Below are positions 1 to 64,000 of a DNA stretch of 64,000 bases, piece by piece (positions within the stretch are counted from its first letter, which is position 1; each line of letters opens with the position of its first letter). The position numbers and the translations under genes were made by a program. The stretch spans positions 1,426,001-1,490,000 of the forward strand of contig CATNEN010000007.1 of NCBI GenBank assembly GCA_950097015.1, read 5' to 3'. The DNA is from Macrostomum hystrix. Its lineage: Eukaryota; Animalia; Platyhelminthes. The notes beneath the pieces are model-generated. The model made no database searches, had not been told where the DNA came from, and saw only the letters and a list, made by a program, of their open reading frames with translations.

Positions 1-1
1 G

Positions 2-655
2 CGGTTGTCCATTCGCCAGCTGATTCAAGCTGAGCTCTATGACGCCATCATGGGCTCAAACACCAGCAGCACCAGCTATGAGGTCCTGTCACTCGGCTGC
101 GGCCCAGGCAGCGACCTTCTTGCCGCCATGGACGTGTTCCAGCTGGTGGCCAAGTCAGAGGGTCTGGGACCACTTCAGATGGGCGTCACCGGTGTCGACA
201 TGTTTGATTGGCTGCTCTAGCCATTCCATGAGGCAGCCGCAGCGTTAGCTCTGCAGGGGCTAATCAGCAGCTTCCCGGAGCAGTTTCACCTGGGCCACAG
301 TCAGGGACAACTAAAACCCAAAGAAAAGTCTATAAGTCATGTCAGGTGCGCATCCGTTAACTTAATTTAATCTTGGTTTGTAGTTTGTATTTTATATACT
401 ATTGAAACGTTCGTTATAAATATGTTTGTTATAAATAAGTATATAAGGAATTGGCCAACGATGGAATGTCCCTGATTTTACTTCTCTGCTCTATTTATTT
501 ATTATTTATTAATTTTAGTTATTTTAAAAATACTTAAATATATTTTTCATAATTTTCAATTTTTTATTACTAACTAGCAGACTACGGAGACTACGTGGGA
601 CTACGGATGTTGCTACGACCTTATCCTGGTGAGCTATGCCGAGGTGCGGCTCTAA
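2..655 (+). pseudogene. Class I SAM-dependent methyltransferase fragment, 5' end outside window, with in-frame stops
   Basis: Frame from 2 reads ...YEVLSLGCGPGSDLL (motif I glycine loop) ...GVTGVDMFD; TAG at 218-220; after acceptor CAG (578-580) the sequence 581-655 reads TTETTWDYGCCYDLILVSYAEVRL* (motif IV-like YDLIL). Confidence 0.6.
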
Positions 656-872
656 GACAAGTTTCGTCACCGACTGGCTGCCGCAGCTGCTAAAAGTGCA
701 ATAATTTGTGTTGTCATTTTTGCTATTAACGCTGTTGTTGATTATCTGCTGCTGGTGCTAGACGCAGATCTTAGGAAAATTGTTTGAAACCCTTATCAAT
801 TTTATGAGTAAGCAGCATCACCTTATCAATTCTGTTAGTAAGCAGCCTCGCTTATCCTCTGTTTATTTGTTT

Positions 873-1030
873 ATTAGGCTCTAACCTGTTTATTAAGCTC
901 TAACCTGTTTATTAAGCTCTAACCTGTTTATTAAGCTCTAACCTGTTTATTAAGCTCTAACCTGTTTATTAAGCTCTAACCTGTTTATTAAGCTCTAACC
1001 TGTTTATTAAGCTCTAACCTGTTTATTAAG
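873..1030. repeat. 19-bp tandem repeat TAACCTGTTTATTAAGCTC, ~8 copies
   Basis: Directly visible periodicity. Confidence 0.95.
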
Positions 1031-1532
1031 TTCATTGAGTCGTTTATTCCTTCGTGTGAATCATCCCTTGTGTGGTTTGAGTCTGCGTTATTAGTAAACC
1101 AGCTATTACTTGCATGAGCGAAAACCCAGAGTCACTTGAGTTCAAATCTGAGGCGAGCAAAAGACATTACGCTCACCAATTTTAATCCTTTTGGCCTTTC
1201 TATTATCAGCGTTCTTTATTTTATTCGGCATTCTGCCTGAGCTCAGTGGGCAAGCTTCTACCCTCAACTTCATCTATCCCGTAACTTTCATCCGCTATGA
1301 GCTTCTAACGGAAACAAGTGTAAAACATACCGACCCCGGTGATAGCCAAATAGGGCCTTAGCTTTAAAATCTCTTAATTTTTGTTATGCGTTTTAGAAAA
1401 TTAGCACTTTTATTCATCAAAAGCTAAAAGTTAGTTTTTTGAAGTGCGAATATCGTTATTTTTTTAAGTTTCGGATGCTGAATTTTTGACGGCACATCAG
1501 GGGCTATCCAATAACGGCATGCGCGATTCCGG

Positions 1533-3828
1533 ATATATACTGCTTATAGTTGACTATCTGAACTGTTGAAGTGGGGGTACATTTACGGATTCATCAGTGG
1601 TTACACTGAGTTGAATATGTACTGCTTATAGTTGACTATCTGAACTGTTGAAGTGGGGGTACATTTACGGATTCATCAGTGGTTACACTGAGTTGAATAT
1701 GTACTGCTTATAGTTGACTATCTGAACTGTTGAAGTGGGGGTACATTTACAGATTCATCAGTGGTTACACTGAGTTGAATATATACTGCTTATAGTTGAC
1801 TATCTGAACTGTTGAAGTGGGGGTACATTTACAGATTCATCAGTGGTTACACTGAGTTGAATATGTACTGCTTATAGTCGACTATCTGAACTGTTGAAGT
1901 GGGGGAACATTTACGGATTCATCAGTGGTTACACTGAGTTGAATATATAGTGCTTATAGTTGACTATCTGAACTGTTGAAGTGGGGGTACATTTACGGAT
2001 TTATCAGTGGTTACACTGAGTTGAATATGTACTGCTTATAGTTGACTATCTGAACTGTTGAAGTGGGGGTACATTTACAGATTCATCAGTGGTTACACTG
2101 AGTTGAATATATACTGCTTATAGTTGACTATCTGAACTGTTGAAGTGGGGGTACATTTACGGATTCATCAGTGGTTACACTGAGTTGAATATATAGTGCT
2201 TATAGTTGACTATCTGAACTGTTGAAGTGGGGGTTTTACGGATTCATCAGTGGTTACACTGAGTTGAATATATAGTGCTTATAGTTGACTATCTGAACTG
2301 TTGAAGTGGGGGTACATTTACGGATTTATCAGTGGTTACACTGAGTTGAATATATACTGCTTATAGTTGACTATCTGAACTGTTGAAGTGGGGGTACATT
2401 TACGGATTCATCAGTGGTTACACTGAGTTGAATATGTACTGTTTATAGTTGACTATCTGAACTGTTGAAGTGAGGGTACATTTACGGATTCATCAGTGGT
2501 TACACTGAGTTGAATATATACTGCTTATAGTTGACTATCTTAACTGTTGAAGTGGGGGTACATTTACGGATTCATCAGTGGTTACACTGAGTTGAATATG
2601 TACTGTTTATAGTTGACTATCTGAACTGTTGAAGTGAGGGTACATTTACGGATTCATCAGTGGTTACACTGAGTTGAATATATACTGCTTATAGTTGACT
2701 ATCTTAACTGTTGAAGTGGGGGTACATTTACGGATTCATCAGTGGTTACACTGAGTTGAATATATACTGCTTATAGTTGACTATCTGAACTGTTGAAGTG
2801 GGGGTACATTTACGGATTCATCAGTGGTTACACTGAGTTGAATATGTACTGCTTATAGTTGACTATCTGAACTGTTGAAGTGGGGGTACATTTACGGATT
2901 CATCAGTGGTTACACTGAGTTGAATATATACTGCTTATAGTTGACTATCTGAACTGTTGAAGTGGGGGTACATTTACGGATTCATCAGTGGTTACACTGA
3001 GTTGAATATGTACTGCTTATAGTTGACTATCTGAACTGTTGAAGTGGGGGTACATTTACGGATTCATCAGTGGTTACACTGAGTTGAATATGTACTGCTT
3101 ATAGTTGACTATCTGAACTGTTGAAGTGGGGGTACATTTACAGATTCATCAGTGGTTACACTGAGTTGAATATATACTGCTTATAGTTGACTATCTGAAC
3201 TGTTGAAGTGGGGGTACATTTACAGATTCATCAGTGGTTACACTGAGTTGAATATGTACTGCTTATAGTCGACTATCTGAACTGTTGAAGTGGGGGTACA
3301 TTTACAGATTCATCAGTGGTTACACTGAGTTGAATATATAGTGCTTATAGTTGACTATCTGAACTGTTGAAGTGGGGGTACATTTACGGATTCATCAGTG
3401 GTTACACTGAGTTGAATATGTACTGCTTATAGTTGACTATCTGAACTGTTGAAGTGGGGGTACATTTACGGATTCATCAGTGGTTACACTGAGTTGAATA
3501 TATACTGCTTATAGTTGACTATCTGAACTGTTGAAGTGGGGGTACATTTACAGATTTATCAGTGGTTACACTGAGTTGAATATATAGTGCTTATAGTTGA
3601 CTATCTGAACTGTTGAAGTGGGGGTACATTTACGGATTCATCAGTGGTTACACTGAGTTGAATATATACTGCTTATAGTTGACTATCTGAACTGTTGAAG
3701 TGGGGGTACATTTACGGATTTATCAGTGGTTACACTGAGTTGAATATATAGTGCTTATAGTTGACTATCTGAACTGTTGAAGTGGGGGTACATTTACGGA
3801 TTCATCAGTGGTTACACTGAGTTGAAAT
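1533..3828. repeat. 82-bp tandem repeat, ~28 copies
   Basis: TTGAATATGT recurs at 1611 and 1693; units differ by only a few substitutions. Confidence 0.97.
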
Positions 3829-4374
3829 CATACTGCTCAAATTCGACTATCATGACAATTAATTTACACTTGCACTTCAGGAAACAGAGTTCTGACAATG
3901 GGGCTTTTGGCGTTAAATTCGTATCAGATTGAGATGAGAAATCTAATTCTATACTGACATCCAATTAATCTAATTTTTGCTGAGATTGAGGTACATGTAG
4001 AGCTACTTGTTACCATTGCACTCGATACGTACAGTACATTACCAGCAATCGACCTCAATGCCGTTACTGTTAAAATCTTAAACACGAAACTCTTTCTTGT
4101 TTTTGCAAAAGTACAGTCGGCTGAACTTGGGTACTTGAGGCATCGGTTTGCTTGCTGTACATATCGAAAATTGATTAATTTAGTCAATTAAGTAACAAAT
4201 TGTACACAATATTATTTTAATGCTGGAATGGCGATATGTTAAGCATATAATTTTCAAAGAATAACACGTCGTTATATACTATCAACCACTTTCATAGTAG
4301 GCTTCTGACAGTAGGTGTAACAAAATATGCGCCATTTAAGACAGGCTTTATACGGGATGGTATCGGGCGCATTT

Positions 4375-6637
4375 CGTAAGCTACTTATTTATTAGCAAGC
4401 AGCAAGACGAAGTACAATTTGTATATTTACTAGCTACTCGTAAATAAGAAAAATGTGCATATTGCAATAACTGCTCAACAGGGGGTAAGTACAGAGTACA
4501 CGGACTTGAGAATGCGCAAAATAATATCAAATTAAGGTGAGAAGCATGTATCTTTGCAGTTAGCAACCAGTACTCAGTATTCCAGCGCTGCATTGGTGGG
4601 ATGGCAGGCCCGCTAGTCGGCTAGATGGGTAGCTGCAGACAGTGCATAATATGCAATTATCTTCCGTCGTACATTGAGAAACCGCGCATCGCGAAGGTGG
4701 CCGACACTGACGGCCGGCTACGGTTTCTGCTCGTGACAGACAGGCTTCGCCACTGTTTTTGCAAGGCTGCCTCCGAATAAGCTAAACTGTCGAGTCCAGT
4801 TCGCATTTCCTGGCAGGGTGGGAATTGAACTTCAATATAAAATTCGATAAATAAGTCACAAATTTAAGTAATTAAAAGCATCTTTTACCTGTATTTAAGC
4901 CTAAAAGTGCCACTACATCTTTTGGTGCCGAGTGCGATTGTTCTCCAGTCCAGCAGTTGTGCACCACGGAACATAGGGAAAAAATGAATGAAAGCAGGAA
5001 ATTATATTGAGAACACGCAGATTGAGAGCTGAATCGCAAATGATACTAAATCTTAAACTAAAAGTAGCGTTCATTGCTTTGATTTCTTGATTGACGTACC
5101 GGAAACAAGACAAATTAGGTCAACTTTGTGAGAGGGAGTCTACTATAACAGCAAATTTCTGGGTATAAAGAATGTGAATAGATAGAATAAAATATATGAA
5201 GTGATTGGTTCGTGGATATTCAGTACAGAAGGTTGTAAAACACCTAGACTAACTAGTAGTGACGTCTTGGCCAGTGCAAAAGATTGAAACGCGCACTGTT
5301 CACTTTCACGCCACGATGAGGCGCGTCACGTTCGTGAAAGAAAAATTTATCTGACAAATGCAGAGGGAAAATGTCAAAGCAATGAATGCCCATTGACAAT
5401 CCCAGCATTAGTTTTATGCAGAGGGAAAATGTCAAAGCAATGAATGCACATTGACAATCCCAGCATTAGTTTTATGCAGAGGGAAAAATGTCAAAGCAAT
5501 GAATGCACATTGACAATCCCAGCATTAGTTTTATGCAGAGGGAAAAATGTCAAAGCAATGAATGCACATTGACAATCCCAGCATTAGTTTTATGCAGAGG
5601 GAAAATGTCAAAGCAATGAATGCACATTGACAATCCCAGCATTAGTTTTATGCAGAGGGAAAAATGTCAAAGCAATGAATGCACATTGACAATCCCAGCA
5701 TTAGTTTTATGCAGAGGGAAAATGTCAAAGCAATGAATGCCCATTGACAATCCCAGCATTAGTTTTATGCAGAGGGAAAATGTCAAAGCAATGAATGCCC
5801 ATTGACAATCCCAGCATTAGTTTTATGCAGAGGGAAAATGTCAAAGCAATGAATGCACATTGACAATCCCAGCATTAGTTTTATGCAGAGGGAAAATGTC
5901 AAAGCAATGAATGCACATTGACAATCCCAGCATTAGTTTTATGCAGAGGGAAAATGTCAAAGCAATGAATGCACATTGACAATCCCAGCATTAGTTTTAT
6001 GCAGAGGGAAAATGTCAAAGCAATGAATGCACATTGACAATCCCAGCATTAGTTTTATGCAGAGGGAAAATGTCAAAGCAATGAATGCACATTGACAATC
6101 CCAGCATTAGTTTTATGCAGAGGGAAAATGTCAAAGCAATGAATGCACATTGACAATCCCAGCATTAGTTTTATGCAGAGGGAAAATGTCAAAGCAATGA
6201 ATGCACATTGACAATCCCAGCATTAGTTTTATGCAGAGGGAAAATGTCAAAGCAATGAATGCACATTGACAATCCCAGCATTAGTTTTATGCAGAGGGAA
6301 AAATGTCAAAGCAATGAATGCACATTGACAATCCCAGCATTAGTTTTATGCAGAGGGAAAAATGTCAAAGCAATGAATGCACATTGACAATCCCAGCATT
6401 AGTTTTATGCAGAGGGAAAATGTCAAAGCAATGAATGCACATTGACAATCCCAGCATTAGTTTTATGCAGAGGGAAAATGTCAAAGCAATGAATGCACAT
6501 TGACAATCCCAGCATTAGTTTTATGCAGAGGGAAAATGTCAAAGCAATGAATGCACATTGACAATCCCAGCATTAGTTTTATGCAGAGGGAAAATGTCAA
6601 AGCAATGAATGCACATTGACAATCCCAGCATTAGTTT
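4375..6637. repeat. Long direct repeat copy 1: ~1 kb unique block A plus 58/59-bp array
   Basis: 4375-~5390 matches 9505-~10520 at offset 5130; the only substitution I found is T4463 vs C9593. Confidence 0.95.
5357..6637. repeat. 58/59-bp tandem repeat, ~22 copies
   Basis: Unit AAATGTCAAAGCAATGAATGCACATTGACAATCCCAGCATTAGTTTTATGCAGAGGGA; CCCAGCATTA at 5401 and 5459. Confidence 0.97.
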
Positions 6638-6682
6638 GAACTTTTTTTTAACTTTGACTGCTGTCTGCTGGTTTGGCATGAG

Positions 6683-7777
6683 TTATTCTTTTAGCCAGCC
6701 AAAAGTTTTTATGATTTCGACGCGTCTTTCTCCATAATCGTAAAGAATTTCCTGTCCTACGTTAATTGCATTTGTTACGCGAAAAAATACACAGGGTACA
6801 CCGTTCTTTTCTGAAACAAACGGTTTTGAATTGGCTTTTTTCCTAGAGTGATTAATATAACGGCCAATGCCGGAGCTACGCGTTGCGTCAATACAGAAAT
6901 GATTTTCTTTGTGTTTGAAATAAAGTATAAAGTTTCCTACACTTTGATCGTATTGACGCTCGCGCCATCTTCCTTCTGCAGCAGTTAAGAGTTCACCATC
7001 GTAATCGCAAATTATATCACCTACAGATAAGGCGGATCGTGCGAAAACGCCGCTTCCATTTGGATCAATACTGTTATACTGGATTTCGAGTGCTTCAGAA
7101 ACGATTAAATTGGGCACCATATCGCGCTTTCGCTTTAATCGGCACGGTATCGGGCGGATTCCAGTACCAATAGTTTCAGAAGAGTTTGTGTGACTTTTTT
7201 GCTTATTGAGAGGTTTTTCTGATGCAACGTGTGGTACGTAATAGATTCCTTTCGCTTCTTTATCTATTTTGAGTTTCCATCGCCTGCTGTCAACACTGAC
7301 GTCGGCAATCATAGGAGTTTGATCAAACTTACCGGCAGCAGCCTCAGCAGCACTGAGCTGGGTCATCAGGTTGCCACTGCCACTGCCTGCACCCGTGCCG
7401 ATGGCAGCCTCAGCATCACTGAGCTGGGACTTCTGGTTGTCGCTGATTTCCAAAATTTTTTTTAGTGTTTCAAGGCGCGTTGTAGCTCGTTCACGCGCAC
7501 ACTTGTTGTGACAACGCCCAGTAAACACCGCGCGACCGTTCCGAAATTCTTCATGATGTTTTGCTGCATAGTGAGCTCGGAGGTTCACAAATAACTTATT
7601 ACAAAAATTGCACAGAAGAAGTTCTTTCTTGTTTGATTTGGCACTTAGTGTTATCATAGTTTCAACACGATTTGGAAGAATATGCGGATGCGACTTGCTA
7701 CAGTGATCTCGAATCTTATCGGATCTGCAGATATAGTCACAAAAATGGCACTGAATTTTTCGGTTTCGATTGACCAT
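6683..7777 (-). CDS. C2H2 zinc finger x2 plus SET-domain lysine methyltransferase, SETD8/PR-Set7 (H4K20me1)-like, 364 aa, intronless CDS
   Basis: Within ORF 6683-7873; likely ATG 7777 just after a polypyrimidine-CAG acceptor (7790-7791). CHFC..DHCSKSH and CNFC..AHYAAKH fingers; GDIICDYDGELL, FCIDAT, GRYINHS and EILYDYGERRVEIIKTFGWLKE match the SETD8 C-terminus (LLYDYGDRSK...PWL). Confidence 0.9.
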   Translation of the reverse strand: MVNRNRKIQCHFCDYICRSDKIRDHCSKSHPHILPNRVETMITLSAKSNKKELLLCNFCNKLFVNLRAHYAAKHHEEFRNGRAVFTGRCHNKCARERATTRLETLKKILEISDNQKSQLSDAEAAIGTGAGSGSGNLMTQLSAAEAAAGKFDQTPMIADVSVDSRRWKLKIDKEAKGIYYVPHVASEKPLNKQKSHTNSSETIGTGIRPIPCRLKRKRDMVPNLIVSEALEIQYNSIDPNGSGVFARSALSVGDIICDYDGELLTAAEGRWRERQYDQSVGNFILYFKHKENHFCIDATRSSGIGRYINHSRKKANSKPFVSEKNGVPCVFFRVTNAINVGQEILYDYGERRVEIIKTFGWLKE

Positions 7778-8104
7778 AGCGAAATTTAGCTGAAAGGAAA
7801 AAACGAACGATAAGAAAGCTACTACGGTTTCAGAGTGAAAATGCTTCATCATAAAATTGTACATGTAGCACAACGAATGTCCTGCTACTCCGTAGAAGCT
7901 AAATTTTCAGCTGTTTTGGTTACATAAATCTGTTTGAGAAACGTATCTAAAAGAATAAGAAACGATACAAAATGTAACAAATATGGATGTTCAAATATAT
8001 TTGTTGACAAACATTTTATATGTAACTGACTTATTTAGCATTGCAGCTATATTAAATATTGAAAATAAAAGAATGACTACTTCAAAGCAAGAAGCAAAGC
8101 AGGA

Positions 8105-9504
8105 AGATTAAAGATACATGATACAATATACAATATAGAAGATACATGATGCAAGATTAAAGAAACTGATACCTAGATACAAGATACAAGATAGATGTAT
8201 CTTGATACCTGATACAAGATAGAAGATGAAAGATACAAGATACAATATAGAAGATACATGATACAAGATTAAAGAAACTGATACAAGATAGAATTGATAA
8301 AAGATACAAGATAGAAGATGAAAGATACAAGATACAATATAGAAGATACATGATACAAGATTAAAAAAACGGATACAAGATAGAAGATAAAAGATACAAG
8401 ATAGAAGATGAAAAATACAAGATACAATATAGAAGATACATGATGCAAGATAAAGAAACTGATACCTAGATACAAGATACAATATAGAAGATACATGATG
8501 CAAGATTAAAGAAACTGATACCTAGATACAAGATACAAGATAGATGTATCTTGATACCTGATACAAGATAGAAGATGAAAGATACAAGATACAATATAGA
8601 AGATACATAATACAAGATTAAAAAAAGTGATACAAGATAGAAGATAAAAGATACAAGATAGAAGATAAAAGATACAAGATACAATATAGAAGATACATGA
8701 TACAAGATTAAAGAAACTGATACAAGATAGAAGATGAAAGATACAAGATACAATATAGAAGATACATGATACAAGATTAAAGAAACTGATACAATATAGA
8801 AGATAAAAGATACAAGATAGAAGATAAAAGATACAAGATACAATATAGAAGATACATGATACAAGATTAAAGAAACTGATACAAGATAGAAGATAAAAGA
8901 TACAAGATAGAAGATAAAAGATACAAGATAGAAGATAAAAGATACAAGATACAATATAGAAGATACATGATACAAGATTAAAGAAACTGATACAATATAG
9001 AAGATACATGATACAAGATTAAAGAAACTGATACAATATAGAAGATAAAAGATACAAGATAGAAGATGAAAGATACAAGATACAATATAGAAGATACATG
9101 ATACAAGATTAAAGAAACTGATACAATATAGAAGATAAAAGATACAAGATAGAAGATGAAAGATACAAGATACAATATAGAAGATACATAATACAAGATT
9201 AAAAAAACTGATACAAGATAGAAGATAAAAGATACAAGATAGAAGATGAAAGATACAAGATACAATATAGAAGATACATGATACAAGATTAAAGAAACTG
9301 ATACAATATAGAAGATAAAAGATACAAGATAGAAGATGAAAGATACAAGATACAATATAGAAGATACATGATACAAGATTAAAGAAACTGATACACTATA
9401 GAAGATAAAAGATACAAGATAGAAGATGAAAGATACAAGATACAATATAGAAGATACATGATACAAGATTAAAGAAACTGATACAATATAGAAGATAAAA
9501 GATA
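8105..9504. repeat. GATAC/GATA-rich purine-biased satellite with 90-bp higher-order repeat
   Basis: AAGATACAT(G/A) at 9001, 9091, 9181, 9271, 9361, 9451; built from GATACAA/GATAGAA monomers. Confidence 0.95.
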
Positions 9505-11590
9505 CGTAAGCTACTTATTTATTAGCAAGCAGCAAGACGAAGTACAATTTGTATATTTACTAGCTACTCGTAAATAAGAAAAATGTGCATATCGCAATAA
9601 CTGCTCAACAGGGGGTAAGTACAGAGTACACGGACTTGAGAATGCGCAAAATAATATCAAATTAAGGTGAGAAGCATGTATCTTTGCAGTTAGCAACCAG
9701 TACTCAGTATTCCAGCGCTGCATTGGTGGGATGGCAGGCCCGCTAGTCGGCTAGATGGGTAGCTGCAGACAGTGCATAATATGCAATTATCTTCCGTCGT
9801 ACATTGAGAAACCGCGCATCGCGAAGGTGGCCGACACTGACGGCCGGCTACGGTTTCTGCTCGTGACAGACAGGCTTCGCCACTGTTTTTGCAAGGCTGC
9901 CTCCGAATAAGCTAAACTGTCGAGTCCAGTTCGCATTTCCTGGCAGGGTGGGAATTGAACTTCAATATAAAATTCGATAAATAAGTCACAAATTTAAGTA
10001 ATTAAAAGCATCTTTTACCTGTATTTAAGCCTAAAAGTGCCACTACATCTTTTGGTGCCGAGTGCGATTGTTCTCCAGTCCAGCAGTTGTGCACCACGGA
10101 ACATAGGGAAAAAATGAATGAAAGCAGGAAATTATATTGAGAACACGCAGATTGAGAGCTGAATCGCAAATGATACTAAATCTTAAACTAAAAGTAGCGT
10201 TCATTGCTTTGATTTCTTGATTGACGTACCGGAAACAAGACAAATTAGGTCAACTTTGTGAGAGGGAGTCTACTATAACAGCAAATTTCTGGGTATAAAG
10301 AATGTGAATAGATAGAATAAAATATATGAAGTGATTGGTTCGTGGATATTCAGTACAGAAGGTTGTAAAACACCTAGACTAACTAGTAGTGACGTCTTGG
10401 CCAGTGCAAAAGATTGAAACGCGCACTGTTCACTTTCACGCCACGATGAGGCGCGTCACGTTCGTGAAAGAAAAATTTATCTGACAAATGCAGAGGGAAA
10501 ATGTCAAAGCAATGAATGCCCATTGACAATCCCAGCATTAGTTTTATGCAGAGGGAAAATGTCAAAGCAATGAATGCACATTGACAATCCCAGCATTAGT
10601 TTTATGCAGAGGGAAAAATGTCAAAGCAATGAATGCACATTGACAATCCCAGCATTAGTTTTATGCAGAGGGAAAATGTCAAAGCAATGAATGCACATTG
10701 ACAATCCCAGCATTAGTTTTATGCAGAGGGAAAATGTCAAAGCAATGAATGCACATTGACAATCCCAGCATTAGTTTTATGCAGAGGGAAAATGTCAAAG
10801 CAATGAATGCCCATTGACAATCCCAGCATTAGTTTTATGCAGAGGGAAAATGTCAAAGCAATGAATGCACATTGACAATCCCAGCATTAGTTTTATGCAG
10901 AGGGAAAATGTCAAAGCAATGAATGCCCATTGACAATCCCAGCATTAGTTTTATGCAGAGGGAAAAATGTCAAAGCAATGAATGCACATTGACAATCCCA
11001 GCATTAGTTTTATGCAGAGGGAAAATGTCAAAGCAATGAATGCCCATTGACAATCCCAGCATTAGTTTTATGCAGAGGGAAAATGTCAAAGCAATGAATG
11101 CCCATTGACAATCCCAGCATTAGTTTTATGCAGAGGGAAAAATGTCAAAGCAATGAATGCACATTGACAATCCCAGCATTAGTTTTATGCAGAGGGAAAA
11201 TGTCAAAGCAATGAATGCACATTGACAATCCCAGCATTAGTTTTATGCAGAGGGAAAAATGTCAAAGCAATGAATGCACATTGACAATCCCAGCATTAGT
11301 TTTATGCAGAGGGAAAATGTCAAAGCAATGAATGCACATTGACAATCCCAGCATTAGTTTTATGCAGAGGGAAAATGTCAAAGCAATGAATGCACATTGA
11401 CAATCCCAGCATTAGTTTTTTGCAGAGGGAAAAATGTCAAAGCAATGAATGCACATTGACAATCCCAGCATTAGTTTTTTGCAGAGGGAAAAATGTCAAA
11501 GCAATGAATGCACATTGACAATCCCAGCATTAGTTTTTTGCAGAGGGAAAAATGTCAAAGCAATGAATGCACATTGACAGTCCCAGCATT
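9505..11590. repeat. Long direct repeat copy 2: block A plus 58/59-bp array
   Basis: Same CGTAAGCTACTTATTTATTAG start as 4375; same short ORFs recur in the track at offset 5130. Confidence 0.95.
10487..11590. repeat. 58/59-bp tandem repeat, ~19 copies
   Basis: Same unit as 5357-6637. Confidence 0.97.
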
Positions 11591-11690
11591 TTTTTGTGTC
11601 AGATAGCAGATACTTAATAGTAAAGTGTTGCATTTTGACTTAAATATTATGAGACTTTTTGGTTTGATGCACTTAGCTGCTAATATATAT

Positions 11691-12002
11691 TTAACACGCG
11701 GTCTCGTCATCATCAGAATCATCTGATGCTGAATTGAATGAGTTATCTAGATCGTCCAGTCGTTCGTTAGAATCATTTTTGTCTAAACTGTCAACCGTGG
11801 GAGTTAAACTTTGGATTGAGTCTTGGTTGACTGAGAGCATTGCTATAGGGACACTTTCAATTTGCCGGTAAATAATCTGAAACAGTCGGTGAAAGTGTGC
11901 CGGTAGACCTGGTTGACCTTCTAAAGTTATACAATGCTCTTGAATACGCTTCTGAATATCACGCCATTCATCAAAAAGAATATCACGCCAGCCATCTTGA
12001 AG
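11691..12002 (-). CDS. Orphan terminal-exon-like open frame (103 aa) with acidic tail, product unknown
   Basis: Stop-free frame LQDGWRDILFDEWRDIQKRIQEHC...DDLDNSFNSASDDSDDDETAC*, preceded by CAGCAGTAG acceptor-like sequence. Confidence 0.45.
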   Translation of the reverse strand, partial: LQDGWRDILFDEWRDIQKRIQEHCITLEGQPGLPAHFHRLFQIIYRQIESVPIAMLSVNQDSIQSLTPTVDSLDKNDSNERLDDLDNSFNSASDDSDDDETAC

Positions 12003-12081
12003 CTACTGCTGATGTAGCCGATGACCCAAATATGAATTATGTTACTGAGACCTTAAATAATTATAAAGTGTTATATTATAA

Positions 12082-12281
12082 AGCTGGTGGCCAAGTCAGA
12101 GGGTCTGGGACCACTTCAGATGGGCGTCACCGGTGTCGACATGTTTGATTTGCTGCTCCAACCATTCCATGAGGCAGCCGCAGCGTTAGCTCTGCAGGGG
12201 CTAATCAGCAGCTTCCCGGAGCAGTTTCACCTGGGCCACAGCCAGGGACAACTAAAACCCAAAGAAAAGTCTATAAGTCAT
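12082..12281 (+). pseudogene. Second, 5'-truncated copy of the methyltransferase exon
   Basis: 200-bp match to 141-340 with about 4 substitutions; has CAA where copy 1 has TAG. Confidence 0.85.
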
Positions 12282-12666
12282 CACTTGCAGGAGCAACTAG
12301 ATTAGATACGATCTGGCGCTAATTTACTAACAATTCACTGCCTTCTTTGTTTGTTCTAAGCTTCAAGCTATAAAATATTGCTCAAATTGTGCTCATTCTG
12401 GCCTTGTAAATGACCAAACGATTTTCTTGGTAAAGTTTACCTAAAATTTATTCTGTCTAGAGTACTTTATAATAAGGAATATTTTGATATAGATCTAGAA
12501 TTAATAGATTTGTGTCTATAATATTTAGGGTTGAATATAAATGTTCAGTTGGTAACTGCATACTGATGCAGTTAACTGTACTTGATAAATATGCAAGATA
12601 AAACCCAGTGTGTTAAAAATTCAGTGTTCACTAACCCGAGTTTATAATTTTATATTCTTATTTTAT

Positions 12667-12820
12667 ATCACCTTATCAATTCTATGAGTAAGCAGCATCA
12701 CCTCATCAATTCTATGAGTAAGCAGCATCACCTCATCAATTCCATTAGTCAGCAGCATCACCTCATCAATTCCATTAGTCAGCAGCATCACCTCATCAAT
12801 TCTATGAGTAAGCAGCATCA
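12667..12820. repeat. 30-bp tandem repeat CACCTCATCAATTCTATGAGTAAGCAGCAT, ~5 copies; ~2 related copies at 790-850
   Basis: Direct inspection. Confidence 0.9.
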
Positions 12821-13119
12821 TTTCTGATTTGTGCATTCAAACTGTGACTGGTCACAGGCAGGTGAAAACAGTCAAGCAGTACCTGCAATTTGGAAGTCAA
12901 TGCACATCTAAGATGTAGGCCACGTGCAGCGCACTGCATACATTGCTACATAGAGCTAACTCATCCATAGGCAACATAAATCAAGTGGAGACATCTATGT
13001 CAGCAGAGTGTGCTGTGGCTAACAGTAGCAACCATGCGAAGCCACAATAGGTCACCTTGACACTCAACTTTCATGGAAATGTTGACTTTGCCTCTAGACT
13101 TACAGACTATCAAATATGA
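12820..13119 (+). mobile_element. Decayed tyrosine recombinase C-terminus (Crypton-like remnant)
   Basis: Reads ISDLCIQTVTGHRQVKTVKQY: TGH with Tyr at H+9, the conserved spacing of YR catalytic His/Tyr; TAG stops at 12916 and 13048; ends VTLTLNFHGNV...*. Confidence 0.6.
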
Positions 13120-13618
13120 AATTAAAACATTAAAACATTGATTAAATTTGTCCCAAAAAGTTAATTTTTATTCACTTCTCTACTATTTTTCTTCATTTAA
13201 AATATACCTGAAGATGTACACCATTGTGCAAAAAAGTTGTTTAATTAAATGTTAATTTTTGTTTCTCTATTTATACTGTTAATATACAATAGATTTAAAA
13301 AAAGTTGAATATGTTTTTTGCTGCATGCATAAATGCATTGGCAACATTGCCATGCCAGTGTAATTATGTAGTGTGCATTATGCAGGCCACTGACCAATTT
13401 GTATACCACTGCATGCCACTTCTGAAAATGCACACAGGAAAATTCTTGTCTGCACTACATGATCCACACTATGGATAGATATGGCATAGGCGTTATCTGC
13501 ATGCTTGAGTGTTGTACAAGAAAAGTTTGTTTGAGACACTACAACCAACTGTAGTCATCAAAACTATTGTGTCTTGAATGTTTTTGTACATATGATTGTT
13601 GGATTATGTTTATTCTAG

Positions 13619-14023
13619 TCTGGTGAGCTGGAAAGTCTAGGCAATCCTAGATTTATTGCATTGTGCTCCAACACTAAAACTTTTGTTGCTGATTCTTCAG
13701 GCCAGCTAGTGAGAGAGAATTGTGCAGGTGATATCACTGTGAGGCTCCCTTTTTGTTCCGTTTTACATGAAGACTAAAGTTATGAGATTCTTGCCTTTTC
13801 AATTGATGGGTCTGTCTGTCTAAAAGCCCAGAGGGATTTTGATTTGCCAAAGGAAATCACAGGTCTTAGCTGTGACAGCAAGTGCCAGGCTCTCTACATT
13901 GCTCAGTGGAATTCATTTTCTGTGGCAGGTTTAATTGGCTGCAGTTTAAGGGTGATCGATGCAGGCAGCCAGCCCGGCTGTGTTGTCTCCGCACCTCTGG
14001 TCGAGGTGTTTGGGTTGATGTAA
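13619..14023 (+). pseudogene. NHL-repeat / beta-propeller fragment with internal stop
   Basis: After TTCTAG acceptor reads SGELESLGNPRFIALCSNTKTFVADS...*SYEILAFSIDG...ITGLSCDSKCQALYIA; TAA at 13775. Confidence 0.5.
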
Positions 14024-15276
14024 TCAATATCGGGCTATTATTTTAAAGTCTGTTTTTAGGACTGATTGCAAAACAAAACACCAGCAGATAAGCATAAATT
14101 TTGAGCATGGATTCATATGGATAAAATTGAAATTATAAGCATAGGACCACGTGGATAAAATTGAAATTATCAGCATAGGACCATGTGAATAAGCACTTCC
14201 TATGGGACACAGCTAGGCCCTGGAAGCATGGTTAATAAAAAATTATTAATTATATTAGTTGTCTATACAACTACGGGCAACATATTTAAGGAAAACATGA
14301 GTGAATAGAAAGCACTGACGGTCATACTTACCTTAACGAATAGCTAGGGGCCTAATTTGACGATTTAATCTAAATTAATTAGAAACTTTATATTTACTAT
14401 TTTGCAATAAAAATGCGCTGCGACAAAAAAATCGCAATGCTTTTGACTGAGACTTCAAAATAAATTAAAGATTTAAGAATAGATCTATTATCTAGTAGTA
14501 GTATCAGTAGATAATTGGCACAAGTAACCTAATCGGTTTAGGATAGCATAGAATAGGATAGAATATTGGATAGGAATAAAACAACCGCAAAAACTGTAAT
14601 TTAAAATTTAAATTTCAAGTCAATAAAGCGCCTGTCTGTAACTAAAAACTGTTAAAGCAATTTTAATTTTTGTGCAATAAAATGAGATTTTTCACTAATT
14701 CTACGTTTTGTTTTTAGCGTTTGTTTTGTTTTAACGTGTTTACGTAACATTTTATCGTCCGGGAGTTTAGTTTGCGTGAAGGAATTGGGACGTACCAAAA
14801 TAAACACATATGAACACAAAATGAAGCAACGTTTAATAAAAACAGAATGTATATGAATCAATTTCGAATTTAGATTGCAGAAAACAAAAAATATCGAATA
14901 ATTCACAATTGGTTATGATCGGTTGTGTATCCTTTCAATGGTCCCTAGCAATCGAAATTCATTACTAATTCATTTGTTGGCCGGAACTCGGGAGGGAGAT
15001 AAGATGCCAAACTATTACCTTATTAATGTACGAAACACAGTCCCTCTTCCTCTATTTTGAATCTCAATCTTGTGCATCGGAAAGCGCCAAATTTTTTAAT
15101 TATGCATACTTACATACCTAGCTTCTACTTATTCATTCCTATATTTATAATCGTATACTTATTTTCTCTTGTATCTTCTAAATTACAGATTTTAGGTTCA
15201 ACTGTTACGGTATAGAATAAATAAGAATGAAAGAACGATTAAGAACGATAAAGAACTTTTAAGTTGGGCTTTCTAC

Positions 15277-16211
15277 CAGCCAGTATAATAATATTTTTTC
15301 CCTTCACTTCTATCAAGTCCGTGTAGATTGTTGAGTAGCGCTGAATCCTCGATGCGGAAGGTCCCTAGCTCGATAACCAATTACATTTTTTTTGTAATTG
15401 ACGAAATAAAACTTATCACTTTTTGTCATTTATTCTTTTCATTCCTCCTTTCTATTGATCTGTCATCTATTTCATTTCTAAAATGCATATAATATGCCTG
15501 TGTTGTATTATAGTTCTTGCCGTTCTAGCCAAAAAGATATAATTCATTATGCAAGAGTTTTCCATATACGAAATTCGTTCGCCACTGCTTCGAGTTCTTT
15601 CGAGTTCTAGGGACAAGTTTGGTTTCTTTTGAAAAATGGCTTTGTCATGTATGTATCTTATGTATCTCATTGAGCTACTTAGTCGAAGTTATTCTACACT
15701 ACGCCGTAAAAATGGCTTCCCTATATGTTTGGAAATGTCTAGAAATGGCTAGTGTTATGGCCAGCCAGTATAATAATATTTTTTCCCTTCACTTCTCTCA
15801 TGTCCCTGTAGATTGTTGAGTAGCGCTGAAACCTCGCATGCGGAAGGTCCCTAGCTCGATTACCAACCACAACTGATTTTTGTAATTGACGAAATAAAAC
15901 TTTTTCACTTTTTGTCATTTTTTCTTTTCATTCCTCCTTTCTATTAATCTGTCATCTATTTCATTTCTAAAATGCATATATGCCTGTGTTGTATATAGTT
16001 CTTGCCGTTCCAGCCAAAAAGATATAATTCATTATGCAAGAGTTTTCCATATCGAGTTCTTTGAGTTCTAGGGACAAGGATTCTAGTTTGGTTTCTTTTG
16101 AAAAATGGCCTTGTCATGTATGTATCTCATGTATCTCATTGAGCTACTTAGTCGAAGTTATTCTACACTTCGTAAAAATGCCGTAAAAATGGCTTCCCTA
16201 TATGTTTGGAA
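15277..16211. repeat. Two diverged tandem copies of a ~484-bp AT-rich unit
   Basis: CCAGCCAGTATAATAATATTTTTTCCC at ~15277 and ~15761, collinear with small indels. Confidence 0.9.
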
Positions 16212-16789
16212 ATAAGTTATTTATATAGTTTCTTACTACATGCACGTGGGTTAGGAATGCAATTCCCCCAAGGCCACCGCCAGTAAGGCTAGCCCCCCGT
16301 GGGTCCACGTGGAATCACCCGGCTAGCCGAGTATTTTTTGACTAGTGGAAGTGTCGGCTAGCCGGCGGCCGTTAGATGGTTAGATGGAGGCGCGCATAAT
16401 AACTACCAAACAAATGTACATCTACTGCGCTTGCACGAGGGGTTGATGTGGCAAAGGACAGAGCCGTAGACTCGTAGAGTGTACGTATGTACATTCAAGT
16501 TGTAGGCATTAGTACACCTCTGCCCGTGCACCGACCACACGACAGAGGGACAACAGCTGCCACATGGAGCAATGCATGCACGGACAAGCATAGCTAGCTC
16601 GTACATTTATTCTTAATCTCAACAGCGAAGTGCGTGAAATTAAACTAAGCAACAAACAGCAGAAACACGAAGCGAAAATTCTCACATCCCTACAGCGAAA
16701 CGGAATCTAATACCAGATTGTGGAAAACTTAGAGTAAGTCATTCGAACCGAATGCGAAACTGTCGATTCAGATTTTTGGAGAATTTGGC

Positions 16790-19700
16790 TGTCCCTAGAG
16801 AATCGCCACTGAGAAACTGGTGTCTCTAGAGAAGCGCCCCTGAGATACTGCTGTCCCTAGAGAATCGACCCTGAGAAACTGCTGTCCCTAGAGAATCGAC
16901 CCTGAGAAACTGCTGTCCCTAGAGAATCGACCCTGAGAAACTGCTGTCCCTAGAGAATCGCCAGTGAGAATCTGGTGTCACTAGAGAATCGCCAGTGAGA
17001 ATCCGGTGTCCCTAGAGAATTGCCAGTGAGAAACTGGTGTCCCTAGAGAATCGCCAGTGAGAAACTGGTGTCCCTAGAGAATCGGCAGTGAGAATCTGGT
17101 CTCCCTAGAGAATCGCCCCTGAGAAGCTGCTGTCCCTAGAGAATTGCCAGTGAGAATCTGGTGTCACTAGAGAATCGCCAGTGAGAAACTGGTGTCCTTA
17201 GAGAATCGCCACTGAGAAACTGGTGTCACTAGAGAATCACACCTGAGAAACTGGTGTCACTAGAGAATCACACCTGAGAAACTGGTGTCACTAGAGAATC
17301 ACACCTGAGAAACTGGTGTCACTAGAGAATCACACCTTAGAAACTGGTGTCTCTAGAGAATCGCCAGTGAGAAACTGCTGTCCCTAGAGAATCGACCCTG
17401 AGAAACTGCTGTCCCTAGAGAATCGACCCTGAGAAACTGCTGTCCCTAGAGAATCGACCCTGAGAAACTGCTGTCCCTAGAGAATCGACCATGAGAAACT
17501 GCTGTCCCTAGAAAATCGCCCCTGAGAAATTGGTGTCACTAGAGAATCGCCAGTGAGAAACTGCTGTCTCTAGAGAATCGACCCTGAGAAACTGCTGTCC
17601 CTAGAGAATCGACCCTGAGAAACTGCTGTCCCTAGAGAATCGACCCTGAGAAACTGCTGCCCCTAGAGAATCGACCCTGAGAAACTGCTGCCCCTAGAGA
17701 ATCGACCCTGAGAAACTGATGTCCCTAGAGAATCGCCCCTGAGAAATTGGTGTCACTAGAGAATCGCCAGTGAGAAACTGCTGTCCCTAGAGAATCGCCA
17801 GTGAGAAACTGGTGTCACTAGAGAATCGCCAGTGAGAAACTGCTGTCCCTAGAGAATCGCCAGTGAGAAACTGGTGTCCTTAGAGAATCACACCTGAGAA
17901 ACTGGTGTCCTTAGAGAATCACACCTGAGAAACTGGTGTCCTTAGAGAATCGCCCCTGAGAAAATGGTGTCACTAGAGAATCGCCAGTGCCTGAGAAACT
18001 GGTGTCCCTAGAGAATCGCCAGTGAGAAACTGGTGTCCCTAGAGAATCGCCAGTGAGAATCCGGTGTCACTAGAGAATTGCCAGTGAGAAACTGGTGTCA
18101 CTAGAGAATCACACCTGAGAAACTGGTGTCCCTAGAGAATCGCCAGTGAGAAACTGGTGTCCCTAGAGAATCGCCAGTGAGAAACTGGTGTCCCTAGAGA
18201 ATCGCCAGTGAGAATCTGGTGTCACTAGAGAATCGCCAGTGAGAAACTGGTGTCCCTAGAGAATCGACCCTGAGAAACTGGTGTCACTACAGAATCGCCA
18301 GTGAGAATCTGGTGTCACTAGAGAATCGCCAGTGAGAAACTGCTGTCCCTAGAGAATCGCCAGTGAGAAACTGGTGTCACTAGAGAATCGCCAGTGAGAA
18401 ACTGCTGTCCCTAGAGAATCGCCAGTGAGAATCTGGTGTCACTAGAGAATCGCCAGTGAGAAACGGGTGTCACTAGAGAATCACACCTGAGAAACTGGTG
18501 TCACTAGAGAATCACACCTGAGAAACTGGTGTCCTTAGAGAATCGCCCCTGAGAAACTGGTGTCACTAGAGAATCGCCAGTGCCTGAGAAACTGGTGTCC
18601 CTAGAGAATCGCCAGTGAGAAACTGGTGTCCCTAGAGAATCGCCAGTGAGAATCCGGTGTCACTAGAGAATTGCCAGTGAGAAACTGGTGTCACTAGAGA
18701 ATCACACCTGAGAAACTGGTGTCCCTAGAGAATCGCCAGTGAGAAACTGGTGTCCCTAGAGAATCGCCAGTGAGAAACTGGTGTCCCTAGAGAATCGGCA
18801 GTGAGAATCTGGTCTCCCTAGAGAATCGCCCCTGAGAAGCTGCTGTCCCTAGAGAATTGCCAGTGAGAATCTGGTGTCACTAGAGAATCGCCAGTGAGAA
18901 ACGGGTGTCACTAGAGAATCACACCTGAGAAACGGGTGTCACTAGAGAATCACACCTGAGAAACTGGTGTCACTAGAGAATCACACCTGAGAAACTGGTG
19001 TCACTAGAGAATCACACCTGAGAAACTGGTGTCACTAGAGAATCGCCAGTGAGAAACTGGTGTCCCTAGAGAATCGACCCTGAGAAACTGGTGTCACTAC
19101 AGAATCGCCAGTGAGAATCTGGTGTCACTAGAGAATCGCCAGTGAGAAACTGCTGTCCCTAGAGAATCGCCAGTGAGAAACTGCTGTCCCTAGAGAATCG
19201 ACCCTGAGAAACTGCTGTCCCTAGAGAATCGACCCTGAGAAACTGCTGTCCCTAGAGAATCGACCCTGAGAAACTGCTGTCCCTAGAGAATCGACCCTGA
19301 GAAACTGCTGTCCCTAGAGAATCGACCCTGAGAAACTGCTGTCCCTAGAGAATCGCCCCTGAGAAATTGGTGTCACTAGAGAATCGCCAGTGAGAAACTG
19401 CTGTCTCTAGAGAATCGACCCTGAGAAACTGCTGTCCCTAGAGAATCGACCCTGAGAAACTGCTGCCCCTAGAGAATCGACCCTGAGAAACTGCTGTCCC
19501 TAGAGAATCGAACCAGAGAAACTGCTGTCCCTAGAGAATCGACCCTGAGAAACTGATGTCCCTAGAGAATCGCCCCTGAGAAATTGGTGTCACTAGAGAA
19601 TCGCCAGTGAGAAACTGCTGTCCCTAGAGAATCGGCAGTGAGAATCTGGTGTCCCTAGAGAATCGCCCCTGAGAAACTGCTGTCCCTAGAGAATCGACCA

Positions 19701-20036
19701 TGAGAAACTGCTGTCCCTAGAGAATCGACCCTGAGAAAATGGTGTCTCTAGAGAATCGACCCTGAGAAACTGCTGTCTCTAGAGAATCGACCCTGAGAAA
19801 CTGCTGTCCCTAGAGAATCGACCATGAGAAACTGCTGTCCCTAGAGAATCGACCATGAGAAACTGCTGTCTCTAGAGAATCGACCCTGAGAAACTGCTGT
19901 CCCTAGAGAATCGAACCTGAGAAACTGCTGTCCCTAGAGAATCGACCCTGAGAAACTGGTGTCTCTAGAGAAGCGCCCCTGAGAAATTGGTGTCCCTAGA
20001 GAATCGCCAGTGAGAAACTGGTGTCCTTAGAGAATC
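16790..20036. repeat. 31-bp minisatellite CTAGAGAATCGCCAGTGAGAAACTGGTGTCC, ~105 variant copies
   Basis: AGAATCGAC at 16861 and 16892. Confidence 0.97.
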
Positions 20037-20068
20037 GCGATTGCCGTCAAATTCACAGGGTGGCTGCC

Positions 20069-20546
20069 ATGGCTGCGCCCTACAAGCTTGTGAACCTGAC
20101 CCTGGAGCTGGCCCGCAATCTCAGGCCAGGTGACATCATCGAGAACTCCTATTACATGTTCTGGCACCCGTACATTGTGGAGAGCTGCGTCGCCGTCGTG
20201 GACCCAGACGGGCCTGATCAAGGGACACCAGAAGTGACTGTGCGAGTCATTCACTACGGACGAAGAGACCTGCTTGAAGGCATCTCGGTGCTGCAGGAGA
20301 ACATCATCCTGGACGCTGACAACACAGCCAACGGTCGCTTCCGACTGTACGAGTTTCAACAGGGCGGACTGCAGGCCAGACGAGGAGACCATCGAGCTGG
20401 CTCGGGGTCGCCTCGGCGAGGCGCAGCACCGCATGCTCTCAAACAATGCCACATACTTCGCCCTGTCCTGCCGTCTCACCGAGGAGGCCTTCGAGAGATG
20501 CAAGGCGAGCATCGGTCGGTTTCGAGTTGTCAATCCGTTTGGATGA
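20069..20546 (+). CDS. LRAT/PLAAT (permuted NlpC/P60) family protein, ~158 aa, catalytic Cys replaced, +1 frameshift at ~20354
   Basis: MAAPYK..LRPGDIIE..YMFWHPY..VIHYG in one frame, then ETIELARGRLGEAQHRMLSNNATYFALSCR in the next; removing one T from GAGTTTCAAC joins them. NATYF replaces NCEHF. Confidence 0.75.
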
Positions 20547-20579
20547 GCTTCGGTCATGACTTGTGCGAGTTCTTTGTAA

Positions 20580-21580
20580 AAATTCCCAGATTCCTAATTC
20601 CCAGATTCCCAATTCCCAGATTCCCAATTCCCAGATTCCCAATTCCCAGATTCCTAATTCCCAGATTCCCAGTTCCCAGATTCCCAATTCCCAGATTCCC
20701 AATTCCCAGATTCCCAATTCCCAGATTCCCAATTCCCAGATTCCCAATTCCCAGATTTCCAATTCCCAGATTCCCAATTCCCAGATTCCCAATTCCCAGA
20801 TTCCCAATTCCCAGATTCCCAGTTCCCAGATTCCCAATTCCCAGATTCCCAATTCCCAGATTCCCAATTCCCAGATTCCCAATTCCCAGATTCCCAATTC
20901 CCAGATTCCCAATTCCCAGATTCCCAATTCCCAGATTCCCAATTCCCAGATTCCCAGTTCCCAGATTCCCAATTCCCAGATTCCCAATTCCCAGATTCCC
21001 AATTCCCAGATTCCCAATTCCCAGATTCCCAATTCCCAGATTCCCAGATTCCCAATTCCCAGATTCCCAATTCCCAGATTCCCAATTCCCAGATTCCTAA
21101 TTCCCAGATTCCCAGTTCCCAGATTCCCAGATTCCCAATTCCCAGATTCCCAATTCCCAATTCCCAGATTCCCAATTCCCAGATTCCCAATTCCCAGATT
21201 CCCAATTCCCAGATTCCCAATTCCCAGATTCCCAATTCCCAGATTCCCAATTCCCAGATTCCCAATTCCCAGATTCCCAATTCCCAGATTCCCAATTCCC
21301 AGATTCCCAGATTCCCAATTCCCAGATTCCCAATTCCCAGATTCCCAATTCCCAGATTCCTAATTCCCAGATTCCCAGTTCCCAGATTCCCAGATTCCCA
21401 ATTCCCAGATTCCCAATTCCCAATTCCCAGATTCCCAATTCCCAGATTCCCAATTCCCAGATTCCCAATACCCAGATTCCCAATTCCCAGATTCCCAATT
21501 CCCAGATTCCCAATTCCCCGATTCCCAATTCCCAGATTCCCAATTCCCAGATTCCCAATTCCCAGATTCCCAATTCCTAG
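20580..21580. repeat. 15-bp minisatellite AATTCCCAGATTCCC, ~67 copies
   Basis: Direct periodicity; source of the spurious IPRFP/GIWEL ORFs. Confidence 0.97.
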
Positions 21581-22457
21581 ATCGCTATATAACGATAAAA
21601 AATTCAACGTGCTCTTCAGACAAGACGTCATTTCTTAAAAATACCGACATGCTTTACTATGAGTACTATTCTATGATTCATCATCTTCGTATTGAGTGAC
21701 TTGCTTAACTAATCAGTTTAAACATGCTCATGCAAAATGACTTAAAAATTATCAAAATATTCAATCTGCTGATTGTACATTCTTGCAAAAATCTTGCACA
21801 TCTTTTTAATCATCTAAAATCTATTTGCACCAACAATATGAGCTAATCATATAGACAGAATCGCCCTGCACTAATTTTAGTCAATGAAAGCAAATTTTAT
21901 GCAAAATTTATTTCTGAATAGTCTTGTAGTCTGGCTTGTTGGTGCGCGTGCACTTAGATGTGCACGCGCGGCTTGTTTGGGGTGGGGGGTTTAGCGCTGC
22001 AGCGTGCGTTCGCTTAGGGTGGTTGCACCCACCCCAACTTTGCCGTTAAATATATTGGCGTGAGCCAGTGAGGGCTCCTGACGTGTTTTGTTATGTTCTA
22101 CAACCTAAACCACGGTCGTACAGTCTATTGTAGTCTAATAAACCTCAGAGAGGAATTCGAAGCCCAATGGACTGGGGAGAAGAATGTGTAGCCTCATGGA
22201 CTGGGGAGAAGGGTGTTTAGCCCAATGGACTGGGTAGAAGGGTGTGTAGCCTCATGGACTGGGGAGAAGGGTGTGTCGCCTAATGGACTGGGGAGAAGGG
22301 TGTGTAGCCCAATGGACTGGGGAGAAGGGTGTGTAGTCTCATGGACTGAGGAGAAGGGTGTGTAGCCGAATGGACTGGGGAGAAGGGTGTGTAGCCTCAT
22401 GGACTGGGGAGAAGGGTGTGTAGCCTCATGGACTGGGGAGAAGGGTGTGTAGCCTCA

Positions 22458-22754
22458 TTTTTTTTTATTACACCTGCCCCAATTGGTCCAGATGTGCAGC
22501 CGACAGCACAGCCGCAGCTATTGCGCGACGCATCTGAAGGCTGTGTACAGCTGTTCAGTCCATGGACTGGGGGGACGCCACACCCACCTTCAATTATCCC
22601 AGCTGATGCTGGTACCCATTTAACAGCTGGGTGAACTGAAGCAATGCAGAGTTAAGTTTCTTGCTAAAGGACACAAATTGTTTCAGTGGAGTCGGGAATC
22701 GAACCCCCGACCTTCAAGTCGTTAGTCCGACGCCCTAACCACTAGGCTACAACC
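22458..22754 (-). mobile_element. tRNA-derived SINE (family 1), full length with A tail
   Basis: Minus strand: A box TAGCCTAGTGG (22739-22749), B box GGTTCGATTCC (22695-22705), CORE/Meta-like central domain (GTGTCCTTTAGCAAGAAACTTAAC..AAATGGGTACC), A9 tail at 22458-22466. Confidence 0.85.
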
Positions 22755-22838
22755 TCTACTCAGCTAGTCCACAGTCCATTCGGCTACACACCCTTCTCCC
22801 CAGTCCATTAGGCTACACACCCTTCTCCCCAGGTCCAC

Positions 22839-22958
22839 TGAACTGAAGCAATGCAGAGTTAAGTGTCTTGCTAAAGGACACAAATTGTTTCAGTGGAGTC
22901 GGGAATCGAACCCCCTAACTTCAAGTCGTTAGTCCGACGCCCTAACCACTAGGCTACA
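22839..22958 (-). mobile_element. SINE family 1, 3'-truncated second copy
   Basis: Near-identical to 22635-22752, including both boxes. Confidence 0.85.
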
Positions 22959-25900
22959 CTACGCCCTAATGGACTGGGGAGAAGGGTGTGTCGCCCAATG
23001 GACTGGGGAGAAGGGTGTGTAGCCTCATGGACTGGGCAGAAGGGTGTGTTGCCCAATGGACTGGGGAGAAGGGTGTGTAGCCTAATGGACTGGGGAGAAG
23101 GGTGTGTAGCCTAATGGACTGGGGAGAAGAATGTGTAGCCTCATGGACTGGGCAGAAGGGTGTGTTGCCCAATGGACTGGGGAGAAGGGTGTGTCGTCTA
23201 ATGGACTGGGGAGAAGGGTGTGTAGCCTCATGTACTGGGCAGAAGGGTGTGTACCCCAATGGACTGGGTAGAAGGGTGTGTAGCCTAATGGACTGGGGAG
23301 AAGGGTGTGTAGCCCAATGGACTGGGGAGAAGAATGTGTAGCCTCATGGACTGGGCAGAAGGGTGTGTTGCCCAATGGACTGGGGAGAAGGGTGTGTAGC
23401 CTAATGGACTGGGGAGAAGGGTGTGTAGCCTAATGGACTGGGGAGAAGAATGTGTAGCCTCATGGACTGGGCAGAAGGGTGTGTTGCCCAATGGACTGGG
23501 TAGAAGGGTGTGTAGCCTCATGGACTGAGTAGAAGGGTGTGTCGCCTAATGGACTGGGGAGAAGGGTGTGTAGCCCAATGGACTGGGTAGAAGGGTGTGT
23601 AGCCTCATGGACTGGGGAGAAGGGTGTGTCGCCTAATGGACTGGGGAGAAGGGTGTGTAGCCCAATGGACTGGGGAGAAAAGTGTGTCGCCTAATGGACT
23701 GGGGAGAAGGGTGTGTAGCCCAATGGACTGGGTAGAAGGGTGTGTAGCCTAATGGACTGGGGAGAAGGGTGTGTAGCCTCATGGACTGGGCAGAAGGGTG
23801 TGTAGCCTAATGGACTGGGGAGAAGGGTGTGTAGCCTCATGGACTGGGGAGAAGGGTGTGTAGCCCAATGGACTGGGTAGAAGGGTGTGTAGCCTAATGG
23901 ACTGGGGAGAAGGGTGTGTCGCCTAATGGACTGGGGAGAAGGGTGTGTAGTGATGCCTACTCGTATCTATGTGATGTCTAATTTAAACTAATTTTGTTTT
24001 GATATCATCCAGTGATTTATTGCTGACAGAGATTTAAATCTGTGAACCCAGCAATTATCTCATGTTTCCATTTGGCTAATTTGCAAAGCAATATTTAAAT
24101 TTCTGTAGGGTGATATTTGTTCAAAGCGCAACGCAACTAAACTTAGATTGATACATTTTTCAGCCAATGCTCTGGTACACACAGAAGCAAGTGCAATGCT
24201 AAAGCTTTTATCTACGTACATGAAGGTAGATGGATGGGCACTGTTATTTTTTGAGACACTAATCCCTACGTCTGTTTCAGTCAATTAAGCGAACAGAGAC
24301 TGTCCTACATTACAGGTGGCATTGACTGACAGTCTGAATAACCAGTTCTGTTAATCAATATTTTAGTAGCAGTACGAAGTCGTGCATTTTGCTCTTCTGT
24401 TACACTACGGTAGTATTTTCTCCAATGATAATAAATTTTTTGGTCTTTTTATACTTCTATATTAACAACTATGCATTCACACTTTCTGAAAGTAAGCTCG
24501 TATTTACGAGGTTATATTATTAATTAAACGTTTAGGATTTTATTATGGAATTGTCTTGTCACGTGACAAGTCAAGGTCACTTGCTTGCGCCGAGATTGGT
24601 TTTATATCGTTTTCCATTAAATATTCTATAAATAGCATCAACTGATGACCCGTTGGCCTGTCACATGACCAGAAAAGGTCAGTCACGTGCCTGGCTCGAG
24701 AATGGTTAAAGTCGAGTGTGATATTTTGACTTAGGTCTCTCTTTACGTTGAGATTCCTAAATGAGGTCGGGTGTCCTACTCTTTGTGAGAGATTCCCTTT
24801 TCGCAACTCGAAAATAACGAAGACAAGACGATTCAAATCCCAAGCTAAACAGCTGATATTTAAGTGTTAATCAGTAAATAAGAGAAAGCTATGATCACTG
24901 ATCAATTCCCCTGGCAGCGCTCTTTTCGTCCCCTGCCAGGTACTGTACTTAATTCAATCCAATTCACAATTCGCACTAACAAAATCTCGATAACCGCAAC
25001 ACAAAACACGAACTCTACTCGATAATACGACACGATAAACAACACAAATAAATCCTAGACAAACAGATAGTCCCTATAACAAACAAGACAAATAACGCGA
25101 AACCTAACCAAAATCCCTAACATAAAACCGAGGCGACCAGCAAGCACTTCTGCACTATGGCACAACGATAGTTCTATCGTGCCACACCTAATGTCTGTTC
25201 GACGGCGTCCCACCGATGATTGTCGGCGATATGGAGAGTGCTTCCGTGCTTGCCAATCCCTATCTAACACTCCGTCAGCAGTTGGCCAGACGTACCGAGC
25301 TCAGCGCAAGCTACTTACTGACGTGGGGTTGAGTGTGGGGGTTTTCTTTGACTAACTAGTTGGACCGGTTTACCTGTCCCGGTATCTATTTACTAGGATG
25401 CGTAACACGAATGAGAACAATATCAAGATCAAGAGCAAGAGCAAGGTCGAACGCGAGACCAGAATCACATGAGAACAATATTTCAGCGCAATAGTCAGTT
25501 TTATAGTCAAGCGCCCGCCCCAGCCCTCATCAAAGCCTGGGTGCCGGCCGCGCCGCTTGTTCTTCTGCCAGGTCGACCCTGCCGGTTAACGAACCGGCTG
25601 CTGATTGGCCCGGCTCGGGGTGTCGCACTTAAGTCGGTTCACTTCAATCGGCTAGCCGTCCTCCCATTGGTTGGGCCCACCAGACCAGGGCTAGTCTGAT
25701 GCCTTGGCTGTAGAGCAGGGGTGACCGGCCGGTCGCGTGTTAGGCCTGGCTGGGGTGCGCATGTACAAACAACTAACCTATCAGATACATTAAAATAATT
25801 CATAATATTGACGTGCGCGAATAAGTTACTACAAGTAGAAATATACGCATTATAAAAACATGCCGACACTACACATGCCGGCATTTTTTTTAGTTTTGTA

Positions 25901-27887
25901 TTCTTTTCTACTTGTGAGAATGAAAGGAAGGAAATTAAAGCCGAAATGAATGCAAAAAAGAGGCGAATTTCAGATGTTAAATATAATATTTTTCCGATTT
26001 TCTGTTACCGCGGAACAAACAAAGCGAGAGCGATAGATACCGAGTGGACTCAAGAATGGAAAGTGGAATAAGCCATTCGATGCTGACAGGAAATTGCGAC
26101 TTTGCAAGTTGCCTGGTGTTGGGGAAAATGACCCAAAGGCACACTTAAAATTTCTAACAACTTTGCAAAGATGACTGGAAATTGAATTTTTCTAACGTCT
26201 GGAAAAACTGTTAGCGTGTATTTTGCTAAGGTGATCACTTGGAAACTGAGTGGGACAATACAAATTTTAGAGTAGTTTGAAATAAGATCTTTCAATTTTC
26301 TTTGCTCCTTGCAGGGGGCTAGAATTTGCTAGTCTACTACACTAAAACCGATTCTATTTTATTAACTTGAAGTTCGCATCTGTTGAAGGGATTCGAACTG
26401 CACTATATTCGGCACAGTTGCAGCTCGCTTTACCGAGGCACGCAAGAAAGCTCTAAGGGGAGAAAAAGATTAATTATTAGCTGCCGAGTGACCTGGCTGC
26501 AGAGGCGGCATGCAGCTTCCTGCTACTAATTAGGCTCTGGCAACTGCGAGCTGAGCCCGGAGTGCCGAATTTGATTGGACCATTGTGTTGCTGTGGCCTT
26601 CCAAACTCTGAGAACACAATCTGTATTCGTGATACAAATGCACGAAACATTGCCTACGTATCGCACTGGGAAAGGCTCAAAAGAGACGCAACTCGAAAGG
26701 CTGACTTGAAAGCTAGCTTATAGTCAATAAGTAGTTACTTTAATTCCGGTAGAAATGAAAGACGTGTGGCCGCTAATCTGTTAAAATTTATATTCGCTAA
26801 TTTTTCTTGTTTGCAATGGTAAATAAATATTTTTTTGTTTTCATTCTTTAATTTTATTCGGTAAAAATTTCACTTCCTAACAATCTAATATCCCTAACAA
26901 TATTTAGTTGTCAACGATCATTCCATTATAGCTTGTATGTGTTACTTCCATTTCCCACTATAATAAGACGAAATTAAACTTCTTAAAGTTGCACTTCAGA
27001 GCACCTGATAGATTGCTTGCTTCACGTTTACAATTCGAAATCGTAACTAGTTCTTTGTTTAAAACCGTTAATTTCTATCTTCATAGAGAATCGTTACTTT
27101 TTTAAAGTTGTCCTTTGCATCCGCTACTATCAATAATCATAATTTGTTTTGTGTGACAATTTTTCTACTTTCTAACGCGTCTGAAGACCTTCCGCTACTA
27201 TTTTAAATCGTTACTTTTCGCTTTGACCTCAATAAAAGTTAGACAGAAATAAATATTGAAAGACAAACTATAGATGAAAAGAAAAGCAAAGAAAGCCGCT
27301 TGTCTTGAGTACCCTGCCCTCGTCTTGGAAACTGGATGAAACAGATGAAGAGCAAGAGGACAATGAAGACCTGAGCGCAGACTCCAGATGACAAAGAGAC
27401 ATTCTTCAATGAAATCTAGACTTTCTAGGTGGTGGATTGCTTAAAATGAACACTCAGCATTTTACTTTGGCTTTAGAATTGACAAACCGAATCTTAGCGA
27501 CTTCTGTGCGTGCTGCATCATGTTTGAGATCTAGAGAAAGGGAGAGAGAGGGAGCCGTACATGTTTCTGACCTCCCAAACAGTCAAACTCTGGCGCGATT
27601 CGCTGCCTCTGACGGCCAACCAATGGCAGAGGTGCTCACACGCACACACGCACACACACACACAAACCCCGCGTTCCATATGTGAATTGGAAAGAGTTAA
27701 ATTTGCTTAGAGTCTAAGAATTCTCCGGCATTTATTTATCATCTCATTGTCGTGAGTGTCTTCAAATTCTCAGTCAATTGAAACTTCCTTCAGCTGGAAG
27801 TTTACCTATTCACCTGCTCTGCAGTGTGGTGCTGACAGGCTGTGCGTGATTATAGAGGTATGTTATCTAGATAGATTAGATAAGTTA

Positions 27888-28881
27888 AATCATTCTAGAT
27901 GGGGGTCATGGAGAACTCAAAATGGGATATAAATCATTCTAGATGGGGTCATGGAGAACTCAAAATGGGATACAAATCATCCTAGATGGGGTCATGGAGA
28001 ACTCAAAATGGGATATAAATCATTCTAGATGGGATCATGGATAACTCAAAATGGGATATAAATCATTCTAGATGGGGTCATGGAGAACTCAAAATGGGAT
28101 ACAAATCATCCTAGATGGGGTCATGGAGAACTCAAAATGGGATATAAATCATTCTAGATGGGATCATGGATAACTCAAAATGGGATATAAATCATTCTAG
28201 ATGGGGTCATGGATAACTCAAAATGGGATATAAATCATTCTAGATGGGGTCATGGATAACTCAAAATGGGATATAAATCATTCTAGATGGGGTCATGGAT
28301 AACTCAAAATGGGATATAAATCATTCTAGATGGGATCATGGATAACTCAAAATTGGATACAAATCATTCTAGATGGGATCATGGATAACTCAAAATGGGA
28401 TACAAATCATTCTAGATGGGGTCATGGATAACTCAAAATGGGATATAAATCATTCTAGATGGGGTCATGGATAACTCAAAATGGGATATAAATCATTCTA
28501 GATGGGATCATGGATAACACAAAATTGGGTACAAATCATTCTAGATGGGATCATGGATAACTCAAAATGGGATATAAATCATCCTAGATGGGATCATGGA
28601 TAACTCAAAATTGGATACAAATCATTCTAGATGGGGTCATGGAGAACTCAAAATGGAATACAAATCATTCTAGATGGGGTCATGGATAACTCAAAATGGG
28701 ATATAAATCATTCTAGATGGGGTCATGGATAACTCAAAATGGGATATAAATCATTCTAGATGGGATCATGGATAACACAAAATTGGGTACAAATCATTCT
28801 AGATGGGATCATGGATAACTCAAAATGGGATATAAATCATTCTAGATGGGATCATGGATAACTCAAAATGGGATATAAATC
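27888..28881. repeat. 43-bp minisatellite, ~23 copies
   Basis: GATATAAATC at 28141 and 28184. Confidence 0.97.
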
Positions 28882-28997
28882 CTTCTATGAAGTAGATAGA
28901 ATTATGAATTATATTATTAGAATTATACTTAACCCTGAATTGTTTTTAAATTTCGTTAGATACACAATTCTGAGTGAAAAAAAATATTTTCAGAACA

Positions 28998-31900
28998 ATG
29001 TCCAGCGATCAGCCCAGCCTCACCATCGGCTACTTCAGTCATCCGCCATTCTCCGACTTTGTCCACAATCACGTCGAGGGCGTCTTCTGGGATTTGGTCA
29101 AGGTCGCCCTGAACGGCTGTCTGTACGATTCGTCTACGGGCCCGCCGAGGCCTCGTTTTCAGCGCTATGAAAACGAGGACAGCCTACTGAGATACGGATT
29201 ATCCAGCTGCAACCTCAGCTTCCCCATCACTGGGACCCCGCTGTACAACCGACTGGACACAGATGCCTCCTTCATCCCCATAATCAGTTCCCCAGGTGAG
29301 AGACTGAATGATCCCCATAATCAGTTCCCCAGGTTAGAGACTGAATGATCCCCATAATCAGTTCTCCAGGTGAGAGACTGAATGATCCCCATAATCAGTT
29401 CTCCAGGTGAGAGACTGAATGATCCCCATAATCAGTTCTCCAGGTGAGAGACTGAATGATCCCCATAATCAGTTCTCCAGGTGAGAGACTGAATGATCCC
29501 CATAATCAGTTCTCCAGGTGAGAGACTGAATGATCCCCATAATCAGTTCTCCAGGTGAGAGACTGAATGATCCCCATAATCAGTTCTCCAGGTGAGAGAC
29601 TGAATGATCCCCATAATCAGTTCTCCAGGTGAGAGACTGAATGATCCCCATAATCAGTTCACCAGGTTGATCCCCATAATCAGTTCTCCAGGTGAGACTG
29701 AATGATCCACATAATCAGTTCCCCAGGTGAGAGACTGAATGATCCCCATAATCAGTTCTCCAGGTGAGAGACTGAATGATCCCCATAATCAGTTCACCAG
29801 GTTGATCCCCATAATCAGTTCTCCAGGTGAGACTGAATGATCCACATAATCAGTTCCCCAGGTGAGAGACTGAATGATCCCCATAATCAGTTCTCCAGGT
29901 GAGAGACTGAATGATCCCCATAATCAGTTCCCCAGGTTAGAGACTGAATGATCCCCATAATCAGTTCTCCAGGTGAGAGACTGAATGATCCCCATAATCA
30001 GTTCTCCAGGTGAGAGACTGAATGATCCCCATAATCAGTTCCCCAGGTTAGAGACTGAATGATCCCATAATCAGTTCCCCAGGTGAGAGACTGAATGATC
30101 CCCATAATCAGTTCCCCAGGTTAGAGACTGAATGATCCCCATAATCAGTTCTCCAGGTGAGAGACTGAATGATCCCCATAATCAGTTCTCCAGGTGAGAG
30201 ACTGAATGATCCCCATAATCAGTTCCCCAGGTTAGAGACTGAATGATCCCATAATCAGTTCTCCAGGTGAGAGACTGAATGATCCCCATAATCAGTTCTC
30301 CAGGTGAGAGACTGAATGATCCCCATAATCAGTTCACCAGGTTGATCCCCATAATCAGTTCTCCAGGTGAGACTGAATGATCCACATAATCAGTTCCCCA
30401 GGTGAGAGACTGAATGATCCCCATAATGAGTTCTCCAGGTGAGAGACTGAATGATCCCCATAATCAGTTCCCCAGGTTGATCCCCATAATCAGTTCTCCA
30501 GGTGAGACTGAATGATCCACATAATCAGTTCCCCAGGTTGATCCCCATAATCAGTTCTCCAGGTGAGACTGAATGATCCACATAATCAGTTCCCCAGGTT
30601 GATCCCCATAATCAGTTCTCCAGGTGAGACTGAATGATCCACATAATCAGTTCCCCAGGTGAGAGACTGAATGATCCCCATAATCAGCTTCCACAGGTGA
30701 GCCTGTGTGATCCCCATAATCAGTTCCCCAGGTGAGAGACTGATTGATCCCCATAGTCAGTTTCCCAAGGTGAGTGTCTAAATGATCCCCATAATCCCCA
30801 GTAATGTAGCGCGAAATGATTAGCCCTTTCCATTTAGACACGTAGTTCAATTTTGTTAGATTTTTTCTCGTTCCCTTGTTTTTTAGCAGCCAAGATTTGT
30901 TATCCTATCTTACAGTCAGGTCTCTTATCTCACTCTGGGGTTCTTAAATCTCTCGCTTTCATTTAAACATTATTTCACACTTTTTTCTGTCGCCCTAGAC
31001 TCCCTCACTTCTAATCAATCAATCACCTATTTATTTCTCCTATCTTCTCCTCTCCGCTCCTCATATTCCCTCACCCTCTCCCATTCTCCCCTCACCCTCT
31101 CTATTCTCCCTCACCAACTCCGATCTCCCCTCACCCTCTCCCATTCTCATCTCACCCTCTCCCATTCTCCCCTCACCCTCTCTATTCTCCCTCACCAACT
31201 CCGATCTCCCCTCACCCTCTCCCATTCTCCCCTCACCCTCTCCCATTCTCCCTTCACCCTCTCCCATCTCCCCTCACCCTCTCCCATTCTCCCCTCACCC
31301 ACTCCCATTCTCATCTCACCCTCTCCCATCTCCCCTCACCCACTCCCATTCTCCCCTCACCCACTCCCATCTCCCCTCATCCACTCTCATGTCCCTGAAC
31401 CTCTCCTTTTTCTTTGTACCTTTTTGTTCTTAGCGTTCCTAGAAACAATTCCTACGCTTTTCTCATCTGCGCGATGCGATCCATTTTTCAGACGTCACCG
31501 AATCCGGCAATTTTCCTAGAAACCGCGCACGAATTCCGGGAAACCCCGCGCCCGTGCCGCACAGAAATTAGTTAAAGCTACCAGAGCCTGCTTATTCACT
31601 TGCTCTCTCTGGGGTTGTGCTGCGGTGAGGAAAGTGCAACAGCCCCGAGGGACGCTTGACAATGACCAGTGCTGGCAGCACTGGCTATACAAAGTGGGCT
31701 GCCCTGGCCGAATATCATATTTTTGTTCGGCCGAAGCTTAAGTTCGAATCCGGAACCTTTTTTTCTCTTTCCGCCGCCCGCCTCCCCCCCCCCCCGCAGT
31801 GACAGAAAAATATCAGATACCCGCCCCCTGACTGGTCCATTCCAGATGTTTATCGACTCCCGAAGCAGCCTGCCTCCAATGTCCGGTCGACCTAACCCTC

Positions 31901-34900
31901 TCCATAGAGTTTTTTTCCCTCTCAATGGTCTGGCTAAATCCCACAGTTTCAAATGACCGCTGAAAGCTGTAGGTCCCATGGATTTTAACTGACGAATAAC
32001 ATATTTTATTATACAAGCGGATCAGTGCTGTGACCTCGCTGACCTCATGGCCGCTTCTGCTATTACAGTTATCTAACTCTTTTATTTCTTAAATGGATTT
32101 TGTTCGACGCTTGGTGAATAGGCTTAGGCCATAGACTAAAGCAAACTGTCGAGAGGCTAATAGACACGGGCTTGCAGCCTGCCAGTACTTTAAAGCTATA
32201 GTTTCTCGTCTATTTTAAAGTGGCTCTGTTTTGTACTTTTACTTTAGCGAAAGCAAACAAGCAAAATAATCGAATCAATATTTTGGTATCTTGTTTGTCT
32301 AGAGTGGAGAGACTGCAAGTTGTCTAACAGGTTTGCTTGACCATCGTTTCTTTAGCAATCCTAATTAGATTGTCTATATAGGTTTCTCTCTTAAAACTAA
32401 TTACAGTGATCGCCTCATGAATTAAAGAAAACAATTTACTTCTCTGTCACAATGAATTTGACGTCAGTTCAAATCATTCGAAATTATGCACTGATTTTAT
32501 CCACTTTGTTAAATAGACCAAGTGTTTCAGCATTCGGCATTCCGAATCGATTTGAAATGTGGTCTCTTATTCGAGTTTTTTCGAAAAACAATATGAAAAA
32601 ACTGTGAAGTTATTTTAAATATCCACCCCACACCTTTCTCTCATCTGCAATTTTATGTCGACCTAACATGCCCACATCACACCGCCTCACTTTGATTGGG
32701 TGTCAGTTCAAGGTCATGCTAATTTTAAATTCGCTTCGCTTTTACATTTTATCACGACGAACCCACCCCAAACCCTTGCTTCCCTCATTACTGTATATAG
32801 TCGATCATATTTCCACCTCACGCCATCTCGCTCTCATTGGCTCTTAGTTCAAGGTCGATGCTATTTTTAGACTCAACCCACCCCAACCCCCTCCGTCATC
32901 CAAGGCGCCGTGTGGCTGGACCCCACAGCGGGCCCGCACCAGACTAGCATGGCCCAACTGAGAGTGATCGGTCAGGCTTGGCCGCTACTGCTCATCATCA
33001 TTGTCTCCTGTTCATTTGCCGCGGTGCTTGTTTGGTTCATGGTGAGGATTTCCGTAGATTTCTTTGGCTTGCTTTTTGAGGCTTGTGACCAACGGACAAC
33101 CCGCATTCGATCTTCAGATCTTTTTTGTGCCGCGTTTAAGATCAAAGAATCTGAAAGAGGATTTCCTGATCAATGGATAGGATTATAAAGTCACTCAGTT
33201 GTACGAGTAAATCCCGTTTGAAAAAACTCAAACAAAATATCAACAGAGCGTAAAAACTCTGAAATTTAATCTCTGAGGGCCTCTTTGGTTTCTACAATGT
33301 GCTGAAGAGGACAAGATTTTTGTTGAATGTGGCCTTTGCTTCTGTCTGACTTCATGTTTTCCTAGATTTCTTTTCACAATTCAACAAATGTGGATATTAG
33401 AAGCACGGGGATCAGACATTGGGGATGTGAGACATTGGGGATGTGAGACATTGGGGATGTAAGACATTGGGGATGTGAGACACTGGGGATGTGAGACATT
33501 GGGGATGTGAGACATTGGGGATGTGAGACATTGGGGATGTGAGACACTGGGGATGTGAGACATTGGGGATGTGAGACACTGGGGATGTGAGACATTGGGG
33601 ATGTGAGACATTGGGGATGTGAGACACTGGGGATGTGAGACATTGGGGATGTGAGACATTGGGGATGTGAGACACTGGGGATGTGAGACACTGGGGATGT
33701 GAGACACTGGGGATGTGAGACATTGGGGATGTGAGACACTGGGGATGTAAGACACTGGGGATGTGAGACACTGGGGATGTGAGACATTGGGGATGTAAGA
33801 CACTGGGGATGTGAGACACTGGGGATGTGAGACACTGGGGATGTGAGACATTGGGGATGTGAGACATTGGGGATGTGAGACACTGGGGATGTGAGACATT
33901 GGGGATGTGAGACATTGGGGATGTGAGACACTGGGGATGTGAGACACTGGGGATGTGAGACACTGGGGATGTGAGACATTGGGGATGTAAGACACTGGGG
34001 ATGTGAGACACTGGGGATGTGAGACATTGGGGATGTGGAAGATTGGGGATGAGACATTGGGGATGTGAATATTGATGTTATGGGACTTTCTTAGCAGCTT
34101 TGGGGCATTTTTAAATGAATCTAGATAGAAAACGGACTGAATGCTTTTAACTTAAAAAATTTTTTTGTCACTTTCAGTTGTCGCAGAAACCTACCCATCC
34201 CTGATTGTCATTTCCCCAACAGGAGCGGCTGAGAAATCCCCAGGAATTTCCCAGACCGTTCGTGCGCGGCTTCTGGGAGGGCTGGTGGTGGGCCTTCATC
34301 ACCATGACAACCGTCGGGTAAGCGGTCCATTGTCTTCAATTCTCCAAAGTCGCTCTACCCGCTGATCCTCAGCCTCAACGTGAATATTCCCTTGGGGGGG
34401 GGCAAGGCCCGCCTCTCTGAAGCTGCAGAGCCCTGCCGGTGTGAGACGAAGAAGAGGTGAAAATCATTGAGAGCCAGCGAGAGGATGCAGAACAGTTTTT
34501 TTTCTTTCACGCGGTCGATGCTGCCTGGCGTCCCCAACGCGAGTTTTAGTTATCCCAAATTCTCGCTGCTCGCATAATGAATTCGATCGATTTCAAGCAA
34601 CCAGTGGTTGAGGCTGTTCTCACATTGCAATGAATTATTGATGCCTCCGAGTGCTTTGAGAGTTCTTCAGTTTGGCTCGCCCTTGTGGCGGTGGGGGTCG
34701 ATGCAAATTCACTTCTGAACTACTTTTTATTGTCGCTCGCAGAAAATAGATTTAGAAGCTGAATTGAACGGAAATCTGAATTCATTTAGTCTATTGCTTC
34801 CTTTTGTAGTTTGCCGACAAAGAACTCGCCATCGAAATGCTATTATATTCTGCATTGCAGCTACGGCGATCGGTCGCCGAAGACCATCTGCGGCCGTCTA

Positions 34901-37900
34901 TTCGCCATGGCCTGGATCAGTTTCGGCCTGATTCTGATCTCCATGTTCACAGCTGGGGTCACCACCGCACTGAGCCAGGGAGCTCAGGATGAAGAGGACA
35001 GCCGATTCTTCCAGACTAATGTGAGCTGAGATTCAGGTGTGATGTAGGTGAGATTCAGGAGTGATGTAGGTGAGATTCAGGAGTGATGTAGGTGAGATTC
35101 AGGAGTGATGTAGGTGAGATTCAGGAGTGATGTAGGTGAGATTCAGGAGTGATGTAGGTGAGATTCAGGAGTGATGTAGGTGAGATTCAGGAGTGATGTA
35201 GGTGAGATTCAGGAGTGATGTAGGTGAGATTCGAATGGGATTTAGGTGAGATTCAAATGGGATTTAGGTGAGATTCGAATGGGATTTAGGTGAGATTCAA
35301 ATGGGATTTAGGTGAGATTCGAATGGGATTTAGGTGAGATTCGAGTAGGATTTAGCTGAGATTCAAATGGGATTTAGGTGAGATTCGAGTAGGATTTAGC
35401 TGAGATTCAAATGGGATTTAGGTGAAATTCAAATGGGATTTAGGTGAGATTCGAATGGGATTTAGGTGAGATTCAAATGGGATTTAGGTGAGATTCGAGT
35501 AGGATTTAGCTGAGATTCAAATGGGATTTAGGTGAGATTCGAATGGGATTTAGGTGAGATTCGAATGGGATTTAGGTGAGATTCGAATGGGATTTAGGTG
35601 AGATTCAAATGGGATTTAGGTGAGATTCGAGTAGGATTTAGCTGAGATTCAAATGGGATTTAGGTGAGATTCGAGTAGGATTTAGCTGAGATTCAAATGG
35701 GATTTAGGTGAGATTCGAATGGGATTTAGGTGAGATTCAAATGGGATTTAGGTGAGATTCGAATGGGATTTAGGTGAGATTCGAATGGGATTTAGGTGAG
35801 ATTCGATTAGGTGTGGCTCGTAAAATCTGTTTTAAAACAGTAAAAAATGTTGCTTTGAACCCATAAAATCCGTTTGCGTAAATTAGAAATTTTCGAACCT
35901 TTTTTGAAACGGTCGACAATAAAAGCTGCAGTGAGTGGCAAATAGTCACTGTGAATAGAGGCTGCAACTACTGTACCAACCGAATCTGGATGGCAACACA
36001 ACAAACTGTTAAAATGCTTTGAGGGACAGCCTTAGCCTGCATTTTTGGGATTATGTTTATACTTTCCCCTCTTTCCCCGTCTTCCACCCTCTCCGTCTTT
36101 TCAACCTCGGTTTCGCTCACAAATTCACTGCAGCACACGGAAGTTTTTGATCGACAACAGAAGAAAGAAAAAACTTTTTTTTCAGTATTTTCCTTGCCGT
36201 CTCTCTCACGTTTATCTCTCTTACCTTTTCACCGACCGCCAGATGACGATGGTGACGCTGTCCCTCCATTTGTCGGCGGGCATTAATGTGCCAATTCCAT
36301 CAGTGTCTGGTCTCTGTGCGCGCGTCACGCCACCCCTCCTCTTGTCTCTCTCTCTCTATTTAAGAGTGGCGTTATATTTTCTAGCTTCCAGTTTCGTCAG
36401 ACCATGCAGCTGTTGCATTTAGGTTTTCCATTTCTTTTTCTTTTTTTTTCTCTCAAAGAAACCCATAAAAAAGTTGACTTTGCTTTTCTGTTTGGCCACT
36501 CGCAGTAAATGTGCTACCATGCGAAAGTAACGTGCACTTCTCCTTCTTTAACGTCTATACAAAGAACTCTATACAATAGCCGATATTCACTAACTGCATC
36601 AATCAATCGGTATCTATGCGGCTTCCGCACTTCATTTTTCAGATTTTTGCGTCTGGGTCGAAAATATAAAGCCAGATTTGTCTTCAGATAAAATTTCTTT
36701 GGATTAGCTTAGCCATGGACTTCTATAGCTAGCACCTAGAATATGCTAGCTATAGTAGTACATGGCTTAGGTCTTTCACTTTTATTGTTCAAGCAAAATC
36801 ACTTGGGCATCCTTAAGAAATGCCCCTCGCATTTTTTCGTTTTGCGTCCTTCGTGTTTTAATCTAGGGACAGGGTTCAGTAGTTTACTTAAAATGGTTCG
36901 CCTGATGCCAAAGCAGATACGGGCCAAGAAATAACTGGAGACACTTCAGGACAAGAAGAACTCACAGAAAGGCTAGGACACTGAAGCCACTTGACAATGG
37001 ATGTCAAGCTAAGGTTTACAGGAAGGACGTTGTAGACAATGGCTGGCTGTAGAAATTGTCAGTAACTCATGCCACGGAGGACAGACTCCGCGCTACCTTA
37101 AGATCAAACTCTGTGAAGACTGCCTCTAGAACTTTCCAGAAAATACCTTTGTCAACGAGAGAAGATATTGCAAATGGACCATTTCAAACCCACGTAGCAA
37201 ATATGTCTATGGTACAAACAGATTTACTTAACATCGCTTCCTAGGGGTTGTAGCCTAGTGGTTGTGGGGTGCGTAGGACTTACGTCTTAAAGGTCAGGGT
37301 TCGATTCCCCCCGACCTAGCCCTCCCTAGGGGAGGGAGGCTACTAGGGGAGGGAGGGCTACTAGGGGAGGGAGGGCTACTAGGGGAGGGAGGGCTACTCG
37401 GGGAGGGAGGGCTACTAGGGGAGGGAGGGCTACTCGGGGAGGGAGGGCTACTCGGGGAGGGAGGGCTACTAGGGGAGGGAGGGCTACTAGGGGAGGGAGG
37501 GCTACTAGGGGAGGGAGGGCTACTAGGGGAGGGAGGGCTACTAGGGGAGGGAGGGCTACTCGGGGAGGGAGGGCTACTAGGGGAGGGAGGGCTACTAGGG
37601 GAGGGAGGGCTACTAGGGGAGGGAGGGCTACTAGGGGAGGGAGGGCTACTCGGGGAGGGAGGGCTACTAGGGGAGGGAGGGCTACTCGGGGAGGGAGGGC
37701 TACTAGGGGAGGGAGGGCTACTAGGGGAGGGAGGGCTACCAGGGGAGGGAGGGAGAGTGAGGAAGCATGTTGCCCAGTGGTTTGAGGTCAGAGAATCAAC
37801 TGTCAGCCCTAAGAAGGCAATTAGTATATTTGAATGCATAATTTTTTTTCTGATTGGCTATTATTTTCAGATCACGGTGATTAACGGATCGTTTGAACAA

Positions 37901-39875
37901 ATATTCGTTTACGAACTGGGCTCGACACCGATTCGTAAGGGAAATTGTTTTCTTCGATAGTACTTAGCTCGTGTTTGACATTGCTCTATAGAATTTCTCC
38001 CCCATTAGTGATAAACGATTGGCAGAGCCTTCTGCAGTCTAATGTCACTGACAACGAGGAGTCAGAGGCCAGGCACCACGGTGCACTCATCGAGCACTAC
38101 ATGTACCTGCACCTGCGCCAGGAGCATCAAGGCCGAATGAGCCGCATCAAGCCTCAGTACGTGCTCAAACGGCCGTCACTGCGGGGCGTGTACTCTAACC
38201 TGGGCGGCACGATTAACCGCTGCCTGGCTGGCGCAATGCTCAGTAAACAAATCAGCATTTACGGGAGCATTGTCGGACACAAGCACGTTGGAGAACAGGT
38301 GAAGCTGGGGCGCCGACTGAAGTAAATGGCTGTATGCGTGGGGCTGGATTCGACAAGGAGTGAGGTGGGTTTATAAAGTGAGGCCGAATTGGGGCAGGGA
38401 GTGAGGTGGGCGGATGACTAGGGGCTGATTGCGGCAGTGAGGTAGGTGAATAACCAGGCGTTGATTGGGGCAGGGAGTGAGGTGGGCGGATGACTAGGGG
38501 CTGATTGCGGCAGTGAGGTAGGTGAATAACCAGGCGTTGATTGGGGCAGGGAGTGAGGTGGGCGGATGACTAGACGCTGATTGGGGCAAGGAGTGAGGTG
38601 GGCGGATGACTAGGGGCTGATTGCGGCAGGCAGTGAGGTAGGTGAATAACCAGGCGTTGATTGGGGCAGGGAGTGAGGTGGGCGGATGACTAGACGCTGA
38701 TTGGGGCAAGGAGTGAGGTGGGCGGATGACTAGGGGCTGATTGCGGCAGGCAGTGAGGTAGGTGAATAACCAGGCGTTGATTGGGGCAGGGAGTGAGGTG
38801 GGCGGATGACTAGACGCTGATTGGGGCAAGGAGTGAGGTGGGCGGATGACTAGGGGCTGATTGCGGCAGGGAGTGAGGTAGGTGAATAACTAGGCGCAGA
38901 TTGTGGCAGGGAATGAGGAGGGCGGAACGGCGAATGACATTTGTGACGCTCGCTGGCATCATTGCAGGCAGCGCAGAGCCCGGAGGTGGCGGAGGAGGTG
39001 GCGCAGAGCCTGTTTTCAACAAGCAACGCCGCACTCGGAGTCGTGGCCGGAGTGTTTGTGGCTATCTTTATTAGCCTGGTGATCTGGGAGAAGCTCTACT
39101 GGAAGCCTAGAAATCCCAACTATAAATGTGAGTAATAATTGCTAGCATTTCCTTGAATTTATTGAATTCGAACTTTTCTTTGGAAAAAACCGAAAAAGGA
39201 AAAGAATTAGATAAAGATAATTCCGGGTGTCTGGTCTGTGGGGTGTCTGGTCTGTGGGGTGTCTGGTCTGTGGGGTGTCTGGTCTGTGGGGTGTCTGGTC
39301 TGTGGGGTGTCTGGCTGTGGGGTGTCTAGTCTGTGGGGTGTCTGGTCTGTGGGGTGTCTAGTCTGTGGGGTGTCTGGTCTGTGGGGTGTCTAGTCTGTGG
39401 GGTGTCTGGTCTGTGGGGTGTCTGGTCTGTGGGGTGTCTAGTCTGTGGGGTGTCTGGTCTGTGGGGTGTCTAGTCTGTGGGGTGTCTGGTCTGAGGTCAT
39501 CTCAGGTGCAAGCCGGCCCAAATCCCCTCCTTAGTTGTCGAGCACAACTGGAAATACGACCGGCAGAAGAAGGAGGCGGAGCTGGGCCGTCAGCTGGACC
39601 TGAAGTCCTACCATAGACAGCTAAGCTCCAGGCGCAGCGCCTGCAGCGCGGCCACCACGCCAACCGCCGGACCGTCGGGCATCTCGCGGCCTGTCACGAT
39701 CGAGTCGCTGCACGGGGTCACGCTGGAAGGCGACTCGGCCGCCTCGGAGAACAATGGCTCGGCTGGCGTCGACAACCGTCGGCTCTGGTGCCAGCAGCCC
39801 GCGGAGCGGCTGAACGAGGAGGACGCCGCCGAAGATGCAGCCGCCGAGGCGGCCACGCCAATGTCCAGCGTTTAA
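28998..39875 (+). CDS. Ligand-gated channel of iGluR topology with K+ selectivity filter (GluR0/AvGluR1-like), 8 coding exons, ~514 aa
   Basis: Exons 28998-29295, 32905-33041, 34223-34317, 34861-35020, 37871-37934, 38009-38298, 38968-39127, 39535-39875; all GT-AG and phase-compatible, 1545 nt. S1 ending FIPIISSPG, M1 WPLLLIIIV.., pore WWWAFITMTTVGYGD, M3, S2 (VINGS..), M4 ALGVVAGVFVAIFISLVIW. Confidence 0.88.
29273..30795 (+). repeat. 37-bp minisatellite made of the last 22 nt of exon 1 plus its GTGAG donor, ~41 copies
   Basis: Unit ATCCCCATAATCAGTTCTCCAG|GTGAGAGACTGAATG; CTCCAGGTGA at 29401 and 29438. Confidence 0.95.
31050..31390. repeat. 21-bp pyrimidine-rich repeat CTCACCCTCTCCCATTCTCCC, ~16 copies
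   Basis: Direct periodicity. Confidence 0.9.
33412..34070. repeat. 16-bp minisatellite GGGGATGTGAGACA(T/C)T, ~41 copies
   Basis: GGGGATGTGA at 33421 and 33437. Confidence 0.97.
35025..35812. repeat. 22-bp minisatellite with two unit types (GTGAGATTCAGGAGTGATGTAG, then GTGAGATTCGAATGGGATTTAG), ~36 copies
   Basis: Begins at the exon 4 donor; unit type switches near 35230. Confidence 0.95.
37244..37315 (+). mobile_element. SINE family 1, tRNA-like head only
   Basis: GGGGTTGTAGCCTAGTGG A box and GGTTCGATTCC B box (37298-37308). Confidence 0.75.
37320..37755. repeat. 18-bp G-rich minisatellite CTACTAGGGGAGGGAGGG, ~24 copies
   Basis: Direct periodicity. Confidence 0.97.
38380..38925. repeat. 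Composite G-rich minisatellite with GAGTGAGGTGGG core and higher-order duplication
   Basis: Alternating subunits; a ~120-bp block recurs (38580-38820). Confidence 0.9.
39225..39492. repeat. 16-bp minisatellite GTCTGGTCTGTGGGGT, ~17 copies
   Basis: Direct periodicity. Confidence 0.95.
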
Positions 39876-40528
39876 ACAAAATTGACCAATCTAGCTAGAC
39901 TATTTCTAAAAAATCCTTGAAACCAAATCAATTAATTTGTTACCTGATTCCGCACTTTCACTGTTGTATGTAGCAGTTTCATATCATCTTGTGAATTGGT
40001 TCGTGCTCACCAAGAAATAAAAGTACATTTTCACGCTCCGACTTCAACTGAAACTAGCTTTGAACTTCGACTGACTGACTGATTTATAGTCTGTAGCTCG
40101 TACATAGCTCGTTTGAGATACAGGTGTATTAACTATATATGTATGTATATTTGATATGAAAAAAAATTTCTCTGGAAATCAGAGCAGAAAATGTACCTAA
40201 TCCTAATTTGGAAGATTTTTAGCGTTAGGGAAGCATTTGCATCTATCGAAAGAAATGAAAAAGAAACCTTTGTATTATTGCAATCATAAGTAGAAAATTA
40301 TACAACATATCACTACACAAAGAGCTAGTCTTTACAAGTTTATAAAGAAACGAAGTTAGCATATTCAGATAGCTTTTCTTTGAACCATTTTTGCAGTATT
40401 TTCAATATAGTTTAATAAATTAAATCGCAAATGTCTGCATGCCTACTGTTAGCTAGCGAGTTAGTAGTGTGATTCGTGTGCTAAATTGTTGCTTAATCGA
40501 CTTGACTATGATTTAGCAGGTTTTTTAG

Positions 40529-43837
<3,309 letters not shown>

Positions 43838-44351
43838 TTCTAGATGTTTTTAACAAGACTAAGTTATAAATAAGGTACGCAACCTATGCTCCAGTTTTTT
43901 CTATTGTTAGGCCTAAGTTACAAGTATAAAGATAAAAGTCACAGTGAAACGAAGTCAAAAAGCCACGCTGGTGATTGTTTTACAACAACTTCTTAAAATC
44001 ATGTAACTCGGCATAGGAAAGTGTGTCATTGTCATTTCTGTGTCTAACGAACAATTTTTTATTTAACTTGTCAGCAAGAATTCTCACGTCTTCCATTTCT
44101 TTTTGTTTTACTTCTCTACGATAATTATTTGTACCGATTTGAAGAAAACTCGTTGTTTTGAAAATAACAGCTTAAGGAGGTCACACATTCATGTACTCAT
44201 TTTGCTGCCACAATCAGTTTTTTTTCCTATCTTTCTGTTTAGAAGGCCACTCTGGTAAGTAGCCACCAGTATTTCTGATTCTGATGAAGCAACTTTATCA
44301 TTTAGTTGCTAAAGAATTGAAAACATATTTCAGACTATTAAATCAGTGCAA
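43838..44351. promoter_or_regulatory. Putative bidirectional promoter / 5' UTR region between divergent CaMKIV and aGPCR
   Basis: The two ATGs are 514 bp apart and point away from each other; no TSS evidence available. Confidence 0.5.
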
Positions 44352-47300
44352 ATGCCTTCAGTTTCAAAACGAAAGTTCGATCTACTTTGTCTGTTGTTTT
44401 TCATAACGTTCTGGCTGGCCTCTGTGGCCAGCCAAATTACTAGTCCGATTAGCGAACAGCAGTGCATTGGTCAGTCGTGCAGCATGAGAATCGAGAGCGG
44501 ACAATATTTTGTTCCGAAATGCGAAAACTTAAAAGCTTGGCATCCAAAAGTGCGGATGGTTCTGGTTTCCGAGGTGACATTCGAGCCTAACATGGACACC
44601 GAGGTGGACGAAGACGACATAATTGAAACCATTGACTCCAGAGGACAGTTGAACTGCACTATAACAGGAGAGGCTTTCACCAAACAGATTGTTAATAAGT
44701 TAGTACATGCGACTTTTTAAATCGCCATAAAATTCATTTTCATTTTTTCATGCTTTCCATGTTTTTCATTCACGGGCTTGAGTTTGTTTTAAATCAGAGT
44801 TCTTTACTTTTGGGATTTTTAACTTATTCAAAGTCCACCTCCCACTCTTGAGAACAGCTCAAACTGCTTTGAACCGGTTGGCAATGACTCCCAGCCATGT
44901 ACAATTACGAATCCGGACTCCATCAAAGGTGTTGTGGCCACTGACTGTCTAATTAAAGCTAGAGTTATCATAGGACATTACAGATGCGGTGAGAAATGCT
45001 ATTTTGAACTCTGATTGAGTGGTGACTGTCGGAGGGTCAGAGCGTGATTTAAAAAATTACTTAATAAGTACAAAACTTCTCAAAATTTAGAACTTTTGCC
45101 TTGGCCAACGTCGTCGCCGAGATTTGCACAAACAACTGACTCAGCCTTTGCAAACGAAGTTCCTTCTAGCGGTGAGTGCGGCTAATGATTGGCTTGCTGC
45201 CAATCGGATTAAAGCTGATTGGCTGATTGCTGATTGGCTGATTGCTGATTGGCTGATTGCTGATTGGTTGATTGCTGATTGGTTGATTTCTGATTGGCTG
45301 ATTGCCTGATTGGTTAATTAATTTATTACTGACCTCGGATGGTTGACCAACAGACCGAATCGATTGATTAGATCGTTACAAATTATGTTCTACTTCTAAC
45401 AAATATTTGACTCTAATAAGGCGATACGAGCGTATCACAGCGAGATCGGATATCAGTGCTTAGGCGTGCTGGCTGCATAGCAACACGCTCAAATGAACAC
45501 GCATAGCGTGCCATCATTCTCTCCATTACACTAGAAAATAATGTCTTTATTTACGAGGTGTTTCACAAGCAGTTACTTTCACCCCACTCTACTCTACGCT
45601 GTGAAATAAATTTATTCGGCTTGACTTAATCATCACACGGCCATGTCATGGCTAGAGCACAACGCGCACTGCAACACAAGCCAATGACTCAGAGGAATGC
45701 GCGGTGCCATTCGCCTGAGCGCATCTCATTAATAATTTATTGGGTGCCTCGTATTTAGCTGAGCAGTGGGGGCAGTTGAGGGCGGGCCTTGCTGAGCCTT
45801 GGTCTGGCAGCATGACTGTCACCTTCCCATTCTGCCTGTGTCTCCTGCTATCAGCGGCTCCTAGGGTGATGTCTGTCATCCTGGAGAGGCCGTCAGACAT
45901 AATGTGCTCGCCGAGCGTCTCCTATGCAGCCGAGTTGCTGACCGCAGCAGCGAATGGCACCGTCAGAGACTCGCTGACTGCGTCGATCAGCTTGTGCCAG
46001 GACCAGCCAGACTGCAGGCAGACGTCCGTTGCCTCCGTTGAACTGCTGCTGACTAGGAGCTGCTCAGCTGAGTTTGCTGAGTCTCCGGCCGAGACCTACT
46101 CCGACTGCCAGACGGTGATGATCAGTCGCGCGGTTCGGGAGCTGTTCAGCTGCGCCAGCGTCTGTCCAAGCGGTGGCAGCGGCCTGCCGCTGTGCGAATT
46201 CCTGCTCAAACAGGAGTACAGGCACCCACACGATGGCAGCACCGTCACTCTGAGCTACCAGGCGGACAAGCTCACCCTGGCGCCCTACCCGACGGTGCTC
46301 GGCGTCAGCGAGAGTGTCGGCCGGATGGTGGACTTTCCGTTTCGCCTCCTGCTGGTGCAGAGCGTCGACGGTGACAGAATCGAGAGGCGCTGCCCCGCCT
46401 GCGTGCGCTTCGCCGGCCTTCTGGTCGATGGTGGCGGCGGCGGCGGTGGTGGCGGCGGCGGGGAGACTTCAACGGCTTCGTCGACTTCGGCGACTGCGAC
46501 AACGGAGCCCAAAATCTCCGTCCAAACTAGCGGTTAGATGCTGCATAAGGGATTTCAAGCCAAATCATTCACTAAAGTCCTGTGAGAGTGTACACTGCCT
46601 AATCAGTACACTCTCAATGCACTATGAGAGTGTACACTGCCTAATCCGTACACTCTCAAGGCACTATGAGAGTGTACACTGCCTAATCCGTACACTCTCA
46701 AGGCACTATGAGAGTGTACACTGCCTAATCCGTACACTCTCAATGCACTATGAGAGTGTACACTGCCTAATCCGTACACTCTCAATGCACTATGAGATTG
46801 TACACTGCCTAATCAGTACAATCTCAATGCACTATGAGATTGTACACTGCCTAATCCGTACACTCTCAATGCACTATGAGATTTTACACTGCCTAATCAG
46901 TACAATCTCAAGGCACCGTGAGAGTGTACACTGCCTAATCCGTACACTCTCAATGCACTATGAGAGTGTACACTGCCTAATCCGTACACTCTCAATGCAC
47001 CATGAGAGTGTACACTGCCTAATCAGTACAATCTCAAGGCACCGTGAGAGTGTACACTGCCTAATCCGTACGCTGTGAGAGTGTACACTTCCTGACAGTA
47101 TAAGCTATGATTTCTGCAGGCAACCAGTATTTTTTAGTATTCTTCCTTCGTCAGTGGCCGAGTGACTGTTCGTTTTAGACAAAAAGTACTTTTTCCAGCT
47201 AAATCTTGATACGCAAAGAAATCCCAACCTCCGCTTCCACCCAACTCCTGAAATGGACTTCCCATAGTCAATTGGCATCCGACTTCCGTGAGGTGAGGTG

Positions 47301-50300
47301 GCCACACAAAGTATGGAGAGATAAGGCAGTCAGTGCCCCAGTCAATATCAGCATTCGCTGAAGACTTCGAAAAATAGTTGAATCTGCACAGTTGGCGGTC
47401 AGGAATAGCCGAATAACAACATTTTAGGTTTATCCATTATTGTTATCTATCGGTAGTCTGCTGTCCTTGTTTAAGGCACTTCAATTGGGATGGAATAAAC
47501 AGAAATAAGCTTAATTTGCACTTTTTAGCATTGAAGTCTTGTCTGGGGAAATCTGTTCAAATATTTTTTTGCTAATATAGTACGGTCTGTTAGACACCTT
47601 GTGGATGATTTATGGCGTTTAGTTCCTCTAATTATATCTAATCAGAATTAGTCTAACACATTACAATATCATGTTCCACTTCTTTCAGAAGCACCCGCGA
47701 TGGAAGATAATTGTAGCGACATGGCAGCCAATGGTACAAAATACTATCTGGACTGGCAGAACAAGTGCCAGCTGTTTCCAAGTGAATTGGGCCAGTTCAA
47801 CTTCTCTGTGAGTGTACAGCTAATAATGATGGCTTTTCTGATTTTGCAATCACCACAACATAGTATCATATTATTATTACCCCTACAGTCATAATATCAA
47901 TGAGTCTAACCAACTCACTCTGTCACAAATCACTCATTCAGTCATAAATCACTCATTCAGTCATAAATCACTCATTCAGTCATAAATCACTCATCAGTCA
48001 TAAATCACTCATCAGTCATAAATCACTCATTCAGTCATAAATCACTCATCAGTCATAAATCACTCATTCAGTCATAAATCACTCATCAGTCATAAATCAC
48101 TCATTCAGTCATAAATCACTCATTCAGTCATAAATCACTCATTCAGTCATAAATCACTCATCAGTCATAAATCACTCATCAGTCATAAATCACTCATTCA
48201 GTCATAAATCACTCATCAGTCATAAATCACTCATTCAGTCATAAATCACTCATTCAGTCATAAATCACTCATTCAGTCATAAATCACTCATTCAGTCATA
48301 AATCACTCATTCAGTCATAAATCACTCATTCAGTCATAAATCACTCATCAGTCATAAATCACTCATTCAGTCATAAATCACTCATTCAGTCATAAATCAC
48401 TCATTCAGTCATAAATCACTCATTCAGTCATAAATCACTCATTCAGTCATAAATCACTCATCAGTCATAAATCACTCATTCTGTCATAAATCACTCATTC
48501 AGTCATAAATCACTCATCAGTCATAAATCACTCATTCAGTCATAAATCACTCATTCAGTCATAAATCACTCATCAGTCATAAATTACTCATCAGTCATAA
48601 ATCACTCATTCAGTCATAAATCACTCATCAGTCATAAATCACTCATTCAGTCATAAATCACTCATTCAGTCATAAATCACTCATTCAGTCATAAATCACT
48701 CATTCAGTCATAAATCACTCATCAGTCATAAATCACTCATCAGTCATAAATCACTCATTCAGTCATAAATCACTCATCAGTCATAAATCACTCATTCAGT
48801 CATAAATCACTCATCAGTCATAAATCACTCATTCAGTCATAAATCACTCATTCAGTCATAAATCACTCATTCAGTCATAAATCACTCATCAGTCATAAAT
48901 CACTCATCAGTCATAAATCACTCATTCAGTCATAAATCACTCATCAGTCATAAATCACTCATTCAGTCATAAATCACTCATTCTGTCATAAATCACTCAT
49001 TCAGTCATAAATCACTCATCAGTCATAAATCACTCATTCAGTCATAAATCACTCATTCAGTCATAAATCACTCATCAGTCATAAATCACTCATCAGTCAT
49101 AAATCACTCATTCAGTCATAAATCACTCATCAGTCATAAATCACTCATTCAGTCATAAATCACTCATTCAGTCATAAATCACTCATTCAGTCATAAATCA
49201 CTCATTCAGTCATAAATCACTCATCAGTCATAAATCACTCATCAGTCATAAATCACTCATTCAGTCATAAATCACTCATCAGTCAAAAATCACTCATTCA
49301 GTCATAAATCACTCATCAGTCATAAATCACTCATTCAGTCATAAATCACTCATTCAGTCATAAATCACTCATTCAGTCATAAATCACTCATCAGTCATAA
49401 ATCACTCATCAGTCATAAATCACTCATCAGTCATAAATCACTCATCAGTCATAAATCACTCATTCAGTCATAAATCACTCATTCAGTCATAAATCACTCA
49501 TTCAGTCATAAATCACTCATTCAGTCATAAATCACTCATTCAGTCATAAATCACTCATTCAGTCATAAATCACTCATCAGTCATAAATCACTCATTCAGT
49601 CATAAATCACTCATTCAGTCATAAATCACTCATTCAGTCATAAATCACTCATTCAGTCATAAATCACTCATTCAGTCATAAATCACTCATCAGTCATAAA
49701 TCACTCATTCTGTCATAAATCACTCATTCAGTCATAAATCACTCATCAGTCATAAATCACTCATTCAGTCATAAATCACTCATTCAGTCATAAATCACTC
49801 ATTCAGTCATAAATCACTCATTCAGTCATAATTCACTCATTCAGTCATAAATCACTCATTCAGTCATAAATCACTCATTCAGTCATAAATCACTCATTCA
49901 GTCATAAATCACTCATTCAGTCATAAATCACTCATCAGTCATAAATCCCTCATTCAGTCATAAATCACTCATTCAGTCATAAATCACTCATCAGTCATAA
50001 ATCACTCATTCAGTCATAAATCACTCATTCAGTCATAAATCACTCATCAGTCATAAATCACTCATTCAGTCATAAATCACTCATTCAGTCATAAATCACT
50101 CATTCAGTCATAAATCACTCATTCAGTCATAAATCACTCATCAGTCATAAATCACTCATTCAGTCATAAATCACTCATTCAGTCATAAATCACTCATTCA
50201 GTCATAAATCACTCATTCAGTCATAATTCACTCATTCAGTCATAAATCACTCATCAGTCATAAATCACTCATTCAGTCATAAATCACTCATTCAGTCATA

Positions 50301-53300
50301 AATCACTCATTCAGTCATAAATCACTCATCAGTCATAAATCCCTCATTCAGTCATAAATCACTCATTCAGTCATAAATCACTCATCAGTCATAAATCACT
50401 CATTCAGTCATAAATCACTCATTCAGTCATAAATCACTCATCAGTCATAAATCACTCATTCAGTCATAAATCACTCATTCAGTCATAAATCACTCATTCA
50501 GTCATAAATCACTCATTCAGTCATAAATCACTCATCAGTCATAAATCACTCATTCAGTCATAAATCACTCATTCAGTCATAAATCACTCATTCAGTCATA
50601 AATCACTCATTCAGTCATAAATCACTCATTCAGTCATAAATCACTCAGTCATCCAATCATTTGACTGAGTCATGTGTGCCCATCCGATTCCAGGCGTTCG
50701 CCAGCACCAACGACAGCCAGAAGGCCAGTGTGCTCTCGGGGCTGTCGGCCAGTTTGAGTCTGAACGACACAAAAGCTTTGAGCGATTTCTCGGCGATTCT
50801 GTCCGTACAGTTGCGCTCTAACAGAGACGCGGACAGTCGGACAGTTGAGCAGCTTCTCCGAGCAGTCAGCCAGGTGGCTAACAAGCCGCTGTGGCAGCAG
50901 GCGGATGATCGAATAGTTTCAGAGGCCGAAGATCTGGCTAAGACGGCTGCTTTGCTGGTTGACGCTGTGGACAATATCGGAATCGGACTGGCGCAGTCCG
51001 CAGTAAGCGACTTTCAGCTGACAGACGGTACAAATGGAATCGGTCAGTTCACTGTGCTTTCTGACGAACCCCAAAGTTCTCGAATGACCCCACAGTCTAG
51101 GAATGACCCCAAAGTCTAGGAATGACCCCAAAGTCTAGGAATGATCCCAAAGTCTAGGAATGACCCCAAAGTCTAGGAATGACCCCAAAGTCTAGGAATG
51201 ATCCCAAAGTCTAGGAATGACCCCAAAGTCTAGGAATGACCCCACAGTCTAGGAATGACCCCAAAGTCTAGGAATGATCCCAAAGTCTAGGAATGACCCC
51301 AAAGTCTAGGAATGACCCCAAAGTCTAGGAATGACCCCAAAGTCTAGGAATGACCCCAAAGTCTAGGAATGACCCCAAAGTCTAGGAATGACCCCCACAG
51401 TCTAAGAATGAACACATAGTCTAAGAATGGCCCCACAATCTACAAATGATCCCACATTCTTCAAATGACCCCACAATCTACAAATAACCCCACAATCTAT
51501 TAATGACCCCACAATCTACAAATAACCCCACAATCTACAAATAACCCCACAATCTATTAATGACCCCACAATCTACAAATGATCCCACAATCTACAAATG
51601 ATCCCACAATCTATAAATGACCCCACAATCTATAAATGATTCCACAATCTACAAATGATCCCACAATCTACAAATGATCCCACAATCTACAAATGATCCC
51701 ACAATCTACAAATGATCCTGCAATCTACAAATGACCCCACAATCTATAAATGACCCCACAATCTATAAATGACCCCACAATCTACAAATGAGCCCACAAT
51801 CTACAAATGACCCCACAATCTATAAATGATCCCACAATCTACAAATGACCCCACAATCTATAAATGATCCTGCAATCTACAAATGACCCCACAATCTATA
51901 AATGACCCCACAATCTACAAATGACCCCACAATCTATAAATGATCCCATGAATCTACAAATGAGCCCACAATCTACAAATGATCCCACAGTTGTAACTGC
52001 CTGACCCAGTAGAGTTTGCACTATTCTGGTTTTATTCCGCTCCCAGTTGTGTTCAGTCTAAAACTGAAAACTTTTAAACCGGAAATTTGAGTGCAATGTC
52101 TGTTTGGTATTCTCTCAGTGCTGCGAAATAGTCAGAAAATGGCTTGTTCTGAAAAACAGATTTCAACAGTTGCAACATCAGTTTTGTATTAGAAGCGCGC
52201 GTGTCCTGAATATCGTAACAGTTTGTGTATCGGCAGCCCAGTAAAAGAATTGCATTAAATGTTTTTTTTGCAACCTAAAACTGGCATTGCAAGGCCTGAA
52301 ATGTTTAGTCACAGTCTGGTTATCAGTATTTTCGCTGGAAACAACTGCCAAATGCGTATTGTGTCTCATTCATGACCCACCATAACAGGCCTCTCATTCA
52401 GCCGTCTGGCAGAGGACCGCCACTGGATTCTCTCTCGTCCGGACAATGAGACCCAGCTGAAGCTGTCGGCAGCAGCTCCGGGCAAATCGGTGGTCACGGC
52501 GTCGTTGGACCTGCCGAAGCTCATTGGCAGCTTGAGAACTGGCGACTCAGGGAGCCGCGTGGCCAGTCGCATTGTGCAGGCCAGTCTATTCGGCAACAAC
52601 TCGAGCGGGGAGACCAGCCGGAGACTCAGCGGAGCATCGGTGCTGCTGCTGCTGAAGCATCTCAACAATGAGCCACTGCGGGGAGTCCGTAGACGCTGCG
52701 GCTATCTGTCGGATTCTGGCAGCATCGTCGATGACGGTTGCCAGGTGGTGCCGGAGCTCAGCAGTGAGCAGCGGACTGCGTGCCTCTGCAGCCATCTGAG
52801 CAGCTTCGCCGTGATTGTCACGCCTGGGGAGTCGTGGGCCACGATTGAGTCTGCTCAGCTGCTGATGCAGCACAGCTATTCTCTGAGCATTCTCACCTAC
52901 GCGTGCCTCGGATTGTCCATCCTCTGCCTGCTCTTCACCTGCGTCACCTACGCGCTGGTGCGAGTTAAGTCGCAAGCGGCGGATCACTCCATAGCCACCC
53001 TGCACCGAGTGCACAGCTGCCTGTCCGCTTGCATGCTGGGGGCCCACGCTCTGTTTCTGGCTGGCTTCGAGCGGGGACAAGCGTTCAGCCAGATTGGCTG
53101 CCAGGTGGTGTCCGGGGCAACCGTCTACCTGTTTCTGGCTGTCTTCTGCTGGCTGCTGTGCGAGGGATTCATGTACACCAAGAGCCTCATCATTGTGCTT
53201 CCTGGCGTTGACTCAGCCTTTGCAAGGGTGCGCGACTGGGTGGTCGTTCGGAAAATGAATTAAGATGGATGGCGGAGTGGGGTGGGTGACTGAGTGAGGT

Positions 53301-54656
53301 GGGTGACGGAGTGAGGTGGGTGACGGAGTGAGGTGGGTGACTGAGTGAGGTGGGTGACGGAGTGAGGTGGGTGACTGAGTGAGGTGGGTGACGGAGTGAG
53401 GTGGATGACGGAGTGGGGTGGGTGACTGAGTGAGGTGGGTGACGGAGTAAGGTGGGTGACTGAGTGAGGTGGGTGACGGAGTAAGGGAAGGCAAGGAAAT
53501 AAGAGCAATTAAAAGGGATGAATCTATGAAGCGGAGTGAATCGTTTTCAAGAAGAAGTGTTTTAAAGGAACAATCTCGCGGTCGACACTTCATACTACTC
53601 AATGTTTCGCGACAGATACAATTTCGTCACTACTGCCTGCTAAGCGTCGTGGCGCCCGCCGTCGTGATCGCCTGCCTGGTGGCCATCCGGCCCAAGGAGC
53701 TAATCAGGTACCAGCCCACCTTGACTGCCAACACCGCCAGCCTGGAGGAACCGAAGACTTGCTGGCTGTCAGGCCAGTACGGCACAACTTGGGCCTTCCT
53801 AGGTCCCGTGATGCTGATCTGCTTCATCAACCTGATAGTCTTTGTTGCCATCCTTGTCAAACTGTCACGAAGGGATTATTCGACTCGCGGCGGCGAGGGG
53901 AGCGGAGGAAAAAACTGCACCGGCGGATCGTCGGCGCAGTACGGGCTGGCCGACATCCTGCGGCGACAGGTCCGTTGGGGTCACCTGTTCGACAGATTTT
54001 GAGTAACTCGCTAGACATTCTCAAACCCAACCGTTTCCGCACTCCAGGTGAAGCTGTCGGTAACCTTGGCCTCTCTTCTCGGTCTAACCTGGCTTCTGAG
54101 CATTCTGTTCCTATTCGCTGAGGGCTACTTGCTGCTGACTGCGCACTACCTGTTCGTCCTGCTCACCGGCCTGCAGGGCTGCTTCATCTTCTTCACCCAG
54201 ATCGCCTTCCACGACCGGATACGCGAGGCCTGGGAGAGGCGGCTGCTCCACTGCGGCGGCTGCCTGCCCTCCAAGCTGCGGCGCTACCTGGAGCGGCGTC
54301 GAACTGACCGGCTGAGCGGTGCAGCGGCAGCCAGGCAGCAGCAGCAGCAGCAGCAGAGACGCCTCGCCGGCAGTGGTTACAGCGGGGTCGCCGTTCAGGG
54401 CTCAAAGGTAGGCGACTGCGGCTGCTGTTGGAGCGCCCTCAGGCGCAGTTTTGCCGCTGGTTCGTCGGCCAACTCGCAGGCCGCGCTGTGCCCGGCGTCC
54501 GACAAGGATGAGCAGTTGAGGCTGCCCGACCCTGTCACTGGAGGCTTCGCTGCCACCGACTGCAACACACCTGTGGGCCTCTACCTGAGACAACTGCCCA
54601 CTGATAGTGTGGCTTCGACTGTTGAATCAGTGGCCACTGACATCACTAGGTTTTGA
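44352..54656 (+). CDS. Adhesion GPCR (signal peptide, unassigned Cys-rich ectodomain, GAIN/GPS, 7TM), 9 exons, ~1176 aa
   Basis: Exons 44352-44698, 44834-44988, 45091-45171, 45855-46532, 47689-47807, 50694-51042, 52389-53227, 53616-53969, 54048-54656 (3531 nt, phase-compatible). GPS CGY..DDGC..TACLCSHL|SSFAV; TM3 FLAVFCWLLCEG; TM5 AFLGPV; TM6 LLGLTW; TM7 LQGCFIF. Confidence 0.88.
45185..45315. repeat. 15-bp repeat CTGATTGGCTGATTG, ~7 copies
   Basis: Direct periodicity. Confidence 0.85.
46585..47090. repeat. 42-bp minisatellite, ~12 copies
   Basis: Unit GAGAGTGTACACTGCCTAATCCGTACACTCTCAATGCACTAT; translates as the repeated 14-aa YESVHCLIRTLSMH. Confidence 0.95.
47925..50648. repeat. 18/19-bp minisatellite TCACTCAT(T)CAGTCATAAA, ~145 copies
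   Basis: Direct periodicity; two length variants interspersed. Confidence 0.98.
51065..51990. repeat. 19-bp minisatellite with two unit types (GAATGACCCCAAAGTCTAG, then AAATGACCCCACAATCTAC), ~48 copies
   Basis: AATGA at 51121 and 51140; unit type changes near 51400. Confidence 0.95.
53270..53485. repeat. 17-bp repeat GTGAGGTGGGTGAC(G/T)GA, ~12 copies
   Basis: Direct periodicity. Confidence 0.92.
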
Positions 54657-54679
54657 AGGACAGCCAGGCTGCCACCACA

Positions 54680-55240
54680 TGATCCTTTAGTAGGATTCTA
54701 CCCCATGATCCTCTAGTAGGATTCTACCCCATGATCCTCTAGTAGGATTCTACCCCATGGTCCATCAGTAGGACTCTACCCCATGATCCATCAGTAGGAT
54801 TCTACCCCATGATCCATCAGTAGGACTCTACCCCATGATCCATCAGTACGATTCTACTCCATGATCCATCAGTAGGATTCTACCCCATGATCCATCAGTA
54901 GGATTCTACCCCATGATCCATCAGTAGGATTCTACCCCATGATCCATCAGTAGGATTCTACCCAATGATCCTTTAGTAGGATTCTACCCAATGATCCTTT
55001 AGTAGGATTCTACCCAATGATCCTTTAGTAGGATTCTACCCAATGATCCTTTAGTAGGATTCTACCCAATGATCCTTTAGTAGGATTCTACCCAATGATC
55101 CTTTAGTAGGATTCTACCCAATGATCGTTCAGTAGGATTCTACCCATGATCCTTTAATAGGATTCTACCCCATGCTCCTTCAGTGGGATTCTACCCCCAT
55201 GCTCCTTCAGTGGGATTCTACGCCCCATGGTCCTTCAGTG
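54680..55240. repeat. 26-bp minisatellite AGTAGGATTCTACCCCATGATCCATC, ~21 copies
   Basis: CCATGATCCA at 54781 and 54807. Confidence 0.95.
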
Positions 55241-56354
55241 TCAGGTTTCAAGAACTCACCTATCACTAAGTGGTTATAAATCACTCAGATTTTTTTACTC
55301 CAAACTACAGTATCGAGAGCATTTTTATCAATAATTCACCGATCACACTACTTTGCTCACAAGCGTGGCGTACTACTCACTCACCGAGTTCACACTAACC
55401 CCAACTCTCCCCATTTTTCTTTGAACTCATGGGCGCGTTCAGTCGGACTCTGTCTCCATGGCGGAGCAGCTCGGTCGTCGGTCGGAGGAGACGAACATCT
55501 CCTCGTCGGCTGCTGGGACACAGAGCAACTCAGTGGCTCCTTTGGTGTTTCAGGCCAAACCAGTGGCTGCTGGAAGTCTCACAGTGTCAGTCAGCCTGAG
55601 CGGAATTGAGTGCGCCTGCGAGTGTGACAACTGAATTCAGCAGGAGTCCATCATCTATTCACTATGCACTACTATCAAGTAGTCCACTTTGCATGTGCTC
55701 CAGTAATTTTGATTGCCTTGATTGCACCTTCTTCAATCAGTAGCTAAAGCCTGTTCTCTCAGATAATTTGGCGGCTTGCGGAACAGTGCCGAGACTTTTA
55801 ATAAGTTATTGGTCTTGTCTAATAATACTACCGAAACGGATTCTCAAAGTTTTCTGGTCTCGCGTTGCTTGATTAATGCTTTTATTATTTCCTGAGATAA
55901 CAAAAAGAAGCTTGCCTTTTTGTAGCCTTCTGCTCTGGTCACAAAAATACTCATATTTTTCACTATTTGATACTACTACTGCTAGTAGTTTCAGCGAGCA
56001 CTCTATCCAGTCTATTCTTAACAGTGCACTTTCTGGCATCAGCCTGTTGTTCCAAGCCGCGCCTTTCTTGAATCCAAAGCAATTTTTCCAGTAAGTGTAA
56101 AATAAATGCATCCAAACTGCTTTGCTAGCTTACTAAGCAATATACGAACTCCGATCGAGTAGTTGCTTAAACTCGTAAGGAATGATCATAGAGAACATAT
56201 TATCACAATACTTAACGATATAATGTTTTTTTTCAATCTTTCGTTCTTGTATTTCACCCATTTTTTCAAGTGGTAGTCTCAAGACGCTACCAAAAATTTC
56301 CCAACCACCTCCTCAGACATGCCATTCGCTATGATAGAAATAGACCGAATACAA

Positions 56355-56965
56355 CACTGCACACCTGCTATGCTAGACACCCATCTCACTCCAACACTGC
56401 ACACCTGCTCTGCTAGACACCCATCTCACTCCAACACTGCACACCTGCTCTGCTAGACACCCATCTCACTCCAACACTGCACACCTGCTCTGCTAGACAC
56501 CCACCTCACTCCAACACTGCACACCTGCTCTGCTAGACACCCACCTCACTCCAACATTGCACACCAGCTCTACTAGACACCCACCCCACTCCAACACTGG
56601 TCACATGCTCTGCTAGACACCTACCTCACTCCAACACTGGTCACATGCTCTGCTAGACACCCACCTCACTCCAACATTGCACACCAGCTCTACTAGACAC
56701 CCACCCCACTCCAACACTGGTCACATGCTCTGCTAGACACCCACCTCACTCCAACACTGCACACCTGCTCTGCTAGACACCCACCTCACTCCAACACTGG
56801 TCACATGCTCTGCTAGACACCCACCTCACTCCAACACCCCACACCTGCTCTACTAGACACCCACCCCACTCCAACACTGCACACTTGCTCCGCTAAACAC
56901 CCACCTCACTCCAACACTGGTCACTTGCTCTGCTAGACACCCACCTCGCTCCAACACTGCACACA
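56355..56965. repeat. 40-bp minisatellite, ~15 copies
   Basis: ACACCTGCTC at 56401 and 56441. Confidence 0.95.
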
Positions 56966-57221
56966 TCCTCCGCTTGACATTCACTGTTGGACACTTTAAT
57001 TTGTTTTTTATTGAAAACCTGCTTTCACTTGAATTAGATCAAGTTATTCATAAAGGGAAACTTGAAACTATCAGTAGTCCAAAGAAACAGTGACAGCAAT
57101 AAGCATTGTTGAAGATTATAAAACTGGGATAAAAGAGACTTCAAAAAGGCGTTAAATTTGACACTCGAGTGTAAAATTCCCACAGCTTTTCGTGTGACGC
57201 AAGAAAACCTAGAAAATAGGT

Positions 57222-60200
57222 TTAGTAACGACATCCAAAAGTGATCGCCAGAAAAAAGCTGAACAAAGTAGCCACGGATTCACCAATTCTATTAGTGGTT
57301 TTAAAAAGGCTCCGCGCACTGCTGCTACCGTAGCCGAACATTGCGTCGGTAATGGCTTTGTAATCGCTGACAGAGGAAACTGTGACCCCGCCAAGGCTGC
57401 TGCTGATTGTGGCGTTGGACGAGGCGACGGAGGCAGTGAGTGCGGCAGCGGAGAGAGGGCTCGCGACTGCCGCGACCGCTGCCAAAGTTTTTGGTCAGAG
57501 ATGCAATATTTTATTAGAAAGATTTTCCTTCTGCTAACACCACCCCACTAAAAATTCGAGTAAATAGCTCACTGCACCCACCGCCTCACAGCATTAAACA
57601 CCCACTACACAAACCCATCACTGCGCCTGCCACCTCACTGCACCCGCCACCTCACTGCAACCGCGACCTCACTGCACCCACCACCTCACTGCAACCGCGA
57701 CCTCACTGCACCCACCACCTCACTGCACCCACCACCTCACTGCACCGACCACCTCACTGCACCCACTACCTCACTGCACCCACCACCTCACTGCACCCAC
57801 CACCTCACTGCACCCACCACCTCACTGCACCCACCACCTCACTGCACCCACCACCTCACTGCACCCACCACCTCACTGCACCCACCACCTCACTGCACCC
57901 ACCACCTCACTGCACCCACCACCTCACTGCACCCACCACCTCACTGCACCCACCACCTCACTGCACCCACCACCTCACTGCCGGAATTCTCGTGTTTACC
58001 AGCCCGTCTTTTTCGGCCGCTTCCGCTAGCTGCAGCGGAGCACAGACTGTTTCCAACGGGAGCCAGGACATAGACGGCCACCTCGAGATCGCCAGACTGA
58101 GCAGTGCTAACTGAGAAGTCCACATAGCTGACGTCAGTAGAGGACACCAGGCTGGTGGCGGCCAGGTTTCCGGCGCCTCCAGCCGAGATAGAGGGGCAGC
58201 ACTGAGCTGGCTGCAGCCGGCAGTATTCGTTGATGACCGCAGCTAAAGCTGAGCTCAGTGCCGGCCAGACATCTCGTTTGAACTGCAATCGGTGTGGAAG
58301 ATTTCCTAGAATGTGTACTGCGAATTCAATGCCGCTAAGTACTATTCCCATACGAGACAAATTATTTTACAGCAAACTGTGAATCGACCAGTTCTGTGAT
58401 TTGGCGATATCTGAGAATTAGCGATACCTGAGAATTGGCGATACCTGAGAATCAGCCATACCTAAGTATCAGCGATACCTGAGAATTGGCGATACCTGAG
58501 AATCAGCGATACCTGAGAATCAGCGATACCTGAGAATTGGCGATACCTGAGAATTGGCGATACCTGAGAATCAGCGATACCTGAGAATTAGCGATACCTA
58601 AGAATCAGCGATACCTGAGAATTGGCGAAATCTGAGAATTAGCGATACCTGAGAATTGGCGATACCTGAGAATTAGCGATACCTGAGAATTAGCGATACC
58701 TGAGAATTAGCGATACCTGAGAATTAGCGACACCTGGGGTGTCTGGGGGGAAACTTACCCCGCCGTATCCCAGAGGAATTCTGGCGCAGCTGCCGCCGGT
58801 GCAGAACAAGCTACCGCGCAGCCGCAGCAGCACCCCATTGGAATAGGCGGAGGTGGCCAACTGGCAGCGGGGCCCGGTGAAATTCGACGGACATCGGCAG
58901 CCGCCGCAGGTGCTGGAGTTGGCAGTTTCGGCGCCTCCGTTCAGACAGGGCGAGCCGGTGGCAGCGCAGGCTCCGCAGCTGGCTGGCGGCTGGGCCGACT
59001 GCGACTGCTTCGCTGCGGTGGCGGGGCCGCGTTTTTGTCGGGAGTTTTATGCGCTGCGTGCACTACTGGCGAGTAGCGAAATCAGGCTGCCTGCCCCTGT
59101 TCTATTCCTTCTGCAATACCTTTGCCTTTCCAACGGATCTCGAAACCCCATCCCATCTCCCTTCTCCCTTCTCCCCAATACCATCCCCTTCTCCCTTTTC
59201 CCCTCTCCCATCTCCCATCTCCCATCTCCCTCCCTCTCCCTATCTCATCTCTCTTCCCCATATCCCTTCTCCCTTCTCATTCTCCCATCTCCCTTCCCCC
59301 TATCCCATGTCCCTTTTCCCGTATCCCACTCCTTTGTCCTCTCTCCAATCTCCCTTCTCTCCTATCCCGTCTCCCTTCTACCCTATCCGTCCCTTCCCCC
59401 TATCCCATCTCCCATCTCCCATCTCCCTTCTACCCTATTCCATCGCCCTATTTAAAAATCCCATCCCTACTACACCCCATCTATCTCTATTCCCAATCAT
59501 TCCACTCTCACTGGCTCCCTCAGTCTCCAAAGCGGTACTGTGCTCACCTGAGCAGTCGCTGCCACCGAAGCCAGTGGGGCAGCTGCACTTGCACACGGGC
59601 GGTGTGGCAGTTCGATTGTCCAAGGCTGAGCCGCAGTTCTTGCAGGCAACGGAGCAGGCTGTTGAGGGCAGTCAAGAAGGCACAATATTAAAGCACGAAA
59701 AACCTAAACGTACATATCAGCCAGGTGCATGCTCGCTGCTGATTCCCACGACTCACTGGCGGTCCCCTGCTGCGCAATCAGCTGAGCGTCGCCGGCGAGG
59801 CTGCCATTCACGCACAGGCCGTTCAGACAGTAGCCAGCTGACTCTGGACAGCCTGAGCAGGGAGTTCCCGATGTGTACACGTTGCTGGGGTACCTGGCAA
59901 CGTATTTTATCCGAGGTATCTTAAAATAATCAGATGACGAGGCATTTAACTACAAAAACTTTATACATAGTTACTCCTGCAGTTTACCTCTTCTCTCAAT
60001 AAATAAATATACTAATTTTCACGTTTTGTTTGTCTGTGTGTGTGTCTGTGTCATTTCGACATCTCCTCCTAGAATACTGGCAACTCAGCGTTGCAACTTA
60101 TATGGGAAAATGTGCAATTTTCCAAAGTCGGCTATAGGCTGTTTTAATTCTGAAACTTCAAATTCTAAGATCCTCAAAAAGCTGAAGAAAGTGTAAGTAG

Positions 60201-62425
60201 AATTGAGTACCCACCATGTCCCTTCCCTTAGCGAAAAATCAAATGGTTGCATCATGAAATTGTCGCCCATCTATTTAGTGTATTTTCTCTCCAGCGGGGG
60301 TCTGTACTCAGTTTTGAAGTTGGAGCGAAGAGGCGATGGGAGATGAGGCGATGGGAGATGAGTCGATGGGAGATGAGACGATTTGAGATGAGGCGATGGA
60401 AGATGAGGCGATGGGAGATAAGACGATGGGAGATCAGGCGATGGGAGATCAAGGCGATGGGAGATCAGGCGATGGGAGATCAAGGCGATGGGAGATGAGA
60501 CGATTTGAGATGAGGCGATGGAAGATGAGGCGATGGGAGATAAGACGATGGGAGATCAGGCGATGGGAGATGAGGCGATGGGAGATGAGGCGATGGGAGA
60601 TGAGTCGATGGGAGATGAGGCGATGGGAGATGAGGCGATGGGAGATTAGGCGATGGGAGATGAGGCGATGGGAGATCAGGCGATGGGAGATCAGGCGATG
60701 GGAGTTTGAGCCCCTCAACCTCCTCGTCCGGAGGAATTCAGCTCGTTAGTAATAATACAAATTATTTGCCAAGGCCTGCGGGCAATTGCACATTATTCGG
60801 TGACACTGAAACCGCAGCCAGTGATGAGGCGATTCTGCTCATTTTCGCTGACTCCTGAGCACACACGAACATAGATACTGTACGCAGGCACACACTCACA
60901 CAGGTGTGTTCATCTGCTCTGACTTTCTCATCGTCAGGCTGAGGGTACACTTTCTCTGTGCCTTGATGGTTGGCACTCAAGGGCGTAAATTGCACGACAA
61001 GCCCCCAAGCCTTCTCTCCGCGGCTGCGCCCCAAAAGAAAGTGGCCTCGCCGCGGAATCGAGCTCAGGGACCTTGGTGCTAGAGGCAGACGCGTCAACCG
61101 CTCTGCCACTCAGCCCCGCCATTTACCCTAGGGCTCGCTAACTTTTGGGATAATTGGGATAATTTTCCTTGAGGTATTTTGAGTAGCTTACATCTTATCG
61201 TACTCGCAGACCAACAGGTATTTGTTGACGCCGCACTCAGCAATAGCGCAGCCAACCTCAGACACTGTGGCTCCAGCCATTTGAAAATAGTGGCCACACA
61301 CGTTTAGTCCGAGCGAGTTGGGCAGGTTGCAGGCTTTGCGAGTGTAATCGTAGGCTAGCTTCTCCAGAAAGAAGAATGTTATGATGTCGGTAGTGTTGGT
61401 GCGATAGCCCTGGTAGAGATTCTCGCCCAGGTTCTGGTAGGGGCCGTTATAGTTGTGCTCGAAAACGCAGCGATTTGCCGCCAGCTGGGCTAGATTCTCG
61501 AGGTAGGGGTTCCAAGTCTAGCGTGGGGCGGGTGGCAAGGGAGAGGACTCGGTTTGTTCATCTCTGGATGTACATTCTAATCTAATATGCAGTGTACGTT
61601 GGGCGTAAAGTCTACAAGTCTTATCTTTGGCATGGAGTGGGGTGGGTTTCTCTTGTGGCTGTACATGGAAGACCGACGCAGAATGTACATTAGGCATGAG
61701 TTTATCGATTTATTTTTGATAGGCTGATGAGGCCTGTAGTCTGCTCCGTTGCCAAAATCTAACATAGGCGTTACTTTTAAGAACAAAATAAAGTAACGAC
61801 TGCTTCCAATTAACAGAAGCGTTTTTATGACTATCAAATGACAAGAATTTAGTCTCTTCCCAATTGTGAATTGAATCCATAGACAGGGGTTGTAGCTAAA
61901 AATGGAATTTTTGGACTCACGACTTGAAAGTCGGGAGTTCGATTCTCAACCACTGGAACAAGTTGTCGCCTTTAACAAGACAGCTAACTCTGCATGGCTT
62001 CAGTTCACCGAGCTGGTAAATGGGTGCCAGCATTAGCTGGGGTAATTGAGGGTGGGTGTGGCGTCAGTCCCCAGTCCATGGACTGAACAGCCGTACGCAG
62101 CCTTCAGATGTAATCGGTTATAATCAGTTATAATTTTCTTATTAGTTATTATGAGGCTACAATGAAGCTATGAGGCTATCTAATATTTGATAGATAATGG
62201 CTTTAAGTAGGTTGGATTATACAGTTAACTTGAAATATTTTTTTTAGTAAAAACCTGCATATGAACCTAAAATCTCACCAGGTAGTTCATGTTGGCTGCA
62301 GACGGACTAACAGACCTGCGAAGGCGGTTGTGAGTGTCCAAAGTTTCCGCTTTCTGACCCGGAGTTAGTTCAAGGCCGCTGACGACGGGAAGTAGAACCA
62401 GCATAAGCGGAAGCACGCTTGCCAT
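57222..62425 (-). CDS. Secreted/membrane CAP (SCP/CRISP/PR-1) domain protein with hinge, two EGF-like repeats, unassigned Cys domain, RKRR site, Ser/Ala stalk and hydrophobic C-terminus; 7 exons, ~511 aa
   Basis: Exons 62425-62279, 61517-61192, 59893-59757, 59658-59548, 59012-58759, 58282-57979 (alternative donor 58000), 57478-57222; phase-compatible. Signal MASVLPLMLVLLPVVSG; HNRLRR..P.AANM, LGENL, CGHYFQ, VGC, LVCEY; YTSGTPCSGCP; CKCSCPTGFGGSDC; CLNGG..CRCPSNFTGPRC. Confidence 0.87.
57610..57978. repeat. 17-bp repeat (minus strand GTGAGGTGGTGGGTGCA) starting at the exon 6 donor, ~21 copies
   Basis: Direct periodicity. Confidence 0.95.
58400..58735. repeat. 17-bp repeat GCGATACCTGAGAATTA, ~19 copies
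   Basis: ACCTGAGAAT at 58681 and 58698. Confidence 0.95.
59140..59490. repeat. Pyrimidine-rich low-complexity tract (CCCATCT/CCCTTCT)
   Basis: Direct inspection. Confidence 0.85.
60330..60703. repeat. 15-bp repeat GAGATGAGGCGATGG, ~25 copies
   Basis: Direct periodicity; a ~90-bp block is duplicated. Confidence 0.95.
61040..61120 (-). mobile_element. tRNA-like head of a second SINE family (or tRNA pseudogene)
   Basis: Minus strand GGCGGGGCTGAG-TGGCAGAGCGG (A box, 61098-61108) and AGCTCGATTCC (degenerate B box, 61054-61064). Confidence 0.5.
61886..62110 (+). mobile_element. SINE family 1, diverged copy
   Basis: GGGGTTGTAGC..GAGTTCGATTC..CTTCAGTTCACC..AAATGGGTGCCAGC..CCCAGTCCATGGACTGAACAGC..GCCTTCAGATG is collinear with the reverse complement of 22530-22754. 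Confidence 0.8.
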
Positions 62426-63967
62426 TTTAGCTAAAACAAAAAATCCATGTAGCATACGCCTTACTCTCTACTGTTAGTAGTAGTAAAACAAATTTGTACT
62501 CATATTTTAAATGGAGATCAGACGTTTATCTTGGTCCAGGACTGCAACATATATTTTAAATAGTGTTTTGAGAAATCGATAGAAACGTAGCTTTGAATCA
62601 ATCAACTGTTTTTCTACGAGTATATACGAGCCGGGACGTAAATAAGGACTTTACGAGTCTAATAAATTCAAGAAGACAATAGTTTAATAGTTTACCTATA
62701 TGGCGCCCTGCTGCTTCAGCTCGCTTCAAAGTCTATCGATGTCAGCTGAAAAATGGGAAATTTAGCTTTTGCTTTTCAGGTCGGAAGAAATAGTTTGAGC
62801 AGGCGCCTGCTGCTGCTGCTGCTGCCGCTCTTATTGGTACTTGTCTGCGTGTAGCTTTTGGGAACAGATGTAGGATGTGTTTGCCATTTGTTGTCATGGT
62901 AACGCTTGTGTCTGCTTCTGCACTTCCTATCCCTCACTTTCTATTTCTGCCAGACGTTGGCGCCGACTCAGAGAAGGAATGAAAGTGCTCTAGGGCAATT
63001 GGCGCCATGAACTTGTCCGCACCTGTGAATTTGATCAGCTCTGAGTCGATTCTCTGATCTAGCATAGCCGTGAGCTTCAACGACTTTGGCATTCATTTGC
63101 CGATGAAAACGATTGACAAGGATAACCCACCAAAGTAAGATGCATTGATTTGTTCGGCAGGAAAAGCCTGTTAAATTCAGAACCGAAATTGCGCGCTGGG
63201 GGGCAGGAGAAGGAACAAACAAAAAATTTCTGTTTGCCCAGGAGAAAACGTTGCTAAGCCGTTGACTTTTTTCATAGGCCTGACGATCGATTTTTCTCAC
63301 TTTTTTTCTCATCTCAACTCCAACTGCTGAACAGCTATAGACTCAATCTCAATTTAGTAGCTAGCAATGCATTAAAACAACAATAGACATTGTATGCACT
63401 TTAAGTGCCAATAAATAATTTATGAAAATGAAGTTGAAAACTTGCTTACCTGTTTTATCTGGGTCTAAATTTTGTCAAGCCTTTCTTGCCTTACGCAGTT
63501 GGAAACAGAACTTGATAAAAAATGTTAACAATATCAGCTTTAGAGCTTTAGAGCCCAGGTGAAAGCGAAAAATTCTACACTGTTGTCTTATAATAGCTAA
63601 ACATTTGAAATGAACCCAAGTGTGTGTACAGGTTGGTTAAATAGCTTTCCAGCATCAGTGTTGACGATGTGCCAGTCATATCAATATTCAGGCTCTCCAC
63701 GCTTAATCTGTCACAGAAAAAAATTAAATGTCGTTTCAGTGCCCGACAGAGGTGACTCAATTAACTCGGAATAAAAGTGCAAGTGAGAGTGAACAGGTGT
63801 TTTAAGTGATGGAAAATTTAAATGATATTTTTCAAGCTAATTTCTACCACAAAATTAGAAACAGATTAACTACAAAGCGGGAGATTAACTACTACTTATA
63901 GTAGAAGACAGCATGACATTTTTTTCGAATAACGTTTTATAAGTGCTTGAGTAGTTCGAGTAGTACA

Positions 63968-64000
63968 AGAACTAGAACTAGAACTAGAACTAGAACTAGA
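63968..64000. repeat. (ACTAGA)n microsatellite running off the window edge
   Basis: Direct inspection. Confidence 0.9.

Follow-up and report, generated by a model that had tools for sequence, protein, structure and literature searches.

The stretch analysed here (the window) comprises 64,000 nucleotides of contig C7 of the Macrostomum hystrix assembly (C7:1426001-1490000). Between positions 4375 and 11590 it holds an intronless gene for a predicted SET8-type lysine methyltransferase and an AAGATAC satellite, flanked on either side by a near-identical direct repeat that consists of a 983-bp block (block A) and a 58-bp minisatellite. This whole arrangement lies within one 32-kb copy of a KDZ (Kyakuja-Dileera-Zisupton) transposon, C7:1410331-1442378, for which a tile map was drawn with the canonical copy on contig C39 as reference. 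The features are as follows, in window coordinates:

1..16378, plus strand: right-hand 16.4 kb of the KDZ copy, defined by tile map, termini and target duplication (element start C7:1410331, i.e. window -15669)
1533..3851, plus strand: 82-bp tandem array, native to the KDZ family
3954..4374, plus strand: native 420-bp spacer from the 82-bp array to block A, as in canonical copies
4375..5357, plus strand: block A copy 1 (A1), the distal part of the presumed SET 3' UTR/terminator, read on the minus strand
4388-4393, minus strand: AATAAA, first poly(A) signal past the SET stop
5358..6637, plus strand: 58-bp minisatellite array 1, 22 units, cut mid-unit at junction J1 (6637/6638)
6638..6685, minus strand: SET 3' flank, unique, 48 bp, containing an A8 run
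6686..7777, minus strand: SET coding sequence, intronless, 364 aa, likely ATG at 7777, stop at 6686-6688
7778..8103, minus strand: SET 5' flank, unique and AT-rich (GC 31%)
8104..9504, plus strand: AAGATAC satellite, higher-order unit of about 90 bp
9505..10487, plus strand: block A copy 2 (A2), abutting the satellite precisely at A position 1 (junction J2)
10488..11590, plus strand: 58-bp minisatellite array 2, 18.9 units, whose end is the native one also seen in canonical copies
11591..11980, plus strand: native KDZ sequence, leading to the transposase 3' end in canonical copies
11981..12843, plus strand: 863-bp filler, standing in for 4.56 kb that hold the KDZ transposase in the canonical copy
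16321..16378, plus strand: right terminal inverted repeat, followed by the 8-bp target duplication (16379-16386)

The two copies of block A (4375-5357 and 9505-10487) form a direct repeat with an offset of 5130, and the match is far beyond chance. Both begin with CGTAAG and they differ by a single mismatch, at 4463, while the minisatellites 3' of them count 22.0 units (5358-6637) and 18.9 units (10488-11590) and diverge in unit order past the third unit. The original prediction had described this layout of repeat, SET gene, satellite and repeat, and all of its parts were recovered; its estimates of about 1 base per kb between the blocks (1 mismatch in 983 bp) and of about 22 versus 19 array units proved accurate. 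It had also placed an AATAAA 13 nt before each repeat end on the SET strand, and the signal at 4388-4393 was located on the minus strand. Among the motifs that it listed for block A, TATAAAG lies at 5164 and TGACGTC at 5260, but CCAAT occurs solely as plus-strand ATTGG. Both block A repeats belong to a genomic repeat of about 15 copies. Assemblers are notoriously misled by near-identical repeats such as these, 2.2 kb long and from a high-copy family, and one A+array could have been written twice, for instance by collapse of two haplotypes in tandem. We consider such an artefact very unlikely: one base, the length of the array and the order of its units distinguish the copies; 2.87 kb that occur nowhere else in the assembly stand between them; and their junctions are not alike, since at 6637/6638 the interior of an array meets the SET flank and at 9504/9505 the satellite meets A position 1.

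The 364-aa protein combines two C2H2-like fingers (residues ~10-33 and ~56-75), a low-complexity linker and a SET domain (~231-363). Pfam SET (PF00856) matched at 3e-15 and 57 bits (residues 273-381 in that search), the curated cut-off being 22.4 bits. The best solved relatives by sequence were human SETD8/KMT5A chains (1e-22), with Cryptosporidium SET8 (4e-13) next and EZH2 at 1e-8. The predicted structure, with pLDDT >90 across residues 231-363, aligned to hSET8 1zkk with a TM of 0.79, an rmsd of 1.9 Å and 36% identity, and the top Foldseek matches were all hSET8 (TM 0.79-0.82). Motifs paired with those of SETD8 as GSGV/GRGV, DYDG/EYHG, INHS/INHS and ILYDYG/LLYDYG; the last pair bears out the earlier remark that the YDY switch tyrosine is retained. 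G241, Y259, N309, H310 and Y348 were invariant in a 45-sequence alignment. The gene is thus predicted to encode a SET8-type lysine methyltransferase with two C2H2-like fingers attached and, as all catalytic motifs are kept, with predicted activity. The KDZ-borne gene is not the host KMT5A orthologue, which is probably C1:7767641-7768225; identity to a canonical KMT5A is 34% for the former and 45% for the latter. A polypyrimidine-AG, acceptor-like site stands immediately ahead of the SET ATG. In a genome-wide search of the assembly the SET gene and its flanks were single-copy, and this variant of the AAGATAC satellite was found elsewhere only in inverted orientation at C7:1416245-1417357, within the same 32-kb element.

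Block A itself has at least 15 genomic copies with 99-100% identity. Twelve other full copies, on 10 contigs, all reside in KDZ transposons of 25-28 kb, and all 12 occupy the same internal place, with a KDZ transposase match 1.4-1.9 kb past the array that reads towards it. ORFs of the canonical copies match Pfam KDZ (PF18758; 2.6e-16 and 4e-6) and CxC1, the transposase ORFs of these sister copies being broken into three frames. The C39 and C7 copies differ in their flanks and have 8-bp target duplications, GATAGTGG at the C39 copy and CGTTAGAT/GGTTAGAT (7/8) at the 32-kb copy, where the duplication equals the last 8 bases of an adjoining 24.6-kb copy; the 43-bp core of the terminal repeat is perfect at both ends of the 32-kb copy. 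This copy is collinear with the canonical one except for the SET gene, the satellite and the second A/array, a left-hand variable block and the transposase deletion. The 863-bp filler at the deletion includes short pieces from elsewhere in the element, along with a 30-bp tandem repeat (12667-12820). Since its 4.56-kb transposase region is deleted, the 32-kb copy is a non-autonomous member of the KDZ family.

These data bear directly on the original interpretation of the 7.2-kb unit as a non-autonomous LTR-like or recombinase-mobilised cassette with the A+array repeats as its ends. Direct repeats of 2.2 kb with ~99.9% identity around a single gene, each with an AATAAA 13 nt before its end, do resemble such a unit. 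However, the canonical copy has the same sequence outside both repeats, which is native to KDZ, and the unit is nested in a larger element that has terminal repeats and a target duplication of its own. The A+array is confined to one internal KDZ position: the genome-wide search for further units or solo copies, proposed with the prediction, returned a single SET segment and every A in its KDZ position, and no solo or independently placed block A was found. With just one SET segment in this assembly, the 7.2-kb unit has never transposed independently in it. As had been stated, the ends are not TG..CA (the repeat starts CGTAAG) and the 7.2 kb contain no gag, RT or transposase, the SET gene being the only ORF within. 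CATTT does stand directly before A1, but block A of the canonical copy is preceded by the same bases; the CATTT at the two flanks thus belongs to the native sequence of the element and does not mark a target duplication. We regard a cassette of this kind as extremely improbable. What held of the prediction is an intact zinc-finger and SET8-like gene on a mobile element; the first reading is corrected in that no new type of cassette is bounded by the near-identical repeats.

The SET segment is single-copy, which a host gene would also be, and such a gene could by chance have ended up with a KDZ copy on each side, the two having inserted independently or being truncated. Yet both termini of the 32-kb copy share one target duplication, and both arms therefore stem from a single insertion. 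Just four terminal repeats were found across C7:1376001-1446000, and this search revealed no internal termini in the 32-kb copy. Furthermore, the GC3 of the SET gene (0.374) is the same as that of the transposase (0.37). The likelihood of such a chance neighbourhood appears negligible.

In the canonical copy, the order on the minus strand is transposase gene, 58-bp minisatellite and block A, which ends 13 nt past the first AATAAA; this first AATAAA downstream of the transposase stop is homologous to the signal at the block A end of the present locus. As the module sits between transposase stop and first AATAAA in 12/12 other copies, it looks like a 3' UTR/terminator, and by its position the 58-bp array with block A most likely serves the transposase in this role. 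Over the 2.4 kb that follow the SET stop, the minus-strand AATAAA at 4388-4393 is the sole AATAAA/ATTAAA. By the same positional reasoning, a SET transcript would run into array 1 and A1, and would probably end at the A1 poly(A) signal.

Among the KDZ copies of the assembly, the SET gene and satellite are found in the 32-kb copy alone. We think it probable that the 7.2-kb layout came about through an internal rearrangement, confined to this copy, of a giant cut-and-paste KDZ transposon and that the SET gene is transposon cargo. Such an event would have left the 32-kb copy with the A+array module twice in direct and once in inverted orientation, the SET gene and its private satellite being placed between the direct pair. 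Loss of the transposase and insertion of filler may have been an event of the same kind as the rearrangement of A, array and SET gene. The SET gene would be mobile only together with the 32-kb element, with transposase presumably coming from sister copies. As to the mechanism, we lean somewhat towards error-prone repair, template switching or illegitimate recombination in rearrangement-prone arrays; in relic copies the arrays are indeed prone to rearrangement. A template-switch (copy-in) model predicts a donor for the SET segment; none was found elsewhere in the assembly, and this absence therefore counts against it.

The finger module of the SET protein is homologous to that of zinc-finger-SET genes in a second multi-copy KDZ family of the same genome, where an 827-aa KDZ transposase ORF precedes these genes by 1.6-2.5 kb on the same strand. 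Residues 1-109 matched the finger ORFs of this family with 32% identity (E 4e-8), and 17 of the 20 finger-module matches lay within 4 kb of a KDZ match. In Macrostomum lignano, the finger module matched P0018 (E 2.5e-10) and the full-length protein aligned to PAA74960.1 (P0005; E 8.6e-35). At the present locus, the SET gene is on the same strand as, and downstream of, the transposase position of sister copies, with array, A and satellite intervening and the transposase deleted. The two nearest genomic relatives of the SET gene are a relic on C38 (57%) and a paralogue on C1 (38%). Since neither has KDZ remains within 10 kb, the link between this particular SET lineage and KDZ elements rests on the shared finger module and on position. 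A quickly computed ML tree of 75 SET-domain sequences placed all four zinc-finger-SET rows in a weakly supported 15-row group (SH-aLRT 92) without resolving them as one clade.

The gene order in the second family could also reflect an ancestral state, in which the family of the 32-kb copy once possessed both transposase and zinc-finger-SET gene on the minus strand, each with an array and A terminator, and the other copies lost SET. Such an ancestry seems to us rather unlikely. So does its corollary that the 32-kb copy is the last to keep SET, homologous recombination between the direct repeats having removed SET and satellite elsewhere, even though recombining the 2.2-kb repeats yields exactly the canonical structure. 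The identities between the families, ~50% for the transposases and ~35% for the SET proteins, fit co-divergence. Moreover, a third, inverted A (A3) lies outside the window in the same element and is full-length, whereas canonical copies keep only its last 99 bp, so that the 32-kb copy may be less deleted leftward. On the other hand, A1, A2 and A3 differ from each other by 1-2 bases, yet have in common 5-6 diagnostic bases that set them apart from 9 other copies; duplicates of great age could stay so alike only under constant gene conversion. SET is also absent from both older relics, at C1:14.63 Mb (98.6%) and C7:3.94 Mb (94.5%), and its closest kin are without adjoining KDZ remains. We thus retain the copy-specific rearrangement as the preferred explanation.

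A bolder view, which we put forward as speculative and doubtful, is that array and A form a portable 3'-end/terminator cassette which giant KDZ elements duplicate on taking up a new gene, and that the 32-kb copy would show a second family gaining, or last retaining, a zinc-finger-guided H4K20 methyltransferase whose fingers would recognise the arrays of the element and set the chromatin state of that element. Mobile elements that bring along enzymes for modifying chromatin or DNA, such as KDZ with TET/JBP in fungi and HarbingerS and MuDR with SET in oomycetes, offer a rare view of the arms race in which transposons and host silencing are engaged. The locus represents a second KDZ family, whose zinc-finger-SET gene is very divergent. 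Of 13 KDZ copies that are otherwise collinear, one alone has the gene, a gain-or-loss polymorphism, and any benefit of the enzyme to the element is therefore directly testable by comparison of copies that have it with copies that lack it. None of the titles and abstracts retrieved by full-text literature searches describes a KDZ element of animals with a SET8-like enzyme.

Human SETD8/KMT5A (PR-Set7) is the H4K20 monomethyltransferase (PDB 1zkk, 3f9w). The flatworm protein has in common with it GxG, the Y245 equivalent, NHS, LYDYG (Y334/Y336 equivalents) and the C-terminal WLK helix, but differs in its N-terminal half, which consists of the two C2H2-like fingers and the low-complexity linker. 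The KDZ-linked zinc-finger-SET genes and M. lignano PAA74960.1 and PAA66912.1 share this two-finger and SET8-like architecture, although their proteins are merely 27-38% identical to the 364-aa protein. The gene of the second family is split between fingers and SET, whereas the 364-aa gene is intronless, has Tyr as switch residue and belongs to a different KDZ family whose other copies are without SET. Non-autonomous derivatives of cut-and-paste transposons, deleted or rearranged internally, are familiar from Ac to Ds, P elements and gene capture of the Pack-MULE type. The 32-kb copy resembles them in its deleted transposase, snippet filler, intact termini and illegitimate junctions with duplications and foreign DNA; unlike in Pack-MULE-type capture, the SET gene is complete and intact, not a fragment, and the donor locus is absent from the assembly. 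According to the account in PMC12730594, HarbingerS and Phytophthora MuDR transposons encode SET histone methyltransferases (Kojima & Jurka 2014); these too are DNA transposons with an incorporated SET gene, but of other transposase superfamilies and in other hosts. The same account describes KDZ transposons of fungi that bear genes for TET/JBP dioxygenases (Iyer et al. 2014). They share with the flatworm element the transposase superfamily (PF18758, CxC1 in canonical copies) and an epigenetic-enzyme gene beside the transposase, and the 8-bp target duplications reported for Zisupton and Dileera have the same length as those of the flatworm KDZ copies. In contrast to the fungal elements, the present one resides in a flatworm, its passenger is a zinc-finger SET8-like lysine methyltransferase and not a DNA dioxygenase, and the 32-kb copy, its transposase deleted, carries this passenger between duplicated internal modules.

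The original prediction of near-identical direct repeats boxing a SET gene and a GATAC-type satellite was borne out in the window. A 983-bp module, block A, is present twice at an offset of 5130 with a sole mismatch at 4463, and each copy runs directly into a 58-bp minisatellite (22.0 versus 18.9 units). The two A + array repeats enclose an ORF on the minus strand together with an AAGATAC satellite, giving the following order of features:

4375-5357, block A, copy 1 (A1)
4388-4393, minus strand, AATAAA
5164, TATAAAG
5260, TGACGTC
5358-6637, 58-bp minisatellite array 1, directly after block A copy 1, 22.0 units
7777 (ATG) to 6686-6688 (stop), minus strand, SET ORF, 364 aa
8104-9505, AAGATAC satellite, higher-order unit of ~90 bp
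9505-10487, block A, copy 2 (A2)
9518-9523, minus strand, AATAAA
10488-11590, 58-bp minisatellite array 2, directly after block A copy 2, 18.9 units

The two 58-bp arrays differ in how their unit variants are ordered beyond the third unit. The small motifs noted earlier (AATAAA, TATAAAG and TGACGTC) were recovered, while CCAAT occurs in complement form only. An Rfam scan of window positions 3000-13000 gave no match, and the profile of observed/expected CpG was uninformative.

The 220-Mb genome contains block A at least 15 times; 12 of these copies are full-length, lie at other loci and have 99.2-99.4% identity. Comparison with a canonical copy on contig C39 showed that A + array is an interior piece of a 25-28-kb repeat with imperfect terminal inverted repeats of ~55 bp (including a perfect 43-bp core) and target duplications of 8 bp. 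ORFs just right of the array matched the Kyakuja-Dileera-Zisupton (KDZ) transposase in Pfam (PF18758, 2.6e-16 and 4e-6), as well as CxC1 and B-box. In all 12 other full block A copies a KDZ match lies 1.4-1.9 kb past the array and reads towards it. On the transposase strand, the first AATAAA 3′ of the stop codon is the one located 13 nt from the block A end; this position suggests that array + A serves as the 3′ UTR and terminator of the transposase. An HNH_3 match on a canonical ORF turned out to be spurious, caused by the low complexity of a 30-bp repeat, and no domain stretch passed. The C39 copy also contains a DDE_3 (Tc1/mariner-type) transposase fragment (L020:7655-8224), suggesting a smaller nested transposon.

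Members of the KDZ family differ in size mostly because the length of an 82-bp tandem array, native to the family and represented by ~28 units at window 1533-3851, varies greatly among copies. Two relic copies of the same family (C7:3940001-3950000 and C1:14620001-14650000) show rearrangement around the 58-bp array: one has an array of ~65 units running directly into the inverted left arm, and in the other the right KDZ terminus abuts the array after ~8 units. The 58-bp arrays appear particularly prone to recombination or insertion.

The genome-wide copy survey ruled out the earlier interpretation of 4375-11590 as an LTR-like or recombinase-mobilised cassette, since block A is multi-copy within KDZ elements and the assembly has just one copy of the SET gene and its flanks. 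The A + array repeats, previously taken as the ends of the mobile unit, are internal to KDZ copies and were not found as solo repeats; the 7.2-kb unit is not repeated in the genome, and the CATTT flanks are native KDZ sequence. Instead, window positions 1-16378 make up the right-hand half of a 32,048-bp KDZ copy (C7:1410331-1442378) that, as derived from sequence, was inserted in the terminal 8 bases of a sister copy of 24.6 kb. As C7:1376001-1446000 has only four termini, no other element end falls within the 32-kb copy. The shared target duplication together with the lack of internal termini ruled out a host gene caught between two KDZ insertions. It is the 32-kb element that constitutes the mobile unit; the proposed chromatin writer is indeed carried by a mobile element, albeit not by a 7.2-kb cassette.

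Compared with the canonical copy, the 32-kb copy lacks 4.56 kb including the transposase, which is replaced by 863 bp of filler (window 11981-12843), and it has gained or retained an extra A + array with the SET gene and satellite. The filler contains snippets of the element's left part along with a 30-bp tandem repeat (12667-12820). The original prediction was right that no transposase lies inside, which reflects a deletion in a non-autonomous KDZ copy. The left arm, outside the window, carries a full inverted block A (C7:1415185-1416167), whereas in canonical copies A is reduced to its last 99 bp. This third block A retains 46 bp of native upstream sequence and is followed by 37 bp of filler and an inverted AAGATAC satellite (C7:1415185-1417357), with ~5 kb of variable sequence beyond. 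The satellite variant has no occurrence elsewhere in the genome outside the 32-kb copy, and its two arrays align at only ~86% although the A copies are near-identical.

Because the coding sequence is intronless and the satellite/A2 junction (J2, 9504/9505) lies 13 nt after an AATAAA, we considered whether the gene could be a retrocopied mRNA with its 3′ end at the block A poly(A) site. This was not supported, as neither J2 nor the junction between array 1 and the SET 3′ flank (J1, 6637/6638) has a poly(A) tract, the only A-rich trace being a stretch of eight A residues (A8) 11 nt ahead of J1. The third A copy, which joins the satellite 46 bp further out, also speaks against this reading.

We lean towards a gain of the arrangement within the 32-kb copy, through either error-prone repair or an illegitimate recombination event. 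The element's three A copies are separated from one another by just 1-2 bases, and 5-6 diagnostic bases shared by them set them apart from nine other copies. Both junctions are illegitimate, J1 cutting into a 58-bp unit and J2 joining the satellite to A position 1. Filler marks the transposase deletion, and arrays have been rearranged in both relic KDZ copies. Against a gain, the donor is absent from the assembly. Alternatively, a two-gene organisation might be ancestral and have been lost elsewhere through recombination between direct repeats. The fuller inverted A in the 32-kb copy would fit such an origin, as would a second multi-copy KDZ family with the same transposase-then-SET order. The genome holds ~50 weak relatives of the window protein. 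Where such a relative also matches its finger module, an 827-aa KDZ transposase ORF is encoded 1.6-2.5 kb upstream of it in the same orientation, at these loci:

C1:3.46 Mb, C1:3.57 Mb, C1:17.61 Mb and C1:19.43 Mb
C7:10.98 Mb
contigs C25 and C26, and elsewhere

Coordinate comparison confirms the linkage of finger-SET genes to KDZ in this family, with 17 of 20 finger-module matches at most 4 kb from a KDZ match. The transposases of the two families are 39-52% identical and their SET proteins ~32-35%. Yet an ancestral organisation would need gene conversion to keep old duplicates alike, and none of the relic KDZ copies contains SET. We also count as contrary evidence that the two nearest SET relatives have no KDZ remains in the 10 kb examined (none within 5 kb of the nearer one), and consider this origin rather unlikely.

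The nearest relative in the genome is a pseudogene relic (C38:29245195-29245428, minus strand) comprising the last 78 residues with an in-frame stop, 57% identical to the window protein. Most of the ~50 SET8-like or finger-module matches and many KDZ transposase matches cluster at C1 ~14-19.7 Mb and 3.4-4.0 Mb. Among them are 190-aa ORFs with SET alone (31% identity), which form a multi-copy group and show no tight linkage to KDZ matches. A 307-aa open frame at C1:7767641-7768225 (minus strand) is the probable host KMT5A/SET8 orthologue: it shares 45% identity with a canonical 352-aa KMT5A-like representative, and its surroundings yielded no finger module. Its identity to the window protein is just 34%, ruling out a recent copy of host KMT5A. 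A quick maximum-likelihood tree of SET domains, with this candidate left out, gave no resolved placement. Among public proteins, the full-length relatives were hypothetical proteins of Macrostomum lignano only (PAA74960.1, E 8.6e-35, and PAA66912.1); HMMER, run against 1.84 billion cluster representatives, found none above ~45% identity in the SET domain, and a word-based search of 5.8 billion proteins gave two marginal matches and no close relative.

The GC3 of the SET gene (0.374) equals that of the transposase (0.37), which accounts for its previously noted AT-richness relative to host exons. A SET transcript would begin in the unique AT-rich 5′ flank, where an acceptor-like site immediately precedes the ATG, and would traverse array 1 and A1 before terminating at the poly(A) signal of A1, which is the sole AATAAA/ATTAAA in 2.4 kb downstream of the stop. 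The N-terminal 110 residues of the protein contain two C2H2-like Cys2-His2 patterns without Pfam match. The first was modelled as a β-hairpin and helix with moderate confidence, and the remainder of the N-terminal half had low confidence; these putative fingers may confer DNA targeting. The SET domain was recognised by Pfam (3e-15), and human SETD8/KMT5A chains were the top solved relatives (1e-22), far ahead of EZH2, MLL and G9a. The alignment to SETD8 showed that GxG, the Tyr of EYHG, NHS and LYDYG with both tyrosines are all kept, in agreement with the predicted SETD8-like methyltransferase with its switch Tyr. An AlphaFold model from a 45-sequence alignment (pLDDT >90 for residues 231-363) superposed on hSET8 (1zkk) with a TM score of 0.79 and an rmsd of 1.9 Å. 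By analogy to SET8, the protein should bind AdoMet and methylate a lysine.

What the first reader, a model, noticed from the sequence alone, without database searches (positions are those of the whole stretch)
28998..39875. Animal glutamate-receptor-shaped channel with a perfect potassium filter (TMTTVGYGD)
Seen: S1-M1-pore-M3-S2-M4 order; the filter is split by an intron (GG|C TAC GGC GAT). No amino-terminal domain or signal peptide is present in the modelled ORF, though NLS, NGS and NVT sequons suggest extracellular lobes. Known: vertebrate-type iGluRs lack TVGYG, whereas cyanobacterial GluR0 and rotifer AvGluR1 have it, and GluR0 lacks M4. Inference: an intron-rich, hence long-resident, member of a poorly characterised ligand-gated K+ channel class that could be an inhibitory amino-acid receptor. 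Candidate ligand residues (YNR in S1, NGS and ALIE in S2) are divergent, so the ligand may not be glutamate.
Basis: partly seen in the sequence, partly recalled or inferred. Interest (0 to 1): 0.78.

Follow-up and report, generated by a model that had tools for sequence, protein, structure and literature searches.

The report
Flatworm receptor-shaped potassium channel gene
This is a real, expressed eight-exon flatworm gene for a channel built like a glutamate receptor but carrying a complete potassium-channel filter. It belongs to an old, apparently unstudied animal family that may be potassium channels opened directly by an outside chemical.

Summary
Window 28998-39875 (+) carries an intact eight-exon gene of about 514 codons, in the order S1-M1-pore-M3-S2-M4-tail. 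The TMTTVG|YGD filter is split by a GT..AG intron (34318-34860), which spliced contigs of two public runs cross exactly.

The genome, a Macrostomum flatworm, has three paralogues (dN/dS 0.17-0.31). The gene belongs to a large animal family: 519 representatives, found in corals, sea anemones, jellyfish, acorn worms, a brachiopod, annelids and flatworms. All named members are "uncharacterised". Its (V/I)(S/T)MTTVGYGD filter is nearly invariant, and the filter-splitting intron is shared with Nematostella and hemichordates.

Profile comparison links S1, pore and S2 to bacterial GluR0-type channels (E 2e-42). A model of the closest full-length relative gives a binding-protein clamshell (Z 17.9) on an AMPA-receptor-like LBD-TMD chain. 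There is no amino-terminal domain. In Macrostomum there is also no signal peptide in the first coding exon.

The most likely function is a tetrameric, ligand-gated, K+-selective (inhibitory) channel with an unknown ligand. The canonical S1 arginine is not conserved. Function is untested.

The scan had already reported two other such genes elsewhere in this genome, probably two of these paralogues. I found no paper on the family.

The parts
28998..29295 (+). Coding exon 1. Start codon, then immediately the first beta-strand of lobe S1. Two conserved Cys, the CNLS sequon, the FPITGTPLYNR segment. No signal peptide.
   Evidence: Open frame, with a TGA 9 codons upstream. Donor CAG|GTGAGA, whose exon end appears as a loose end in the run X4 contig. 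Conserved in 3 paralogues at 36-56% identity, each with a Met 5-12 codons before the first strand.
29274..30796 (+). 37-bp minisatellite, about 43 copies. It starts inside the end of exon 1 and repeats the exon end plus donor: 30 exact copies of CAGGTGAGA. These are decoy donors in intron 1.
   Evidence: Tandem Repeats Finder; count of donor copies.
32905..33041 (+). Coding exon 2: end of S1 and transmembrane helix M1 (AWPLLLIIIVSCSFAAVLVWFM).
   Evidence: Phase fits exon 1 (G|GC) and exon 3. Its last 30 bases are the loose end joined to 34222/3 in contigs of X2, X3 and X5. 46-84% identity to paralogues.
34223..34317 (+). Coding exon 3: cytoplasmic M1-P loop (ERLRNPQEFPRPF), pore helix (EGWWWAF) and the first half of the filter, TMTTVG (ends with GG of the Gly codon).
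   Evidence: Contig pieces 34222-34316 and the joint to 34860/1 in X3 and X5. 89-94% identity to paralogues. Weak Pfam Ion_trans_2 hit, below cut-off. Same exon and phase in Nematostella, Glandiceps and Saccoglossus.
34318..34860 (+). Intron 3 (543 bases, GT..AG, phase 2), which splits the selectivity filter TVG|YGD.
   Evidence: Joint "skips 543, GT..AG" in spliced contigs of two runs. Same position and phase in a cnidarian and in hemichordates.
34861..35020 (+). Coding exon 4: YGD of the filter, gate helix M3 (SMFTAGVTTAL, related to the iGluR SYTANLAAF motif) and the start of S2.
   Evidence: Pfam Ion_trans_2 31.4 bits (cut-off 22.5) and Lig_chan 21.5 bits. Best solved-structure match is GluN1 M3. 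Contig pieces 34860-35020, with a loose end that is the start of exon 5.
37871..37934 (+). Coding exon 5 (S2a): strand plus the NGS loop (ITVINGSFEQ...). This is the counterpart of the GS/GST ligand loop of GluR0 and binding proteins.
   Evidence: Its first 30 bases are joined to 35020 in contigs of X3, X4 and X5. The NGS is conserved in all four paralogues. A 21-codon exon is conserved in Nematostella and Saccoglossus. Alignment to the GluR0 LBD.
38009..38298 (+). Coding exon 6 (S2b): the rest of lobe 2 and the return to lobe 1. It includes GALIEH, whose acidic residue sits at the position of the alpha-amino-binding D/E.
   Evidence: The acceptor ccccattag|TG is the only one that keeps frame with exon 5, and it is colinear with the unspliced C11 paralogue. 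39-60% identity to paralogues. The S2 profile hits the Nostoc GluR0 LBD at E 7e-8.
38968..39127 (+). Coding exon 7: end of S2, transmembrane helix M4 (ALGVVAGVFVAIFISLVIW) and the basic stretch KLYWKPRNPNYK.
   Evidence: Open frame and canonical sites. The donor T|GTGAG is conserved in all four paralogues. 40-68% identity to paralogues. The M4 helix is modelled at pLDDT 85-95 in the relative and overlays the AMPA-receptor M4.
39535..39875 (+). Coding exon 8: conserved cytoplasmic helix (F)VEHNWKYDRQKKEAEL, a low-complexity tail and the stop codon TAA.
   Evidence: The acceptor cccctccttag|TT gives Phe, as in the M. lignano protein (...YQ F IEHNWKY) and in paralogues C11 and C39. tblastn of P0001 starts at 39534. 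Long helix in the model.

Best explanation
The locus encodes one subunit (about 514 residues) of a tetrameric channel with glutamate-receptor topology. A two-lobed binding-protein clamshell (S1+S2) sits outside the cell. M1, a re-entrant pore loop and M3 form the pore, and a third membrane helix, M4, is followed by a cytoplasmic helical tail. The pore loop is a complete potassium-channel filter: WW pore helix plus TMTTVGYGD. It enters the membrane from the cytoplasmic side, as in bacterial GluR0.

The most likely working is this. A small extracellular ligand closes the clamshell, which pulls on the M3 gate (SMFTAGVTTAL) and opens a K+-selective pore. That drives the cell towards the K+ equilibrium potential, an inhibitory or shunting response.

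Shown here: gene structure, splicing and expression, purifying selection, family membership, antiquity, homology to GluR0-type channels over S1, pore and S2, and the clamshell plus LBD-TMD fold of the nearest full-length relative.

Inferred: tetramer formation, K+ selectivity, ligand gating, extracellular position of the clamshell, and physiological sign. The ligand is unknown. It probably carries an amino group, because the S2 acidic residue and GS loop are kept. It need not be an alpha-amino acid, because the S1 arginine is not conserved.
For: Gene and RNA. There are eight in-frame exons with canonical sites. Spliced contigs join M1->P->M3->S2a, including the filter intron, and a 1688-base contig fits the whole mRNA.

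Selection. dN/dS is 0.17-0.31 against three paralogues, with saturated dS.

Pore. Ion_trans_2 scores above its cut-off on exon 4. The family profile hits K+ channels in the PDB at E 6e-17 to 1e-11, with the WWA..TTVGYGD block aligned. The filter is nearly invariant across about 140 representatives. Two relatives that carry the K+ signature are reported as K+-selective: GluR0, and AvGluR1 for K+ over Na+ (PMC12332018; PMC12226733).

Receptor shape. hhalign of the family against bacterial GluR0-type channels gives probability 100%, E 2e-42, over 291 columns from the first S1 strand to the end of S2. The S2 profile hits the Nostoc GluR0 LBD (7e-8), GlnPQ, HisJ, LAO-binding protein and Synechocystis GluR0. 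The AlphaFold model of M. lignano P0001:83-670 has pLDDT 85-96 in the lobes and membrane helices. Foldseek's top hits are AMPA-receptor LBD-TMD chains over about 560 columns, but with low TM-scores of 0.23-0.41. VIA-align gives Z 17.9 for glutamine-binding protein (211 of 222 residues) and Z 17.7 for the GluR0 LBD (209 of 212).

Topology. K+R counts are 4 in the M1-P loop and 5 after M4, against 0-1 before M1, after M3 and before M4. Most family members have signal peptides. There is a conserved Cys pair, and a C-N-(L/I/V)-S sequon in S1 in three of the four paralogues and in M. lignano P0001.
Against: No function has been measured for any family member. The window's own spliced protein was not folded or searched as one piece, under the operators' rule, so fold evidence comes from a relative that is 38-91% identical exon by exon.

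The lobes hit no Pfam family, and the S1 profile has no significant solved relative by sequence. The canonical ligand-binding arginine is absent from two of the three paralogues here and from M. lignano P0001, and is not conserved in the family, so the clamshell might not bind a small ligand at all.

The four Macrostomum genes lack a signal peptide in the first coding exon. This leaves open how the roughly 145 N-terminal residues would cross the membrane. Also, 89-98 transcript bases 5' of the ATG remain unplaced.
Confidence: 0.6

Rival explanations
1. Same protein, but not a ligand-gated K+-selective channel. Either the filter, in this inverted iGluR setting, gives a weakly selective cation channel. 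Or the clamshell has lost small-ligand binding and the protein is a constitutive or otherwise regulated K+ leak channel, or a silent subunit that needs paralogues to work.
For: The S1 arginine is not conserved, and cleft residues vary widely across the family (mean column identity 13%). The lobes are below Pfam detection. Four paralogues in one genome would allow heteromers.
Against: The clamshell is under purifying selection and folds with high confidence. The S2 GS loop and the acidic residue are kept in all paralogues. The full WW...TTVGYGD set is nearly invariant. Both studied relatives with this signature prefer K+.
Confidence: 0.22
2. Inverted topology. Because the Macrostomum proteins start directly with S1 and have no signal peptide, the clamshell stays in the cytoplasm. 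The pore loop then enters from outside, as in ordinary K+ channels, and the channel senses an intracellular metabolite.
For: All four paralogues and two M. lignano models begin with a Met 5-12 residues before the first S1 strand. An in-frame stop lies upstream in the window. In Nematostella and Saccoglossus the signal peptide lies in the same exon as S1, so it has been lost from that exon here. The only signal-peptide-like upstream candidate (21884-21981) overlaps the end of a repeated element.
Against: The positive-inside count favours the iGluR topology. Most family members have signal peptides yet the same loops. The conserved Cys pair and the S1 sequon conserved in most paralogues suit an extracellular domain. 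The 89-98 unplaced 5' transcript bases could still hold a leader exon.
Confidence: 0.08
3. A decaying or non-functional duplicate that is transcribed but makes no working protein.
For: One contig (run X4) joins exon 1 directly to exon 4, skipping M1 and the pore exon and breaking the frame. Intron 1 opens with 30 decoy copies of the donor. One M. lignano relative (P0009) looks degenerate, with GYGG and scrambled stretches.
Against: There is no stop or frameshift in 1545 coding bases. All splice sites are canonical. dN/dS is 0.17 against the closest paralogue. In-frame spliced contigs occur in two or three runs.
Confidence: 0.04

Closest known systems
GluR0 (Synechocystis Slr1257) and other bacterial GluR0-type channels (SBP_bac_3 + Lig_chan + Ion_trans_2)
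   Same: S1-M1-P-M3-S2 order and no amino-terminal domain. TTVGYGD filter with a WW pore helix. The membrane core is alike in consensus (WLLER..N..F...WWA.VTMTTVGYGDK.P....GR...W...GI..IS.FTA.IT.AL). Profile-profile E is 2e-42 over S1, pore and S2. LBD fold match is Z 17.7. GluR0 is glutamate-gated and K+-selective (PMC12332018).
   Different: The animal family adds M4 and a cytoplasmic helical tail, is intron-rich, and forms its own clade (100* against bacteria). Its lobes no longer reach the Pfam SBP_bac_3 or Lig_chan-Glu_bd thresholds. The S1 arginine is not conserved.
AvGluR1 of the rotifer Adineta vaga
   Same: An animal iGluR-superfamily subunit with the TXVGYG K+ signature and an M4. 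It is reported to prefer K+ over Na+ and to resemble bacterial iGluRs (PMC12332018; PMC12226733).
   Different: AvGluR1 has the full eukaryotic architecture, including the amino-terminal domain. This gene and its family have none. Longer members carry CUB+Ig or fn3 domains instead. The S2 profile does not reach the AvGluR1 LBD among solved structures at E<=1, although it does reach bacterial GluR0 LBDs.
Animal iGluRs (AMPA/kainate/delta/phi, NMDA, epsilon, lambda)
   Same: Same LBD-TMD chain fold, including M4. AMPA-receptor chains are the top Foldseek matches, though with low TM-scores. M3 resembles GluN1 M3 and the SYTANLAAF region. There is a partial Lig_chan match.
   Different: A K+ filter stands in place of the Q/R/N-site pore loop. 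There is no amino-terminal domain. Lig_chan scores are only about 20-45 bits and cover M1-M3 only. Published iGluR surveys that select by iGluR profiles at strict cut-offs would mostly miss the family (methods of PMC12226733).
Canonical two-TM and six-TM K+ channels (KcsA, LmK/Lmo2059, KvAP, Kv1.2)
   Same: Pore helix, filter and inner helix align at E 6e-17 to 1e-11. Ion_trans_2 scores above its cut-off.
   Different: The pore module is embedded in a receptor clamshell and is probably inverted in the membrane. There is an extra M4, and no voltage sensor or RCK domain.

Membership tests
Animal GluR0-like K+-filter channel family (uncharacterised; e.g. Nematostella A7RIP6/A7S300, Saccoglossus XP_006819198, Lingula XP_013384319, M. 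lignano A0A1I8J4Y3) | (V/I)(S/T)MTTVGYGD filter preceded by EGFWWAF-type pore helix and EFPRPF loop | tested here: met
   The window reads ...NPQEFPRPFVRGFWEGWWWAFITMTTVG|YGD. Family motif counts are and the consensus.
Animal GluR0-like K+-filter channel family | Phase-2 intron inside the Gly codon of TVG|YG and a 32-codon pore exon | tested here: met
   Same position and phase in the window (RNA-confirmed) and in Nematostella and Glandiceps. In Saccoglossus the same exon boundaries are seen by tblastn.
Animal GluR0-like K+-filter channel family | S1 and S2 lobes forming a clamshell, M4, and a C-terminal helix, with no amino-terminal domain | tested here: met
   All exons are colinear with P0001 and the paralogues. 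The model of P0001:83-670 and its structure matches are. Tested on the relative, not on the window's joined protein.
Animal GluR0-like K+-filter channel family | N-terminal signal peptide (present in most members) | tested here: not met
   The first coding exon starts at the first S1 strand, with an in-frame stop upstream. The 5' leader of 89-98 bases is unresolved. This is a Macrostomum-clade peculiarity and does not exclude membership.
Prokaryotic GluR0 | K+ filter plus SBP_bac_3-type S1/S2 around a two-TM pore | tested here: met
   hhalign E 2e-42. S2 profile against the GluR0 LBDs 2pyy and 1iit.
Prokaryotic GluR0 | Only M1-P-M2, with no third membrane helix after S2 | tested here: not met
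   The M4 exon at 38968-39127 is conserved in all paralogues and family members.
Prokaryotic GluR0 | Canonical amino-acid contacts: S1 Thr/Arg, S2 GS(T) loop, S2 Asp/Glu | tested here: inconclusive
   The S2 NGS and the acidic residue (GALIEH) align with the GluR0 positions. The S1 arginine is displaced in the window (YNR), absent in paralogues C11 and C39 and in P0001, and not conserved in the family.
Eukaryotic iGluRs including AvGluR1 | Amino-terminal (ANF_receptor-type) domain before S1 | tested here: not met
   S1 starts at the initiator Met. No ANF_receptor hit in the 18 family proteins scanned.
Eukaryotic iGluRs including AvGluR1 | Pfam Lig_chan over M1-M4 and Lig_chan-Glu_bd / SBP_bac_3 over the lobes at gathering score | tested here: not met
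   Exon 4 scores 21.5 bits against a cut-off of 30.8. Relatives score 29-45 bits, over M1-M3 in eight of the nine scanned. No lobe hits.
Eukaryotic iGluRs including AvGluR1 | LBD-TMD chain fold with M4 packed as in AMPA receptors | tested here: met
   Foldseek top 50 are AMPA-receptor LBD-TMD chains, E about 1e-7, over about 560 columns, with TM-scores of only 0.23-0.41. VIA Z is 15-16, with ranges reaching M4. Tested on the relative P0001.
K+ channels (Pfam Ion_trans_2) | Pore helix-TVGYGD-inner helix module at gathering score | tested here: met
   Exon 4 alone scores 31.4 bits against a cut-off of 22.5. Relatives score 48-60 bits.
K+ channels (Pfam Ion_trans_2) | K+ over Na+ selectivity | not testable with these tools
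   Needs electrophysiology.

The most novel reading that the evidence does not exclude
Animals from cnidarians to bilaterians keep a whole, unstudied class of ionotropic receptors that hyperpolarise cells directly through a ligand-gated K+ pore. These would be GluR0 descendants that gained M4 but never lost the K+ filter. Their binding pockets are diversified, so their ligands are largely not glutamate. The Macrostomum branch has four genes and has even dropped the signal peptide from the S1 exon. If true, fast K+-based chemical inhibition or chemosensation would exist beside Cl- channels, and there would be a living intermediate between K+ channels and glutamate receptors.
Probability: 0.5. 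Interest if true: 0.85.

Novelty: new variant of a known kind. Interest (0 to 1): 0.7.

Why it matters
Textbook accounts derive glutamate receptors from a K+ channel pore fused to a bacterial binding protein. The only cited intermediates are cyanobacterial GluR0 and one rotifer receptor, AvGluR1.

This gene shows that a GluR0-like subunit with M4 and a perfect K+ filter is widespread and old in animals. Its intron positions are shared between cnidarians and bilaterians. Yet it has escaped iGluR surveys, because its lobes fall below the family profiles.

It gives a directly testable candidate for a ligand-gated, K+-selective (inhibitory) receptor in a genetically tractable flatworm. It also gives natural material for studying how an inverted K+ filter is gated by a clamshell, and possibly compact ligand-gated K+ silencing tools.

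Tried and rejected
1. Word search with the S1 exon alone found nothing. Its length window excludes full-length kin, so the blank means nothing.

2. Pfam on every lobe exon of the window and the paralogues gave no family, even at E<=1. The S1 and S2b exons alone had no solved relative, and neither did the S1 family profile.

3. I looked for an upstream signal-peptide exon that would fit the acceptor at 28993. The only attractive candidate (21884-21981, MQNLFLNSLVVWLVGARA...) overlaps the end of a repeated element with at least 40 genomic copies, so I rejected it.

4. My first models for the 3' exons were replaced. These were an S2b start at 38038, and an M4 donor at 39131 with acceptors at 39496 or 39506. 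Phase and paralogue or orthologue colinearity gave 38009, 39127 and 39535 instead.

Only 34069-35100 could be laid, so four joints lack direct RNA proof.

6. The M. lignano models P0001 and P0002 are chimeras with an SGF29 Tudor gene and carry likely retained-intron inserts (low pLDDT at 77-145 and 280-340). I used only residues 83-670.

7. Pseudogene reading: rejected.

8. I considered horizontal transfer from bacteria as a recent event. Shared introns and a tree that matches animal relationships argue against it.

9. Seven literature searches found no description of the family. The library holds open-access papers only, so this is not proof of absence.

10. I did not run a tetramer prediction.

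Full report
**What is there.** On the + strand between 28998 and 39875 there are eight open, in-frame exon stretches. All their boundaries are canonical GT..AG sites with matching phases:

- exon 1, 28998-29295: ATG, then lobe S1
- exon 2, 32905-33041: end of S1, then M1
- exon 3, 34223-34317: M1-P loop, pore helix, TMTTVG
- exon 4, 34861-35020: YGD, M3, start of S2
- exon 5, 37871-37934: the NGS loop
- exon 6, 38009-38298: rest of S2
- exon 7, 38968-39127: M4
- exon 8, 39535-39875: helical tail, TAA

Together they make 1545 coding bases, or 514 residues. The introns are full of minisatellites.

These are the filter TMTTVGYGD split as GG|C TAC GGC GAT, the sequons NLS, NGS and NVT, the motifs YNR and ALIE, and the lack of an amino-terminal domain and signal peptide.

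**Is it transcribed and spliced as modelled?** Four small public runs (X2-X5, one study) hold 42-45% of the sampled words of 37860-39880. That is about the exonic share of the stretch.

Laid on 34069-35100, contigs of X3 and X5 skip exactly 34318-34860 (543 bases, GT..AG). This joins TMTTVG to YGD. Their loose ends are the last 30 bases of exon 2 (before 34222/3) and the first 30 bases of exon 5 (after 35020). So four consecutive exons are joined in RNA.

A 1688-base contig of X3 has 534 bases before exon 3 and 899 after exon 4. This fits the whole model plus 98 bases of 5' leader and about 44 bases of 3' UTR.

One X4 contig joins exon 1 directly to exon 4. That is out of frame, and is probably a minor mis-spliced form.

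Four joints therefore rest on sequence logic and on colinearity with relatives.

**Is it under selection, and whose genome is it?** The same genome holds three paralogues, on C11, C39 and C33. All exons are conserved in them, with 35-94% identity per exon.

Summed exon by exon, dN/dS against them is 0.17, 0.21 and 0.31, with dS above 1.4. These are old duplicates under purifying selection.

The closest database proteins are two Macrostomum lignano models, P0001 and P0002. They are colinear with all eight window exons. By identity they are orthologues of the C39 paralogue. The genome is therefore a Macrostomum flatworm other than M. lignano. This is an inference, and it agrees with earlier notes of the scan.

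**The family.** I searched 1.84 billion representatives exhaustively, using the fused M1+pore exon of paralogue C33 as query. This gave 519 proteins at E<=1e-3.

Typical members are 450-600 residues. Most have an N-terminal signal peptide. The filter (V/I)(S/T)MTTVGYGD is almost invariant.

Named members come from these groups:

- Cnidaria: Nematostella (several), Montipora, Stylophora, Actinia, Rhopilema
- Hemichordata: Saccoglossus, Glandiceps, Ptychodera
- Brachiopoda: Lingula
- Annelida: Owenia, Capitella
- Platyhelminthes: Macrostomum

All are labelled uncharacterised, "potassium channel domain-containing", or mislabelled as YugO or Kv2-like. The ESM Atlas gives the same picture.

Pfam sees only Ion_trans_2, Ion_trans and a partial Lig_chan over M1-M3. 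The lobes hit nothing. Some longer members carry CUB+Ig or fn3 domains in front of S1, and none scanned carries an ANF_receptor domain.

**Antiquity.** The intron that splits the filter lies at the same nucleotide and in the same phase, inside the Gly codon of TVG|YG. It bounds a 32-codon pore exon in Nematostella and Glandiceps, and Saccoglossus has the same pore-exon boundaries. The 21-codon S2a exon is found in Nematostella and Saccoglossus, and the 53-codon M3 exon in Saccoglossus.

I built a quick maximum-likelihood tree of 39 proteins, rooted on bacterial GluR0-type channels. The animal family is monophyletic (100*). All labelled bilaterians fall in one starred clade (98*). Within it the flatworm sits with the brachiopod and the annelid, at lower support (84) and on a long branch.

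This pattern fits vertical descent from the cnidarian-bilaterian ancestor. It does not fit a recent transfer.

**What it is related to.** Profile against profile, the family matches bacterial GluR0-type channels (SBP_bac_3 + Lig_chan + Ion_trans_2). The probability is 100% and E is 2e-42 over 291 columns, from the first S1 strand through the pore to the end of S2.

The family's S2 profile alone finds the following in the PDB, but no eukaryotic iGluR LBD at E<=1:

- the Nostoc GluR0 ligand-binding core (E 7e-8)
- GlnPQ, HisJ and LAO-binding protein
- Synechocystis GluR0

The whole profile finds K+ channels (LmK, KvAP, KcsA, Kv1.2, Shaker) at 6e-17 to 1e-11. Exon 4 alone finds GluN1 M3.

**Fold.** I therefore folded the nearest full-length relative, M. 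lignano P0001 residues 83-670, with a 79-sequence family alignment. pLDDT is 85-96 in S1, M1-P-M3, S2 and M4. It is low only in inserts that look like retained introns of that gene model.

Foldseek's best matches are AMPA-receptor LBD-TMD chains over about 560 columns (E about 1e-7, probability 1.00). Their TM-scores are low, at 0.23-0.41.

VIA-align gives:

- Z 17.9 for glutamine-binding protein (211 of 222 residues, rmsd 3.1)
- Z 17.7 for the GluR0 LBD (209 of 212 residues)
- Z 15-17 for plant GLR3.4, GluD1 and GluA chains, with some alignments running into M4

**Ligand site.** In the HMMER alignment to the GluR0 LBD, the family's G.kvGvLnGSee loop matches the GST loop. Its dGiLlD motif matches the DAvvfD motif, which carries the residue that holds the ligand's amino group. 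The window has NGS and GALIEH at these places, and all paralogues keep them.

The S1 segment that carries the carboxylate-binding Arg in GluR0 (T..R.) reads FPITGTPLYNR in the window. There the Arg is two residues out of register. Paralogues C11 and C39 and M. lignano P0001 have no Arg there, and the family has no conserved residue.

So the pocket is diversified. An amine-bearing ligand is plausible, but an alpha-amino acid is not required.

**Topology and the missing signal peptide.** Basic residues cluster in the M1-P loop (4) and after M4 (5). They are rare before M1, after M3 and before M4 (0-1). That is the iGluR/GluR0 topology, with the clamshell outside.

S1 has a conserved Cys pair. 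It also has a C-N-(L/I/V)-S sequon, kept in three of the four paralogues and in M. lignano P0001.

Yet all four Macrostomum paralogues and two M. lignano models start with a Met only 5-12 residues before the first S1 strand. In the window a TGA lies nine codons upstream. In Nematostella and Saccoglossus the signal peptide lies in the same exon as S1, so it has been lost from that exon here.

The transcript has 89-98 bases 5' of the ATG that I could not place. A good acceptor (ttttcag) sits four bases before the ATG.

A scan for a leader exon gave one signal-peptide-like candidate, at 21884-21981, which overlaps the end of a repeated element with at least 40 genomic copies. I rejected it.

Two readings remain. 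Either M1 acts as a reverse signal anchor, or a small leader exon remains unfound. An inverted topology with a cytoplasmic clamshell is possible but disfavoured.

**Mechanism (inference).** By homology with GluR0 and iGluRs, four subunits would form the pore, and ligand-driven closure of the clamshell would open the M3 bundle. With the complete WW...TTVGYGD module the pore should select K+, as reported for GluR0 and AvGluR1 (PMC12332018; PMC12226733). Opening would hold or drive the cell towards E_K. No step of this has been measured for any family member.

**Comparison and novelty.** The protein works like GluR0 and is its homologue, but it is not a GluR0, because it has M4 and a tail. It has the chain fold of animal iGluRs but lacks their amino-terminal domain, their pore type and their Pfam-level lobes.

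It shares the K+ signature and M4 with AvGluR1, which however has the full eukaryotic architecture.

It is a member of an animal family that sits in the databases unnamed. I found no paper on it in seven searches of the held (open-access) library. A 2025 review still lists only GluR0 and AvGluR1 as such intermediates.

The scan itself had already flagged two other such genes on other pieces of this genome, probably two of the three paralogues, with the same reading. This report adds:

- RNA proof of the filter-splitting intron
- its conservation in cnidarians and hemichordates
- the family tree
- the loss of the signal peptide from the S1 exon
- the CUB/Ig- and fn3-bearing relatives

**Left out.** All searches used single exons by reference, or database relatives.

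Noticed in passing
window 29274-30796: Intron 1 opens with a 37-bp minisatellite of about 43 copies. Its first unit is the end of exon 1 plus the splice donor, so 30 exact copies of CAG|GTGAGA follow the real donor, in all three phases. It is unclear how the spliceosome picks the first one.
   Followed up: partly
window 29295 -> 34861 (contig of run X4): One assembled transcript joins exon 1 directly to exon 4. It skips the M1 and pore exons (232 bases) and is out of frame. Probably a minor non-productive isoform or an assembly artefact.
   Followed up: partly
window about 21925-22060 and onward: End of a repeated element with at least 40 near-identical copies in the genome. The copies often come in pairs about 4.7 kb apart, which suggests the terminal repeats of a transposon. 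The region 20000-21650 has long overlapping ORFs on both strands.
   Followed up: partly
window 40761-41069 (- strand): Exon of a CaMKIV-like protein kinase. It matches human CaMK4 (E 8.6e-23) over 79 residues that include the calmodulin-binding region. It is the tail-to-tail neighbour of the channel gene.
   Followed up: partly
proteins P0027, P0055, P0094, P0109, P0127, P0170 (CUB+Ig) and P0079 (fn3), from metagenome/transcriptome assemblies: Longer family members carry a CUB domain plus an Ig domain, or an fn3 domain, in front of S1. These are extracellular modules fused to a K+-filter receptor channel. CUB domains are otherwise known in the Neto auxiliary proteins of kainate receptors.
   Followed up: partly
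M. lignano UniProt A0A1I8J4Y3 / A0A1I8GUP9 (P0001, P0002): These public gene models are chimeras. An SGF29 Tudor domain is fused to the channel, with probable retained-intron inserts. Their name, "SGF29 C-terminal domain-containing protein", hides the channel.
   Followed up: yes
paralogue loci G000:C33:4353802-4354107 and G000:C11:5506275-5506766: Lineage-specific intron loss. In C33 the M1 and pore exons are fused. In C11 the two S2 exons are fused. The S1|M1 intron of Macrostomum is absent from Nematostella, Saccoglossus and Glandiceps.
   Followed up: partly
window 27886-28887, 31068-31406, 33414-34068, 35027-35806, 37326-37753, 38388-38926, 39225-39493: A long minisatellite lies just upstream of the gene and in six of its seven introns (periods 16-43 bp, 14-41 copies). 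That is an unusually high density for one gene.
   Followed up: no
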